64,000 nucleotides of DNA. Source: Carcharhinus amblyrhynchos (lineage: Eukaryota). Every line of letters begins with the position of its first letter. The first letter of the stretch is position 1. Where the stretch lies: assembly GCA_965287045.1 (NCBI GenBank), contig OZ336875.1, positions 85,560,001 to 85,624,000 of the forward strand. The letters are read 5' to 3'. Position numbers and translations under genes: made by a program. Of this stretch, positions 1 through 64,000 are shown piece after piece. The notes under the pieces were generated by a model that was not told the origin of the DNA, did not search any database, and saw only the letters and a list, made by a program, of their open reading frames with translations.

Positions 1-1490
1 CTTTAGTGAAGAGAATATGCCACCTGAACCTGGTCTATTCAATATATGTCTCCGGACCCACACAATATGGTTGACTCTTAACTGCCCTCTGAAATGACCC
101 AGCAAGTCACTGAGTTGTACCAAACAATAGAAAAATCAACAAGGAATGAAACCAAACAGACGACCAGGCATCAACCTTGGCATTGGAAATGACAGTGGCA
201 CACCCAGCCCTGTCAACTCTACAAAGTATTCCTTACTAACTAACATCTGGGGGCTTGTGCCAAAATTGGGAAATTTTGCCCCATTTACAAGTTAAGCAAC
301 AACCTGATATAGTCATGTAGAATCATACCTCACCGCCCAGAGATCATCATTATCCTTGGGTGTATCTTGTCTCATCCGCAGGATAGAAGGTAGAGATGGT
401 GGCTGTATACAGTCAGGAGGGAGTTCCCTTAGGAGTCTCAACATTGACTCAGGAGCCCATGAAGTCTCATGTCATCAGATAAAACATGGGAATAGGAATT
501 TTGTGTGTATTACCAACTACCATGCCCTATCAGCTGATTAATCAAGACTCCTCTATATTGAGTAACAACTGAAAGAAGCACTAAGGAATGGCAAGGGCAC
601 AAAATGGACTCTGGATGGGGGACTTCAGTGTCCATCACCGAATGGCTTAGTAGTGCTGAATTAACTAGGCCAAGTCCTGAACGACACAGCTGCTTGACTG
701 GGCCTGTGAAAGGTAATGAGGGGAACCAAGAGTGAAAAACTTACTTGACCTTATCTTCACCAATCTACCCATTACAGATGCAGCTGTCCATGACAGTAAT
801 GCTAAGTGTGACCACTGCACAGTCTTTGTGGAGACAAAGTCCAATCTTCACATTGAGCATATTCTCCACTGTGTTATGTGGCACTACCACCCTGCTGAAG
901 GGGCTCCATTTAGAACTGATCTAGCAATTCAAAACTGAATATGTGAGGTGCTGTGGGCTCTGCAGCAGAAAGGTAAACTGGATTCAATCACAAACGATAA
1001 CCTCTTGGCTCAGCATATCCCTCTATCATCATCATCATGCTGGGATATTAACTTTGGTTCAATGAATAGTGCAGGGGAGCATACTAGAACCAGCAGCAGG
1101 AAAGCCGAAAAATGAGGTAACAACAACACATGACTAACTTATATGCCAAATAGTGAAAAGGAGCATGTGATATACACGATTAAGCGTTCTAACAACCAAC
1201 AAATTAGATCATAGCTCTACAGTCTTGCCACATCTTACTGCAAATTGTGATGGACAATTAAAAAACTAACGGGAGAAGGAAACTCAACAAATATCACCAT
1301 CGTCAATGATGTGGGAGCACAGTGTCAGTGCACATGACGAGTCTGAAGCATCTGCAACCGTCTTCAGCCAGAAGTGCCGAGCGGATGATCCATCTCGGTC
1401 TTCACCAGCATTACAAATGCCAGTCTTCAGCCAAGTTGATTCACTCCACATGGTATCTATAAATAGCTGAAGGCTTGGATAATGCAATGG
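1..1490 (+). mobile_element. Decayed LINE of a CR1/L2-group (Crack-like) shark family, APE endonuclease region
   Basis: Broken motifs GDF.VHH (617-640), LLDLIFTNLP, (S)DHCTV, WHYH and EASATVFSQKCR, with many stops and frameshifts. Confidence 0.75.
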
Positions 1491-1712
1491 CAATAGACCT
1501 AAATACATTTGGAAATGTTTCATGATTTAAAATTGACTGATCGCTACTTGAGAAACAATACCAACTAGGGTTGCATAAAGGGGAATGTAATGAATGACAA
1601 CACAAGATATGGAATTGGATTCATTCATCATTGGATTACATTTAATTATGGCCTTGTCTATTCCAAATCTGTTTCCTTTCAGCAAGGACTTTCTTCAAAA
1701 GTTATTCCTTAC

Positions 1713-2054
1713 CTTGTCTGTGCTGAGTAGAAGAGGTTGGACACTGATAGTGTCACTGGTCAAGGAAACTGTACTGCTGCTCATACTGCCATTGTTTGGA
1801 GAAGCAGAAATAATTGCAAAAGCCACACCAGCACTGCTGATTGGTGTGGAAACCAACGGTGATTCTGCAAAATTTTGTATTTGGCCAGTTGGTGTCTGTA
1901 CATGGTTGACAGTGTTGTTGGCAGTAGGGAGAGCAGGGCTTGGGTTCTTGATGCTGACTACAGTGGTTTTCTGAAGAGACTGAGGCTGACTGGAAGTCTG
2001 GTCACGGCACAGAGTGACTGAGAGGCTGTCCGGAATCAGGGTCTTTGGCCTAAC
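1713..2054 (-). CDS. PHF21B: Internal coding exon of PHD finger protein 21B (114 codons, phase 0-0)
   Basis: Minus-strand ctgcAG|GTTAGG...GACAAG|GTaagg, 342 nt. Translates [11 protein letters not shown]...[25 protein letters not shown]...[14 protein letters not shown]...[15 protein letters not shown], matching human PHF21B as I recall it ([11 protein letters not shown]...[24 protein letters not shown]...SSAGVAYAIISTSP...VQPLLISADNK). Confidence 0.93.
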
Positions 2055-2439
2055 CTGCAGAAAGAGGCAAATCGTAAGATTCTGAAATAGATTTAAAAAT
2101 ATGATTTCCATAAATAATTGATTTAAAAATTCACCACACTTAACCATTGTCCACAAATAGCCTAACAGCATGAATTCCTTTTGCAATTTTTGGACACAAC
2201 ACAGCCACTAAACGTTAATTAAGGTACGTGGTTCATAAAACTAAATAGGTCAAGTCTCCAGGTTGTCGTAAACCAGACTTCAGATGCACATTGATGCCCT
2301 GTGAAAGCCCTGACTCGTGAATCTACAGAAGAATACAAAGGAAGCATAAACTTCTGAATGACAATCCCCCACTCCCCATGACCCTGTGAATATCTCAGAC
2401 TTTGAACTAAAGTCGGAGACTCTGGACAGTACTTAACCA

Positions 2440-3500
2440 ATTTGTTTTCATTCTTTTGTGGGATGTGGGCATTGCTGGCTAGGCGAGCATTTATTGCCCA
2501 TCCCCAATTGCCCTGGAGAAGGTGGTGGTCAGCCTCCTTCTTGAACTGCTGCACTCCATGCACTGTAGGTACATGCACCATGCTGTTTCTCCCCCCAAAA
2601 GTAATATACATATTTATTCTACAATAAGGTGGTTTCTCCAAGTATCAGATGAACTTCCCCAGAAATGTTAACAAAGAAAACACATTTCAGGAAAGTACAT
2701 TCAAGTTATTCTTCAGCAATTGGAGGATGGCAAGCCCCATATCAGTCCACTTGGAGGGATCAGGATAAGAAAAATGACCAAAGGCTGCATCAGGATCATG
2801 ACATAGGTGCCAAAAAATCCTGAACTACATAAAACCACCGAGAGACATGACCTCCAGTACTTGATTCTTGATCAGTTGTGGATACTGTTGATATTGAGCT
2901 TTAACGTGGTCCCCTCCACCAGACCTGACCAGAGCTTTCCTTGAGCTGCAACCCTGCAATAGTCGGGATCTGCTCTGCAGTACCCCCACCGAGGACATCT
3001 TATCCACAACCTGTAAGCTGTCAAGGAAGATGTTCCAGGATTTTGACCCAGTGACTCTGAAGGAATGGAATATAGTTCCAAATTAGGATAGCGAGGCTTG
3101 GAGGAGAACTTTCAGGTAATGTTCCCACTTATTTTCTGCCCCTGTCCTTCCTGGTGGTAAAGGTTGCAGGTTTGCTGATGGAGCCTTGCTGAGTTTCTGC
3201 AGTGCATCTTGTAAATGGTACATACTGCTGACACTGCACATCAATAGTGAACGTTAAAGATGATGGATGGGGTGCCAACCCAGCAGACTTTTTTGCCCTA
3301 AATGTTGTCAAGCCTCTTCAGCGCTGTTGGAGCTGCACTTATCCAGGCAAATGTGGAATACTCCAAATCTAGACTAGTGTCTTTTAGATGATGAAACAGC
3401 CTTTGGGGAATTAGGAGATGAGTTATTGCCAAATTTCCAATGTCTGGCTTGTTTCTCTTGTGGCCACAGTATTTATATGGCTGGTTCAGTTTCAATTACC
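2440..3500 (-). mobile_element. 3' end fragment of the same CR1/L2-group LINE family, interrupted at about 2590-2880
   Basis: Family 3' terminus (reverse complement of tgggcaataaatgct...gccagcaatgcccacatccc) at 2455-2520. The same terminus recurs at 13470, 17100, 39010, 50915 and 53160. Confidence 0.7.
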
Positions 3501-3639
3501 CAGAAGACAGATTAAAGCCTATCCCCAGTCACTCTTGCACATCGCTCAAATACAACCTCGACTATCCAACTGACTATCAAGTCCCTTGGCCCAACTACCC
3601 ACTCACCTAGCCCATTCGACCACCTATTCATTCACTCAT

Positions 3640-6025
3640 TCAGTGACATTCAAAGACTGAACCTTTAAGCCTTCCAAATGGCAAATGTGACCCTCTCAAC
3701 AATATTTGGAACACATGCAGCTATCACAGTGCCGACTGCGATACAGTCACTTCCAGGTGCAGAATAGGGTTAGGATGCAAGATTTTTCATTCAAAGCAGA
3801 AAAGTGGTCTTTGTACCAATATCAGCCATATTGTCTCCCCAGATAACAATCAACAGTTCCTTGGCTCAAGTGAACAGGCACTCTCCTGCACAGACTGCAG
3901 AAGCAAAGTGGAACATGCTTCAAGACACCCTTTACAATACCACACTTAACATATGGGAAGGTGAAGTGGGAAAAAAAATCTGACTTGGCTCAAACCTAAC
4001 ATAACTAATGAAACCTGAAGCAAAGCAATGTGCTCTCATTAAAGAGAGATCTGAGCAAAAAGACTCAATGCACTAGGCGTTGTTCGAAGTAAAGTTCAAC
4101 AGATGCTAGATGCTGCACTGATTACAACTATGCCAGAATATCCAGATGTCCATTGATACATGGAACACTGGGGGAATAAATGAAGAAATCAAAAAGGCAA
4201 CAGGTCCATCAACAAAGAAAACAGCTCCACTGAAAAGAAAGGCTGGTGAGTCATCACCAACAGCAATGAACATTTTAAAAGATTGGTGGTACTGTAGGGA
4301 AGCCACAGTTACAAAGGAAGCTCTAGATACCATAGAGACCCTGCCTACTTCAGAAGAACTTGATATCAAACCAACACTGGAAGAGTTAAGCAAAGCTATT
4401 GGCTTGCTAGTCACTTTCAAAGCTCCAGTTGATGATATTTACCATCCAAACTCAACAAGCATGGGAAACCGACATTCCTGTATAAACACTCTCTGCGGAG
4501 GGAGGGGGTGGTGTTCCAGGATGCAATCAATGTGACCCTGTACAAGAAAAAGGATGGCTGCAGCAATTACAACTATCATAGAATTTCCCTGCTCAGCATT
4601 GTGGGAAAGGTATTTGCCTACATTGCCCTTGTCGGGTGGTAGATCTTGGCTGAACACACCTTTCGAATCCTAACGTAGTTGCCAAACTGGAAAGCCCATA
4701 ATTGATACATCTTCTTAGGCCAGCAGCTGCAAATGAAATGCCATGAACAAAGACGACCAGTATATATTGCCTTCATTCACCTCATCAAGATATTGAACTA
4801 TGTGAGCAAAGGTGGTATGTTTAAGCTATTGAAGAAACACCTGCCAAAGTACCAAAGCTGTTCAATGTGATTTCCTCTTTCCATGACATGATAGGTAAAA
4901 TCAGCTATGACAGGGCAACATCAGAATCCTTTGTGATCTATAGTAGGGTCAAACAAAGTTGAGTCCTGAGCTGACACTCTGGTATTTTCTTCTCTTTACT
5001 GCTGCCCTATGCCTTCAGTTCATCGAGAGTGGGTGCCTACTTACATTCCAAAACTGACCAAAAACTCTTCAGCCTTGCTCAGCTGAAATTCAAGACAAAA
5101 ACACATCACGTTCTCAGAGAGTTGCTCTATGCCACTGACGCTGGGCTAATATTGCATACAGAGGAACATGTGCACTGACAAAAGAGATACTCTCTCACAT
5201 CTGCAAAAAGAGTTTGGTTTGATCATCAGCATCTACCAGACTAACATCATAGTCCAGGATGTAGTCATACCACCATTAATCAGCAGTGAAAATGCTGAAG
5301 GTCATTGATAAACTTCCACACACTGAGGTTCCATCACTCATGTATTGCAAAAACTGCAGCTATTAAGTCCAAACTGAATAAGAGGTGCAGAACAGCAACC
5401 TGACAGAGAACATCAAACAGCGAGTGTACTAAGCCTGTGTCCTCAGCACACACCTTTATAGCCGTGAGATTTTGATAACATATGCTTGGCAGGAGAAAAG
5501 GCGAGACAGATTCCATCTTTGCTGTCTCAGATGTATCATCAGTAAGGCTTGGCTGGACAAAGTCACCAAATGAGTCCTGGAACATGCCATTGATTACAAA
5601 CAACATCTGTACTGGCTTGGTCATGTTCATCAGATGGATGATGGCTGTATACGCAAAGATCTTCTGTACAGTGAACTGGCCACTGGTCAGGACCTGATAG
5701 ATGTCCACAGCTCTGCTACAAGAAATCCTACAAGCAAGATATGAAGATGGAAGACAGTGACCAATGATAATGACTTTCAGAGATTGACGGTTTGTAAAAA
5801 CATTGGAAGAGGCAAGGAGAAATGGAAAGTTAGTTTATTGAGATGGTCCAAAGAAAGCAGGAGAGGTCAGAGATTTGGGCACCTTCCCAGTCCACTGTCT
5901 TCATCTTCAAATACAGCAAAGACTGCTATACCAGACTAGACTCCCTAGTTACACCGAGGCTATGTTTATAATACAGTTGACCAAAGTGCAGCCCTTCCTC
6001 TCATGAGATGGAAGGCAGCCAAAGA
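3640..6025 (+). mobile_element. Decayed RTE-clade (BovB-like) LINE
   Basis: Remnant motifs HSADCD, IKKATGP, PTLEELSKAI, YHRISLLSIVGK, GVKQ and LLYATDA, plus a C-terminal zinc-knuckle-like remnant near 5915-5960. Many frameshifts. Confidence 0.75.
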
Positions 6026-6729
6026 ACACATGAACCATGCATACCATCCCAAGAATGAAAACCATCCTGCAATTTCTTCATCCATCACAGGAAGTTACCA
6101 AAATAGTGCAATTGAAAGATAGATACTCATGTTCTAACTTAATAAATCAAATCTAAGAATCAATCAGAAGTCAACACATTCAACAGTCAAATCATGACAA
6201 CAGTAATTAATGACGATGCAAGAATTACCTGAGATGGCAACTCAATTGGAAGCCCTGGGGACCACACAATTATTCCCTTCAACTTAGCCTCTCATATTTT
6301 TACTGTACAACATTACACTATGGGATACTTGCTTGATTAGATTTTTCTTAATTTGTTGCATCAGAATAATTGATTGTAGTAATTGGTATGTATAAGAAAT
6401 GTTGGCACTTAAAGTTCAAAGATAATCTGCAGTACCAGATCAGCACTGGTACAGCAGTGCAAGTTCTCAGACTTCAGAGGAGAGTAGTAATGTGATGGTA
6501 GTTGCAGCAATAGGACAAAACCACAAGGCAAGTTTTGAACTGGAGGCAGGAAACCTGTCTTGAAAGCCCTGGGAAAGGCAGCAGATTGCCTGGTTTGTGA
6601 TTTAAATCGCATCAGGGCTCCCAGAGATAGCGACAGTGGGGTTGCCACTAGCTCTCTAGTTAGTGGTCAGGCCCACTGTTGTAGCCATTAAAACCAGCTC
6701 AATATATGGGGAGCGTATGAATTGGTAGA

Positions 6730-7100
6730 GAGAGGTGAACATGATTTCAATCTTCCCAATTTTTAAACTTAAGAAAATTTTGTTGAAGTGGAAGTGAGTG
6801 TTGTTATCTCATGTGTAGAAATTGATCATATATATGGGGTTGATGTCACCAAGGCACAATAGTAAGATGAGGAAGGGAAAGGAACCACCGACAAATATTT
6901 TGGGAACTGAGGTAGCAGTGTACAGGTGGGAAGCAAAGCAATCGCTGGAGAAGCTCTGGCTACAAAGAATGAAATCGTGAGAGAGGAGCTATATAACACA
7001 ACAAGGATGTTGAACAAAAATGGTGTGATTGACCATGTGAACAACTTCAGAGAAGTTGGGACAGTGCGAAAAAGAGGGATCAAGCACTACCATTAGAATT
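6730..7100 (-). mobile_element. Old L2-like LINE fragment (RT region)
   Basis: Degenerate V-P-Q-x-S-x-x-G-P-like region and similarity to L2-type pieces at 52330-52630 and 54415-54710. Confidence 0.4.
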
Positions 7101-8634
7101 AGAGAATGTCATTTATAATTTTGACAAGGCCAAGACGCAATTTGGCAGCGAAGGCTTTGCTGCGACTTTGACGACTTAAGTGAGACTAATACAGCTAGTA
7201 CAAAATATAGCCATGTGTGAGAGACTTCAGTAACGTACAAGGTATCGTCACGTGAACAAACCACAGAAAATACCTTGAGAGCAATTGAAACAAAATCTGT
7301 AGAACAAGACTTACAGCAGTTCAATAAAGCTCAGCATCGTCTACTCAAGGTAATTAAGGATACATAAGTGCAACCAGCAGAAAACTCCTTCTACTTGAAT
7401 CTTTTATCAGGTAACAGGTTAAATCCTTAAAGCAAACAATCAACATGCAGGAAAATGGATCACCCTGTTCTTCAATCTGATGATTTACTAGAGGGGTAAC
7501 TAGATTGATCTACAAACACTCAAATTCTTTGTTCTTGTTATATGCCCCAACAAAGAATTGAGCTGAGAATCATGATTATAAACCAGGTTCTCCCAGTTTG
7601 TTAATATGGAGCATCGTAGCTTTTCTTTCAAATGCATACAGATTTCTCTACACTAAACCTGGAAATGCTTCCAAGCGTAGTGCTGCCCTCAAATCCAAAG
7701 ATATATCATATGGACTACTGCACAGTCCATTCAATCTCAGTCCAGGTTTGCAAGTGGTGTCCCCATCCTTATGGGGGTTCATCTTTTACCATCATCAGTC
7801 ACTGTTAAATCCAATGCTCCAAAAGCCTACCTTGGATATGATTTAGAGTGGCAGAAAATCATCCTTGCATATTCTCCTTTTGCTTTTAAAACTTTGATTC
7901 TTGGCATTACTTCTAAATTTCTTCTCTGTTGAAAGCCTTAACTTCATGTCTGCTCCTTTCTTAAAGTAAATTTTTCCAACTAACCTTCTCAATCCATAGA
8001 ATTATTGTTCCTGGTGTGAATTTCTTTGCTCTACATCTATGCATCTTGTCCTTAGCTATTTTTCAGTTTTTTTGGTTTCATCTGCGAAGTTTTCAATACA
8101 AATAATCTGAGCACTAACTATTCCATATCTCTAAAAATTTGTTCCTTTCCACTCCGAATGTTGGCTTTTGACATTTTTCCCTTTACATTATATTCATAGA
8201 ATCTTAAAGCACCAAAAAGACAAACGGCCTGTCATGCCTACGATGGCTCAATGAGCTGTCTAATTTCATCTGACACCCAAGCTTTGTCCCCACAATCCTG
8301 CAAATTAGTCCTCAAGTATTCTGACTGTAAAACTAATTATGGTACAATCACTGGCCCCTGTGTTTTCTATGCTGTAGGTCACTTAATTATCTGCATTAAT
8401 TATCTTACAAGAAGATTTCAAACCGCATCTTTGTCCATTGTAGGTGCAAGTGATTGACAAAACGGTTTTGGATATAATCCACCAACTCTCTCACTTCACA
8501 CCGTCCTCCCCCTCCGACAAATATGGCATTTGAAGTGTGACAGAAGTGAAGTGTTCATACACAAATTAGCATACATCAAGCCAGCCAATTGCCACTAGTC
8601 ACAGGTCACTGAGTAACACAATATTAAATATTAC

Positions 8635-9389
8635 AAATAGCATTTTGCCAGGTAGAATTTACAGTGACTAAACAATTAAAATACTCTTTTTATTAGACAG
8701 CATCCTAGAAACATTACCTGCACAGTTAGAATTGAATTACATGTATGAAATATGTTCTTAATGATTGGAGAAGATGCTCTAAGTTACAAGTAGTAAACAC
8801 ATCATAGTGCTGGGAGGTTTGGGGAGGAATTCTGCAATTGGGAAGATTGTGGGTAGCCATGGGGGTACGCAGCATGGGGAGGGGATGAGGTCTATATTTG
8901 GCAAAAGTCAAATTTGATGGTGGACTGTCGCAGGAATTCAGAAGTAATGTTCAAATTTTGTATGACTGTGGAGGAAAAGGTCTGGGGTGTTCAAGGAGGG
9001 AGAAAAATCAAAGAATTTGGCCTCGTTTGTCAGAGCCTTAATCCTGCTTATATGGCAACATCAATAAGAAATTAATAAATGCCTTCAGTAACACTAATGG
9101 ATGCTGCTTCACAATAATACAAGTTATAACTTTGCTATATTGAACGAAAAAAGTGATTAGCAACTGGGTGGACAAGGCAGTCCACAACAAGCATGTTTGT
9201 CATCAATGGAGAAAAAAAAGATATAATATTGGGCATCTTCCCTAATCATTAACAACACATGTCATGTGTGCAAGTACACATGTAATTCAACTCTAATCGT
9301 GCAGGTAATGCTTCTAGGATGCTGTCTAATAAAAACAGAGTATTTTACTTGTTCAGTTACTGTAAGTTCTACCTGGCAAAACGCTGTTT
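8635..9389. repeat. Inverted repeat: ~110-bp arms (8635-8744 and 9278-9389) with a ~530-bp spacer
   Basis: Reverse complement of the left arm (acatgtaattcaattctaactgtgcaggtaatgtttctaggatgctgtctaataaaaa...) aligns to the right arm (acatgtaattcaactctaatcgtgcaggtaatgcttctaggatgctgtctaataaaaa...). By hand: about 10 substitutions and one 2-nt indel. Confidence 0.9.
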
Positions 9390-10439
9390 CAGGTTGGCTA
9401 TGAAAGTCTTTAAAATTGGAGAAGTGAAGCATGAATCACGCAGGCAGAAAACCCAAACTCTGCAATTTAAAACCAATGCTGAACTGAAACATACTCCATA
9501 TTCCAGTGTGGGAGTCACAAATTTATGGAGGAGATATAAATGCTTAAAAGGATGTATAAAGGTCAGAAGTTATTTAAACCCCAGCTTTTTAAAAATGAAA
9601 AGAAAATCAGGCTGCAGCTATAGGAACAGTAAGAAGCAGGCGTCTGCCACTGGAGTGCATTGATTGAGAGGCCATCTCATGGAGCCCTGAAAAAAAAAGT
9701 TCTGATCTTGCAAATTCAATGGGCACTATTGCTGACGTTTCTTAAGGGTTTTTATTATAGCTATTATGAATGCTTGGCTAAGTTTCAAAAGATTCAAAAT
9801 CATTTACCTTAGCCAGTAGGACCGTTTTAAAAAGGCTTTTAAAGGATTAGGTGTCTTTGACGTGGTTAGAAAACAGACATTTGTTTGCCTTTACAACAGA
9901 TTGACTACTGGAGGGAATTTAAAATTTTTGAAATGCTTTAATGCATTATGCTTTTCTTTCTACATCTAACTTATAATTTAAGTGTCAGATGTTTCAGGCG
10001 ATCAGAAGTTGAAATGTTTTCATCTCCTAATGGATCCCAAGGTCTACTCACAGTTAGCATTTGTTGAATTGTTATGGAGATGTCATGGAGGTTATGAGGG
10101 GGAATGGAGTGGCATTGAACATATGAGGGCATGGAGGTAGTTGGGGTAGTATGAGAGGCATGGAGGTTGCGTGGTAATAGGTGGAGATTGAGAGTTACAG
10201 CTTTGCATACAACAAGGCCAAAGTCTTAGGAAACTGAGATAGGCCTTCTAACCAGCTGGGCCTGGGACTCGCCAGATTTCACGGTCACCTCAAAGCTTCC
10301 CTGGAGGCAGGAGGCCTAACTTGATCACACCCCCACCACATTGCAAAAATAGTGCATCAGGGTCATTTTCATGGGAAGTCTGCCAAACTGGGAGATTTCC
10401 CATCTCAAACTTTCTGCGCCAATGGCAAAAACCCATGGA

Positions 10440-10570
10440 TTGGTCTTGGTAAATGCACAAGGTTATGGGGATTGGTGAGGGATGGGCCTGGGTAAGATAC
10501 TCTTTCAAGAAGTCGGTGCTGGCTTGATGGGCTGCACAGCCTCCTTCTGCACTGTGGGAATTCTGTCGTT
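10440..10570 (+). mobile_element. HE1-like SINE, 3' half
   Basis: gggcctgggtaagatactct...gatgggctgcacagcctccttctgcactgtgggaattct. The same tail occurs at 16990-17090, 29040-29150 and 39330-39492. Confidence 0.65.
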
Positions 10571-11711
10571 TTAGAGTTAACTTTCTTTTTCTGTCCACAG
10601 TGGAGCATTTCCAGCATTTTCTGTTTTAGTTCAGGTTTCTAGCTTCTACGGTATTTTGCTTTTGTACGTTTGTAACCTGAGCAGTACAAAATATGCCTCA
10701 TCTGCCATCTACCACTACACATGCACACAAGCAGTATAAGACTCGTGATATAATGATTTTTTCATGACAATAATCTGGTGTACACACGATTCAGTCTATA
10801 AAATCTTAAAATCACCCTTGGGTTTATACACTGTTTATTCTAAGGGCAATGACAGTCTACAGAAAAGATGAAAACTTAATTTCATTTTGTTCATTCTTTC
10901 AACACCCCTCCTTCTTCGCAAATATATTAAAGCATCAGTTTGCCACCATTTTTTCTCCCATCTCTTCCCATTCCCTGATAGGTTGGCACCTTGTTGGTGT
11001 CCTGGTTCCACGGCTGTTAAGTCAACCTTTGACACTTGGCTCATATAGCCAGTTTATTCAATCTTCTCTGTAATATGTTCTTGCCAAATTTATGTTACTG
11101 CAGAAGAATACAGGTAAAACTAATAATATAGTCAGAATTCAACACATATTGTATTATTGTTGAGCCTGTGTATGATATGCTTCATTTATGCAAAGACTTC
11201 ACTAAGATATTTCTGCCTATTAAATTACATTTAAACACTAAGCTTAAAAAAACTTGACTACATTTTAAAACTCAGAAGGCATGCTGAGTTAGGTGGAAAA
11301 TTGACTACATTTTTGAAAGTACAAAGCCAGTAAAAACAGACTTCATAAGCCAAATAAAGCTTTTCATGAACAACATCTGCGAGGCCACGAGACAAGGATT
11401 GATGTATTGTGGAACTGTATGTTCAGCTAGTAGTCTGTTTTCGAAACCTGTTCAGTCTGTTTGGAGTTTTGCTTTGGTCAGTACAGGACCGGCAGAAGCC
11501 AGTCTCTCTCTCTCCAGCTTTTCTCTTTCTGTAATGATTTAATTTTAAGTTCTGTTCAATAAAAGAAAAATCATCATATCAGTGCCATTCAAAGGAATGA
11601 ATGGACTCTACAATCATATACTAAGATTACTGAGTGTACTTTGCCCCGTTATGTAGATTTAATACATGTGCAGCCAGATTATTTTTGTCAAGCTAGTTTC
11701 TTCTTACAGCT

Positions 11712-12706
11712 TGGCCCAGCTAATTTCTCCAATACTTGCCTAGCATGCAGGCAATCTAGCTAATGCAGGTGAAATGCAGGAAATAAAGCCTGATTGTAAA
11801 TATCAGAAACAGGAGTTCTCTGCAACTGCTAGCTTCTGCTGCTGGTGTTGGGACCTACACTTTTCCTGATAAAATGCTGGCATTCAAAAATGCTGAAGTC
11901 AAAACTTGAACATTCTATATGTGGCCTGGAGGAGATTTTTCCGTGGAGTGGAAATCATCGTTGAATTACTACTCCGCTACTTTTTACTCACCTTAGACTG
12001 GAGCTGCACATTTCTCACTCAGACTCCTAACCTGGGCCTGCTGAAAAACAATGTGGCTGCCCCTGAAGAACTTCAGTGCAGCGCAGGAATGTCAGTGAAA
12101 TGAGGCTATGCCTTCTTTTTACAATACTAGTTGCCAGAAGTTACTACATTTAAATATCCCAGATGCTTTGGCAGGAGAAAAGGTGAGTGTGTATTATAAG
12201 TGGTAGGATGAGTCAGGAAGTGTTAGGTCAAAGGGTAGCGGGACATCAGAAGGATAGTTTGGTGGTCGGGTAATCAAATGATCAAAAGGTTAGTCCAAAG
12301 GTCCAATAAAGGATCTGGTAGGTCGTTAGCTTGTCAGGAAGTGCAGTCAGGAGGTATGAGTGTGGTGGTCAACAGGAAGGTAATTGGGCAGTTGGCAGGT
12401 CGAGGTTGAGGTAGTTGGGAAGTCAAGAGGGAGCAACCAAGTGGCTCAGTATTTTAGTTACCCAGGAATTAGAACAAGTTTTAGTTCTAGTAACTTTTCC
12501 TGGGTAACTATTTTGCTAAGAGAATTGGAACTCTGAAGTTTCCAATTTTACATCAAAGTTTCTGAATATTTGAGGCACAGGATAATTGTCCAGCAGAAGT
12601 TGAAATTTCCTGGGAAATTTCCATGTAGTCAGTACATGGAGACTTCCAAGGGATTCCCCATCATACCTTCTGGGGTACCTCTGAGGTGTACAGAAAATCT
12701 GGGCCC
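11712..12706. mobile_element. Possible non-autonomous DNA transposon (MITE-like) with short degenerate terminal inverted repeats
   Basis: Left end ggcccagctaatttct, right end agaaaatctgggccc. No coding capacity seen. Confidence 0.35.
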
Positions 12707-13984
12707 TGATGTTTACATTCTACTGTTATTAATCTTAAAGCATGAGGAATCTGTTGCTGGACAATAAACGATCACAAAAAAAATTGGATGTACTGCAGAT
12801 TTTGACACAAGTCAACACCAAACAAAAGAACTCAGTGGACAAGACAATGATCAATGAACTCCATTTTGGGGTCAGTGCAAACTAAAAGTACTTCCTGTTC
12901 ATTACACTTACAGCTGCCCAAATGTTTGGTGCACTTTTCAGTGCCAAATTATGGTTATTAAATCTACAATAATGAGATGCCTTCTATAGGGAATTTGGGA
13001 CCTCTGTGATCACAGTGATTCTTTAACTAATCAGCTTACAGAATCCTTACTGACATGGCACAGTCTAAAGCAGGTGTAAAATAATATATTGAATTCAATG
13101 CAAAATAATGTACAGAAAACAAAAAGGACAGGAAGAAAAATGTGATTTAAAAAAGACAAGAGACAAAGAATACACAAAAAATAAGTTTTACAATATTCCC
13201 AATAACAATTAATATCTAAAGAAATGAGCATCTGCAATTGTAAAAGTGAATTTTCATTGCCACAGAGCTGGTTTGGCAGCAATTAAACATTCAATAAAAA
13301 TTCAGTTAGTTATGCTTGAATGGATAAGCCCCAACCTTTTCTTGCATGTTTAGTAGTTAATTTGTTGGTAACTAGCAATTTCTGGCAGCTAATGGCGCAA
13401 AAAGGAGGCACAGCCTTATTTCACTGACATTCCTGCACTGTACTGAAGGCCTTCTCAGGAGCAATAAGAGATGGGCAATAAATGCTCGCCTAGCCAGCAT
13501 CACTCATCTCGTAAATGAATAAAACAAAGTGATGACAATATATTTACACATGAATCTAACACTTTGTGCTTTTGTTGGGATATCGCAACTATGAAATTGG
13601 GTCTGGATCTGTTAGTTTTACTAACTGTTATGAAGATTAATAAACAATTCTCTAAGTTTCATATTGAACTTTTTGAACATCAAGTCCATATTTTCTCTTC
13701 ATTCATTACTCTCTAATTTAATGATAACTAATATTTGGTACTAACTACACAATTCTAATGTATTATCCATTAATTTAGAAAGCAGTATAAAAATAAGTAC
13801 ACACAGTACTTATTTTTTAATCACAGTAGTGATATCCCTCACTATGAACTATTGGGATTTCTAAACTCTAACAATTCATTATAGGAAAAAATGGATTGAA
13901 CAATGCAATGGCAATGAATTTAGGTCAAGTACCTGATATCTGAAGTTCTAGCTCAAGGTATTACCATTCAGCCTTTAACATTAC

Positions 13985-14077
13985 CTGAGGTAGCACTGCT
14001 GGTCCTTGGCCTGCCAACCTCTGCAATGAGCTGACCTGGGGGACCTTAATGGGCACTGCAGTAATAGTTCCCAGCAT
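13985..14077 (-). CDS. PHF21B: Coding exon of PHF21B immediately upstream of the 1713-2054 exon (31 codons, phase 0-0)
   Basis: Minus-strand ttgtatAG|ATGCTG...CCTCAG|GTaatg, 93 nt. Translates [31 protein letters not shown] (human as recalled: [31 protein letters not shown]) and joins in frame to VRPK. Too short for the ORF track. Confidence 0.92.
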
Positions 14078-16176
14078 CTATACAAGGAAAAAGAATGACA
14101 ATGTAATTAAATGTGTTGGTCAGTGATAGTTTGTAAATTACCTTTCACAATTGAAATTATAATTTCTGCAAAAATTTGAAATTTCTAACCTGACAAGAAC
14201 AATACTCCAACAATTTAACCATTAATGATCTTGTTTGAAAAAGGAATCTTTTCCTCAGGGCAAAATAAAGTGAAAGACAAAAAAAATTAAAGCCTGTGCA
14301 CACAAAAACAGAATATTTAATTCCATGTGTGAGCTCTGCAGCTGAAAGGTTATATGCACTTCAAAATAATTTAATAATTCCCATCAGCATCTCCTTTGAC
14401 TTGAGCTCCAAAGCTGTACGGTTCAAATGGCAACATTAGATATGGCGGAGCAGTTAAATGCTTCCTTGACTCCTCAAATACACAACTGCATCTTACAATA
14501 AGAGTGGGTAAAGCAGGTTAAAGTAGATATGGTGAAAGCTTGACTGTGAATCTTCCACTGCCCACAGAGATCATGAAAGTAACACTACCTTGAGTGGTTT
14601 GGGGAATTCCTGAGTGAGCAGTAAAGTTGTCCTCTAACTTCACTTTTCCTCCTCTCTTGTCCTCTAAGAGAGGAGGAAAAGAGACTGTGTAGGCGGTCAT
14701 GGAGGACAATATTGTAAAAGAGTTGCACTGAAGAAAATTCCGGGCTAAGGAAAAGTTAGAAGAAAGTTAAAGAAGCCCACAGTTAAAAGTTAAAACTGCC
14801 ATAAGAAAGGAATAGGTGGCACATTGTGTTCTAAGGTAAAAGGAAACTTGCTTTGTTCTCAGTTTCTGTGTTCAAGTAAGAGGAAGCTTCCTAATCTATG
14901 AATGAAAAACTGCCAAAAAGTTGTGTGTGATATTAATTTTCAGTTGAGGTCAGCTGATGTTCTGTTATATTCATTATAGTTAATGGCATAGGCTACTTAA
15001 GTTTGTAATTTGTTAGTCCTACGCACATTGCCTTTGGGTGTGCATGGAAGTGTGAGGGTTGTCCAAAGCGTTCATTTCAAATTTAAGATTGTGAACTCAA
15101 GAGTTGATGAAAATTCTGAATTACATTTTAGAACATAGAACATTACAGCGCAGTACAGGCCCTTTGGCCCTCGTTGTTGCACCGACCAGTGGAACAAATC
15201 TTATGACCCTCTAACCTAAACTAATCCAATGTTATCCATATGCCTATCCACTGACCATTTGAACGCCCTTAAAGTTGGCAAGTCCACAACTGCTGCAGGC
15301 AGGGCATTCCACGCTCTTACTACCCTGAGTAAAAAACCTACCTCTGACATCCGTCCTATAATTACCAACCCAACCCTCAATTTAAAGCCATGTCCCCTTG
15401 TGTTAGCCATCATCGGAGGAAAAAAGATCTCACTGTCTATTCTATTTAACCCTCTGATCATCTTGTATGCCTCAATTAGGTCACCTCTTAACCTTCTCTC
15501 TAACAAAAATAACCTCAAGTCCCTCAGCCTTTCCTCATAAGACCTTCCCACCATACCAGGCAACATCCTGGTAAACCTCCTCTGCACCCTTTCCAATGCT
15601 TTCACATCTTTCTCATAATGCAGCGACCAGAACTGTACGCAATACTCCAAGTGCAGCCGCACCAGAGTTTTGTACAGTTGCAACATGATCTCACAGCTCT
15701 GAAATTCAATCCCTCTACCAATAAAAGCTAACACACCGTACACCTTCTTAACAACCTTATCATCCTGGGTGCCAACTTCCAGGGATCTATGCACATGCAC
15801 ACCGAGATCTCTCTGCTCGTCGACACTCCCAAGAGTCCTTCCATTAGCCCTATATTCTGTACTCCTGTTACTCTTACCAAAGTGAATCACCTCACACTTT
15901 TCCACATTAAACTCCATTTGCCACTCGCAGCCCAGCTCTGCAGCTTATCTATGTCCCTCTGCAAACTGTAACATCCATCCTCACCGTCTACAACTCCTCC
16001 GACTTGGGTGTCATCAGCAAATTTACTAACCCATCCTTCTACACCCTCATCTAGGTCATTTATAAAAATGACAAACAGCAGTGGCCCCAAAACAGATCCC
16101 TGAGGCACACCACTTGTAACTGAACTCCAGGTTGAATATTTCCCATCAACTACCCCCCTCTGTCTTCTATCAGCTA

Positions 16177-16656
16177 ACACCAGGTTTTAGTCCAACCTAT
16201 TTATTTGATAATATACTCACAAGCTTTCGGGTTAGCCCCTTCGTCAGGTGAATGGAGAGTTCTGGCCTCAGACAGAGCATATAAAGCACAGACAGTTTAG
16301 AGATTACTGATTGGAATGCGAATCCTTACACCTAACCTGCTGTTCAAGACCTGAAGTGGCTGATAATGTGAGCGGAAGGAGCACTGATCACAGTTTAAAG
16401 AGATGTGTATTGTCTCCAGACAGTACAGTAAGTGAGGTTTTGCAAACCCAGGCAAGTCACGGGGGTTACAGATAGTGCGACATGAACCCAAGATCCCTGT
16501 TGAGACCGTCCTCATGTGTGCGGAACTTGGCTATCAGTTCGGGCTAACCCGAAAGCTTGTGAGTATATTATCAAATAAATAGGTTGGACTAAAACCTGGT
16601 GGTCAGACTTTTTACTGTGTTTACGCCAGTCCAACGCCGGCATACCCACATCATGA
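16177..16656. mobile_element. Short Penelope-like insertion: inverted pLTR (16177-16540, minus) plus tailed pLTR end (16541-16656, plus), 13-bp TSD
   Basis: TSD cttctatcagcta at 16164-16176 and 16657-16669. Perfect 61-bp inverted repeat 16178-16238 / 16541-16601. Homologous to the pLTRs of the 31893-35212 element. Confidence 0.92.
16216..16252 (-). ncRNA. Minimal type I hammerhead ribozyme motif with intact core, in a Penelope pLTR
   Basis: Minus strand UUCAC-CUGACGA-A-GGG-GCUAA-CCC-GAA-AGCU-U-GUGAG: stem I UUCAC/GUGAG, core CUGANGA and GAAA, stem II GGG/CCC, palindromic stem III AGCU, NUH = CUU. Confidence 0.75.
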
Positions 16657-16989
16657 CTTCTATCAGCTAGCCATTCCTGATTCTGATTTTAGGTCAGAGA
16701 GCAAGTTGTGACTGTTTGAGTGCTTAAACTGTGGAAGCTCCCTCCTCTAACTCTTTTTACTGGAACACTGAAGTTTTCCTTTAACTTGAAACTGAACCTA
16801 TTCTGTTTTATTCAGATTTTTGAATAATTCACATAAGCACATCAAGGGAAAGAAAAAGGAATTTATTTTTTCTAAGTGTAAGTATAAATGAATGTTTCTA
16901 TATCTCTGGCAAAGGACTCAGCTTTTTATTAAGGTGTACAGTATTGTGTTTAGTTGAAAATTTTAATCTCAATTAAATTGGAACTGAGG

Positions 16990-17092
16990 ATAAATATGTG
17001 GGGTTGCAGGAATAGGGCCTGGATGGGATTGTGGTTGGTGCAGACCCAATGCACCCAACAGTCTCCTTCTGCCCTGTAGAGATTCTATGATG
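16990..17092 (+). mobile_element. HE1-like SINE, 3' tail
   Basis: taaatatgtggggttgcaggaatagggcctggatggg...ctgtagagattctatga. Confidence 0.65.
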
Positions 17093-19394
17093 TTATTTAT
17101 TTATTCTTTTTGAGGGCATCGCTGGGAAGGCCAACATTTGTTGCCCAGGCCAAATTGCTTGAGACGGTGAGCCACCTTCTTGAACTCCGACAGTCCATCT
17201 GGTGCAAGCACACTTATATTGTGAAAAACCGACTTTCACTGAAGCCACAATGAAATTCTGATTACACTAAATTACAAGAGAATTTCTACTTCCAGAGAGG
17301 GCCATACAAGTAATTGGGATTTTTGAATTTCTGATGAATTTCATGATTATCTTGAGAAAAGAAGATTTCTGCTGTGATGATAACAATCTGCTGACATCTT
17401 ACTAGTTGGATTGTAACACAAATTGATTCAGTGTTTCAGTTTTAAGCTTACTTTGAAGCTGCAAGCACCTGACTGACTGAAATCAAAGTTAGTCTCCTTT
17501 TGAAATGCAGAGAACTTCACAAGCATCCATACGTTTTGTTATGCTTGACACTATCACACTAGTTCAGTTTTTAACTCAAAACAATAACTTCCATATAGAA
17601 AATTTATTTGAAGATTAATGGCATTGTTTGGCATTATCTTTGGATCCATAGCATGAATTTAGTAAATTAAATGGAAATTGATTTGGAGGTTAAGTTTGTA
17701 CATACATAATTTTCATGGCTTTGATGCTTATGATCAGATACAAATATGCATACATCTGGAAGTTGCATCTGATTGTTCTAATCAAATTCTTAATTGTGGA
17801 GAGTAGCAGTTTACAATTGTATCAACATAAAGTTACAACAAGTGGCATCCTGAGAATCTGAGTTTGCAGGAATTCTACTTTGATCGAAATCAAGTTGTTA
17901 TTTCGAAGAGGAAGACGCGGGGCAGATTTTTTTCAATAGCTTCCAGGTTTGAAATCAGTGATTATTGTGGACATTAACCATCTTACAGCTTAAATGGATT
18001 AACGTTCTCATACAGTTGGATCAGATCAGACATGAGCGGTTGATAGTCATTAATCATCTGAAGCCCGATAGCTACTGTTATGAAGAACACAATGGGTGGA
18101 ATTTTGTTTTCCTTAAGTGCTGGTGCAGGCAAGGTCGTGCCAGTGAGAATCTCACTTTTGGCCTCTCGTGGGGTTTTGCACCCATATCCCCATTTGCATG
18201 GGCACAAGATCCCAGCCAATGCTGCGCCCAGTTGTTGTTTCAACCCAGATGATTTTGCACCCCCATTTGCCACAAGGGTAAACAGCAACACAGGCGCAAA
18301 ATCCCACAAGAATTGGGAAACGAATTTTCCCTGCCCCTTGTTGGTGATGTAATGATGAGATTCCCATGCACAAAAGGGCAGTAACCTAACCTAAATCAAT
18401 TTTATTACTAAAGGACCATCCCGCCATAATTCCCACCCCCAATTAAATATTCAAACCATGCTGATGTGGCATCACATTTCCAAGGTTTGCAACAGTTCAA
18501 GAGGAACAGGATTCAGTTAAAGGGGATCCTACCAGAGCGCCAGGTAATGCTTCCCTCCCCCCAGGGGGTCATAACCCCAGCGACTGCTGAGTCCTCTGGG
18601 GAACCCCATTCAGTGGAGTGAGGGGTTTAGAAATTGCCCACGAAGCACAGTGAGACACTTGTTTGTGTGTAGGCAGAGGGATAGAGTGCCTGCAATACAG
18701 TTGCGGGGGTAGTTGTGTGTGTGGGAGGGTGAGGGGGATAAGAGTCCCCAATACCTTTGTGGGGGGGGGGGGGGTTGACCCAAAGCTTATGGAGTTGGTG
18801 GGGTTCAACTTCAATGCTGATTTGGCACTGCAGTCTTGGTGGAGCCAGCTGATCGAGTAAACCACCACCCAACTTTTCTTTGTCAAATCCAAAAACTCCG
18901 CTGTGCATCTGGAGATACACATGCCACTTTTCAGTCAGAGCCTGGCCTGACAAATCACATAAAATTTCCACCCATGGCGTTGGTGTTATCAATTTATTAT
19001 GGACGGTGTGGTCAAAAACAAAGTCTGCAATGTTGTTGTGCGGGCTGAGCTGACTGTACAAGTGTCACCTGGATAGCTCCTGGTGGAAAGAACAGGTAGA
19101 AGTAGGGGAGTGTTTATTCATGCTACCCATGCATCTTGATGTACATTACTTTTTGTAGAATCAGCACACAATGAGTTAAAACAGCCATCATTTCTGCTGA
19201 ACAGGATGCTTTGTTAAAGGAAGTTTGTTAAAGGATGAGGTGCTGAAAAAGTAGGAAAGTCACTGATGCTAGCCTTCAGTGTCTGAGAACTGTTTATAGT
19301 AATAAGATTCTTGCATGGATTTGTAACCATATAATGGAATCATTGGGAGACATTGATAAATAGGAGTGTCTCTCCTTCACTCAATGCTATCTCA

Positions 19395-20660
19395 GCTTAC
19401 AGAATCGATTTGGCATAGAAGGCCATTTGGCCCATTGTGTTTGCACATGCTTTTCAAATGAGCAACTCAGCTAGTTTCATTCTCCTGTCTTCTTTTCATG
19501 ATCCTACAAATTCTGTTTTCAAATAACTAATTCTATTTACCTGCATCCATACCATTTTTAGGTGCTGCATTCCAGACCCTAATCACTTACTGCGTGAAAA
19601 AAAAATTTCACACTGCTATTGTCTCTTTCACAACTGACTTTAAATATGTGTCCTCTCAATCTTGGTCCTTTCACAAATTGGAACAGTTTTTCCCAATCTA
19701 TTTTGTCCAGGCCCCTTACAGTTTTGAGCAACTCTACCAAATCTCTTCTCAACTTTTTTTTCTCTAAGGAAAACAGTCCTTTCTTCGATCTATTGTCATA
19801 ATTGAAGTTGCTCATCACAAGAGCCATTCTTGTGAATCTTTTCTGCACTCGCTCCAACAATTTCACATTCTTCCTCAAGTGTGGCATTCAGAATTAAATA
19901 GGACTGCAGCCAAGGCTTAATCAGCAACTTACACAAGTTCAACGTAACTTTCTTGCTCTTATACTCTATGCTCTTTTGAATGGCTCAATTGCTATATGCT
20001 TTATTAACTGCAGTCTCTACTTTAACTGCCATCCTCAATGATCTTTGCACACGTGGCAAGTTCCTTCTGTTCCTGCACCCCCTTGAATTGTAACCCTTAT
20101 TTTATACTTTGTCCATGTTCTTCGACGAAAATTAATTATTTCACATTTGCCTACATTGAATTTCATCTGCCCTCTGTCTGTCCATTCCAACAACTTGTCT
20201 ATGTCCTTTTTTACATTCTACACTGTCATCCTCATAGTTTATAATGCTTCTGAGTTTTGTAACATCTGCAAAATTTGGAATTGCATCATAATCTAGGTTA
20301 TTAGTATACAGCAAAGATTCCAACACTCATCAGCTCCTCTACAAGCTTTCTTCCAGCACAAAAAATATCCATTATCCCCTATCGTTTCCTGCCATACAGC
20401 CATTTTCATATCCAAGCTGATACTTTTATTTCATGAGCTACAACCTTGCTCACAAGTCTGTTGTGTGGCTTTGTATCGAACGCCTTTAGAAAGTCCATGT
20501 ACACCACATCAACATCATTACTCTCCAACTCTATTATCTCTTCAAAAAGTCTAGTAGATAGTTAAATATGATTTTTCTTTAAGAAATCCATGCTGGCTTT
20601 CCTTAATTAGTTTGCATCTGTCCATGTGACTATTAACTTTGTGCCAAATTATTGGTTCCA
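19395..20660 (-). mobile_element. Old CR1 LINE 3' part
   Basis: ORF 19579-19887 (LERVQKRFTRM, GLFSLEKKKLRRDLVE) and NFADVTKL remnant at about 20250-20280. Confidence 0.8.
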
Positions 20661-21239
20661 TCTATAATGTGTATTAATGTACTGGACATTAGTATTAGTA
20701 TGCGTGGAATGTAGGGACCAAGAGTCAGAACTGGCCTAAGTGTTTACAACAAGTCAGACTGGAAAGGTGAAGCTTAGTACCTGAGGGCTGCAAGTTATGA
20801 ACTTAATACGAAAGGATCATGTAAATTGAATAGTGCTGTACAATTTGATTAAGCACACAAGGGACTGTATAGCATGAATATGTTAAAGGCAAAGAGCGAT
20901 TCTGCAACTGTTCTGAGGTTATATAAGAAACAGAAAATAGAAGAAATTAATCCAATACCAATATCATTTCTAGATGGCAAAGGTCGCAGGTTTCAGAGGT
21001 GCTGTTGAAGGAGAGCTGGCCATTTGCTGCTGTACATTTTATAAATAGCATACACTCTCGCCAAAGTGTGCCAGCAGTGGAGGGAGTGAATGGATGTGGC
21101 GTCAATCAAAGCAGGCTATATTGTCCTGGATGATGTTGAGCTTCTTGTCCGTTGTTGGAGCTGCACTCATCCAGGTAAGTACTCCTAACTTGAGTTACAT
21201 AGACAGTGGATAGTCTTTGGGGAGTCAAAGTGAACAGGT

Positions 21240-22060
21240 TTTAATATGATGATTATGAAAATATTGGGGGAAAAAACCAAAATGGAAAGTCTGCTATGGA
21301 GCTGAAGGCCGACTGCATGAGACATTCAAAGACAAAATGGATGATGGTGCAAGGTAAAGGGAAACAGCAATGGGACAAGAAAGGAGACAAATGAAAGGCC
21401 TACAATAAGTTAATAATGATAGTAGCAGACTCAACAACTGACACCTGAAAATCAAGGACACGATTATAATCTGAAATGATCTGAACTTAATACTAAGTTT
21501 GGAAAGCAGTAAATGCGCGACAGAATTTTGAGTTGTTGAGCCTCAAGCCCACATCAAGTTTCACTGGAACACTGTAGGAACCTGGGAACAAACATATCAA
21601 AGTGGGAATGCGGCAGAGAATTATAATAGCAGACCACTAGAAGTTCGAGATCATGCTTGCTGAACTAAATCCAACACAGGCTTTCGAATACTATACCAAA
21701 TTGGAAGCAGTACAAATAAATCATAGTTGCACTTAGCATTTAAGGTCTTGGACAATGGGTAAAGAGAACGTAAAAGGCACGTGTTGCTAAGGAATTGATC
21801 AGTATGTTGTGGAGGAACATTCCTCTCAAAATGCTAAAACGGGGACCTGAGGGGAAGATGTGTTTGATGGTGGCAACTTGTTGGAGCTGGCAGCATTGGT
21901 GGAGCATAATCTGATGAATATGGAAAATGGTGCAGCAGAAAGTGAGAAGGCAAAATCTGAGAAAGGAAGGGGTGAGTAGAAATGCAAGAAGTGGAAAGGA
22001 CATAGTTAAACACCTGGTGGAGGGCAATCTTTGGTTGGGAAAAATGGAAGGCATAGCAAA
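21240..22060 (-). mobile_element. Very old Penelope-like fragment (second family)
   Basis: Resemblance from memory to a shark Penelope family. Termini I assign to the same family lie at 10600-10665 (+) and 51720-51852 (-). No intact protein motif. Confidence 0.35.
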
Positions 22061-22156
22061 TGAAATGCTAAGCCCAACTGTTTTTCAGTGGTCCCAAAAT
22101 AGATTTTTCACACACCAGCTGCCAGTTAAAGGTCTTTATATACCATACTATTAGCA

Positions 22157-22330
22157 TCAGCTGTGGCTCAGTTGGTAGCAATCGCACCTCTGAGTCACAA
22201 AGTTCCATGGTTCAAGTCGCACACCAGAACTTGAGCACAAAGTCAAGTCTCACATTCCAGTGCAGTATGAAGTGGTACAATCTCACAGTAATCTGTCAAC
22301 GTTGACCCCTCAAGTGATCCATCCACCAGA
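22157..22330 (+). mobile_element. SacSINE1-like (Deu-domain) SINE, tRNA-derived head
   Basis: A box tggctcagttgg and B box ggttcaagtcgc, followed by acttgagcaca...tccagtgcagta typical of this family. Confidence 0.7.
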
Positions 22331-23419
22331 ACTGGTAGCCGAAGGTGCAAATAACCAAATGATATCAGAGCTAGCACCAAAACTGAAAGGAAATAGGCTC
22401 AACTCTTTAATTTGGGGAATACTGGCCTTCTTACCACATCAGGGTTACTGCAATTGAACTGACAGCAACAATTAAGCAAAAGCTTTCCTCAATCCAAAAT
22501 CCAGGATTCCCCAAAACTTCAGGAATCGGGGCTACACAAAATTATTGCTCTAAAGGCAAAATATCGTGGATGAAATCGTTAATAAGAACCAGTCACCCAT
22601 CTACGGCTCAGCACTCAAAAAAGTTACCTTCCCATTCCACATTCTTCTTCTTTAATTAGAATAGATAGCAAAAGGCTACAGGTTTACACAAAGCCAGAAA
22701 CTTAAACCAATGTACCTCAACAAACTGGTGGTTCTGTACATTTAATATATATATATATATTACAAAATGCCATGCATGGGAACAAAAGAAAATTTGTGTC
22801 AATTTATGATGACTAGTTATTTTCTCCCTTAGCACAGTATAAAAATATTCCACAGTGTAAGTAGTACAAAAGTTATTATGTGCTAGAAAATGTTGCTAAG
22901 CAACAGCTCAGCAAATTTAACTCAATTCCTGAATTATTGTTTTCTAAATAATTGCAGGCTTTCAGAATTACACTTATTTTGGGCTTTTCAGTGCACAGGC
23001 TAACCTTGAGTGAGCACTTTTCTCAAATCTAAGGATGTTTGAATGCAACCAACAGATCTCAATTTTTCATCTGACCTTGGCGATGACCTAGCTTATAAGC
23101 ATTTGAATCTGCTATATTGATTGATCCAAATGTGAAAAATCAAGCTCCCATCGTATCTGCAGGATTTGAGTAATTATCACTGCATCTCAAGTGCAACATT
23201 TTTAAAATTAAATTTATATCAAGATTGGGAAAGATACATGATTTAGTAGTGGAATTATTCCAGACTCCCCCAGTATCACTGCTGGAGCTTATTGTAAAAA
23301 AGAAAACGGTTTTCAAAAAAAATTACACAATTCAAGGTGGATTTGTTAGCAGACCTCACCCTCGGAAGTTTGTAACAGAAGCTTTGGCCGTGGCATATCA
23401 CAGTTGTTCAAAAGGAAGG

Positions 23420-24060
23420 AGGAAGATAAATTAGGTATCTATAAATCAAACTGCAATGCATGTTAATAATGTGCTAATCAAAGACATCCCACACAAATTT
23501 GTTAAGACATATGTTTGATAAGTTTATTGAAGGCTGATTGGATAGATGAAGAGAATGCAATAGATACATGGATTTTCAAAAAGAATACAGTAAGATGCCT
23601 CAGAAAAGGCTTATTAAAGAAATGTCATATAGTGCAACAGGAAGTTCAGCAGCCTTGACTGAAAATTCATGCAAAATGGACGTTCTGACTCGAGAATGGT
23701 CGAAAGTGGTGCATCCCAGGAATCATTAGATATACTTTTTCCAGTATGATTTAGACTGGGATATAAGGTTTGAAAACAGTCACAAAATTTGGGATTGAAA
23801 ATGAGATTTGACAAAGCGAGGAATATCAAAGGTTTCAGGAAGGCAAATATATTAGCAGAATGTGTTGGCAAGTGACACATGCAATTTAACGTTGCTAAGT
23901 GTGAAGCAATAAATGCATTATGAGTGGAAGTTAAATAAAGGTGTGGACAAGTATACCTAATGGAAATGTACTGGAGGATTTGAATTAACACAGGGAAACA
24001 GGTATTCAAACATCTAATTCCATGAAAAAGCGAGCAAATGTAGATAAAGCCCTAAAAAGA
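23420..24060 (+). mobile_element. Very old CR1 RT remnant
   Basis: MDFQKE/D, SGASQESL (degenerate GVPQGS) and MQFNVAKCE remnants. Confidence 0.55.
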
Positions 24061-24069
24061 AACTTGATT

Positions 24070-24215
24070 TAGCCAGCAGCTTTTACAACCTCAGACCTCT
24101 CCAAACTGCACTGGAGCCAATAAATTACTTACGTTACTAAATGTAGGAAATTCAGCAATCCGTGCACAGCAAATTCCACAAACAACAATGTACTATATGA
24201 CCAAGTCATCTGCTT
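24070..24215 (-). mobile_element. Deu-SINE (SacSINE1/AmnSINE-like) 3' part
   Basis: Reverse complement reads cagatgacttggtcat...acattgttgtttgtggaatttgctgtgcac...tttcctacattt, the L2-derived tail region of Deu-SINEs. Confidence 0.6.
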
Positions 24216-24239
24216 GAGGTTATGCTCCAGTCAAATCTC

Positions 24240-25960
24240 TGTCGAGGGGGTTTCTCGTCAATGGTGACCGCCGGGATGTTGCTAGTGGAGGATGACAACA
24301 CACTGAATGTCAAGGGGTGAAGACTGGATTCTCTTTTGTTGGATATGGCCATTGCCTGGCTCTGTGATTCAATTGTCAAAGTCTAGCTACATATGGGCAT
24401 TGACTGCTTCAGCACCCAAGTTATTGTGATGGCACAATAATCAGAACCAATAAGCAAACAGCCCCACTTCTGATTTGATGATGGAGGGAAGGTAATTGAT
24501 GAACCAACTAAAGATGACTGACTGAAGATGCTATCCTGAAGAATTCCTGAAGCAATGCTCTAGGACCAAGATGACTGACCTACAACAACCACAACTATAT
24601 TCCTTTGTGATAGTGTTAGGAACAAGATCAGAAACTCCAAAGTATATTATGAAATTAGCCTACACACAAACTTTTATTTTCAATTTTAGCATTAGTGTGA
24701 AAATAAAGTTTTGCACCAGATATAATTCAAGTGACCCACTAGGAAGTATTTATTGAAATAAACTTTATTTACTAACACAGTTAGAATATAACCAAAAGAT
24801 TTAGCATAACTTTTACCAATTAAAATACTTAAACATGTCAAAATGTAATTCTTAACAGTTAGCAATCTCCATAGTTCCAATTCTAAGTTGCATGCCCCAT
24901 AGACATAGATCCCTTTTTCAGAACCAGTTAGCACCAAAAACCGATCCAGTCACCTGACCTTACTTGTCAATCAACCTAATCAGACCCTACTCTGCAACAC
25001 CCGCCCGCCACCAACGAAAGCTCCAAAATACAGTTTTTGTTCAGATTAAAAGAAACATTCTAGCAAAGCAGGGCAATTGTGCTGCTGCACAATTGGGCCA
25101 TCAGATATGGACCTAGCGGTACCAGTTAGAACAGACAGTTTAAAAAAAAAACCTGCACAAGACATGTGACTAAAATACATTCCTTAAAGGCACAGTATTG
25201 TCACACAATGTATGATTTCAACCGGTGGCAGGCTCTCCCCTTGCTTCCCATTAACATCACTTCTGGTAAAGCTCTTTGATGCCTCACTCAGTCAAATGTT
25301 GCCTTGATGCCTAGGGCAGCTATTCTCACTTTATCCTGTGTTCAGCTCTTCGTCCATGTTTTTACAGGGCTGTATTGAGGTCAGGAGCTGCTGAGCCCTG
25401 ACAATTTATGCTAAGTGCTGCTTGATAACACTACCGATGCCACCTTTGCTGTTGATAGCGAGTAGACCGATGGGGCAGCAACTGGCTGCATTGTATTTGT
25501 CCTGCTTATTTTAAACATTATATACCTGAATAGCATTCCACATTGCTGTGTAAATGCCAGTGTTGCAGCTGTACTGGAACTGCTTGCCTAAGTGTATAGT
25601 TAGTTCTAGAGCAAAAGCCTTCAGTACTATTACTGGAATGTTATCAGGGTCTATAGCCTTTACAGTATTCAATGCCTTCAGTCATTTCATTATCAGATGG
25701 TGAGAATCAATAACTGAATACTGGCAAATGTGATGCCAGGGTCCTCAGCAAGAGACAGATCATCCACTTCACACTTCTGTAACAGTTATAAATGTTTTGT
25801 ACTAATACAAGGATGTGCTGGTTCCTTTGTGAAGTCTCTTCCTCCAGTTAATTGTCCACCACCATTCATGACTGGGGTGTGGCAGGACTGCAGAACTTAG
25901 GTCTGATCTGCTGGTTGTGGGATTGTGCATCTCTGCCCTTTGCATGCTATCTTCATTGTA
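24240..25960 (-). mobile_element. CR1/L2-group LINE (same family as 1-1490), RT region, split by a solo-LTR-like insertion
   Basis: Reverse complement gives GIPQDSI and FINYLPSII. The host sequence resumes at 25206. Confidence 0.7.
24614..25205. mobile_element. Probable solo LTR
   Basis: TGTTA...TCACA ends, ~590 bp, non-coding, cleanly interrupts a LINE. TSD too decayed to confirm. Confidence 0.5.
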
Positions 25961-26129
25961 GTGCATTCATGCAGTCCAAGTTAACACCTTCGTTTTCTTT
26001 CCCCCACAAAAGAAAATTCATAGTATTTGGAATAGTACATTATTTAATATGTAGTCCGAATGTTTAGTGCAACACACTGCTTTCCATTTTGTAGTTAGTA
26101 CTGAGAGATGAAACAGTAAATGCTGAAAG

Positions 26130-26700
26130 AATGCTTCCCCTCATGGGAGATCTAAGACCAGAAGCCATTGTCTCAGAATAATGGGGCACCGATTTAAGTT
26201 TGAGATGAGGAGCGTAATAAGTCTTTAGAGGCAGAAGTCCCTTCACCAAAATCCCTTTGCTTACAAGGGATTTTGTAGATCCCTTAGCTGTACGCAGAGT
26301 GCTATCAGTTAGCAGTCAACCTCTGGGGCTGTCAGAGGAACTGATACTCCCAGTTAAGTACAAAGTAAAGATTGCTTGATTGGCCCATCAATTGGATCCT
26401 TAATCAGAGAGGATATAGGCCAATCTCAATGGCCTGACTGAAGTCATTATAAGAAGGAATATCTTCTGTCAGAAGGTTGAATGCTTTTGGAATTTCTTGC
26501 CACAGAGAGCTGTGGGGGCAGCGTCATTGGGTATATTTAAGGCAGAGATAAATAGATTCTTGATCAGAAGAGAATCTAAGGTTACGGGGAAAGGGCAGGA
26601 AAGTGGGCATGAGAAATGTTGAAATCGGCCATGATCCTACTGAATGGCAGAGCAGGTTCAAGGAGCTGAATGATCTACTCCTGCTCCTATTTCTTAGGGT
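26130..26700 (+). mobile_element. CR1 3' end interrupted by a ~240-bp insertion (about 26212-26451)
   Basis: gagatgaggag|...|gaaggaatatcttctgtcagaagg rejoins the CR1 EMRRNFFxQR motif. The CR1 3' UTR ends ...ctcctgctcctatttctta. Confidence 0.7.
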
Positions 26701-27399
26701 CTTACTACAATTCCAGTTACAAGTCAATATTTACAATATACAATTCATGTCAAGCATACAGTCCAAAGGTTTTACAAAGATGCTACCATGGCAGACAGGC
26801 CTTTGAGTCCTTTTCCTCAATAAGCCTTTGTGGCAGTATCCCCAATTTTTACTGCATCGCTCAACACAAAATCCTTGGTTCTGTAATGTACCAGTTGCAT
26901 CACCACGTTGCGGACTGGAAGACCAAGTTTCAAGTAGACTAATTGTGTATTTTACAGAGTTGATTGTCCTCCAACAGCAGTTGATCTTTATCTCAGCGTG
27001 TGCCCTTGGGAACAATCCATTTGGCAATATTGTATTGTGAACTGCTCAGGGTGAATCTCAACAAAAATTACCATCTCTTTCCAGATCTTTCTTGCAAGGA
27101 AGTGAGCATCAGTCTCAGCCACTTCAAGAGGAGTGCGTGCGGCACTGAAACATACATGAAGGATCTCATAGGCAGAGTGCTTCTTACTACTAGTCAAGCT
27201 ACGTCGTGGTGCTTATTTGAAAGTTCCACCGAGGAGGCATTCTGCCAAATGATTTTGATAGTCTGCTCAGGAACCATTCGACAGGATCCACCAACTTCTT
27301 TCCCCATAAGGAAAAGAAATGTTTTTGCATACAAGTTTTCGGCATATAAGTTTTCAGTCACAGTATGCTATACATACATTACTAGTTAATCTCAGATTT

Positions 27400-30117
27400 G
27401 CACCAATGACATAGGAAAGAGGTTCTGCATAGTCAGTATGAGGAGTTTGGTGCTAAATTAAGCAGAACCTCGAAGGTAATAATCTCTGGAGTATTGCCTG
27501 ATCCACATGTACATTTGCAGAAGAAAAATAAGATTGTGTCATGCATTCTTCATTCTAAAGGCATTATGGGATAAGTGAGCTCCAGTTCGCAGGGAACTGG
27601 CACCAATACTGGAGAAAATGGACTCAGCATCATTGGGACAGCCTACACCTGAACCATGCTGGGAAACGAGTTCTTCTGAATTGTATAACTAGGGAAACAG
27701 AGTAGGTTTTATACTGAAAAAAGGGATAAGGGAGGGGGCTGAGAGATCAAGCTTGGCTAGATGTTGCAAATTAATAGGTAGATTCAAAGCAGATCATAAC
27801 AGTAATATGGGAAATTAAAGTAACAGGAAGGAACAGATAAAATTTAAGAAAACACCTATAGTCAAGACTAGATGTTATAATGTTAACAAAAAGACAAAAC
27901 TAAAGGCTGTGTAACTGAGTGTGTGTAGCATTCATAAAGTAAATGAACTGATAGCACACAGTGAAGTAAATAAATGTGATCTAATAGCCATTAGGGAGAT
28001 GTCTTATGGGATGATTAGGATTAGGCCCTTTGTAGGGTAAGTTACATTCAAATAGTGGTCTGGATGAGGAATTCATAGAATGCTTTCAAGTTAGTTCCAG
28101 AATGTGCTGTTCTATGAAACTAACCAGAGATCAGGTTATATTAGACTTGGTATTGTGTAATGTGGCAGAATTAACGAATGATCTTAGAATGAAGGGACCT
28201 TTAGATGACCACGATATGATTGAATTTTAGATCCAGTTTGGAAGAACAGTGGGTCTAAGACTAGTACTTTAAACTTAAACAAGTGCAAATATATAGACTT
28301 AAGAGCTGACCTATCTGAAGTAAACTGGGATACTGGGGAAGTAATTCCAGACTTTTAAGGGGATATTTCAGAATACTTAGTTTAAGCATATTCCAACGAT
28401 GAAGAAAAATTCTAAATCGAGGGCCAGCATCTGAACTGAAGTAGTTAATGGCAGCATCAAACTTATGGATAAAACATGCAACTGCACAAAGATGAATAAC
28501 TGGTCAGAATATAAAGAACAGCAGAGAATGACTAAGGTTAATCAGAAGAAAGAAATCAGAACACAAGGAGAATCTCACTCGAAATGTATAAATGGATAGC
28601 AAGAGCTTCTCACCAGTATTTAAAAAGGTAAAAAGTAGACTGAGTGCTGGTCCTCTAGACATTGATAATGGGAGTTAGTAGCAGATCATAAGGAAATGAC
28701 AAATGAAATGAACAAATATTTTGCTTCTATCTTCACCATAGAAGATACAAAAAAAAAATTCCACTAACAGTTGTAAATCAGGTTGGAAGTGGTATTGAGC
28801 ATGCTGATAGAGCTGAAGACTTATGCATCTCCAGGTCCTGATAGATTTAGACCAGAGCGGCACAGTAGCTAGCACTGCTGCCTCTCAGCACCAGGGAGCT
28901 GGGTACAATTCTGGCCTTGGGACAGCATCTGTGCAGAGTTTGCTCATTCTCCCTGTGATTGCATGGGTTTCCTCTGGGTGCTCCGGTTTTTCTCTGACAG
29001 GCCATGTAAAATTGACTATTAGTGTCAGGAGATTAGCAGGGTAAATATGTGGGGCTACGGGAATAGATCCGGGGTGGAAATGCGTGATCAGTGCAGATTC
29101 GACAGGCCAAGTGGCCCCGTTCTGCATTTTAGGGGTTCTGTGGTTCTATGACTTTATCCTGGAGGTGGCTAATGAAATAGATGCGTTGATATTAATTTTC
29201 CAAAATTTGCTAGATTCTGCAAAGTAACACAGATCCATCGATTCAACAAGGGAGGCAGCAGACAGGAAATTACAGGCCAGTTAGCTTGGCATCTACTGGG
29301 GGGAAAAAGGTGTTAGAATTGATCATTAAGATGATAGCTGGGCACTTGAAGAAACTCAAGCTAATGGGAAGAGTCAGCATGGTTTTACACAAGGAAAATC
29401 AGGTTTAACCACGTAATTGGAGTGCTTTGAAGAAGTAACATGTATTGTGGATAAAAGGGAGCCTTTAGAAATATAAGATGCCACATCAAAGATTAATGTG
29501 GAAAACAAAAGCTCATGGTGTAGGAGGTAACATATTAGCATGGACAGAAGATTGGCTGACTGGCCAAGAGCAACAATGCATAAATGGATCTTTGAGTGGC
29601 AGGATGTGGTTGGTGGAGCCTTGCAAAGGTCTATGCTGGTGTCCAACGTTTCACAAATTATGTCAGAGGTAGGTTCTATACTCAGTAGTAAGAGTGTGGA
29701 ATGCCCTGCCTGCAACAATAGTGGACTCACCAATATGAAGGGCATTTAAATGGTCATTGGATAAACATATGGATGATATTGGAATAGTATAGGTTAGATA
29801 GGCTTTAGATTAGTTTCACAGGTTGGTGCAACATCAAGGGCTGAAGGGCCTATACTGTGTTGTAATGTTCTATGTACTGTATCAATGACTCACGAGGGAG
29901 TGATTACTGAATTTGCACAAGACACAAAGATAGGTAGTTAAATATGTTGAAGAAGAAACAAGGAGCTGCAGATAGATAGGCTGAATTTGTGAGCAAAAAT
30001 CTGGCTAGCAGTAACACTTAGCATGCAGGTACAGAGCAAGTAATTAAAAATGGTAAAGGAATGCTACCCTTTATTACCACAGGAATTAAACATAACAAGG
30101 ATGTAATGCTTTAATTA
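27400..30117 (+). mobile_element. Old CR1 LINE (ORF1 end, endonuclease, RT) with a nested SINE and a CR1 tail (29661-29880), truncated by a Penelope element
   Basis: LDLVLCN, DHDMIEF, NYRPVSL, SQHGFTQGKS and WTEDWL motifs, heavily decayed. Confidence 0.8.
28853..29150 (+). mobile_element. HE1-like V-SINE, near full length
   Basis: tRNA-like head (ggcacagtagctagc; ggtacaattc), V-domain (gagtttgctcattctccctgtgattgcatgggtttcctctgggtgctccggttt) and a CR1-type tail. Confidence 0.85.
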
Positions 30118-31890
30118 TGTGGAGATGTCGGCTTTGGACTGGGGTAAGCACAGTAAAACGTCTCACAACATCAGGTTAAAGTACAACAGGTGTATTTGGC
30201 AGAACAGGCTTCCAGAGCTCTGCCCCTTCATCAGCTGAGTGAGGACTTGTGTTCACAAACAGGGCATATACAGACAAACTCAATTTACAAGATAATGGTT
30301 GGAATCCATGTCTTTACAGGTAATGAAGTCTTAAAAAGGTACAGACAATGTGAGTGGAGAGAGGGCCAAGCACGAGTATTGTCTCCAGCTAGGACAGTTA
30401 GTGAGTGAGATTTTGCAAGCTCAGGCAAGTCATGGGAGTTAGATAGTGTGACATGAACCCAAGATCCTGGTTGAGGCTGTCCTCATGTGTGCAGAACTTG
30501 GCAATCAGTTTCTGCTCAGCGATTCTGCATTGTCATGTGTCATGAAAACCACCTCAGAGAATGCTTACCTGAAGATCAGAGGTTGAATGCCTGTGACCGC
30601 TGAAGTGTTCCCCAACTGGAAGGGAACAGTCCTACCTGGTGATTGTCAAGTGGTGTTCATTTATCCATTGACTTAGCATCTGTGTGGTCTCCCCAATGTA
30701 CCATGCCTCGGGACATCCTTTCCTGCAGCGCATCAGGTAGACAATGCTGGCCGAATCGTAAGAATATGTACCACGTACCTGGTGGATGGTGTCTCACGTG
30801 AGATGATGGCACCCATATCAATGATCCAACATGTCTTGCAGAGGTTGCTGTGGCAGGATTGTGTGGTGTTGTGGTCACTGTTCTCCTGAAGGCTGGATAG
30901 TTTGCTCTGGAATATGGTCTGTTGGAGGTTGTACGATTGTTTGAAGGCAAGAAGTGGTGGTGTGTGGATGGCCTTGGCAAGATGTTTGTCTTCAATGACA
31001 TGTTGAAGGCTCCAGAGAAGATGTCGTACTTTCTCTGCTCCGTGATGACGAAGGGTACTCTGTCCACCATGTCTGTGTTTGTCTTCTGGAGGAGGTCAGT
31101 GAAGTTTTTCCTTGTGGCATGTCGGAACTGTCGATCGATGAGTCGAGCGCCATATCCTGTTCTCGTGAGGGCGTCTTTTGGTGTCTGTTGCAATCCTCCC
31201 TATCTGAGCAGATCCTGTGTATACGGAGGGCTTGTCCGTAGGGGATGGCTTCTTCAACGTGTTTTGGGTGGAAGCTGGAGAAGTGGAGCATCATGAGGTT
31301 ACCCATGGGCTTGCGGTACAGTGAAGTGCTGAGGTGACTGTTCTTGACAAAGATGTGTCCAAGAATGCAACCGATTCCAGAGAGTAGTCCACGACGAGTC
31401 CGACGGTGGGATGGAACTTGATGTCATCAGTTATTTCAATGATTGTTCACCATGAGTGCAAAGGAAGAAAATGTCATCAATGTATCTCGCGTATAGCGTC
31501 CTGTGCGGTGAAGAAGTCTTGTTTGAACCTGTGCATAAAGATGTTGGCTCAGGAGGTGCCATTTTGTCCCCGTGGCTATTCCAGTATGTCTGGCTGAAGA
31601 ACTGGTTGTTGAAAATGAAGACACCCGTGGTCCAGGATGAAGTGGATGCGTTATAGAATTGCATCTCGAGATTGGCAGTTGTCAGCATTAAGTATTGAGG
31701 CAGCTGCAGCAATGCCGTCACTGTGGCGGATGCTGGTGTAGAGTGCAGAGACATCCATTGTGATGAAGAATGCTCCTAGTTCAATTGCTCCATGTGTGCC
31801 ATAGTGTCACAACAGAAGCTGGAGGTTCTTTGTACAATGGGTCGCAGGATGCCCTCAATGTAGCCGGAGAGATTCTCAGAGGGTCCTATT
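30118..31890 (-). mobile_element. Penelope-like (Neptune-type) 5'-truncated copy bearing the 3' tail, inverted relative to 31893-35212
   Basis: RT remnants (ARYIDDIFF, FHPTVGL, AIPYGQALRIHRICSD), GIY-YIG region, pLTR and tail ending ...ccccagtccaaagccgacatctccacat. Confidence 0.9.
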
Positions 31891-31892
31891 TC

Positions 31893-34800
31893 CTGATAGC
31901 CAAGTTCTGCACACGAGGACGGCCTCAACGGGATCTTGGGTTCATGTCACACTATCTGTAATCCCCATGATTTGCAAAATGTCATTAACTGTCCTGGCTG
32001 GAAATAATGCACACCTCTTTAACTTGTGCTTGGTCCTCTCTCCACTCACACTGTCTGTACCTTTAAGACTTGATAACCTGTAAACGCATTCCAATCATTA
32101 TTCTGTAAATTGAGTTTGTCTCTTTATATGCCGTTTGTGAACAGAACTCCCACTCACCTGACGAAGGAGCAGCGCTCCGAAAGCCAGTTGCTACCAAATA
32201 AACCTGTTGAACTTTAACCTGGTGTTGTGAGACTTCTTACTGTCTTTACCCCAGTCCAACGCCAGCATCTCCACATCAGGACTGCCATTGACACTACAAA
32301 CTGCCAGCTCCAAGCGCAGAGGATCTCCACGAAGATCGCGCATATCGACACAGACATCATGTTTTTTTTCAAGATGCAAGAAAGCAGACAAGATACCAAA
32401 AGGACTACAGATCACAAACCCACTCAGATCAACCTACAACACAAACGATGCTGAGAGTCTATGCTGAGAGACTTTGCTGTCGCACCCTCTCACATTCCTC
32501 AATCACCTCATACACCAGCTCTACAGCAACCACCACATCCTGGAAACCAAGACAGAATCCATTTTCTCAACTTACACTAAGGATGCAGACCAGCTGCAAA
32601 ATTCTGCCAAGCGGATGAGACAAAAAGAACTACACCATCTACATGCACACAAAGAACAGGAAACTTGAGAAACTCGGCATCGCCACCAGCAGCAACCAAG
32701 CCTTCCCTGGTACCACAGTAGGAAACAGTACCACTGCAGGGAAGTCCACTGTCAACTTGTTGGACTACTCACTTCAACCAGATGAAATTGAAGTTCGCAG
32801 CCGAGGGCTCAATTTTTGCCCCACCACCAAAATAGACCCCATCAGTCTCGCAACAGACACAGAGGAATTCATCAGATGAATGAGGCTGTGGGAGTTCTTC
32901 CACAAACCCCAAGAGGCCAACAGCGAACACAGTGAGACAGCCAATGAACCGGAACAGCTGACAGAGAGATCTGCAGTGCAGCAACCAAAGAGGAAAGAGT
33001 CAAATTGGACTACTCCGGAAGGCCGCTGCCCTCAACTTGACATGTATGCCCAAGCCACCAGGAGGTGCATCAACACCAAATTCATCAGTCACACTCACAA
33101 GACAGCCCTGAACATCACCCAAGCAACACAACGACATCCGTGCTCTCAAGACCAACTGCAATATTGTCATCAAACTGACAAAGGAGGGGCCACTGTCATA
33201 CTGAATAGAACAGATTACTGCGAAGAAGTGTACTGACAACTGAACAACGGGAACGCTACAGTTACCCACAGATCCGACAAAGAACACACCCGTCAACTCA
33301 ACACTCTGATCAAGACATGTGATGCAGACCTTCAGAGCACCCTATGTGCTCTCATCCCATGTACTCCCCGCGTTGGGGATCTCTACTGCCTCTCAAAGAT
33401 ACAAAGGCAAACACACCCAGCCATCCAATCATATCGGGCAATGGGACCCTGTGAGAACCTCTCTGGCCATGTCAAGGGCATCCTGAAACACATTGTACAA
33501 AGAACCCCCAGCTTCTGTCGCGACACTATGGACTTCCTACGGAAGCTCAGCACACACGGAGTAGTTGAACCTGGGACACTTCTCGTCACAATGGAAGTCT
33601 GAGCTCTACACCAACATCCCCCATGACGATGGTATGCTGAACTGCCTCATTACTCAATGCCGATAACTGTCAGTTTCCAGATGCAATTTTTCAACTCATC
33701 TGCTTCATCCTGGACCACAACGTTTTCACGTTCAACAACCAGTTCTTCATCCAGACACGTAACAGCCATGGGTACCAAATTCACACCTCAACATGCCAAC
33801 ATCTTCATGCACAGGTTTGAACAAGACCTCTTCACTGCACAGGACCTTCAACTGATGCTGTACACTAGATATATCAATGACCTTATCTTCCTTTGGACTC
33901 AGTGAACAATCACTGAAACAATTATATGATGACATCAACAAGTTCCATCCTACCATCAGACTCACCATGGACTACTCTCTGGAATCGGATGCATTCTTGG
34001 GTACACGCATCTCCATTAAGGACAGTCACCTCAACACTTCACTGTACTGCAAGCCCACAGATTACCTCACGATATCCACTTCTCCAGCTTCCGCCCTCAA
34101 CGTGTTAAAGGAGCCATCCCCGCTGGACAAGTCCTCCGTATACACAGGATCTGCTCGTATGAGGAGGATTGCAACACTCACCTCCAGACGCTGGAAGATG
34201 CCCTCATAAGAACAGGATATAGCGCTTGACTCATCGATCAACAGTTCCGACATGCCACAGCGAAAAACTGCCTCAACCTCCTCGGAAGATAAACACGGGA
34301 CACGATGGACAGACTACCCCTTCGTTGTCCAGTACTTCCCCAGAGCACAGAAGCTATGACTTCTTCTCCAGAGCCTTCAACATGTTTGCCTTCACCAATG
34401 ACATCTCACCAAAGCCATCCCCAAAACCCCCCTTCTTGCCTGCAAACAACCACACAACCTCAGACAGACCATAGTCTGCTGCAAACTACCCTGCCTTCAG
34501 GCAAACAGTGACTACAACACCACACAACTCTGCCACAGCAACCTCTGTAAGACATGCTGGATCATTGACACGGATGCCATCATCTCACGCGAGAACACTA
34601 TCCACCAGATACACAGTACATACTCTTGCAACTCGGCCAACATTGTCCACTTGATATGCTGCAGGAAAGGATGTCCCAAGGCATAGTATATTGGGGAGAC
34701 CATGAAGACGCTATGACAACGAATGAATGAACACCACTCGGCAATCTTTCTGCTGGGGACCACTTCAGCAGTCATGGGCATTCGGCATCACTTTTCTTCG

Positions 34801-35212
34801 AGTAAGCACCCTCCAAGGTGGCCCTTCACAACACACAACAGCACATAGTCGCTGAGCAGAGACCGTTAGCCAAGTTCCGCACACAAGGACAGCCTCAACT
34901 GGGATCTTGGGTTCATGTCACACTATCTGCAACCCCCACGACTTGCTTGGACTTGCAAAATCTCAAACTGTCCTGACTGGGGACAATACACACCTCTTTC
35001 AGCTGTTAACCCTCTCTCCACTCTCATTATCTGTATCTTTAAGACTTGATTCCAATCATTATTTTGTCATTTGAATTTGTGTTTTTATATGCCCTGTTTG
35101 TGAACAGAACTCCTACTCACCTGACGAAGGAACAACACTCCGACAGCAAATGGCGTTTGCTACCAAGTAAACCGGTTGGTCTTTATCCTGGTGTTGAGAC
35201 TTCTTACTGTGT
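31893..35212 (+). mobile_element. Near full-length decayed Penelope-like element (Neptune type): pLTR - RT/GIY-YIG ORF (about 32277-34932) - pLTR
   Basis: Direct pLTRs at ~31893-32245 and ~34860-35212. Motifs RGLNFCPT, DKGGATVI, TAMGTKFTPQHANIFM, YTRYINDL, a Cys-rich linker (CHSNLCKTC...SCNS) and GIY-YIG (HLICCRKGCP..YIGET..RMNEH). Several stops and frameshifts. Confidence 0.93.
32153..32190 (+). ncRNA. Hammerhead motif in the 5' pLTR, probably inactivated (stem III AGCC instead of AGCU)
   Basis: CUCAC-CUGACGA-A-GGAGC-AGC-GCUCC-GAAAGCCAGUUG. Further decayed copies at ~30200-30242 (-), 35116-35153 (+), 47321-47355 (-), 48533-48570 (+) and 55806-55843 (+). Confidence 0.65.
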
Positions 35213-37820
35213 TTAAACTAATATGCCGGGGGACGTGAACCTAAGGGGTCAGAGGAGAAGAGAGCAAGGACAAAAACAAAAAAAGGTAGAAAAGTGATGG
35301 GCAGAGAAAACAAGGACAAATTTAAAACAGGGCTATAGAGAAAAACATTGGGAGCAAGACAAGCAGTGTTAAAAAGACAAGCTTAAAGGCTCCGTGCCTT
35401 ATTGCACAGAGCAGTTGCAATGAAGTGGATGAATTGAAAATTAAGAACTCAGACCGCTGTAAACAGGTACAATATGATTGGGATTATGGAGACATGGCTG
35501 CAGGATGACCAGGAATGGGAACTGAATGTCTCAGGGTATTGAATATTTAGGAAAGACGGGCATAAAGGAAAAAATGTTGGAATAACCTTGCTGGTTAAGG
35601 AGGAAGTTAACAATAGCAAGAAAGGACATTAGCTCTCACAAAGTGGAGTCTGTATGGGTAGAGTTGAGAAATATCAAAGGGCAAAAAAAAAGTGGATGTC
35701 ATAAACAGACTCCCAAACTGCAGTGATGTTGGGAATGGCATTCAATGCAAAATTAGAGATACATGTGATAAGGGAATATCATTGATCGTGGATGATTTTA
35801 ATCTGCACATCAAATTAGCCAAAATGCCATGGAGGAGGAATTCTTGGGAGTGTATACAGGATGGTTTTCTTGACCAATATGTGGAGGAACCAACTACAGG
35901 GCAGGCCATCTTCGACTGGATACTGTGTAATGAGAAGGGAATAATCATCTATCTAGCTGTGCGAGACCCCTTCGGGATGAGCGACCATAACACGACAGAA
36001 TTTATCAAGATGGAGAGTGAAGTAATTGATTCGGAGACTAGGTTGTTGAATCTTAATAAAGGAAACTATGATATGAGGCGTGAGTTGGTCTTGATAAATT
36101 GGAGAGAGTTACTTAAAGGAATGACAATGGATAGGCAATGGCAAACATTCAAGGGATGCATGGGGGAAAACTACATTAACTGTTTATTCCTGTCTGGGAC
36201 AAAAGCAAAATGGAAGAGGGCCTATCCATGGCTTACAAAGGAAATTAAATATAGTAACTGATCCAAGAAGCATACAGATTGACCAAGAAAAGTAATAGGT
36301 CTGAGGATTGGGAACAGTTTAGAATTCAGCAAAGAAGGACTAACAGATTAAGGGGAAAATACAATACGAAAGTAAGCTTGCAGGAAACATAAAGACTGAC
36401 ATGTGTCAATAGAGTTTCAATAGATACGTAAAGAGAAAGAGGTTAGTGAAGACAAATGTAAGTTCCCTACAGACAGAAATGGGGAAATATATAATAGGGA
36501 ACAAAGAAATGGCTGAGCAACTGAATACATACTTCGGTTGTGTCTTCACGAAAGAGGACACAAATCAGAAACCAGAAATGTTGGAGAATGCAAGATTTAG
36601 TGAGAAAAGAACTGAGGAAGATGAATATTAGTAGAGAAATGCTGCTGGGAAAATTGATGGGATGAAAGGCAGATAAATTCCCAGGGCCTGATAACCTACA
36701 TCCCAAGGTGCTTAAGGAAGTGGCTTTAGAAATAGTGGATACATTGGTGGTCATCTTCCAGGATTCTATAGACTGGAGGTAGTTAATGTCATTCCAATAT
36801 TCAAAAAGGGAGATAGAGAGAAAACAGGGAATTGTAGACCAGTAAGCTTAACATTGATGGTGGGGAAAATTCTCAAATCCATTATCAAGCCTTTTATGAT
36901 GGAGTATTTAGAAAGCATTGGCAAGTCAGCATGGATTCGTGAAGGGGAAATCATGCTTGATAAATCTGTTAGAATTGTTTGAAGCTGTAACAAGTAGAGT
37001 TGACATGGGGGAACTAGTCAATGTGGTATATTTGGACTTTCAGAAAGCATTTGACAAAGTCCTGCAATAACAGAGTATCATGCAAGATTAAAGCATATGG
37101 ATTAGGGTAAGCGTATTGAGATGGACAGAAAACAATGAATAAGAATTAATGGGTGTTTTTCAAATTGGCAGGCAGTAACTCGTGGGGGGCCACAAAGATA
37201 GGTGCTGGGACACCAGCTATTCGCAATATATATTAATGGTTTAGATGAGGGAACAAAACGTAACATCTCAGTTTGCAGATGATACCAAATTGGGTGGGAA
37301 GGTGAACCGTGGCAAGGATGCAAAGATCTTTCGGCATGACCTGGACAGGTTGGGTGAGCAGACAAATCAATGGCAGATGCAATAATAATTTGGAGAAGTG
37401 TGAGCTTATTCACTTCAGAAGCAAAAACAAGGCAGCAGATTACTACCTGAGTGGTTATAAATTGGGAGCTGGGAGTGTGCAGCGGGACCTGGGTGTCCTT
37501 GTGCACCAGTCACTGAAGATAAGCATGCAAGTTCAGGAGGCAGTAAAGAAGGCAAATGATATGTTGGCCTTTGTAGCAAGAGGTTGCGAGTGGAGGAGCA
37601 GGGATTTGTTGCAGTTATACAGGGCCTCGGTGAGGTCACACCACACCTAGAATAGTGTGTGCAATTTTGGTCTCCTTTTCTGTGGAAGGACGTTCTTGCT
37701 CTCGAGGGAGTGCAGCAAAGCTTTTTCAGGCTGATTCCGGGGCTGGTGGGATTGATTCATGAGGAGAGATTGACTAGGTTAGGATATTTTCACTGGAGTC
37801 CGAATGAGGGGGGAATCTCA
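35213..37820 (+). mobile_element. Decayed CR1 LINE, ORF2 almost complete
   Basis: METWL, DDFNL, SDHN, PGPDNLHPKVLKE, NCRPVSL, YLDFQKAFDKV, FADD and QFWSP motifs in order. Confidence 0.92.
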
Positions 37821-38999
37821 GAGACAGTTGCACGATGGCCTTAACAGACAATAACTGTTCACCACTTCAATTAGTTTCTGCATGGAAAAGCCACCCAGAA
37901 GCCTGCCCACCACTGACATACTCAGATGGAGACAGGAGACAATGGGGATACCACTCTGCACACTACCCAGTTTCATTAACCCTGTCTCCAAAGTCACTGC
38001 TTGGAACAGCATTGTATTTCACCCAAGTGGGGACCATGCACAACTACGAAGGGCAGCAAAATAAATCTGACCACAAGTTTCATAGCACTGCTCTTATACA
38101 TTAAATTAGTGTGACCATGTCACTTAAACTCTCAACATCATCTTGCGCAACAGAAAAATCTCAATGAGTACAAGAGAAAATAAGTTCAGCCAAAAGTAAG
38201 CACATTTATACCCGTCTGGCATCGGTTCTATCATGACACTGTCTCCCACTAGTAATCTGTTTACAATGCAAATATTTCTCAAATTTAATCAGCACACAAG
38301 GTTATTCATATATTAAAGTAAAAATTCCGTATTGCTAATGTCCTCTGCACCTGCTCTTTTAGTGAGTTTATTTTTTAATTAATGAAACACCACATCAAGA
38401 GCAAAAAAGTGATAACTTGCGCAAAACACTACAATAGTAAATTATATAGCAATTTTAAAAGTCATTTTCATGTGTAATCATTTACAAGATTAGTTAAATG
38501 ACAAACTGCTTACAAAGAAAATATTCTGCTTTTTTGATATTCAATAGAAAGCTTTGGTGCGTAACTATAATGACAATCAACTTATTCAGATCATGTCTCC
38601 ATGATAACAGAATCATTCATATTCTCTGCCTTATTTGGGCAACAGAAATGCAAAAAGATTTCAGTTTTATGAGAATGGTGAAAGGAGCAACACAACTATC
38701 ACATTAGGGTTTTGAAGAAATCAATTAATTCAGATACTTTAATGAAAAATTCAATAATTTATAATGTTACATAAATATACCAAGCTGAAAATGCTAAAAT
38801 GATCACTCCAGAACAATATTTATGAACTTACTTCACTTCTAACCAAGTTTTAAATTTATCTAGCATACTCCTAATTAAGCCATTTTATATCTTAATATTT
38901 GAATAATTCAAGATTTCAGGATTCAGAATAAAATGAAATCCACAACTTCCCACACTTCAAGCATTGTATTATTGAATGAAGCATTGAAAGAGATGTTTT

Positions 39000-41700
39000 T
39001 CATTTCATTCATGGGATGGGGGCTTAGCTGGCTACGACAGCATTCATTGCCCATCTCTAATTGCCCTTGAGAAGGCAGTGGTGAGCCATCTTCTTGAACC
39101 ATAACAATCTATGTCGCGCAAGTACATCCACAGTGCCGTTAGAGTGTTCCAGGATTTTGATCCAGTGACAGTGAAGAAATGGTGATATTTTTTCATGTCA
39201 GGATGATGAGTGGCTTGGACAGAAACTCCCAGGTTACGGTATTTCCATGTGTCTGCTGCTTTTGTCCTTCTGGATGATAGTGGTCATGAGTTTGAAAGGT
39301 GGTGTCTCGGAAGCCTTTGTGAATTCCTGCAGGGGCAGGTGGATTGGCCATGTTAAGTTGCCCATCAGTGTCAGGGCAATTAGCAAGGTAAATGCATGGG
39401 TTTATGGGGATAGGGCCTGGGTGGAATTGTTGGTGGTCTAAGCTCCATGGGCTGAATGGCCTCTTTCTGCACTGTAGGGATTCTATGATTCTAGTGCATT
39501 TTGTAGATGATACACACTGCTATCGTGGTGCTTGTTTGGCAGATGGAATAAATGTTTGAGGTGTGGATGGGATCCCGATCAAGTGGGCTGTTTTATCTTA
39601 GATGGTGTTGAACTCGAGTGTTTTTGGAACTGTGTTCATCCAGGCAAGTAGAGTACTTCATCACACTCCTGACTTGTAGATGGAGGACAGACTTTGGATG
39701 TCAGAAGACGCATTATTTGCTGCAGAATTCCCTCTGACTTGTTCTTGTAACCACAGTATTTATATGGCTAGTCTAGTTCCGTTTCTGATCAATGTTAACC
39801 CCCAGAATATTGAGAGTGGAGGATTTGGTGATGTCATTTAATGTCAAGGGATGATGATTAAATTCTCACTTCTTGTAGATGGTTGTTGCCTGGCATCTGT
39901 GTGGCACAAATGTTATTTGCCACTTGTCAGCCCAATCCTAAATACTGCCCAGGTCTGGGACTGGTATTTGTACATGAACTGTTTCAGTATGAGTTTTTCA
40001 TGTACAGAGCATACCTGGGCAATTTTCCATATTATCTTCAATACTACTGCTGAATACCATCAAGACTGTAGCCTTTGCAGTCTCCAGTGCCTTCAGCCAT
40101 TTTTTGATATCACATGGGGTGAACTGAACAAAGAACAAAAAACAGCCCGGGAAACAGGCCCTTTGGCCCAACGAGCCCACGCCACCAATTTAACACCACC
40201 AGTCCCCCCCCCCTCCACCCATGGCCCTTATCTATTGTTTTATGGCCATCCACATTGAGGGAAACCAATTTAGGGACAATTTATTACTGCCAATCAGCCT
40301 AATAGCACATCTTTGGTGTGGGAGGAAACCGGAGCACCCAGAGAAAACCCACGCAAGCACAGGGAGAATGTGCAAACTCCCACAGACACTGGCCCAAATC
40401 CATGTGTCTGCACAGCAAACAGTGATAGTCACTGAGCTGTCGTCTTGCCCAGGATCTGGTCCAGTTTAAGCACACACTAACGACATGAAGCACGAGGCTA
40501 ATCTCGAACAACCAAGAGCAGCCCAAGTACGACACATCGCGTGTATGCCCCTCATTGGGCAACAAGGCGGACCAACTTAAAACCTGTGAATGAAAAGAGT
40601 AAAATCATCAACATACCATATCCATTTACCTTACCAGGGACGCCCCAATGCTAATAAACATTATTTAAAACAAATCTCCTATACCCACCCATCTCCAACC
40701 CACTCATGTGCCTGTCTAAGTTACTCTTAAACAACTCTAGCGCGCTTGCCTCCACCACCTTACTTGGCAGAGCATTCCATACCCCCACTACCCTCTGTGT
40801 GAAAAACCTCCCTCTAATATCTGTGTTATACCTCTCCCCCCTCACCTTAAGCCCATGGCCCCTCGTACTGTGTGTCTCTATCATAGAGTAAACAGAGGTA
40901 AGCTATTTCCTATCTATACCCTTCATAATCTTATATACCACTATTGGATCCCCCCTCAGTCGCCGTCTTTCAAGGGAAAAAAGCCCCAATTTGCTCAATC
41001 TTTCCTCATAACCCAATCCTTCCATATCAGGCAACATCCTGGTAAACCTCCTCTGCACTCTCTCCAGAGTCTCCACGTCCTTCCGGTAGTAAGGCGACCA
41101 AAACTGGACACAGTACTCCAAATGAGGCCTAACCGACATTCTATACAACTGCAACATTAGAGTCCAGCTCTTATATTCTATACTCCTTCCTATAAAAGGC
41201 TAACATACCATAGGCTTTCTTCACAACCTTCTCCACTTGAACTGCCACCTTCGAAGACTTGTGCACTTGCACCCCCAGGTCTTGCTGCGATTCTATACTC
41301 CTTATGGGCTTACCCTTTATCATATAACTCCGCCCTACATTATTCCGGCCAAAATGCACCACCTCACATTTATCCGGATTAAACTCCATTTGCCATGCAT
41401 CTGCCCAATATACCAGCCTATCAATATCCCATTGAACTGAATTGGCTGAAGACTGGCATCTGTCATGCTGGGAACTTCCAGAGGAGGCTGAAATGTATTA
41501 TACATTCGGTACTTCTGGCTGAAGATTGTAGCAATTGTCTCAATCTTCTCTTTTGCACTAATGTGCTGGGCTTCTCTGTTAGTGAGGTAGGGGATATTGT
41601 GGAGTCTCCTCCAGCGAGTTGTTTAATTTTCCACCACCATTCGCAGCTTAATGCAGCAGGACTGCAGACCTTGGATCTGATTCATCGATTTTGGGATCAC
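39000..41700 (-). mobile_element. CR1/L2-group LINE (same family as 1-1490) hosting an HE1 tail (39330-39492) and the 40129-41432 insertion
   Basis: Family 3' terminus at 39000-39100. The host sequence gatatcacatggggtgaactgaa|ttggctgaagactggc resumes at 41442. Confidence 0.8.
40129..41432 (-). mobile_element. 5'-truncated CR1 LINE with an extended 3' UTR ending in a V-SINE-derived segment; 9-bp TSD
   Basis: TSD tgaactgaa at 40120-40128 and 41433-41441. CR1 ORF2 pieces at 41171-41389, 40903-41157 and 40651-40884. V-domain at ~40310-40390. Tail ...gggcctgtttcccgggctgtttttttgttctttgttc. Confidence 0.88.
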
Positions 41701-41894
41701 TTGCTGCTTATGCTATCTTATTCAATACTTCTGTTTGATTCCATTTTGCTGTTATGATTGTCTACCTCTATCACATTGCACCTTTTGCCTGACAGAAGTT
41801 CGACGAATGGACAAAGATGGAGCTAAATCAATTCTACGAAATACATGCAAGTTCACCGACACCATTAAATTCCTCTCCCTCTTCAGAAACATCA

Positions 41895-44800
41895 TAGGTC
41901 GAATTTTATGATCTTATTGTGCCTATTTATTGGCTCCAAAATATTGTAAAGTCAGGAGTGAGCCAACTAGTGGGAATGACGCCCATTCCAGAAAGGAAAT
42001 TGGCACAATGAGAACTCCACCCAAAACGGGTGAAACATCACTTTGCATTTTTTTGCATTCATCACAATGTAATTAGCGAACTTCATTCCAAATCGTCCCA
42101 CTTCACCTTCCTTAACGATCTCTTTTGCTGCAGCTGTAACCAACAAGCAAAACACTTCATGTATAAAAGTCAGCTTCAGGCACTGGAGTAGTGAGGGTGA
42201 GAGGGGCAGGTCGGTCTCTGCTTTCAAAACGGCTCCATGCTGCAGAGGGGGTGCTGTTTTGTTGCACCATTGTTGTGTTTCCGGTTGGAGAGGGGGGCCC
42301 GCGAGTGTGTGGGGAGCTGCTGTTGCCTCTCAGCATGGACTAGGATCTGAACGCGTGACTCTGGATCCCAGCCAATAAGCAATGTTATTGCTGGGGAATG
42401 GGCTAGAAACTCTTTCAAGTAGCAGTGTTGGGGGGCTGCTGCTGTGTTGCCATTCTGAAGGACTGGGAATTGGGGAGTGTGTGTTGCTGGAAGGAGGGAG
42501 TTGATGGGATTGGAGTGTGAGAGAGCTGGGCTGAGGGCAAGCAGAGTTATCTAAATTTTCCATCTCTTTCCCCTCCCTCCCACCCCTCCTCACTGCTGCA
42601 TCTCTCCAAATTGATAATATGGCTTTTGCAGTGCAACCCATTGATCTTGCTGTTCTTTTGGTTATTGCTGGAACTGAGGAGTAGCAGCAAGAGAATGAAC
42701 TGTGGGCACAGGAAGCCCAGACCACACCACTCGCAGGAGAGGGAGGCGGCCGCCAGAGCAGGGCATAGTTGCCATTCGCTCCAAGGGGAGACCCCAGTAG
42801 TTCCACACACGAGTATCCTTTGAGTAACTATCGGACAATGCATGCCACTGATGGCTCTGAAAAGAGACAGTACGCCACTTGTGCCAGTTGGTACAGGAAT
42901 AGGCACCTTGGGGCACAAGTGGCACCCGCTCCTGGTAGCTGTGAAAGTGATGGCTGCCTTAAACTTTTATGCCACCAGACTGCCAGTGAAGACCTTTTTG
43001 GTATCTGAGTCACCCATGGACAAGTGGGTGAAGGTGGTCATGGATGCCCTGTATGCCCAGGCTGACCAATACATTAAATTTTACCCAGGCCCAGCAGGAA
43101 GCCCAGGCTGCAGGATTCACAGCCATTGCAGGGTTGCCAAATGTAAAAGGGGGCTATAGGCTGTACCCATGTCGCCCTCAACGCCCCCAACCCCTGTAAG
43201 ATTCATGAACAGAAAGGGCTTCCATTCCATCAATGCACAGTTGGTGTGTGACTATCAGCTGCACATCATATGTCTGTGCCACATGCATGATAGCTTTATG
43301 CTGAGGAGCTCAGATGTCCCACAGATTTTTGAGGAGCAGCAAGGGTGCAGGGATGGCTTGTGGGGGATATGAGGCACCTGCTTTGGATTTGACTGATGAC
43401 ACCAGTGTGGAAGCCTGAGACTGAGGCGAAGATCTGAAAGAATGACGTTGCCACCCACTTAATTGTGGAGTAGTGCATAGGGCTCCTCAAAATGCAGTTC
43501 AGGTGCCTGCACTGCTCTGGCGGGGCATTCCAGTATAGCCCTATGATATCGTCTCACATCGTGCAGCGCACAGCACACCACCACAATCTGGCACAGTAGC
43601 AGGGAGACTTTCTGGAGGAGGAAGAGGTGGGAGCCAAACACCTGGGCATCGCTTGGGGGGACAAAGGTTGGGGGGGGGGGGGGGGGGGGGGGGGGAGAAG
43701 GAGTGGGGGGGAGGAAGAGAAGGAGGGGGGGGAAAGAGAAGGAGGGGGGGGAAAGAGAAGGAGGGGGGGGAAAGAGAAGGAGGGGGGGGAAAGAGAAGGA
43801 GGGGGGGGAAAGAGAAGGAGGGGGGGGGAAAGAGAAGGAGGGGGGGGGAAAGAGAAGGAGGGGGGGGGAAAGAGAAGGAGGGGGGGGAAAGAGAAGGAGG
43901 GGGGGGAAAGAGAAGGAGGGGGGGGAAAGAGAAGGAGGGGGGGGAAAGAGAAGGAGGGGGGGGAAGGAGAAGGAGGGGGGGGAAGGAGAAGGAGGGGGGG
44001 GAAGGAGAAGGAGGGGGGGGAAAGAGAAGGAGGGGGGGGAAAGAGAAGGAGGGGGGGGAAAGAGAAGGAGGGGGGGGAAAGAGAAGGAGGGGGGGGAAAG
44101 AGAAGGAGGGGGGGGAAAGAGAAGGAGGGGGGGGAAAGAGAAGGAGGGGGGGGAAAGAGAAGGAGGGGGGGGAAAGAGAAGGAGGGGGGGGAAAGAGAAG
44201 GAGGGGGGGGAAAGAGAAGGAGGGGGGGGGAAAGAGAAGGAGGGGGGGGGAAAGAGAAGGAGGGGGGGGAAAGAGAAGGAGGGGGGGGGAAAGAGAAGGA
44301 GGGGGGGGGAAAGAGAAGGAGGGGGGGGAAAGAGAAGGAGGGGGGGGGAAAGAGAAGGAGGAGGGGGGGGAAAGAGAAGGAGGAGGGGGGGGAAAGAGAA
44401 GGAGGGGGGGGAAAGAGAAGGAGGGGGGGGGAAAGAGAAGGAGGAGGGGGGGGAAAGAGAAGGAGGGGGGGGAAAGAGAAGGAGGGGGGGGAAAGAGAAG
44501 GAGGAGGGGGGGGAAAGAGAAGGAGGGGGGGGAGAAGAGAAGGAGGGGGGGGAGAAGAGAAGGAGGGGGGGGAGAAGAGAAGGGGGGGGGGGAGAAGAGA
44601 AGGAGGGGGGGAGAAAGAGAAGGAGGGGGGGGAAAGAGAAGGAGGGGGGGGAAAGAGAAGGAGGGGGGGGAAAAGAGAAGGCGGGGGGGGAAGAGAAGGA
44701 GGGGGGGGGGAGGCAAGAGGAGGATAGCAGCAACAACCAAACATGATCCAGGCACTAGAGGCAGCAAGGATCAGGCATTCGAGGGCAGCCCTGATCACCA

Positions 44801-45930
44801 CGCATTTTAGAAATTAAGAGTGTTGCTGCACATGGGTTCAGATCCAACCCACCATGACCCCGTGCACCCCTTAAATCTCCTGCAACATTGTAACACCAGA
44901 ATGTGGGCCTGGGTATGCTGTGTTAGCAAGTTTCTGTGACAGGTAAGGCGATGACGACAACTCGCTATGCATCTTCATGTTGATGCCCTGGTACAAACTC
45001 GTCTGACCCTTACCTGAACTCTGCATGCACGCTCTAAACATCCATGCAGATCTTCAGGCCGAATTTGAGGGCGGGTGGGTCTCTCCCTGGCTCTGGAGAT
45101 GCCACAGCAGATGTTGTCAGTGGCTGCCACTGCACACCACCAGCTGTCGCCAGTGAATGATTTGAGGGCCTTGATTTTCACAATAGCTATACACTAAGGG
45201 CCCTCCTCCACTGACATCAACTTGCAGGGTTCCTCTGACAAAAGTCAGGGTAAATACATTCCCATGGGAGGCTTATCAGAGACATTAGCTGCAACTGTGG
45301 GATACAGTAACATTTGATGGTGCCAATAAGAGTGCCATCAAATTAAGTGCTAACATATAAAAACAAGCAAAAGTGAGGCTTTTAAGTGCCTAAATATTCT
45401 AGCTGGAGTACTCCTTCAACCATGCCATCTTCGTGCAGCTACACCCTCTTAACTTTACGTGGCCAACCATTGTGTCTCAGTGTCTCTTCAGGATGTACAT
45501 CGGAGGTGGGAGACACAAGGTTAAGTGCAAGGGAGGACCATGAATCTAGGCTGCACGCAACTTACTTCAGGTATCTCCAACAAATGGAAGATTGGCAAGT
45601 GCTCACTTCAGTGCTCCAGCCGGACCTGGCTGTTGTCAATTGTGCGGATCACCTCAACTCCTGCAAGCTCCAGTGTCCAGTCCTCAAAGGGTGAGGGGAC
45701 CGGATCTTAGGCACACCACCCACTGTCTTTGTCCTCTCCGGTGGTTATGGGCATTCTTTTCCCATGGGTACAAATGGAGCCACATAAAATCTGATGACAA
45801 GAATCCTGGAAGTAAGTGTCAGGGAGTGGCTCTCAGAGGGCAAGGACTGACAGACTCTTGGGGTTCAAGGAAGGTGCTGCGGGTCACAGGTCATTTAGGG
45901 AAAGATGCTAGATCAGGTTGAACACCCTTG
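41895..45930 (+). mobile_element. Decayed PIF/Harbinger DNA transposon (transposase about 42620-44810)
   Basis: VKVMAALNFYAT, NRKGFHSINAQLVCD, HDSFML, WLVGD, IGLLKMQFRCL and C-terminal ...HAF* at 44810. Left end ggtcgaattttatg. Right boundary uncertain. Confidence 0.85.
43670..44713 (+). repeat. Purine-only minisatellite: ~50 units of AAAGAGAAGGA(G)8-9 preceded by a G26 run
   Basis: Directly visible. Only two pyrimidines (T43704, C44682) in 1044 bp. Confidence 0.97.
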
Positions 45931-47224
45931 CTGCCCGTATTAGGTCATTCAGTTTCTTCCGACTTTGCTTATGAAACAATTTCTTCAAAAGGGCTTGCAT
46001 TATTTTATGTCCAGTGGCTCAATAATAGTTATTGGAACTTTACACACATCTTGCAAAAATCACAGTCACATTTCTAAACTGATTATTACTTGCATGTTAT
46101 TTACTCAGTGTTTGGTATAATAGAATGAATACTTCTATTGCTAGAATCCTATCTACAAAATATCTACTCCAACGATTTCACCATAATGATAGATCAGTAC
46201 ACTTACAGTTCACAATATAAACAAACTAACACAAAAACTGCTATTTGAAAATGCAGAACAAAAGCTATCGCAGCTGAGGTCACACAAACATACTCCCTTC
46301 TTAGTTAAGCCAATTCATGCAAGAATTGGTTTTGAAATTGCTTGTTAGTTCTGGTCAAGGCTCAAGCCAATGATGCACAAAAATTCTCTCACAGCAGAAA
46401 TGCAGAGAATGTAATCAGACCTTTGCAGATTTCTTTTGGCACTGCACAATTCACTGCAAAGGAATACCTAGAAAAATCAATTTACATGTCTCGGTGTCAC
46501 AGACAATTTCACACAAAATTCAGTTACAGTATTTCAGGAAAAAAAGTGTTTGGTGCTTCCAATTTGACAAAGAAAGGTGACTAAAAACAAATTTCACTCA
46601 ATTCCCTCAAATATCACCGAGGCATTAAAGGTAAGCATCATACTGTCTTGCTCAGCATGTGAAGGGCAACAATCAAGACATGATCGGAGCCTGTAAGTTG
46701 TGAGAAAACTTCCCCCGCTTTTGCTCTAAGTATACAAAACATATATTCCGACAGTTCAATTTGTAGAGCTTCATGCAAATTCATCCCAAAGATGCAGTTC
46801 ATCAATAAAAGGTAACTGGGACTGAAAGCCATAATTTAAATGAAAGGAATTATTCACAAATGGAAGTACTAATTTGGAAACTATGTAATCAGCATTCCAG
46901 ATGATCAACAATGCAGGCAGCAAATGGAAGAATTTGAATTACCCGTTACAATAGCTAAACAAAGAAGTCAAGTTAAGCTACAAACAAAAGAATGAACATT
47001 ATAAATTGCCTTCTAATCAGAGACATGGAAATAAATAATGGAATTCAGACTCTATTGCACTACACGATTCACAAAACACGTCAACTCCTCCACCAAAACC
47101 CAAACATTTCCTCCTCTTTCATAAAACTCACTTCAAAATGCAACCCAAACCAAAATTTGGTAAATTAAATACAGTGTTGTTGCTGCCTGTAGTTACACCC
47201 ACCAGGTGATCTGTTGTCATGGTA

Positions 47225-48628
47225 CGTGACGTAGCAATGCTGGCATTGGACTGGGGTAAGCACAGTAAGAAGTCTCACAACACCAGGTTAAAGTCCAACA
47301 GGTTTATTTGATAGCACGAGCCACAAGCTTTCAGAGTGCTCCTTCATCAAGTGAGTGAGGACTTGTGTTTACAAACAGAGCATATAAAGACACAAACTCA
47401 AATTTACAAGCTAATGATTGGAATGCAAGTCTTTACAGGTAATCAAGTCTTAAAAAAGTACAGACAGTGTGAGCGGAGAGAGGGTTAAGCTCATGGTAAA
47501 GAGACGTGTCTCTCCAACCAGGCCAGTTAGAGATTTTTGCAAGCCTGGGCAAGTTGCGGAGGTTACAGGTAGTATGACATGAACCCAAGATCCCGGTTGA
47601 GGAACTTGGATATCAATTTCTGCTCAGAGATTGTGCATTGTCACGTATCTTAAACACCGCCTTGGAGAACGCTTAGCCGAAGATCAGAGCCTTAATGTCT
47701 GTGACTGCTGATGTGTTCCCCAACACAAACCGGTGGTACCTTGTTTGAGGTTGTTTGAAGGCGAGAAGTGGCAGTGATGAGATGTTCATCTTCATCGATA
47801 ACATGCTGAAGGCTCCAGAGAAGATGACACAGCTTCTCCGCTCCGGAGAAGTACCTCAAACAGGCTATTGTCCGCAGCAAACTACCCAGCCTTCACCAAA
47901 ACAGTGACCACAAAACACAACCCTGCCACAGCAACCTCTGCGAGGCATGCCGGATCATCAACATCATCTCAAGTGACAACACCATCCATCAGCTACACAG
48001 TCCACACTCTTGCAACTCAGCCAATTTCATCAACCTGATACGCTGCAAGAAAGGATGTCCCGAGGCATGGTACACTAGGGAGACCATGCAGATGCTACGA
48101 AAATAGATGAATGAATGAACATCGCTCGACAATCACCAGGAAAGAGTGTACTCTCTCTGTTGGGGAACACTTTAGCAGTCACAGGCATTCAGCCTCTGAT
48201 CTTCGGGTAAGCGTTCTCCAAGGCGGCCTTCATGACACACAACGCAGAACTGCTGAGCGGAAACCGATAGCCAAGTTCCACAAACAAGGACGGCCTCAGC
48301 CGTGATCTTGGACTCATGTCACACCATCTGTAACCCCCCAAAACTTGCTTGGGCTTGCAACATCTCACTAACTGTCCTGGCTAGAGATATACACATCTTT
48401 TTAACCTGTGCTTAATCCTCTCTCCACTCACATTGTTTAAGACTTGATTACCTGTAAAGGCTCGCATTCCAACCATTATCTTGTTAACTGAGTTTGTGTC
48501 TATATATGCTCTGTTTGTGAACACAACTCCCACTCACCTGATGAAGGGGCAGCGCTCCAAAAGCTTGTGGCTTGTGTTAACAAATAAATCTGTTGGACTT
48601 TAACCTGGTGTTGTGAGACTTCTTACTC
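47225..48628. mobile_element. Penelope-like insertion: tailed copy (minus, to ~47856) plus inverted tail-less copy (plus), 8-bp TSD
   Basis: TSD tcatggta at 47217-47224 and 48629-48636. GIY-YIG remnant (CKKGCPEAWYTRET..MNEHRSTI, VGEHF) and a pLTR at each end. Confidence 0.88.
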
Positions 48629-48639
48629 TCATGGTATAT

Positions 48640-49800
48640 CACATTTACCTTGCACCATCCTCACTCATCTACTGTAGCTCATCCGCAACCTTTCTATGAT
48701 AATTGTTGTCCGACTATGCAGAGGTCAATCTCTTTGTGCCACTCTCCATTTTGCTCTCTAGAAGATATCTCTGAAGGCTTTTAAACTCCGCTCAATTGGC
48801 GAAACTACTGACATTTTGTTTCTGGATGTCACTTTTTAAAGCGTTCTACCTGTTCCTACAATTTCAAGGACTACATTTGTCTTATGGTCTGTATATGGAA
48901 TGACTGATAGTCATCTTATTATCCACATTTCAAGGCCTCTATTTTCCTTCAAGATCTTGTCTTATTGTTCACATTTTTGAAGCAGACTGGGAAATGAATA
49001 GAATGTAGCATCTAATAAGTCTTTTCTTTGTTACAGTTTTCTTCTGAACACATCTTCACAAAATTTCTTTGGCTCTCTCTATTCTTCTTCTGACTTCAGC
49101 ATTGTATCTATCATCTTATCATTTGTCCGAAATGTGCAAACTGATTTACTTGTTCCATTATTAGACTATCCACTTAAACATAAGAACATAAGGAATAGGA
49201 GCAGGAGTAGGCCATCTAGCCCTTCGAGCCTGCCCCGCCATTCAATAAGATCATGGCTGATCTGTCGTGGCTCAGTTCCACTTTCCCGCCCTCTCCCCAT
49301 AACCCTTAATCCCCTCTCTTATCAAAAACCCATCAACCCGCGTCTTAAAAATATTTAGCGAGGCAGCCTCCACCACTTCAACGGGCAGAGAATTCCAGAG
49401 ATTCATCACCCTTTGAGTGAAGAAGTTCCTCCTCAACTCCGTTCTAAACCGCCCCCCCTTTATCTATATTTCTTCAGACTACCGTTGCATGCATCTTTTG
49501 GTGTTCATACTCAATCCATATTCTAAACCTAAACTGATCAATTTTATTTGATCTACAATATTTTGTAGCGCCTCTTCCGATTTTGCAAGTAGCGCTGTCT
49601 CATCAGCGTACTGCAAGTTTATGTTCTTGCCTCTGATTTTTAAACCATGAAGTACATCTGGCTTCAAATTTTTGTTCTCTGCACAGATTGAGTAAGTTTG
49701 ATGACAGCCTTGTCATACGCCTCTTGAAATATATCCGAATGTCTTGCTTCTAGCCTGATGCTTTTACGTCTTTACTGTCAATGGCACATTTCAACACATC
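48640..49800 (-). mobile_element. Old RTE-like LINE fragment
   Basis: GLKIRGKNINLQYADETALLAKSEEALQ (49479-49667). Confidence 0.7.
49175..49460 (-). mobile_element. Young CR1 3' end inserted in the RTE fragment
   Basis: Tail acataagaacataag. Reverse complement gives RRNFFTQRVMNLWNSLP. CpG sites retained. Confidence 0.85.
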
Positions 49801-49871
49801 TATTAACTTTTGGGTAAAAACACAGTCAAACGATTTTCATAATCAAACATTTGTCAATGTTCCTGTTTTCC

Positions 49872-50660
49872 ACTGAATCTCTACGGTGCAGAAAGAGGCC
49901 ATTCAGCACATCAAGTCTGCACTGTCTCGCCAAAAGAGCATCCCACCCGGGCCCTCCCCTCTGCTGTATCCCCATAACTCGTGCATTTGCCATAGCCAAT
50001 CCCCCTAGCCTACACATCTTTGGATACTAAGGGACAATTTAGATTATTCAATCCACCTAACCTGCACATCTTTGACAGCCATAAGAAATCATTATTTCTG
50101 GTGGTATCACAGTTTGATATGGCTCCAAGACTGCAAAAAAAACCACAAAGGATTGTGAATGAAGCCCAGTCCATCACACAAACCAGCCTCCAATCCACTG
50201 ACACAGTCTACACATCCCATTGCCTCCGAAAAGCAGCCAGCATAATCAAGGACTCCATGCACACTGGACATATTCTCTTGAACCTCCTTTCGTTGGGAAA
50301 AAGACAAAAATCCAAAGACACGTACCAACTAACTCATGAACAACTTCTTCCCTGCTACCAATTTTTGGAAGGACCTACCTCATATTAAGTTGATCTTTCT
50401 CTACACCCTATGGTTGTAACACTACATTCTGCGCTCTATCCTTTCCTTCTGTGTGATGGTATGTTTTCTGTATAGTGTGCAAAAACAATACTAATACATG
50501 TGACAATAATAAATCAAACATCTTTGCACCTTGGGAAGAAACTACAACGCCCAAGGAAACCCACGTAGGCGCAGGGAGAATGTGCAAACTCCACACAAGC
50601 CCAAAAATCAAACCCAGATCTTTGGCGCTGAGAGCAGCAGCGCTAGTCACTGTGCCTCCC
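49872..50660 (-). mobile_element. HE1-like V-SINE interrupted by a Rex1 fragment
   Basis: Head at 50600-50660 (ggcacagtgactagc), V-domain at 50530-50600 and tail at 49872-50070. Confidence 0.82.
50075..50517 (+). mobile_element. Rex1/Babar LINE 3' end with 9-bp TSD
   Basis: QRIVNEAQSIT...YTSHCLRKAASIIKDSMHTGHILLNLLSLGKR (Rex1-type C-terminus), tail aataaatcaa, TSD acatctttg at 50066-50074 and 50518-50526. Confidence 0.82.
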
Positions 50661-50904
50661 TAGACATTTATCAAGGATTGTTCCTAGGTTAAATATTTCC
50701 TCTCGTGCCAATTCCAGATCTAAATCTAGACAATATTTAACCAATTTCTGCTTCAAATGTTTTGGTATTTCTTTCTAATATGATTTTCAATATCGCGTTA
50801 ATGAGATGACTCATTAAACTTAAAGTTCTAAAATGATTGTATTCCATTGCTTTAGGTTTCTTCAGTAACTTAACGAATAACTAAAGTCTCAAGTTTTTTA
50901 AAAG

Positions 50905-51640
50905 ATTATTCTTTCAGGGGATGAGTGTTTTACAGGCAATGCCAGCAATTATTGCCCTTTCATGAGAGTCCTTAAGAAGGTGGGGGTAAGCATCTTCTTG
51001 AACTGCAGCGATATATGTGCTATAGGTAGAGCCATAGCGTCTTGAGGGGGGAGTTCTCAGACTTTGTCCTGGTATAGTGAATGTACAGCAATATATTTCA
51101 AAGTCAGAATGATATGTGGCTTGGAGGGGAACTTGCAGTGATGGCGTTCCAACAGATCTGTTGCCCTTGTCCTTCTAGGTGTTAGTCATCATGGGTTTGG
51201 AAGGTGTTACTGAGGGAGCGTGATGAATTGCTGCAGTGAATCTTGTAGATGGGGCACATTGTTGCCACTGTGCATCAGAGCTGAAGTGAACGTTTAAGCT
51301 GGTGGATGAGGTGCTGATCAAAATAGCTGATTTGTTTTGGATGATCAAGTTTCTTGAAAGTTCTTGGAGCTGCATTCATCCAGGCCAGTGTACAGTATTC
51401 CAATCACACTCCTCACTTGTGCCTTATGGATGGTAAACAGGCATTGGGCGCCAGGAGACAAGTTATTTGACACAGAATTCCCAGGCCTCTGACCTGCTCT
51501 TCTAACCACAGTGTTTACGTGGCTGCTGCAGTTCAGTTTCTGGTTAAAGGTAACCCTTAAGAAGTTGATTGTGAGGGATTCAGCAATGGTAAAGCCGTTG
51601 GATGCCAAAAAGGCGATGATTAGATTCTATCTTGCTGATA
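50905..51640 (-). mobile_element. CR1/L2-group LINE 3' part (same family as 1-1490)
   Basis: Family terminus at 50910-51010, colinear with 2440-3500 and 39000-39850. Confidence 0.75.
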
Positions 51641-51719
51641 TAGAGCAAGGAAAAAGGAGCGAAAGGCAAGCTGGATGAAGAATTCCTACAATTTACACAG
51701 GAGAAAATCTTGACACAAT

Positions 51720-51852
51720 CAAAAACAAGACTACTGTAGATATTGGAAATCTGAAATAAGAACAGGAAATGCTGTAAGCACTCAGCAGGTCTAGCTGGTA
51801 GGGAGAGAAACAGATTAAAATGTTTCAGGTTGATGACCTTTCACCAGAACTC
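51720..51852 (-). mobile_element. Terminus of a second Penelope-like family with a decayed hammerhead motif
   Basis: Reverse complement agttCTGGTGAaAGGTcatcaACCTGAAAcatt: core with one substitution and stem II AGGU/ACCU. Confidence 0.55.
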
Positions 51853-51859
51853 AATCCTT

Positions 51860-54000
51860 AACCAATATGTTTCCACGCCAGTTAGGAAAGAAGCAGCGCT
51901 AGATATAGTTGTGGGGAATTGAGTAGGTCAAGTGGATTGTGTCATAATAGGAAAATATCTGGATAAAATGTGCTCATAATATAATTTGGTTTAAATTAGT
52001 TACAGAAGGGAGCCAAAAACAACAATCAAAATATCCAACTGGAAGAGAGCAAACTTCAGGTGATATGAGAAGAGATATAGCAGTAAGTGGATTGGAAACA
52101 AAGATTGGCCAGAAAAATGAGCAATTGCAGGTCAAGGTGGAGATACTGCAGGTACAAGCCAAGCATATTCCCATGAGGAGGAAAGATGAGGCATTCAAAT
52201 TTGCAAGAAGGAATAGAGACTAAAGACAGAATAGTAGTTTAGGGGACAATAATTGAAGTAATTATTAAAATTTAGATACCCAAGATCAGAACCAGAGAAG
52301 TGCAAATATCTCAGAGGACTGTAAGGCTGATGGAGATTATTGTGATAGGGAGAATTGAGGCCAGAGAATTCAAAACAATGAGGAGAATTTGGAAATAAAG
52401 GTGCTGCTTAGAAGGGAGTCAGTGTAGGTCAACAAACAGAGGGGAATGGGTGCACAGGATTTGGTACAATTAAAACACAAGCAGAAGAGTTTTGGATGAC
52501 CAAAAGTTTATGGAGCAGAACATGCAACCCCAATAGGATTGTTCTGCATTAACAAGAGAGGAGTAGTAGAAACATAGATGAGGGTTTCAGCAGCAGATAA
52601 GCTGAGGCAGACGCAAAGTCTGGGAATGTTACAGAAATAAAAATAGGCAATATAAAAGGGAAACAAAAAATCTTTCCAAAACATATTAAAAGTAAAAAGA
52701 TAATTAAAGAATTGGCAGACCAAGTAGGGAGAAAATAGAAAATCATCTTGTGGAGACAGAAGGCACAGCTGAGGTCATAACAAGTACTTTGTTAAATAGG
52801 ATGAAGTTAATGTCATAGTAGACATGGAAGGAGTAAACATATTGGATAGTGCTAATTATGTTGGCTTCTTTCAAAGCTAACAAGTCACAGGTCCAGGTAG
52901 ATCAGGAAAGACTGAGTAGAAATAAAACTCTGACCATAATCTTGCAATTTGCCAAGGATATGGGAGTAACAGCAGAGGACTGGAGGATTGCAAGTGTTCC
53001 ATCTATGTTCAAAAGAGGCACGAATAAACCTGGTAGCTAGAGGTTAATTAGTCTAATACTAGTGGGGGAAAACTACCAAAGACAAAATTAAATCTCACTT
53101 GGAGATGAGTCAAAATGAGCCAGCACAAATTTGTTAAAGGGTTTTTAAAAATATATTTATTCTTTCACAAATTGTAGGCATCGCTGGCTCGACCAGCATT
53201 TGACACCCATCACTTATGATGATGGTGGTGAGCCACTTTCCTTGACTGTTATAGTCCATATGGTGCAGGCACACCTGCATTGCTGTTTTAAATTAATGAC
53301 CCAAGTTGTTTGATGAATGAACAGAAAGAGGGTTGTGAAGTTAGTGTGCAAGTCTGCAAATGGATTTACAAAAGGCATTTGGTAAATTACCACATGACAA
53401 GTTTATTCTAAATGTAGAAGCACATGGAATTGAAGGAATGGTAGTAACATGGGTATATGGCTGAGGATAGAAGACAGAGAGAATGCTTTCTGATTGGAGA
53501 GCAACATGCAGCAAGATGCCATGGGGTTAGTATTAGGACGATTCATTTTATTGTTGCATACAAATTACCTGGATTCAGATATGGAAAACAATTTTGAAAT
53601 TTGCAAATGATGCAAAACTTGGCAACATGGTAAACAGTGAACAATTTCATAACCAATTTCAGGAGATATAGACTGATTGGTGAAATGGGCAGAGACTTGA
53701 CAGATGTAATTTAATATGGATAATTGTGAAACGTTGAACTTGGAGGAACAACGTGGAGAGTAAGTATAATATAAATTGTAGCATTTAAAAGAGGAATCTT
53801 TGGCAGGGTAAGTTAATTAGGCAGTTTAAAGTGTTTTGATACTTGGATCTGTAAACTGGACAGCAAATACAAAAGCACGGAAGTCATGTTAAACATTTAG
53901 CAATTACTGGTTAGGTCTCCACTGGAGTGTTGTGCACAATTCTGGGCACTGCACTTAGAAAGAATGTCAAGGCAATGGAATGGTACAGAGGAAGATTACC
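51860..54000 (+). mobile_element. Old CR1 ORF2 remnant with nested L2-type fragments
   Basis: EDWRIASV, MDLQKAFGKL, KFANDAKL and LECCAQFWAL motifs. Confidence 0.75.
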
Positions 54001-55424
54001 AATAATGGGGATTTATGTGGAGAAAGTGGAAACTTGAATTACTGTCCTCCTCAGAGTAATCTGGGGCAGAATTTTCTCCTCATATTGAGAATCCTGATAG
54101 TGCTACCAGAAGTGCATGGCACTCTCAGTCCCAGATGGAGTGACCGGCCATCTGCAATAACATGGCTGGCAGCCAGAGATGCAGAGGTGAAGACCCTGGC
54201 CAATCATACAGTAGATAGTTGGCAGCCCTGCTGTTACCTCAAAGGATAGAATATCTGGGTGCCAAATTTAAACAGTACCTGGACAGGTATCCATTCCTTC
54301 CCATGCTGCAACACCCTATATCCCTGGAACTAGAAGTCACCATCCGACATCCTCCCTGAATCACTTTGACCTTTAATCCATCATCCTTTATCCTGCCAAG
54401 AGGCCAAATTAGATTAGTTGAGATCTTGGGAAGAAATTAGAGCTGGGAGAGATCAAGCTAGGGATGGTCAAGGCCATGGAATGATTTGAAAACAAGGATT
54501 CAAATTTTAAAACAGCCATTGGAGGACCAGGTGTCAATATAGATCAGTGAGCACAGAAATAAAAGAAACAAGCAGCAGACAACATCAAATTTATGGAGGG
54601 TGGATGGTGGAAGGTTTGTCAGGAGAGCACTGAAATGTTCAAGTCAAGAAGTAAAAATTGCATGGAAAATGATTGTAGTAACAGATAGGCTGAAGAGTGG
54701 ATTCAGGGTTTCCCATCAATTTCCCACTCTCTTTTCAATCCATTTCTCAAAAACTACCAAATCGACTTTGATGAGGAAATGCCAACTCAGACTAACGTGT
54801 TCAAAAGGCATTTGATGGAAGTGCCACACAAAAGGCTATCAGTGTCTAGAAATTCAGTGCATATCTTGAAATTGGTGATGTAACAACTCAAGAAGCCCAA
54901 CTGGGAAGGAATGGTGTTTATCGTTAAACACAAAGTTAGACCACTGCTCCATGGAATACATTCATAAGTTCCAGCCGGTACACAGTTCCACAGATTCTAC
55001 CCAGTGCTTCCTTAAAAAGGATGTAGGTGATGAGTTCCAGCAAGGCAGGCAATTGCCAGTAACCTAGCTCTACATGGAGATCAATGAGTGATTCCCCACG
55101 GAATTTACAGGGGTTATCACAGGTGGGAAAACAGTATCTTCACAAATAGATTTTTTTTTAAGATCTGGAGGGACATTATTTGGACACAACTTTTTTGGGG
55201 GGAGGGGGTGGGTAGCTGTTTGTTTGTTTGAACTGCAACTACTCAGAGAAAAGATTATTTACAGAAAATCCCCTAAGAGCAGAGATTTTAAAATTTCAAC
55301 CTGCTGTTTTTGAACTGAGATTTGGGGAACGGGCTTTACGAACTGTCTCTCCATCTTGCCTGAAATTCCTTGTGATACTCAACCCGCAGCCAGAAAATCC
55401 TCACCCAAGTATAATTTGACTGCA

Positions 55425-55897
55425 GTTGGAGATTTTGCAAGCCCAGGCAAGTCGTGCGGGTTACAGGTAGTGTGACATGAACCCAAGATCCCAGTTGAGG
55501 CCATCCTCATGTGTGCATAAATTGGCCATCAGTCTCTGCTCAACGACTCTATGTTGTCACACAGTTCATGTCTTGGGTTAATATCACACTATCTGTAACC
55601 CCCCAACAACTTGCGTGGGCTTGCAAAATCTCACTAACTGTCCAGTCTGGAGACAATACACATCTCTTTAACCTGTGCTTAACGCTCTCTCCACTTACAT
55701 TGTCTGTACCTTTAAGACTTGAATACCTATAAAGAATCGCAGTCCAGCCATTATTTTGTAAATTGAGTTTGTGTCTTTATATGCAGTTTGTGAACAGAAC
55801 TCCCACTTACCTGACAAAGGAGCAGCGCTCCGAAAGCTAGTGGCTTTTGCTACCAAATAAGCTGTTGGACTTTAAACTGGTGTTGTGAGACTTCTTG
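55425..55897. mobile_element. Penelope-like pLTR pair in inverted arrangement (minus to ~55560, plus from ~55568)
   Basis: Both halves are homologous to the 31893-32245 pLTR. Hammerhead motif at 55806-55843. Confidence 0.85.
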
Positions 55898-58087
55898 CAG
55901 CATTAAAATTTTAAGCCAATGATGCAACCTGCAGAGTAGTAGGGCTTGATAAACTGCACATTCCTCCCAGCCTGATCATAACAAAATGACTAACAAATGT
56001 GCTGATAGGCATTAAACAGGTACTTACAAGGCATTATAAGTCGGGGTGCAGAAAATTGAATGACTTGGGTAGAACAATGAAGGATAAAATGGAAAGGAAA
56101 AACAGATGGCATATAAACTCCATGAATCAAAAGCGATGAAAAAGAACCTGTATTAGCTAAATCCATGGATGAAGCTGAAAAAGATTGAGTCTTAGCAAAA
56201 GCAACAGACAAAGCCAATAGAATGCTTTACGACATGACCAAAATAATAGAACACAAGTTAGAATAAATCAGGATCAAAATTCAAAATGTTCTGAGCAGAC
56301 TGCGCTAGGTACTGGCTAATGATGGTCAGTGAAGTACAAGGAACATTCAAGCACTGAACCAAGAAAAGAGCTGGGGTTGATCACAGTGTCAAAGATGTAT
56401 GTTGTGAGGAAACACTGCACCTAAGCCAAGATTTAGGGCATTTGCAAGTTACTAAGACATATGATAGTTAGTGGAATTGAAGAGGCATCCAGAATCAACC
56501 TTCAACTTAAATTGAAACAGTAAATTTCCAATGGATAAATTAAGGGTAATGAATTACATCATTATGTTATCTCTTCCTCACTAGATTCTTGTGCAGGCCG
56601 AAACCAACAATGCATAGCCTGTATCCCATATCCTTCCTTTCTTCAAAACCAAATTTACTTACTAACACTGCCACAGTACTGCCCATCTCTGATCCCGTCT
56701 CACTGTATTGTCAATGTGAACACGACAGCTGTGAAGGCACTTAACTTTTCCCCCAGTGTTGCCCTTGCCTCACTGCAATTTCCAGCCGTCCTGGAGCTTT
56801 TAACCTCATTAACATATTTAAAATGCCAACCCATCTTCTAGGGACAGGGTGCTGACACCTCTGGTTCTGTCCAATTAAAACCCAGCAGCTATTTTGTTGA
56901 CACACTTTTGATACTTGCTCATTCTGAATCTCTCCCCCCACCCAACCAGCCACCCTCAACTAATCCACCTCACTCACCCATGTTAAAACTCCACCCAGTG
57001 AGTCCATAGTCTTAATTGCCGATTGCAGGGTATTGCAAGGTGGAGGCTGAACACATCTGGACATGAAGAGCAAGTGGGTTGTAAATCAGTGCACTATATT
57101 CCTGAATTTTACTGCACTAGCAGCTGACGACAGCATGACACTGACACAAGCTCTTGGATTAAGAAATCAAGGCACAAAACCATGTAGATTTTGCTACCAC
57201 ATCTAGCATTTGAGGTGATAAACATTGTTGCTTCAAGGGGAAGCTAGATAAGAACATAAAGGAAGAAAGAAATAGCAAGACACGCTGATAAGGCGAGGTG
57301 ACGTAGGATGGGAGGAGGATTGTGGGGAGCATAAACACCAGCAGCAACATGTGGGCCCGAATGGATTTGTAGCACAGAAACAGCTCAATGTAAAACAAAG
57401 TTCAATGTAAATAAAAGCCTTGCCCTTACCACTGAAATCCAAGCTTGGCTCTGTCTTCACTGGTCGCTCCTGCTCACCAATTACACCTGCCCTCACTGAC
57501 CTACTAGGCACTCCATTTACAAATCCTTCCGTGGCAGAACCCATCTATTTCCACAATCTCCTTGAATCAAATGTTTCATGTGTACTTCACAATATTCCAA
57601 AGGATATCCTCCTTTATTCTTTCTTCATTGGAAAGATCTTCACCAATGCAATAACCAACTTCTCTTGAACCTTCTAAATTCTCTGCCTCGTGGCTCCTTT
57701 CTTTAGTTTCAAAGCCTCCACAGGTCCACTTTGGACTTCAACATATTTAGATTTTGGGGGGAGGGGGGGGGGGGGTGGAAATTACAATTTTGGTTTAATT
57801 TAGCACAAGTGTTGGACAAGGTTCAAATGGTTGCTGCTTAGGAATATTGGTCTTCAAACGTCAAACATAGAAACGGGTACTGCAAAACATTTCAAGACCG
57901 GATTAAGCATATCAAAAATAGCATTATGTATGTATTTAATGCTTCAATAAGCATATAGTACAGAATTATCAGTCACTTCACACATCTCAAAACAAAAAGA
58001 AAACGCATCTAACCACTAAAATGTTGCAAGCTTGTTATGATTTATAAACATTAATTTTGCAATGTTTAGATTAATTTTCTAATTTCT

Positions 58088-61000
58088 TGTTGCTATGCCC
58101 CCATCGGATCGTGCGAGGAAATAGATGTGTTAATAAACTGGTCCAGTTACTTTATGACCACTGACCCTGTGGTTTATTGTTAGTCCTAACAGCAGACCAC
58201 ATAATTAACAAAGGATACTGGGGTGCAGTCACGCCCCACAGACTGCAATTCATCACTGATAATCAGGAGTGGGAGTAAGATTGATGTTGTTGCCCTGGAC
58301 TTTGAAAATGGCAAGAATCACAGAGGTACTTGGGCACACTTGAAGGAATAGGCCTAAGCATCGAGATGAGAGGACAACATTCAACACCAGAGGTACTCAC
58401 TGGGATGGCTGAAGACAGTGATCACAGGGTATTTGGGCTACAGTTGGAGGCTAGGTATAGGAGAGGGATCTCTCCACCAGGAGCACCAAGCCCATTGGGT
58501 GGGAAGCAGTTGTGAGGGGAACTCGGATGGCAACTGAAGGGAAGAGTAGGGGAACATAGATGGCGAAGGAGGGGCAGCGGCAAGAAGCATGTGATGAGCA
58601 ATGGGCGTGCAAAGCAGCTACAGAACTCAAAGGCAGGAGAAACTCCCAAAGGAACTTGGAAATAGCAGGTCAATTCGGGACGATGGGACCTTGCAACGAA
58701 GATATGGAGAGCCGGAAACTATACATTAAGCATTTTAACTCTTACTTTCAAGGCAAATGAGGTAGATGAACTAACAGCAACAGTTTTCTTAAGTACTATC
58801 ACGAGTAAAAAAGATTGTGATACTAAGATGCTTCATTACAACCAGAGAAACCAACAGAGCTATGTGAAGCACTCAAAAGTCATTATGCCCCAAAGCAACT
58901 TACAATAGCAGAATAGTTCCGTTTTTATAAGACAACGTGATTGGAAGGTGAATCTATTGTGCAATTTGAGGCAGTGTTGAAGAGACGAGCTGAGCACTGC
59001 AAGTTTGGCCCTTTTCTACAGGATGCCTTGAGGAATTGTTTGGTGTGTGGGCTTCTCAATGAAGCTATACTACAGAAACTGCTGACAAAAAAAAAGTCAC
59101 AACCTTAAAGTGGCTTTTGAGATAGCTACTTTGATGGAAACAGTTGCAAACGAAGCAGAGTTGGGTGTCAATGCCTGAGAACGCACATTAGCCAGTGAGC
59201 AACAGAACATGGTGTCAACCATAGAACGCTGCCACACTGTGGCAAGTCTGGCCACAAAGTGCTCACATGCTGCATTCGCAAAACCTAATGCCGCCAATGT
59301 AAACAGGAGGGGCATATTTCCTAGAATTGTAAGGTGCAATTAAAAGAGGAATAGGAGAGACGGAGAGAGACAAATCTTAAGAATAGGCACAAGATACATG
59401 CCACCAGCCGAGGAGATGACAGAGTTCACCAGACTCTGGTCTTGTGAACTAGAAGAGGAAGAGCCTAAATCAGCAGAATTTCAGTTGAATTTTTTAGTAG
59501 CTGGAGAAGCAGCCGATAGATTCTGGGTCCTTCCAAAAGTAGAAGGGAAAGTAATCAAAATGGAAGTGGATACGGGGGCAACGGTATCACTGATCCCGGA
59601 CTCAGTATATAGAGGTAAGTTGAAGCCTTCAAAGATCACCTTCCATATCAATATGGAGTAAGTGGTGCCGTGGTGAGGATGTGTAATGGTGAAGGTGTGA
59701 CCAAGGGACCAGTGTGCAGAGCAGTTATTGTATGTGGTCAAGGGTGGCTACTATGCCCTATTTGGTCATTCTTGGCTGCAGAAATTAAAATTAAACTGCA
59801 ATGTGATTAACAGGCAAGTGGATTCAAAGACAAAGTTACAAGATGCCCTAAAGCAATACAAGGACGTCTACAAAGGGACCCTGGATGAGATGAAGATTCA
59901 GCTTCTGTCAGAAGCTCATCCAAGGAGCCTGCAAGCACAGTGCTATACCTGATTAGGCCGAAGGTAGAGACCAATTGAGAACATCTGTTGAGCCCAGGGC
60001 ACTGGAAGTATTCCCAACGAATGGGCCACCCCAATAGTGCCAGTTTTGAAGACTGACAACATGGTGAGAATGTGTGGTGATTTCAAGATAACCCTTAAAC
60101 TCAGCAGTGTATGCAGGCCAGTACTCACTTCCTCTGAATGAGGACTTACTTAGTGGATTGGCAGGAGGGAAAAAAAATGTTCAAAAATGGGCTTATCTCA
60201 AGCCTATCTTAAACAGGGAGTTGCAGAAGAGTCCCAACTGCATCTGACAATCATAACCCATCAGGGGCTTTTCCCCATTATAAGTGTCTTGCTTTTGGTA
60301 TTTTGGTCAGCACTTGCCCCTTTCCGAAGGGCAATCAACCAATTCTAAGTAGCTACCTGGGGTCCAGTATTACCTGGACAACATTCTGGTGACGGGCTCC
60401 ACCAAAAGGCCAATCTTGAAGAGACCCTCCAAGTTGCAGGAAGACGACCTGCAGGTAAAGAAAAAGAAATGCGAAATTTTTAAAACTTCAATTGAATACC
60501 TGGGCCAAGATAATGAGGAACTACACAAAGTCGCTGAGAAAATGGGGGTCATCATGAAAGCTCCCAGACCAGAGAGTGTATCGAAGTTATGACCATTTTT
60601 GGGATTGATAAATTATGGCAAATTTGTGCCAGACCTGGCCCCACTTCCGAAACCTTTATGCTGTCTGCTGGGTAAAGGCCGGCCGTGGAGATGGACCCAG
60701 GGACATGAAGAGATTTACCAAGAGGTAAGACATGTCTTTTGAAGGTCAGAAGTGTTGGTACATTTTGATCTGAAGTTGCCATTGCAATTAACTTGCAATG
60801 CTTCGCCTTATGGGGTTGGTGCTCTAATGTCACACACTGTTCTTGGCCTTTGAGTTAAGGTCATTGACAAAAACATTATGTCCAGGTCGAGAAGGAAGGA
60901 TTAAGTATCATATCTGGGTGAAGAAATTCTCTTATTTCTATACAGCTGTTAACCAATCACAGGCTCCTGACCACCATCTTTGGGTTATATACAAGAATGC

Positions 61001-62568
61001 CATCTATCGGTTACAACAACGGGCACTACTTTTGGCAGCATACTCCTATGACATATGGTACAGACAGTCTGAACAGCATGGTAACGCTGATATACTTTCA
61101 AGGATGCCTCTCCCTCGAGGACCAAATGTTTCAGATTGGCATTTGAAAATTGTGAATTTTCACTCATATGATAATAAGTGCATCAGCGATCCAGGTTCCA
61201 AAACGCCGCAAGAAGTGACCCAGTCTAAGTAATGGATTTAATCTTATGGGGGAAGGTTATTCACTGGAATCAGTCTCAGTTTGAGTCCTCTTTACCTATT
61301 AAGGAGGTGGGAGTTGTCTGTAACAAACGGATCTCTTTTGTGGGGCGTGACAGTGGTCATTCCTCATTCCATAGAGAGGTGCTACAATAAGTGCACCAAG
61401 GGCACTCAGGTGTGGTGCAAAAGAGAATGCCAGGAGCTATTTTTGGTGGTCAGGCATCGACTCCAAGATCGCAAAGGAGGCAGGTGCTTGTGAATCCGGT
61501 GTACTGTGGAAAGTACTGCCATTGTTATCCCTCCACCCACGGGAATGGTCTGAGGCTCCTTGACAAAGGATCCATGTAGGCTTTGTAGGTCTGCTGGAAC
61601 GGAAAATATTTTTGGTGGTGATCAATGCCCTTTCAAAATGGCCAGAAGTAGCAATTATGAAGTTGGTGTCCACAAAGGCGACTATGGAGCAACCCGAGAA
61701 GTTGTTTGCTCATTTTGGAAGTCCTGATCAAACAGTGAGCGACAACAGGCCACAATTTGTGGCAAAGGAATTTATGGACTACCTTGACCAGCATGGAGTT
61801 CAGCAGGTTAAGTTGGTCCAATAATCATCCTGCAACAAATGTCCAGGCCAGAAAGTTTGGTCGGACCTTAAAATAGGCACTGATGGTGTGTAAATCGATT
61901 TTTATGCGCATATTGCAACAATCTCATGTAATGACCCAGGTTTCCCCTGTGTCATTGATGTTTGGCCACAGATTGAGGACCACTTTTGACCTGATGCAGC
62001 CAGAGGAGACACGAGAAGTGGTAACAAGAAACTAAGAAAGGCAGATGACCCAAAGAGACAGAAAAACGAGGAAGTTCAGGAAGGCAGAAACTGTTGACAA
62101 GGAACTACATGACGGGGGAGAAATGGGTTCCTGCAACAGTGCTGACCCAGATAGGACCAGTGTCATATACTGTTCAGATCCAGGAGAAAGCACACAGATC
62201 AGCTGGTGGCTGATCCTCACGTTAGACTGATTATGTCCATGTAGACTTTTAATGTCATTGATATTTCCATTCAAGTTGATGCTCAAGTTATTCTATATAA
62301 CTGAAGTGTATTTATACAACTGTATTAATAATAATGTGTGTTTATGGGAGCATTTTAAGTAAGAAGGAAGGAGTGTTATGTATGTTGGGGGCATGCTCCT
62401 TTAAGAGAGCAGGTCAGATGACCTGGGAGTCATGTGCCACCCTGGGTGGAGCTCACCTGGACTGTCTTATGCTGGCTGTGAAATAGAAACATTAATAAAC
62501 TGTTCCAGTTACGTTACTACCACTGACTGTCATTTATTATTAGTCTTGATAGCAGGCCACAGACAACA
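58088..62568 (+). mobile_element. Decayed Ty3/Gypsy LTR retrotransposon (gag-pro-RT-RNaseH-integrase)
   Basis: Two CCHC knuckle remnants (59228-59338), MEVDTGATVSLI, WATPIVPV..VRMCGDFK, YLDNILV, CNASPYGVGA, HGNADILSRMP, HQGHSGV, SKWPEV and VSDNRPQF in Gypsy order. PBS-like tggcgaagga at 58561 and polypurine tract 62361-62373. Confidence 0.93.
62374..62568 (+). repeat. 3' LTR of the Gypsy element (TG...CA); its 3' half matches 58118-58210
   Basis: Starts tgttatg directly after the polypurine tract, contains aataaa and ends acaaca. The segment gaaatag...ttaataaactg.tccagttac...accactgac...tttatt.ttagtc is shared with the 5' LTR remnant. Confidence 0.85.
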
Positions 62569-63689
62569 TATAGCATGCCTCCTTTGATATAAAGACTAAC
62601 ATTAAAATAAAATGCCTTAAATTCACTACCAGCTGACTAGCAGTTCTCTTTTAATTTGATTACTCAGCGCAATCATGTTCAACATTCCCAAAAACTGCAA
62701 CAGAAATTCATAAGCATCTCTGGCTATTTCTTTATCATTCGCTATTTAGTTAAAAGAAGAGTTGCTTGCTTACTTGAAAAAATCTGAATGGTGCATCTCC
62801 AATAGAAGATCTTTTTCAGTTTATAGCAAAGGTGTCACATAACATTTATACAATAGCGACAATTTCAAATTTTAGTGCAAATAAATGTCTAAAAATAACT
62901 ATTGAGAAAAATCCATTTTTAAAATGCACTGATAGATGTGCATTTATCCATACTTTCAATTTAAGCCACTAACATTGATGGGAATGTCAACCGATATGCG
63001 CTTACGTGTTATAAATCTTACATATGTATGCACATCCAGTCAACAAACCCTAGTTCCTGGGAACAGCACAAATTTTCTTCAATATTAAAACTACCTAACT
63101 GAACTTTTAAAGAAGAACCTGCAAGTAAACGAGGTTCCAGTTGCTGCAGCTGAAAGACACAACAGTTCCTCATATTTTTTTTTTTAACTACTATGCTGCA
63201 TTTTTCATTCTGTTCTAAATGGCAACTATACATCAGTTTTGAATTAATTGATTCAAATTTCATCTTGCCACTTATTTTAAATCTATGAATCTATTTATTT
63301 TGTTTCCTTTATGTTCTCCCTGTAACACAAAGATTGCTCGCCAACACTAGCTATTCCAAACATCATAGACTGCTCTACAACCTCATCTGTCTCTCATGTC
63401 CATTTTTTAACCACCCATTTTAAGTATCGATTTTTGAGGCTTTTTTCTATTTTGACCTTTACCTCTCCTGCCGTGTCAGAGTTGGAGCAGACTCAATGGG
63501 CCAAATGGCCTCCTCGTGTAGGTATTCAATGATTCTGTGATACCTTGCTTTCCTACCTTCTGGAAGGTTGCTAGTACTGCTTTTTTTCTTCACCTATAGC
63601 AGCTCTCCAGGTTGCTCTTCATCATTTAAAATTCTTTGTACCCTCACATTTATCTTTGTGTTGGCATTATTCCTTCTTTTGGAGACATA

Positions 63690-64000
63690 TATGAACATAT
63701 GAAATAAATGCAGAACTAGAACATTCAACCCCTCAAGCCTACTCTGCCATTCAATAAGATCATAGCTGGTCTGTGTTGAGTTCCACGTCCCCAACAACCA
63801 CCAATAACCTTAGATTCTTATTGGGCAAGAGAATCAATCTCAAAAATATTCAATGACCCCACTTCACCATCTTCTGAGGCAGACAGTTACAAAGTCACAT
63901 AAGGGACAGAGGCAAAAAAAATCTCATTTCTGCCCTGTTTTTATTTAAAACAGTGCCCCCTAGTTCCGGATTCACCCTGGAAGAGATGGGATCTTCAGAA
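63690..64000 (-). mobile_element. CR1 3' end
   Basis: atgaacatatgaa tail and ctgccattcaataagatcatagctg as in 49175-49460. Confidence 0.75.

What the first reader, a model, noticed from the sequence alone, without database searches (positions are those of the whole stretch)
40120..41441. A CR1 LINE that carries a V-SINE as its 3' end and inserted as one unit
Seen: one 9-bp TSD (tgaactgaa) brackets 40129-41432, and the interrupted host LINE reads through when that block is removed. On the minus strand the block contains well-preserved CR1 ORF2 (stop at 40651), ~200 nt of unique UTR, a degenerate tRNA-like head (gggcaagacgacagctcagtgactatcactg) with no recognisable B box, an intact V-domain (gagtttgcacattctccctgtgcttgcgtgggttttctctgggtgctccggtttcctcccac) and the tail. 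There is no CR1 tail between the stop codon and the SINE part. Known: HE1-type SINEs share their 3' tail with HER1/CR1 LINEs, and the usual direction is SINE borrowing from LINE. Inference: here the direction is reversed. A CR1 lineage uses a promoter-dead SINE as its 3' UTR and RT-recognition tail. The SINE head is much more decayed than the ORF while the V-domain is kept, which suggests a stable family with a function for the V-domain rather than a one-off read-through or template switch.
Basis: partly seen in the sequence, partly recalled or inferred. Interest (0 to 1): 0.72.

Follow-up and report, generated by a model that had tools for sequence, protein, structure and literature searches.

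The report
Shark LINE keeps captured SINE core
A large family of shark-type jumping genes carries the front part of one of its own parasitic short repeats inside its RNA tail, ahead of its own copying signal, and has kept that parasite's unexplained core almost unchanged, which likely means the core helps it jump and makes that idea testable in intact young copies.

Summary
Window 40129-41432 (-) is a 5'-truncated, broken copy of a CR1 LINE clade with at least 12,910 copies and at least 8 subfamilies; the youngest is full length (4.6 kb) with open ORF1 and ORF2. The clade carries a V-SINE head plus V domain in its 3' UTR. But the SINE does not supply the tail. A SINE-less sister family has the same tail right after its stop codon (54/59 identical to subfamily B; free SINE tail 41/58), and 0 of 101 free V-SINEs have it. 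So a tail-less SINE sits inside a roughly 630-nt insert, gained once (tree support 100/99). V changed at 4-6% of sites between subfamilies, against 30-38% at fourfold ORF2 sites (p<=4e-5), and keeps LINE-specific variants, so selection is likely; what V does is untested. Two one-off SINE-head/LINE-tail chimeras switch at V. A 2016 paper says no such domain was known in LINEs; Repbase and Dfam could not be checked. This scan has noted the same clade before, in this genome and others.

The parts
40120..40128 (+). Target-site duplication, copy at the element's 3' end
41433..41441 (+). Target-site duplication, copy at the element's 5' end
40129..41432 (-). 5'-truncated copy of CR1 subfamily A, inserted as one unit into an older LINE
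40665..41431 (-). 3' part of ORF2 (end of RT and C-terminal region), broken; family stop TAA at 40667-40665
   Evidence: intact homologues in L035 and L205
40883..40913 (-). 31-nt inversion inside ORF2 relative to the family (2 of 15 A-type copies)
40584..40664 (-). Variable first part of the 3' UTR, ending in a branch-point-like word, pyrimidine tract and CAG (about 40610-40584)
40451..40583 (-). Conserved folded block of unknown origin (~133 nt)
40389..40450 (-). Remodelled tRNA-derived V-SINE head: A box altered, B box deleted, hairpin kept
40309..40388 (-). V domain core, 92-93% identical to free V-SINEs
40270..40308 (-). 3' extension of the V module; SINE homology ends here, where the two free V-SINE families also diverge
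40187..40269 (-). Variable spacer with no significant match to free-SINE bodies
40129..40186 (-). The LINE's own CR1 tail: stem-loop plus (TTCTTTG)n, shared with SINE-less sister family S

Best explanation
This is an autonomous CR1 LINE clade whose ancestor gained a roughly 630-nt insert, holding a tail-less and likely promoter-dead V-SINE (head plus V domain), between its stop codon and its own RT-recognition tail, and the V domain is likely kept by selection as a cis-acting RNA element that helps the LINE retrotranspose. Shown: the architecture, a single gain, retention through successive subfamilies up to a young intact one, and slow change of V. Inferred: ORF2p still primes on the native stem-loop tail; loss of the A/B boxes stops the 3' UTR firing as a competing Pol III SINE; V, the frozen head hairpin and the folded block form one RNA module that would stabilise the RNA or route it to ORF2p, the same benefit V would give SINE RNAs.
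For: Family: 10,913 + 1,997 exact 21-mer head matches, 0 for the reversed controls; at least 8 subfamily clusters. Full-length subfamily D is 4,632 nt; three copies share one 5' end; ORF1 has a GDSL-esterase-like match below Pfam's cut-off; ORF2 has APE + RT; copies are about 99% identical. Sister family S aligns with B through ORF2 (85.6% over 1,049 nt) and again over the last 70 nt (92.9%), with nothing between. Tree: (outgroups,(S,(B,(C,(A,D))))), insert clade 100/99. Tail: B vs S 54/59, A vs S 49/58, both vs free HE1-type SINE 41/58. 0 of 101 free V-SINEs class with the LINE tail. V vs fourfold sites: A-B 3/82 vs 20/61, A-D 4/82 vs 21/70, B-D 5/82 vs 25/66, p 2e-6 to 4e-5; same pattern in 7 of 8 clusters against B, the eighth being very close to B. 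A LINE-type V site is in 0 of 101 free and 35 of 60 LINE-borne copies; the SINE-type site is in 35 of 101 and 1 of 60. Block plus head folds at z -3.27. Cognate tail recognition by ORF2p is shown for zebrafish LINEs (PMC4176376, abstract).
Against: No functional test. SINE-less CR1 families, including S and a very abundant one, amplified well without the module, so V is not required. Recombination at or near V does occur (L010, L352, L361) and could help keep it uniform. Covariation in the block is thin: 2 double changes, 9 single, 8 broken, 38 invariant pairs in four consensus rows; C folds at only z -1.21. The head differs from free SINEs at 25/79 sites although B and S differ at only 14/74 fourfold sites, so the donor may have been another, now rare, V-SINE family. 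A weak tail-like remnant follows B's stop (6 of 2000 shuffles, post hoc), so the present tail may be a second copy that came with the insert. Promoter death is read from sequence only.
Confidence: 0.68

Rival explanations
1. One reading: the LINE replaced its 3' end with a whole V-SINE, tail included; the donor was an extinct V-SINE family that had earlier borrowed an S-type CR1 tail.
For: No CR1 tail between stop and head in this copy. A weak decayed start of the old tail follows B's stop (6 of 2000). The head is more diverged than B's short stem branch predicts.
Against: 0 of 101 free V-SINEs have this tail. A genome-wide pattern for an intact B box joined to the LINE-type V start gave 17 hits: 15 without LINE block, spacer or tail and 2 one-off chimeras. 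No pile-up of 5' ends at the head start in 88 copies or in 25 B copies (one at -2). About 300 nt of non-SINE sequence precede the head in B. Even if true, the tail is of this LINE clade's type.
Confidence: 0.12
2. V stays uniform through recombination or gene conversion (it acts as an exchange hot spot among LINE subfamilies and with the very numerous free V-SINEs), not because it helps the LINE RNA.
For: 79 of 82 V hits in 464 kb are free SINEs. L010 switches from A to C type around V. L352 and L361 join a free-SINE head to a LINE V and tail.
Against: LINE-specific V variants are kept from B to D and are absent from 101 free copies. The head's first 43 nt, the block and the tail have no free-SINE donor, yet are also slower than fourfold sites.
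Confidence: 0.13
3. Neutral passenger: a chance capture carried along by successful masters.
For: SINE-less CR1s thrive. Neighbouring parts of the insert (first UTR segment, post-V spacer) do erode freely.
Against: V changes 6-9 times more slowly than fourfold sites, and about as slowly as the tail, while its neighbours are deleted and rewritten.
Confidence: 0.05
4. The V domain arose in a CR1 3' UTR and passed to SINEs.
For: LINE-derived SINE bodies are known for RTE and Vingi (PMC5786205, parts 1-3 read).
Against: The insert includes the tRNA-type head and is confined to one young nested clade; S and 12 outgroup rows lack it. V-SINEs occur across metazoans (PMC5804259, passages).
Confidence: 0.02

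Closest known systems
HE1 V-SINE / HER1 CR1-type LINE pair of sharks and rays (table row in PMC3747384; Ogiwara 1999 and 2002 not held, not read)
   Same: Same kinds of parts: tRNA head, V domain, CR1-type tail; CR1 LINE with a stem-loop and microsatellite end.
   Different: There, SINE and LINE share only the tail. Here the LINE contains the SINE's head and V domain upstream of its own tail, which differs from the tails of both free V-SINE families in this genome. Whether HER1 is this clade could not be checked.
MER6/MER6A, a Mariner MITE holding a headless Ac1-like V-SINE (PMC6887750, part 1 of 5 and passages)
   Same: A promoter-less V-SINE captured by another mobile element and spread with it.
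   Different: MER6 is an inactive, non-autonomous DNA transposon. This is an autonomous retroelement that moves through RNA, with intact young copies and measured constraint on V across subfamilies.
LINEs with SINE-like or tRNA-like pieces: Ingi-3_AC (Ceph/RTE-like piece in its 5' UTR, possible LINE-SINE recombination) and RTE-1_DAn (tRNA-like sequence) (PMC5786205)
   Same: SINE-related sequence inside a LINE.
   Different: Those are passing remarks without a test of constraint; neither is a V domain in a 3' UTR kept through a subfamily series.
Canonical vertebrate CR1 (PMC13343379, passages)
   Same: Esterase-type ORF1, APE + RT ORF2, no poly-A tail, very abundant in elasmobranchs.
   Different: 3' UTR of 500-700 nt with a SINE module, against about 60-100 nt in the other CR1 families sampled here.

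Membership tests
CR1 clade LINE | ORF2 with APE endonuclease and RT | tested here: met
   L205: PF03372 E 1.6e-13, PF00078 E 1.3e-36; the three window fragments alone hit no Pfam family
CR1 clade LINE | Esterase-type ORF1 | tested here: inconclusive
   302-aa ORF1 matches Lipase_GDSL_2 at E 5.6e-6, 27.4 bits, under the 32.9 cut-off
CR1 clade LINE | 3' stem-loop plus short tandem-repeat end, no poly-A; frequent 5' truncation | tested here: met
   the stem-loop is predicted but not above shuffles (z -0.86)
CR1 clade LINE | RT phylogeny within CR1 against named reference elements | not tested
   trees used only elements of this genome
V-SINE (as a component) | ~80-bp V domain downstream of a tRNA-related head | tested here: met
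   92-93% to free copies, colinear head. No reference V consensus was on hand: the name rests on position, length (PMC4824008) and recall
V-SINE (as a component) | Intact Pol III A and B boxes | tested here: not met
   B box degenerate in B, deleted in A, C, D; A box altered
V-SINE (as a component) | Own LINE-derived tail and independent insertion from the head | tested here: not met
   SINE homology ends near 40270; no own TSD in 28; no 5'-end peak at the head
HER1 LINE | Tail almost identical to HE1's (recalled from Ogiwara 1999) | tested here: not met

The most novel reading that the evidence does not exclude
An autonomous LINE has domesticated a SINE's highly conserved domain: V is a cis-acting retrotransposition enhancer that works in LINE RNA as well as SINE RNA. 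The LINE-borne copy also serves as a homology bridge through which free SINE heads pick up a new LINE tail, as in two chimeras seen here. This would be a case of a SINE conserved domain under selection inside a LINE, which a 2016 paper says was unknown, with an intact young element ready for a direct test.
Probability: 0.45. Interest if true: 0.82.

Novelty: new variant of a known kind. Interest (0 to 1): 0.63.

Why it matters
Why SINE central domains (CORE, V, Deu and others) stay conserved for hundreds of millions of years is an open question. [quoted passage not shown] Here V sits in an autonomous LINE, without its promoter or tail, and still changes as slowly as the RT-recognition tail. 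That points to a benefit at the level of the retrotransposing RNA rather than the host. Intact subfamily D and SINE-less sister S give a natural with/without pair for a standard reporter assay.

Tried and rejected
Rfam at gathering scores: nothing in the window. TSD enrichment in subfamily A: none; short 5-8 nt junction words in 13 of 14 D copies came from a permissive search without a control. Within-family divergence by region: flat, and biased by how hits were ranked. Spliced copies at the acceptor-like motif: none in 110 loci; the 23 that lacked the motif were truncations, point changes or deletions; no donor conserved across subfamilies. A truncation peak at the head, suggested by 8 of 30 loci, shrank to 3 events after removing duplicates and vanished in 88 copies. 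Pattern had the wrong spacer (0 hits; control 535) and was redone (no matching control). Fourfold counts involving consensus C are invalid (frame error) and not used; the 300-codon counts were replaced by in-frame ones. Sequencing runs: no RNA holder listed; organisms H and I gave no laid reads, so no test; contigs of two guessed-RNA runs cover ORF end to head in short pieces, none spanning it, so expression is not shown. Sequence look-up in earlier findings: nothing. Ogiwara 2002 and a recalled BovB paper were not held. No supplements were opened; Repbase and Dfam were not available.

Full report
Setting. The window lies in a 2.92-Gb genome. That it is a shark is inferred from the repeat content; family names such as HE1-type and L2-type are my labels, partly from recall. 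Coordinates are window coordinates; the element is on the minus strand.

1. Observation. The 9-mer tgaactgaa stands at 40120-40128 and 41433-41441. Another copy of the interrupted LINE in the window (1380-1500) aligns across the site with a single copy of it. The order ORF2 end, UTR, head, V domain, tail is as described. The copy is not intact: ORF2 falls into three frames, has a 31-nt inversion at 40883-40913, and a 1-nt insertion moves the apparent stop from the family's TAA at 40667-40665 to 40651.

2. It is a family. A UTR query gave 3,404 candidates; all 29 other fetched loci are collinear to the tail at 88-93%, and 28 of them reach the stop or ORF2. Those were top-ranked hits, so I also sampled by position. 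Exact 21-mers of the head occur 10,913 and 1,997 times, reversed controls 0. Of 110 such loci, 88 were independent after removing duplicates; 69 reach ORF2, 79 show the LINE tail motif, and 19 are truncated at scattered points, the nearest at -4, -9 and -14 from the head. Among 25 B-type loci, 23 run to the tail and 5' ends are scattered, one at -2. At least 8 subfamily clusters exist. Subfamily D is very young (about 99% pairwise). Three of 14 extended D loci share one 5' end and give a 4,632-nt element with a 302-aa ORF1 and a 927-aa ORF2 (APE + RT). An A copy (L035) has 821 open ORF2 codons. The SINE part has no TSD of its own in 28 testable copies; TSDs of 8 bp or more are rare overall, 2 of 17 against 15 of 272 controls. 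The stretch is held by 20 public runs in 12 studies and seven coded organisms; laid contigs from two of them cover ORF end, UTR, block and head in short pieces.

3. The head is SINE-derived. Free V-SINEs are abundant: 79 of 82 V hits in 464 kb (40 evenly placed 10-kb regions plus the window). Subfamily B's head aligns end to end with the free head (54/79; 0 of 1000 shuffles) and keeps a degenerate B box; A, C and D share an 18-nt deletion of it. SINE homology continues through V and about 39 nt beyond, ending near 40270, the point where the two free V-SINE families also part. The spacer after it matches neither free family.

4. The tail is the LINE's own. Cataloguing 133 distinct ORF2 ends showed that the other CR1 families have short UTRs. 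One, S (20 loci), aligns with B through ORF2 at 85.6% and again over the last 70 nt at 92.9%, so B equals S plus an insert of about 630 nt. Tail identities: B-S 54/59, A-S 49/58, either to the free HE1-type SINE 41/58 (p=0.005 for B). Of 101 free V copies, 38 had HE1-type tails, 30 L2-type, 33 none, and 0 the LINE type; one carried the loop motif alone. An ORF2 tree of 32 rows (of 47 selected from 72 candidates; 15 outgroup rows, mostly one abundant family, dropped) places S as sister to A+B with 100/99. A consensus tree gives the ladder S, B, C, (A, D), insert clade 100/99. With all outgroups lacking the insert, one gain is the simplest reading. A genome-wide pattern for an intact B box joined to the LINE-type V start gave only 17 hits: 15 lack the LINE's block, spacer and tail, and 2 are one-off chimeras. 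No living donor family was found.

5. V is constrained. Between subfamily consensuses V differs at 3/82, 4/82 and 5/82 sites (A-B, A-D, B-D); fourfold ORF2 sites at 20/61, 21/70 and 25/66 (p 2e-6 to 4e-5). The tail differs at 2-6/56, the block at 15-21%, and the first UTR segment and spacer are rewritten with large indels. Eight clusters against B give V 1-9% and fourfold 8-50%. Against free SINEs the head differs at 25/79 and V at 7/82 (p=3e-4). A LINE-type V site occurs in 0 of 101 free and 35 of 60 LINE-borne copies, so free SINEs are not overwriting it. Within families divergence is flat at 2-5%, as expected for dead copies. The head's first 43 nt differ from B at 0-6 sites and keep a hairpin with one compensated pair in D; that hairpin is not the best fold of the isolated window segment. 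Block plus head folds at z -3.27, and -2.6, -3.5, -1.2, -2.6 for A-D, with little covariation. Unexplained: the head is further from free SINEs than B's short stem predicts (B-S fourfold 14/74).

6. Mechanism. Shown: architecture, single gain, retention, constraint. Inferred: ORF2p primes on the native stem-loop tail, as shown for zebrafish LINEs (PMC4176376, abstract only); the dead promoter avoids a competing Pol III transcript; V with the block and head hairpin acts in cis on RNA stability or delivery to ORF2p. I put this at 0.68; rivals are conversion (0.13), tail brought by an extinct SINE (0.12), neutral carriage (0.05) and LINE origin of V (0.02).

7. Side findings. A branch-point-like word, pyrimidine tract and CAG just before the block persist in all LINE subfamily clusters although the sequence upstream is rewritten, yet no spliced copy was seen in 110 loci. 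L352 and L361 join a free-SINE head with intact boxes (8/74 and 9/73 from the HE1-type head) to an A-type or C-type V, spacer and tail (6/168 and 5/153), switching at the start of V. This is the tail exchange through a conserved domain that PMC5804259 lists as hypothesis (i); both are single copies.

8. Literature. Read as passages: PMC3747384, PMC4824008, PMC5499810, PMC5804259, PMC13343379, PMC11481361; PMC5786205 parts 1-3 of 5; PMC6887750 part 1 and passages; PMC4176376 abstract. Eight searches listed no paper whose title, abstract start or read passages describe a CR1 with a V domain in its 3' UTR. The original HE1/HER1 and V-SINE papers were not available, no supplements were opened, and Repbase and Dfam could not be checked; a library entry may exist. 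Earlier notes of this scan describe the same clade in this and other genomes. I saw them only after the main tests; they are not independent support.

Verdict. Real, abundant and probably still mobile; a new variant of a known kind. Interest 0.63.

Noticed in passing
L352 (G000:C7:119463521-119466554) and L361 (G000:C31:22982661-22985694): Single-copy chimeras: free-SINE head with intact A/B boxes joined at the start of V to a LINE-type V, spacer and CR1 tail (A type and C type). L352 interrupts an antisense free SINE; L361's head sits inside a LINE copy's V.
   Followed up: partly
window 40610-40584 (-): 3' splice-site-like motif kept in all LINE subfamily clusters while the upstream UTR is rewritten; no spliced copies in 110 loci and no shared donor. 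Three truncated copies (L249, L270, L274) begin within about 8 nt after it.
   Followed up: partly
window 40883-40913 and L023: The same 31-nt inversion, flanked by short inverted words, in 2 of 15 A-type copies that share no excess of other mutations; probably recurrent.
   Followed up: yes
L202, L205, L206 and L161-L180: Subfamily D: full-length, open ORFs, about 99% identical copies, at least 1,997 in the genome; probably recently or still active.
   Followed up: yes
L010: Recombinant copy: A-type ORF2, UTR and head, with C-type sequence after V.
   Followed up: partly
free V-SINEs in L041-L080 and window 28917-28989, 50532-50597: Two abundant free V-SINE families share head and V module but diverge right after it into different bodies and tails; about 170 V copies per Mb in the sample.
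   Followed up: partly
G000:C1 about 0.29-5.52 Mb (L211/L217/L238/L246, L212/L218/L239, L214/L219, L256-L263) and C33 (L149-L151): Repeated copies with identical flanks or regular spacing, suggesting segmental or tandem duplications.
   Followed up: no
window 43540-44810: About 1.2 kb of purine-rich simple tandem repeat that gives long low-complexity open frames.
   Followed up: no
window about 39330-39490 (+): Body and tail of a free HE1-type V-SINE without its head, inside the older host LINE, about 640 nt from the element.
   Followed up: no
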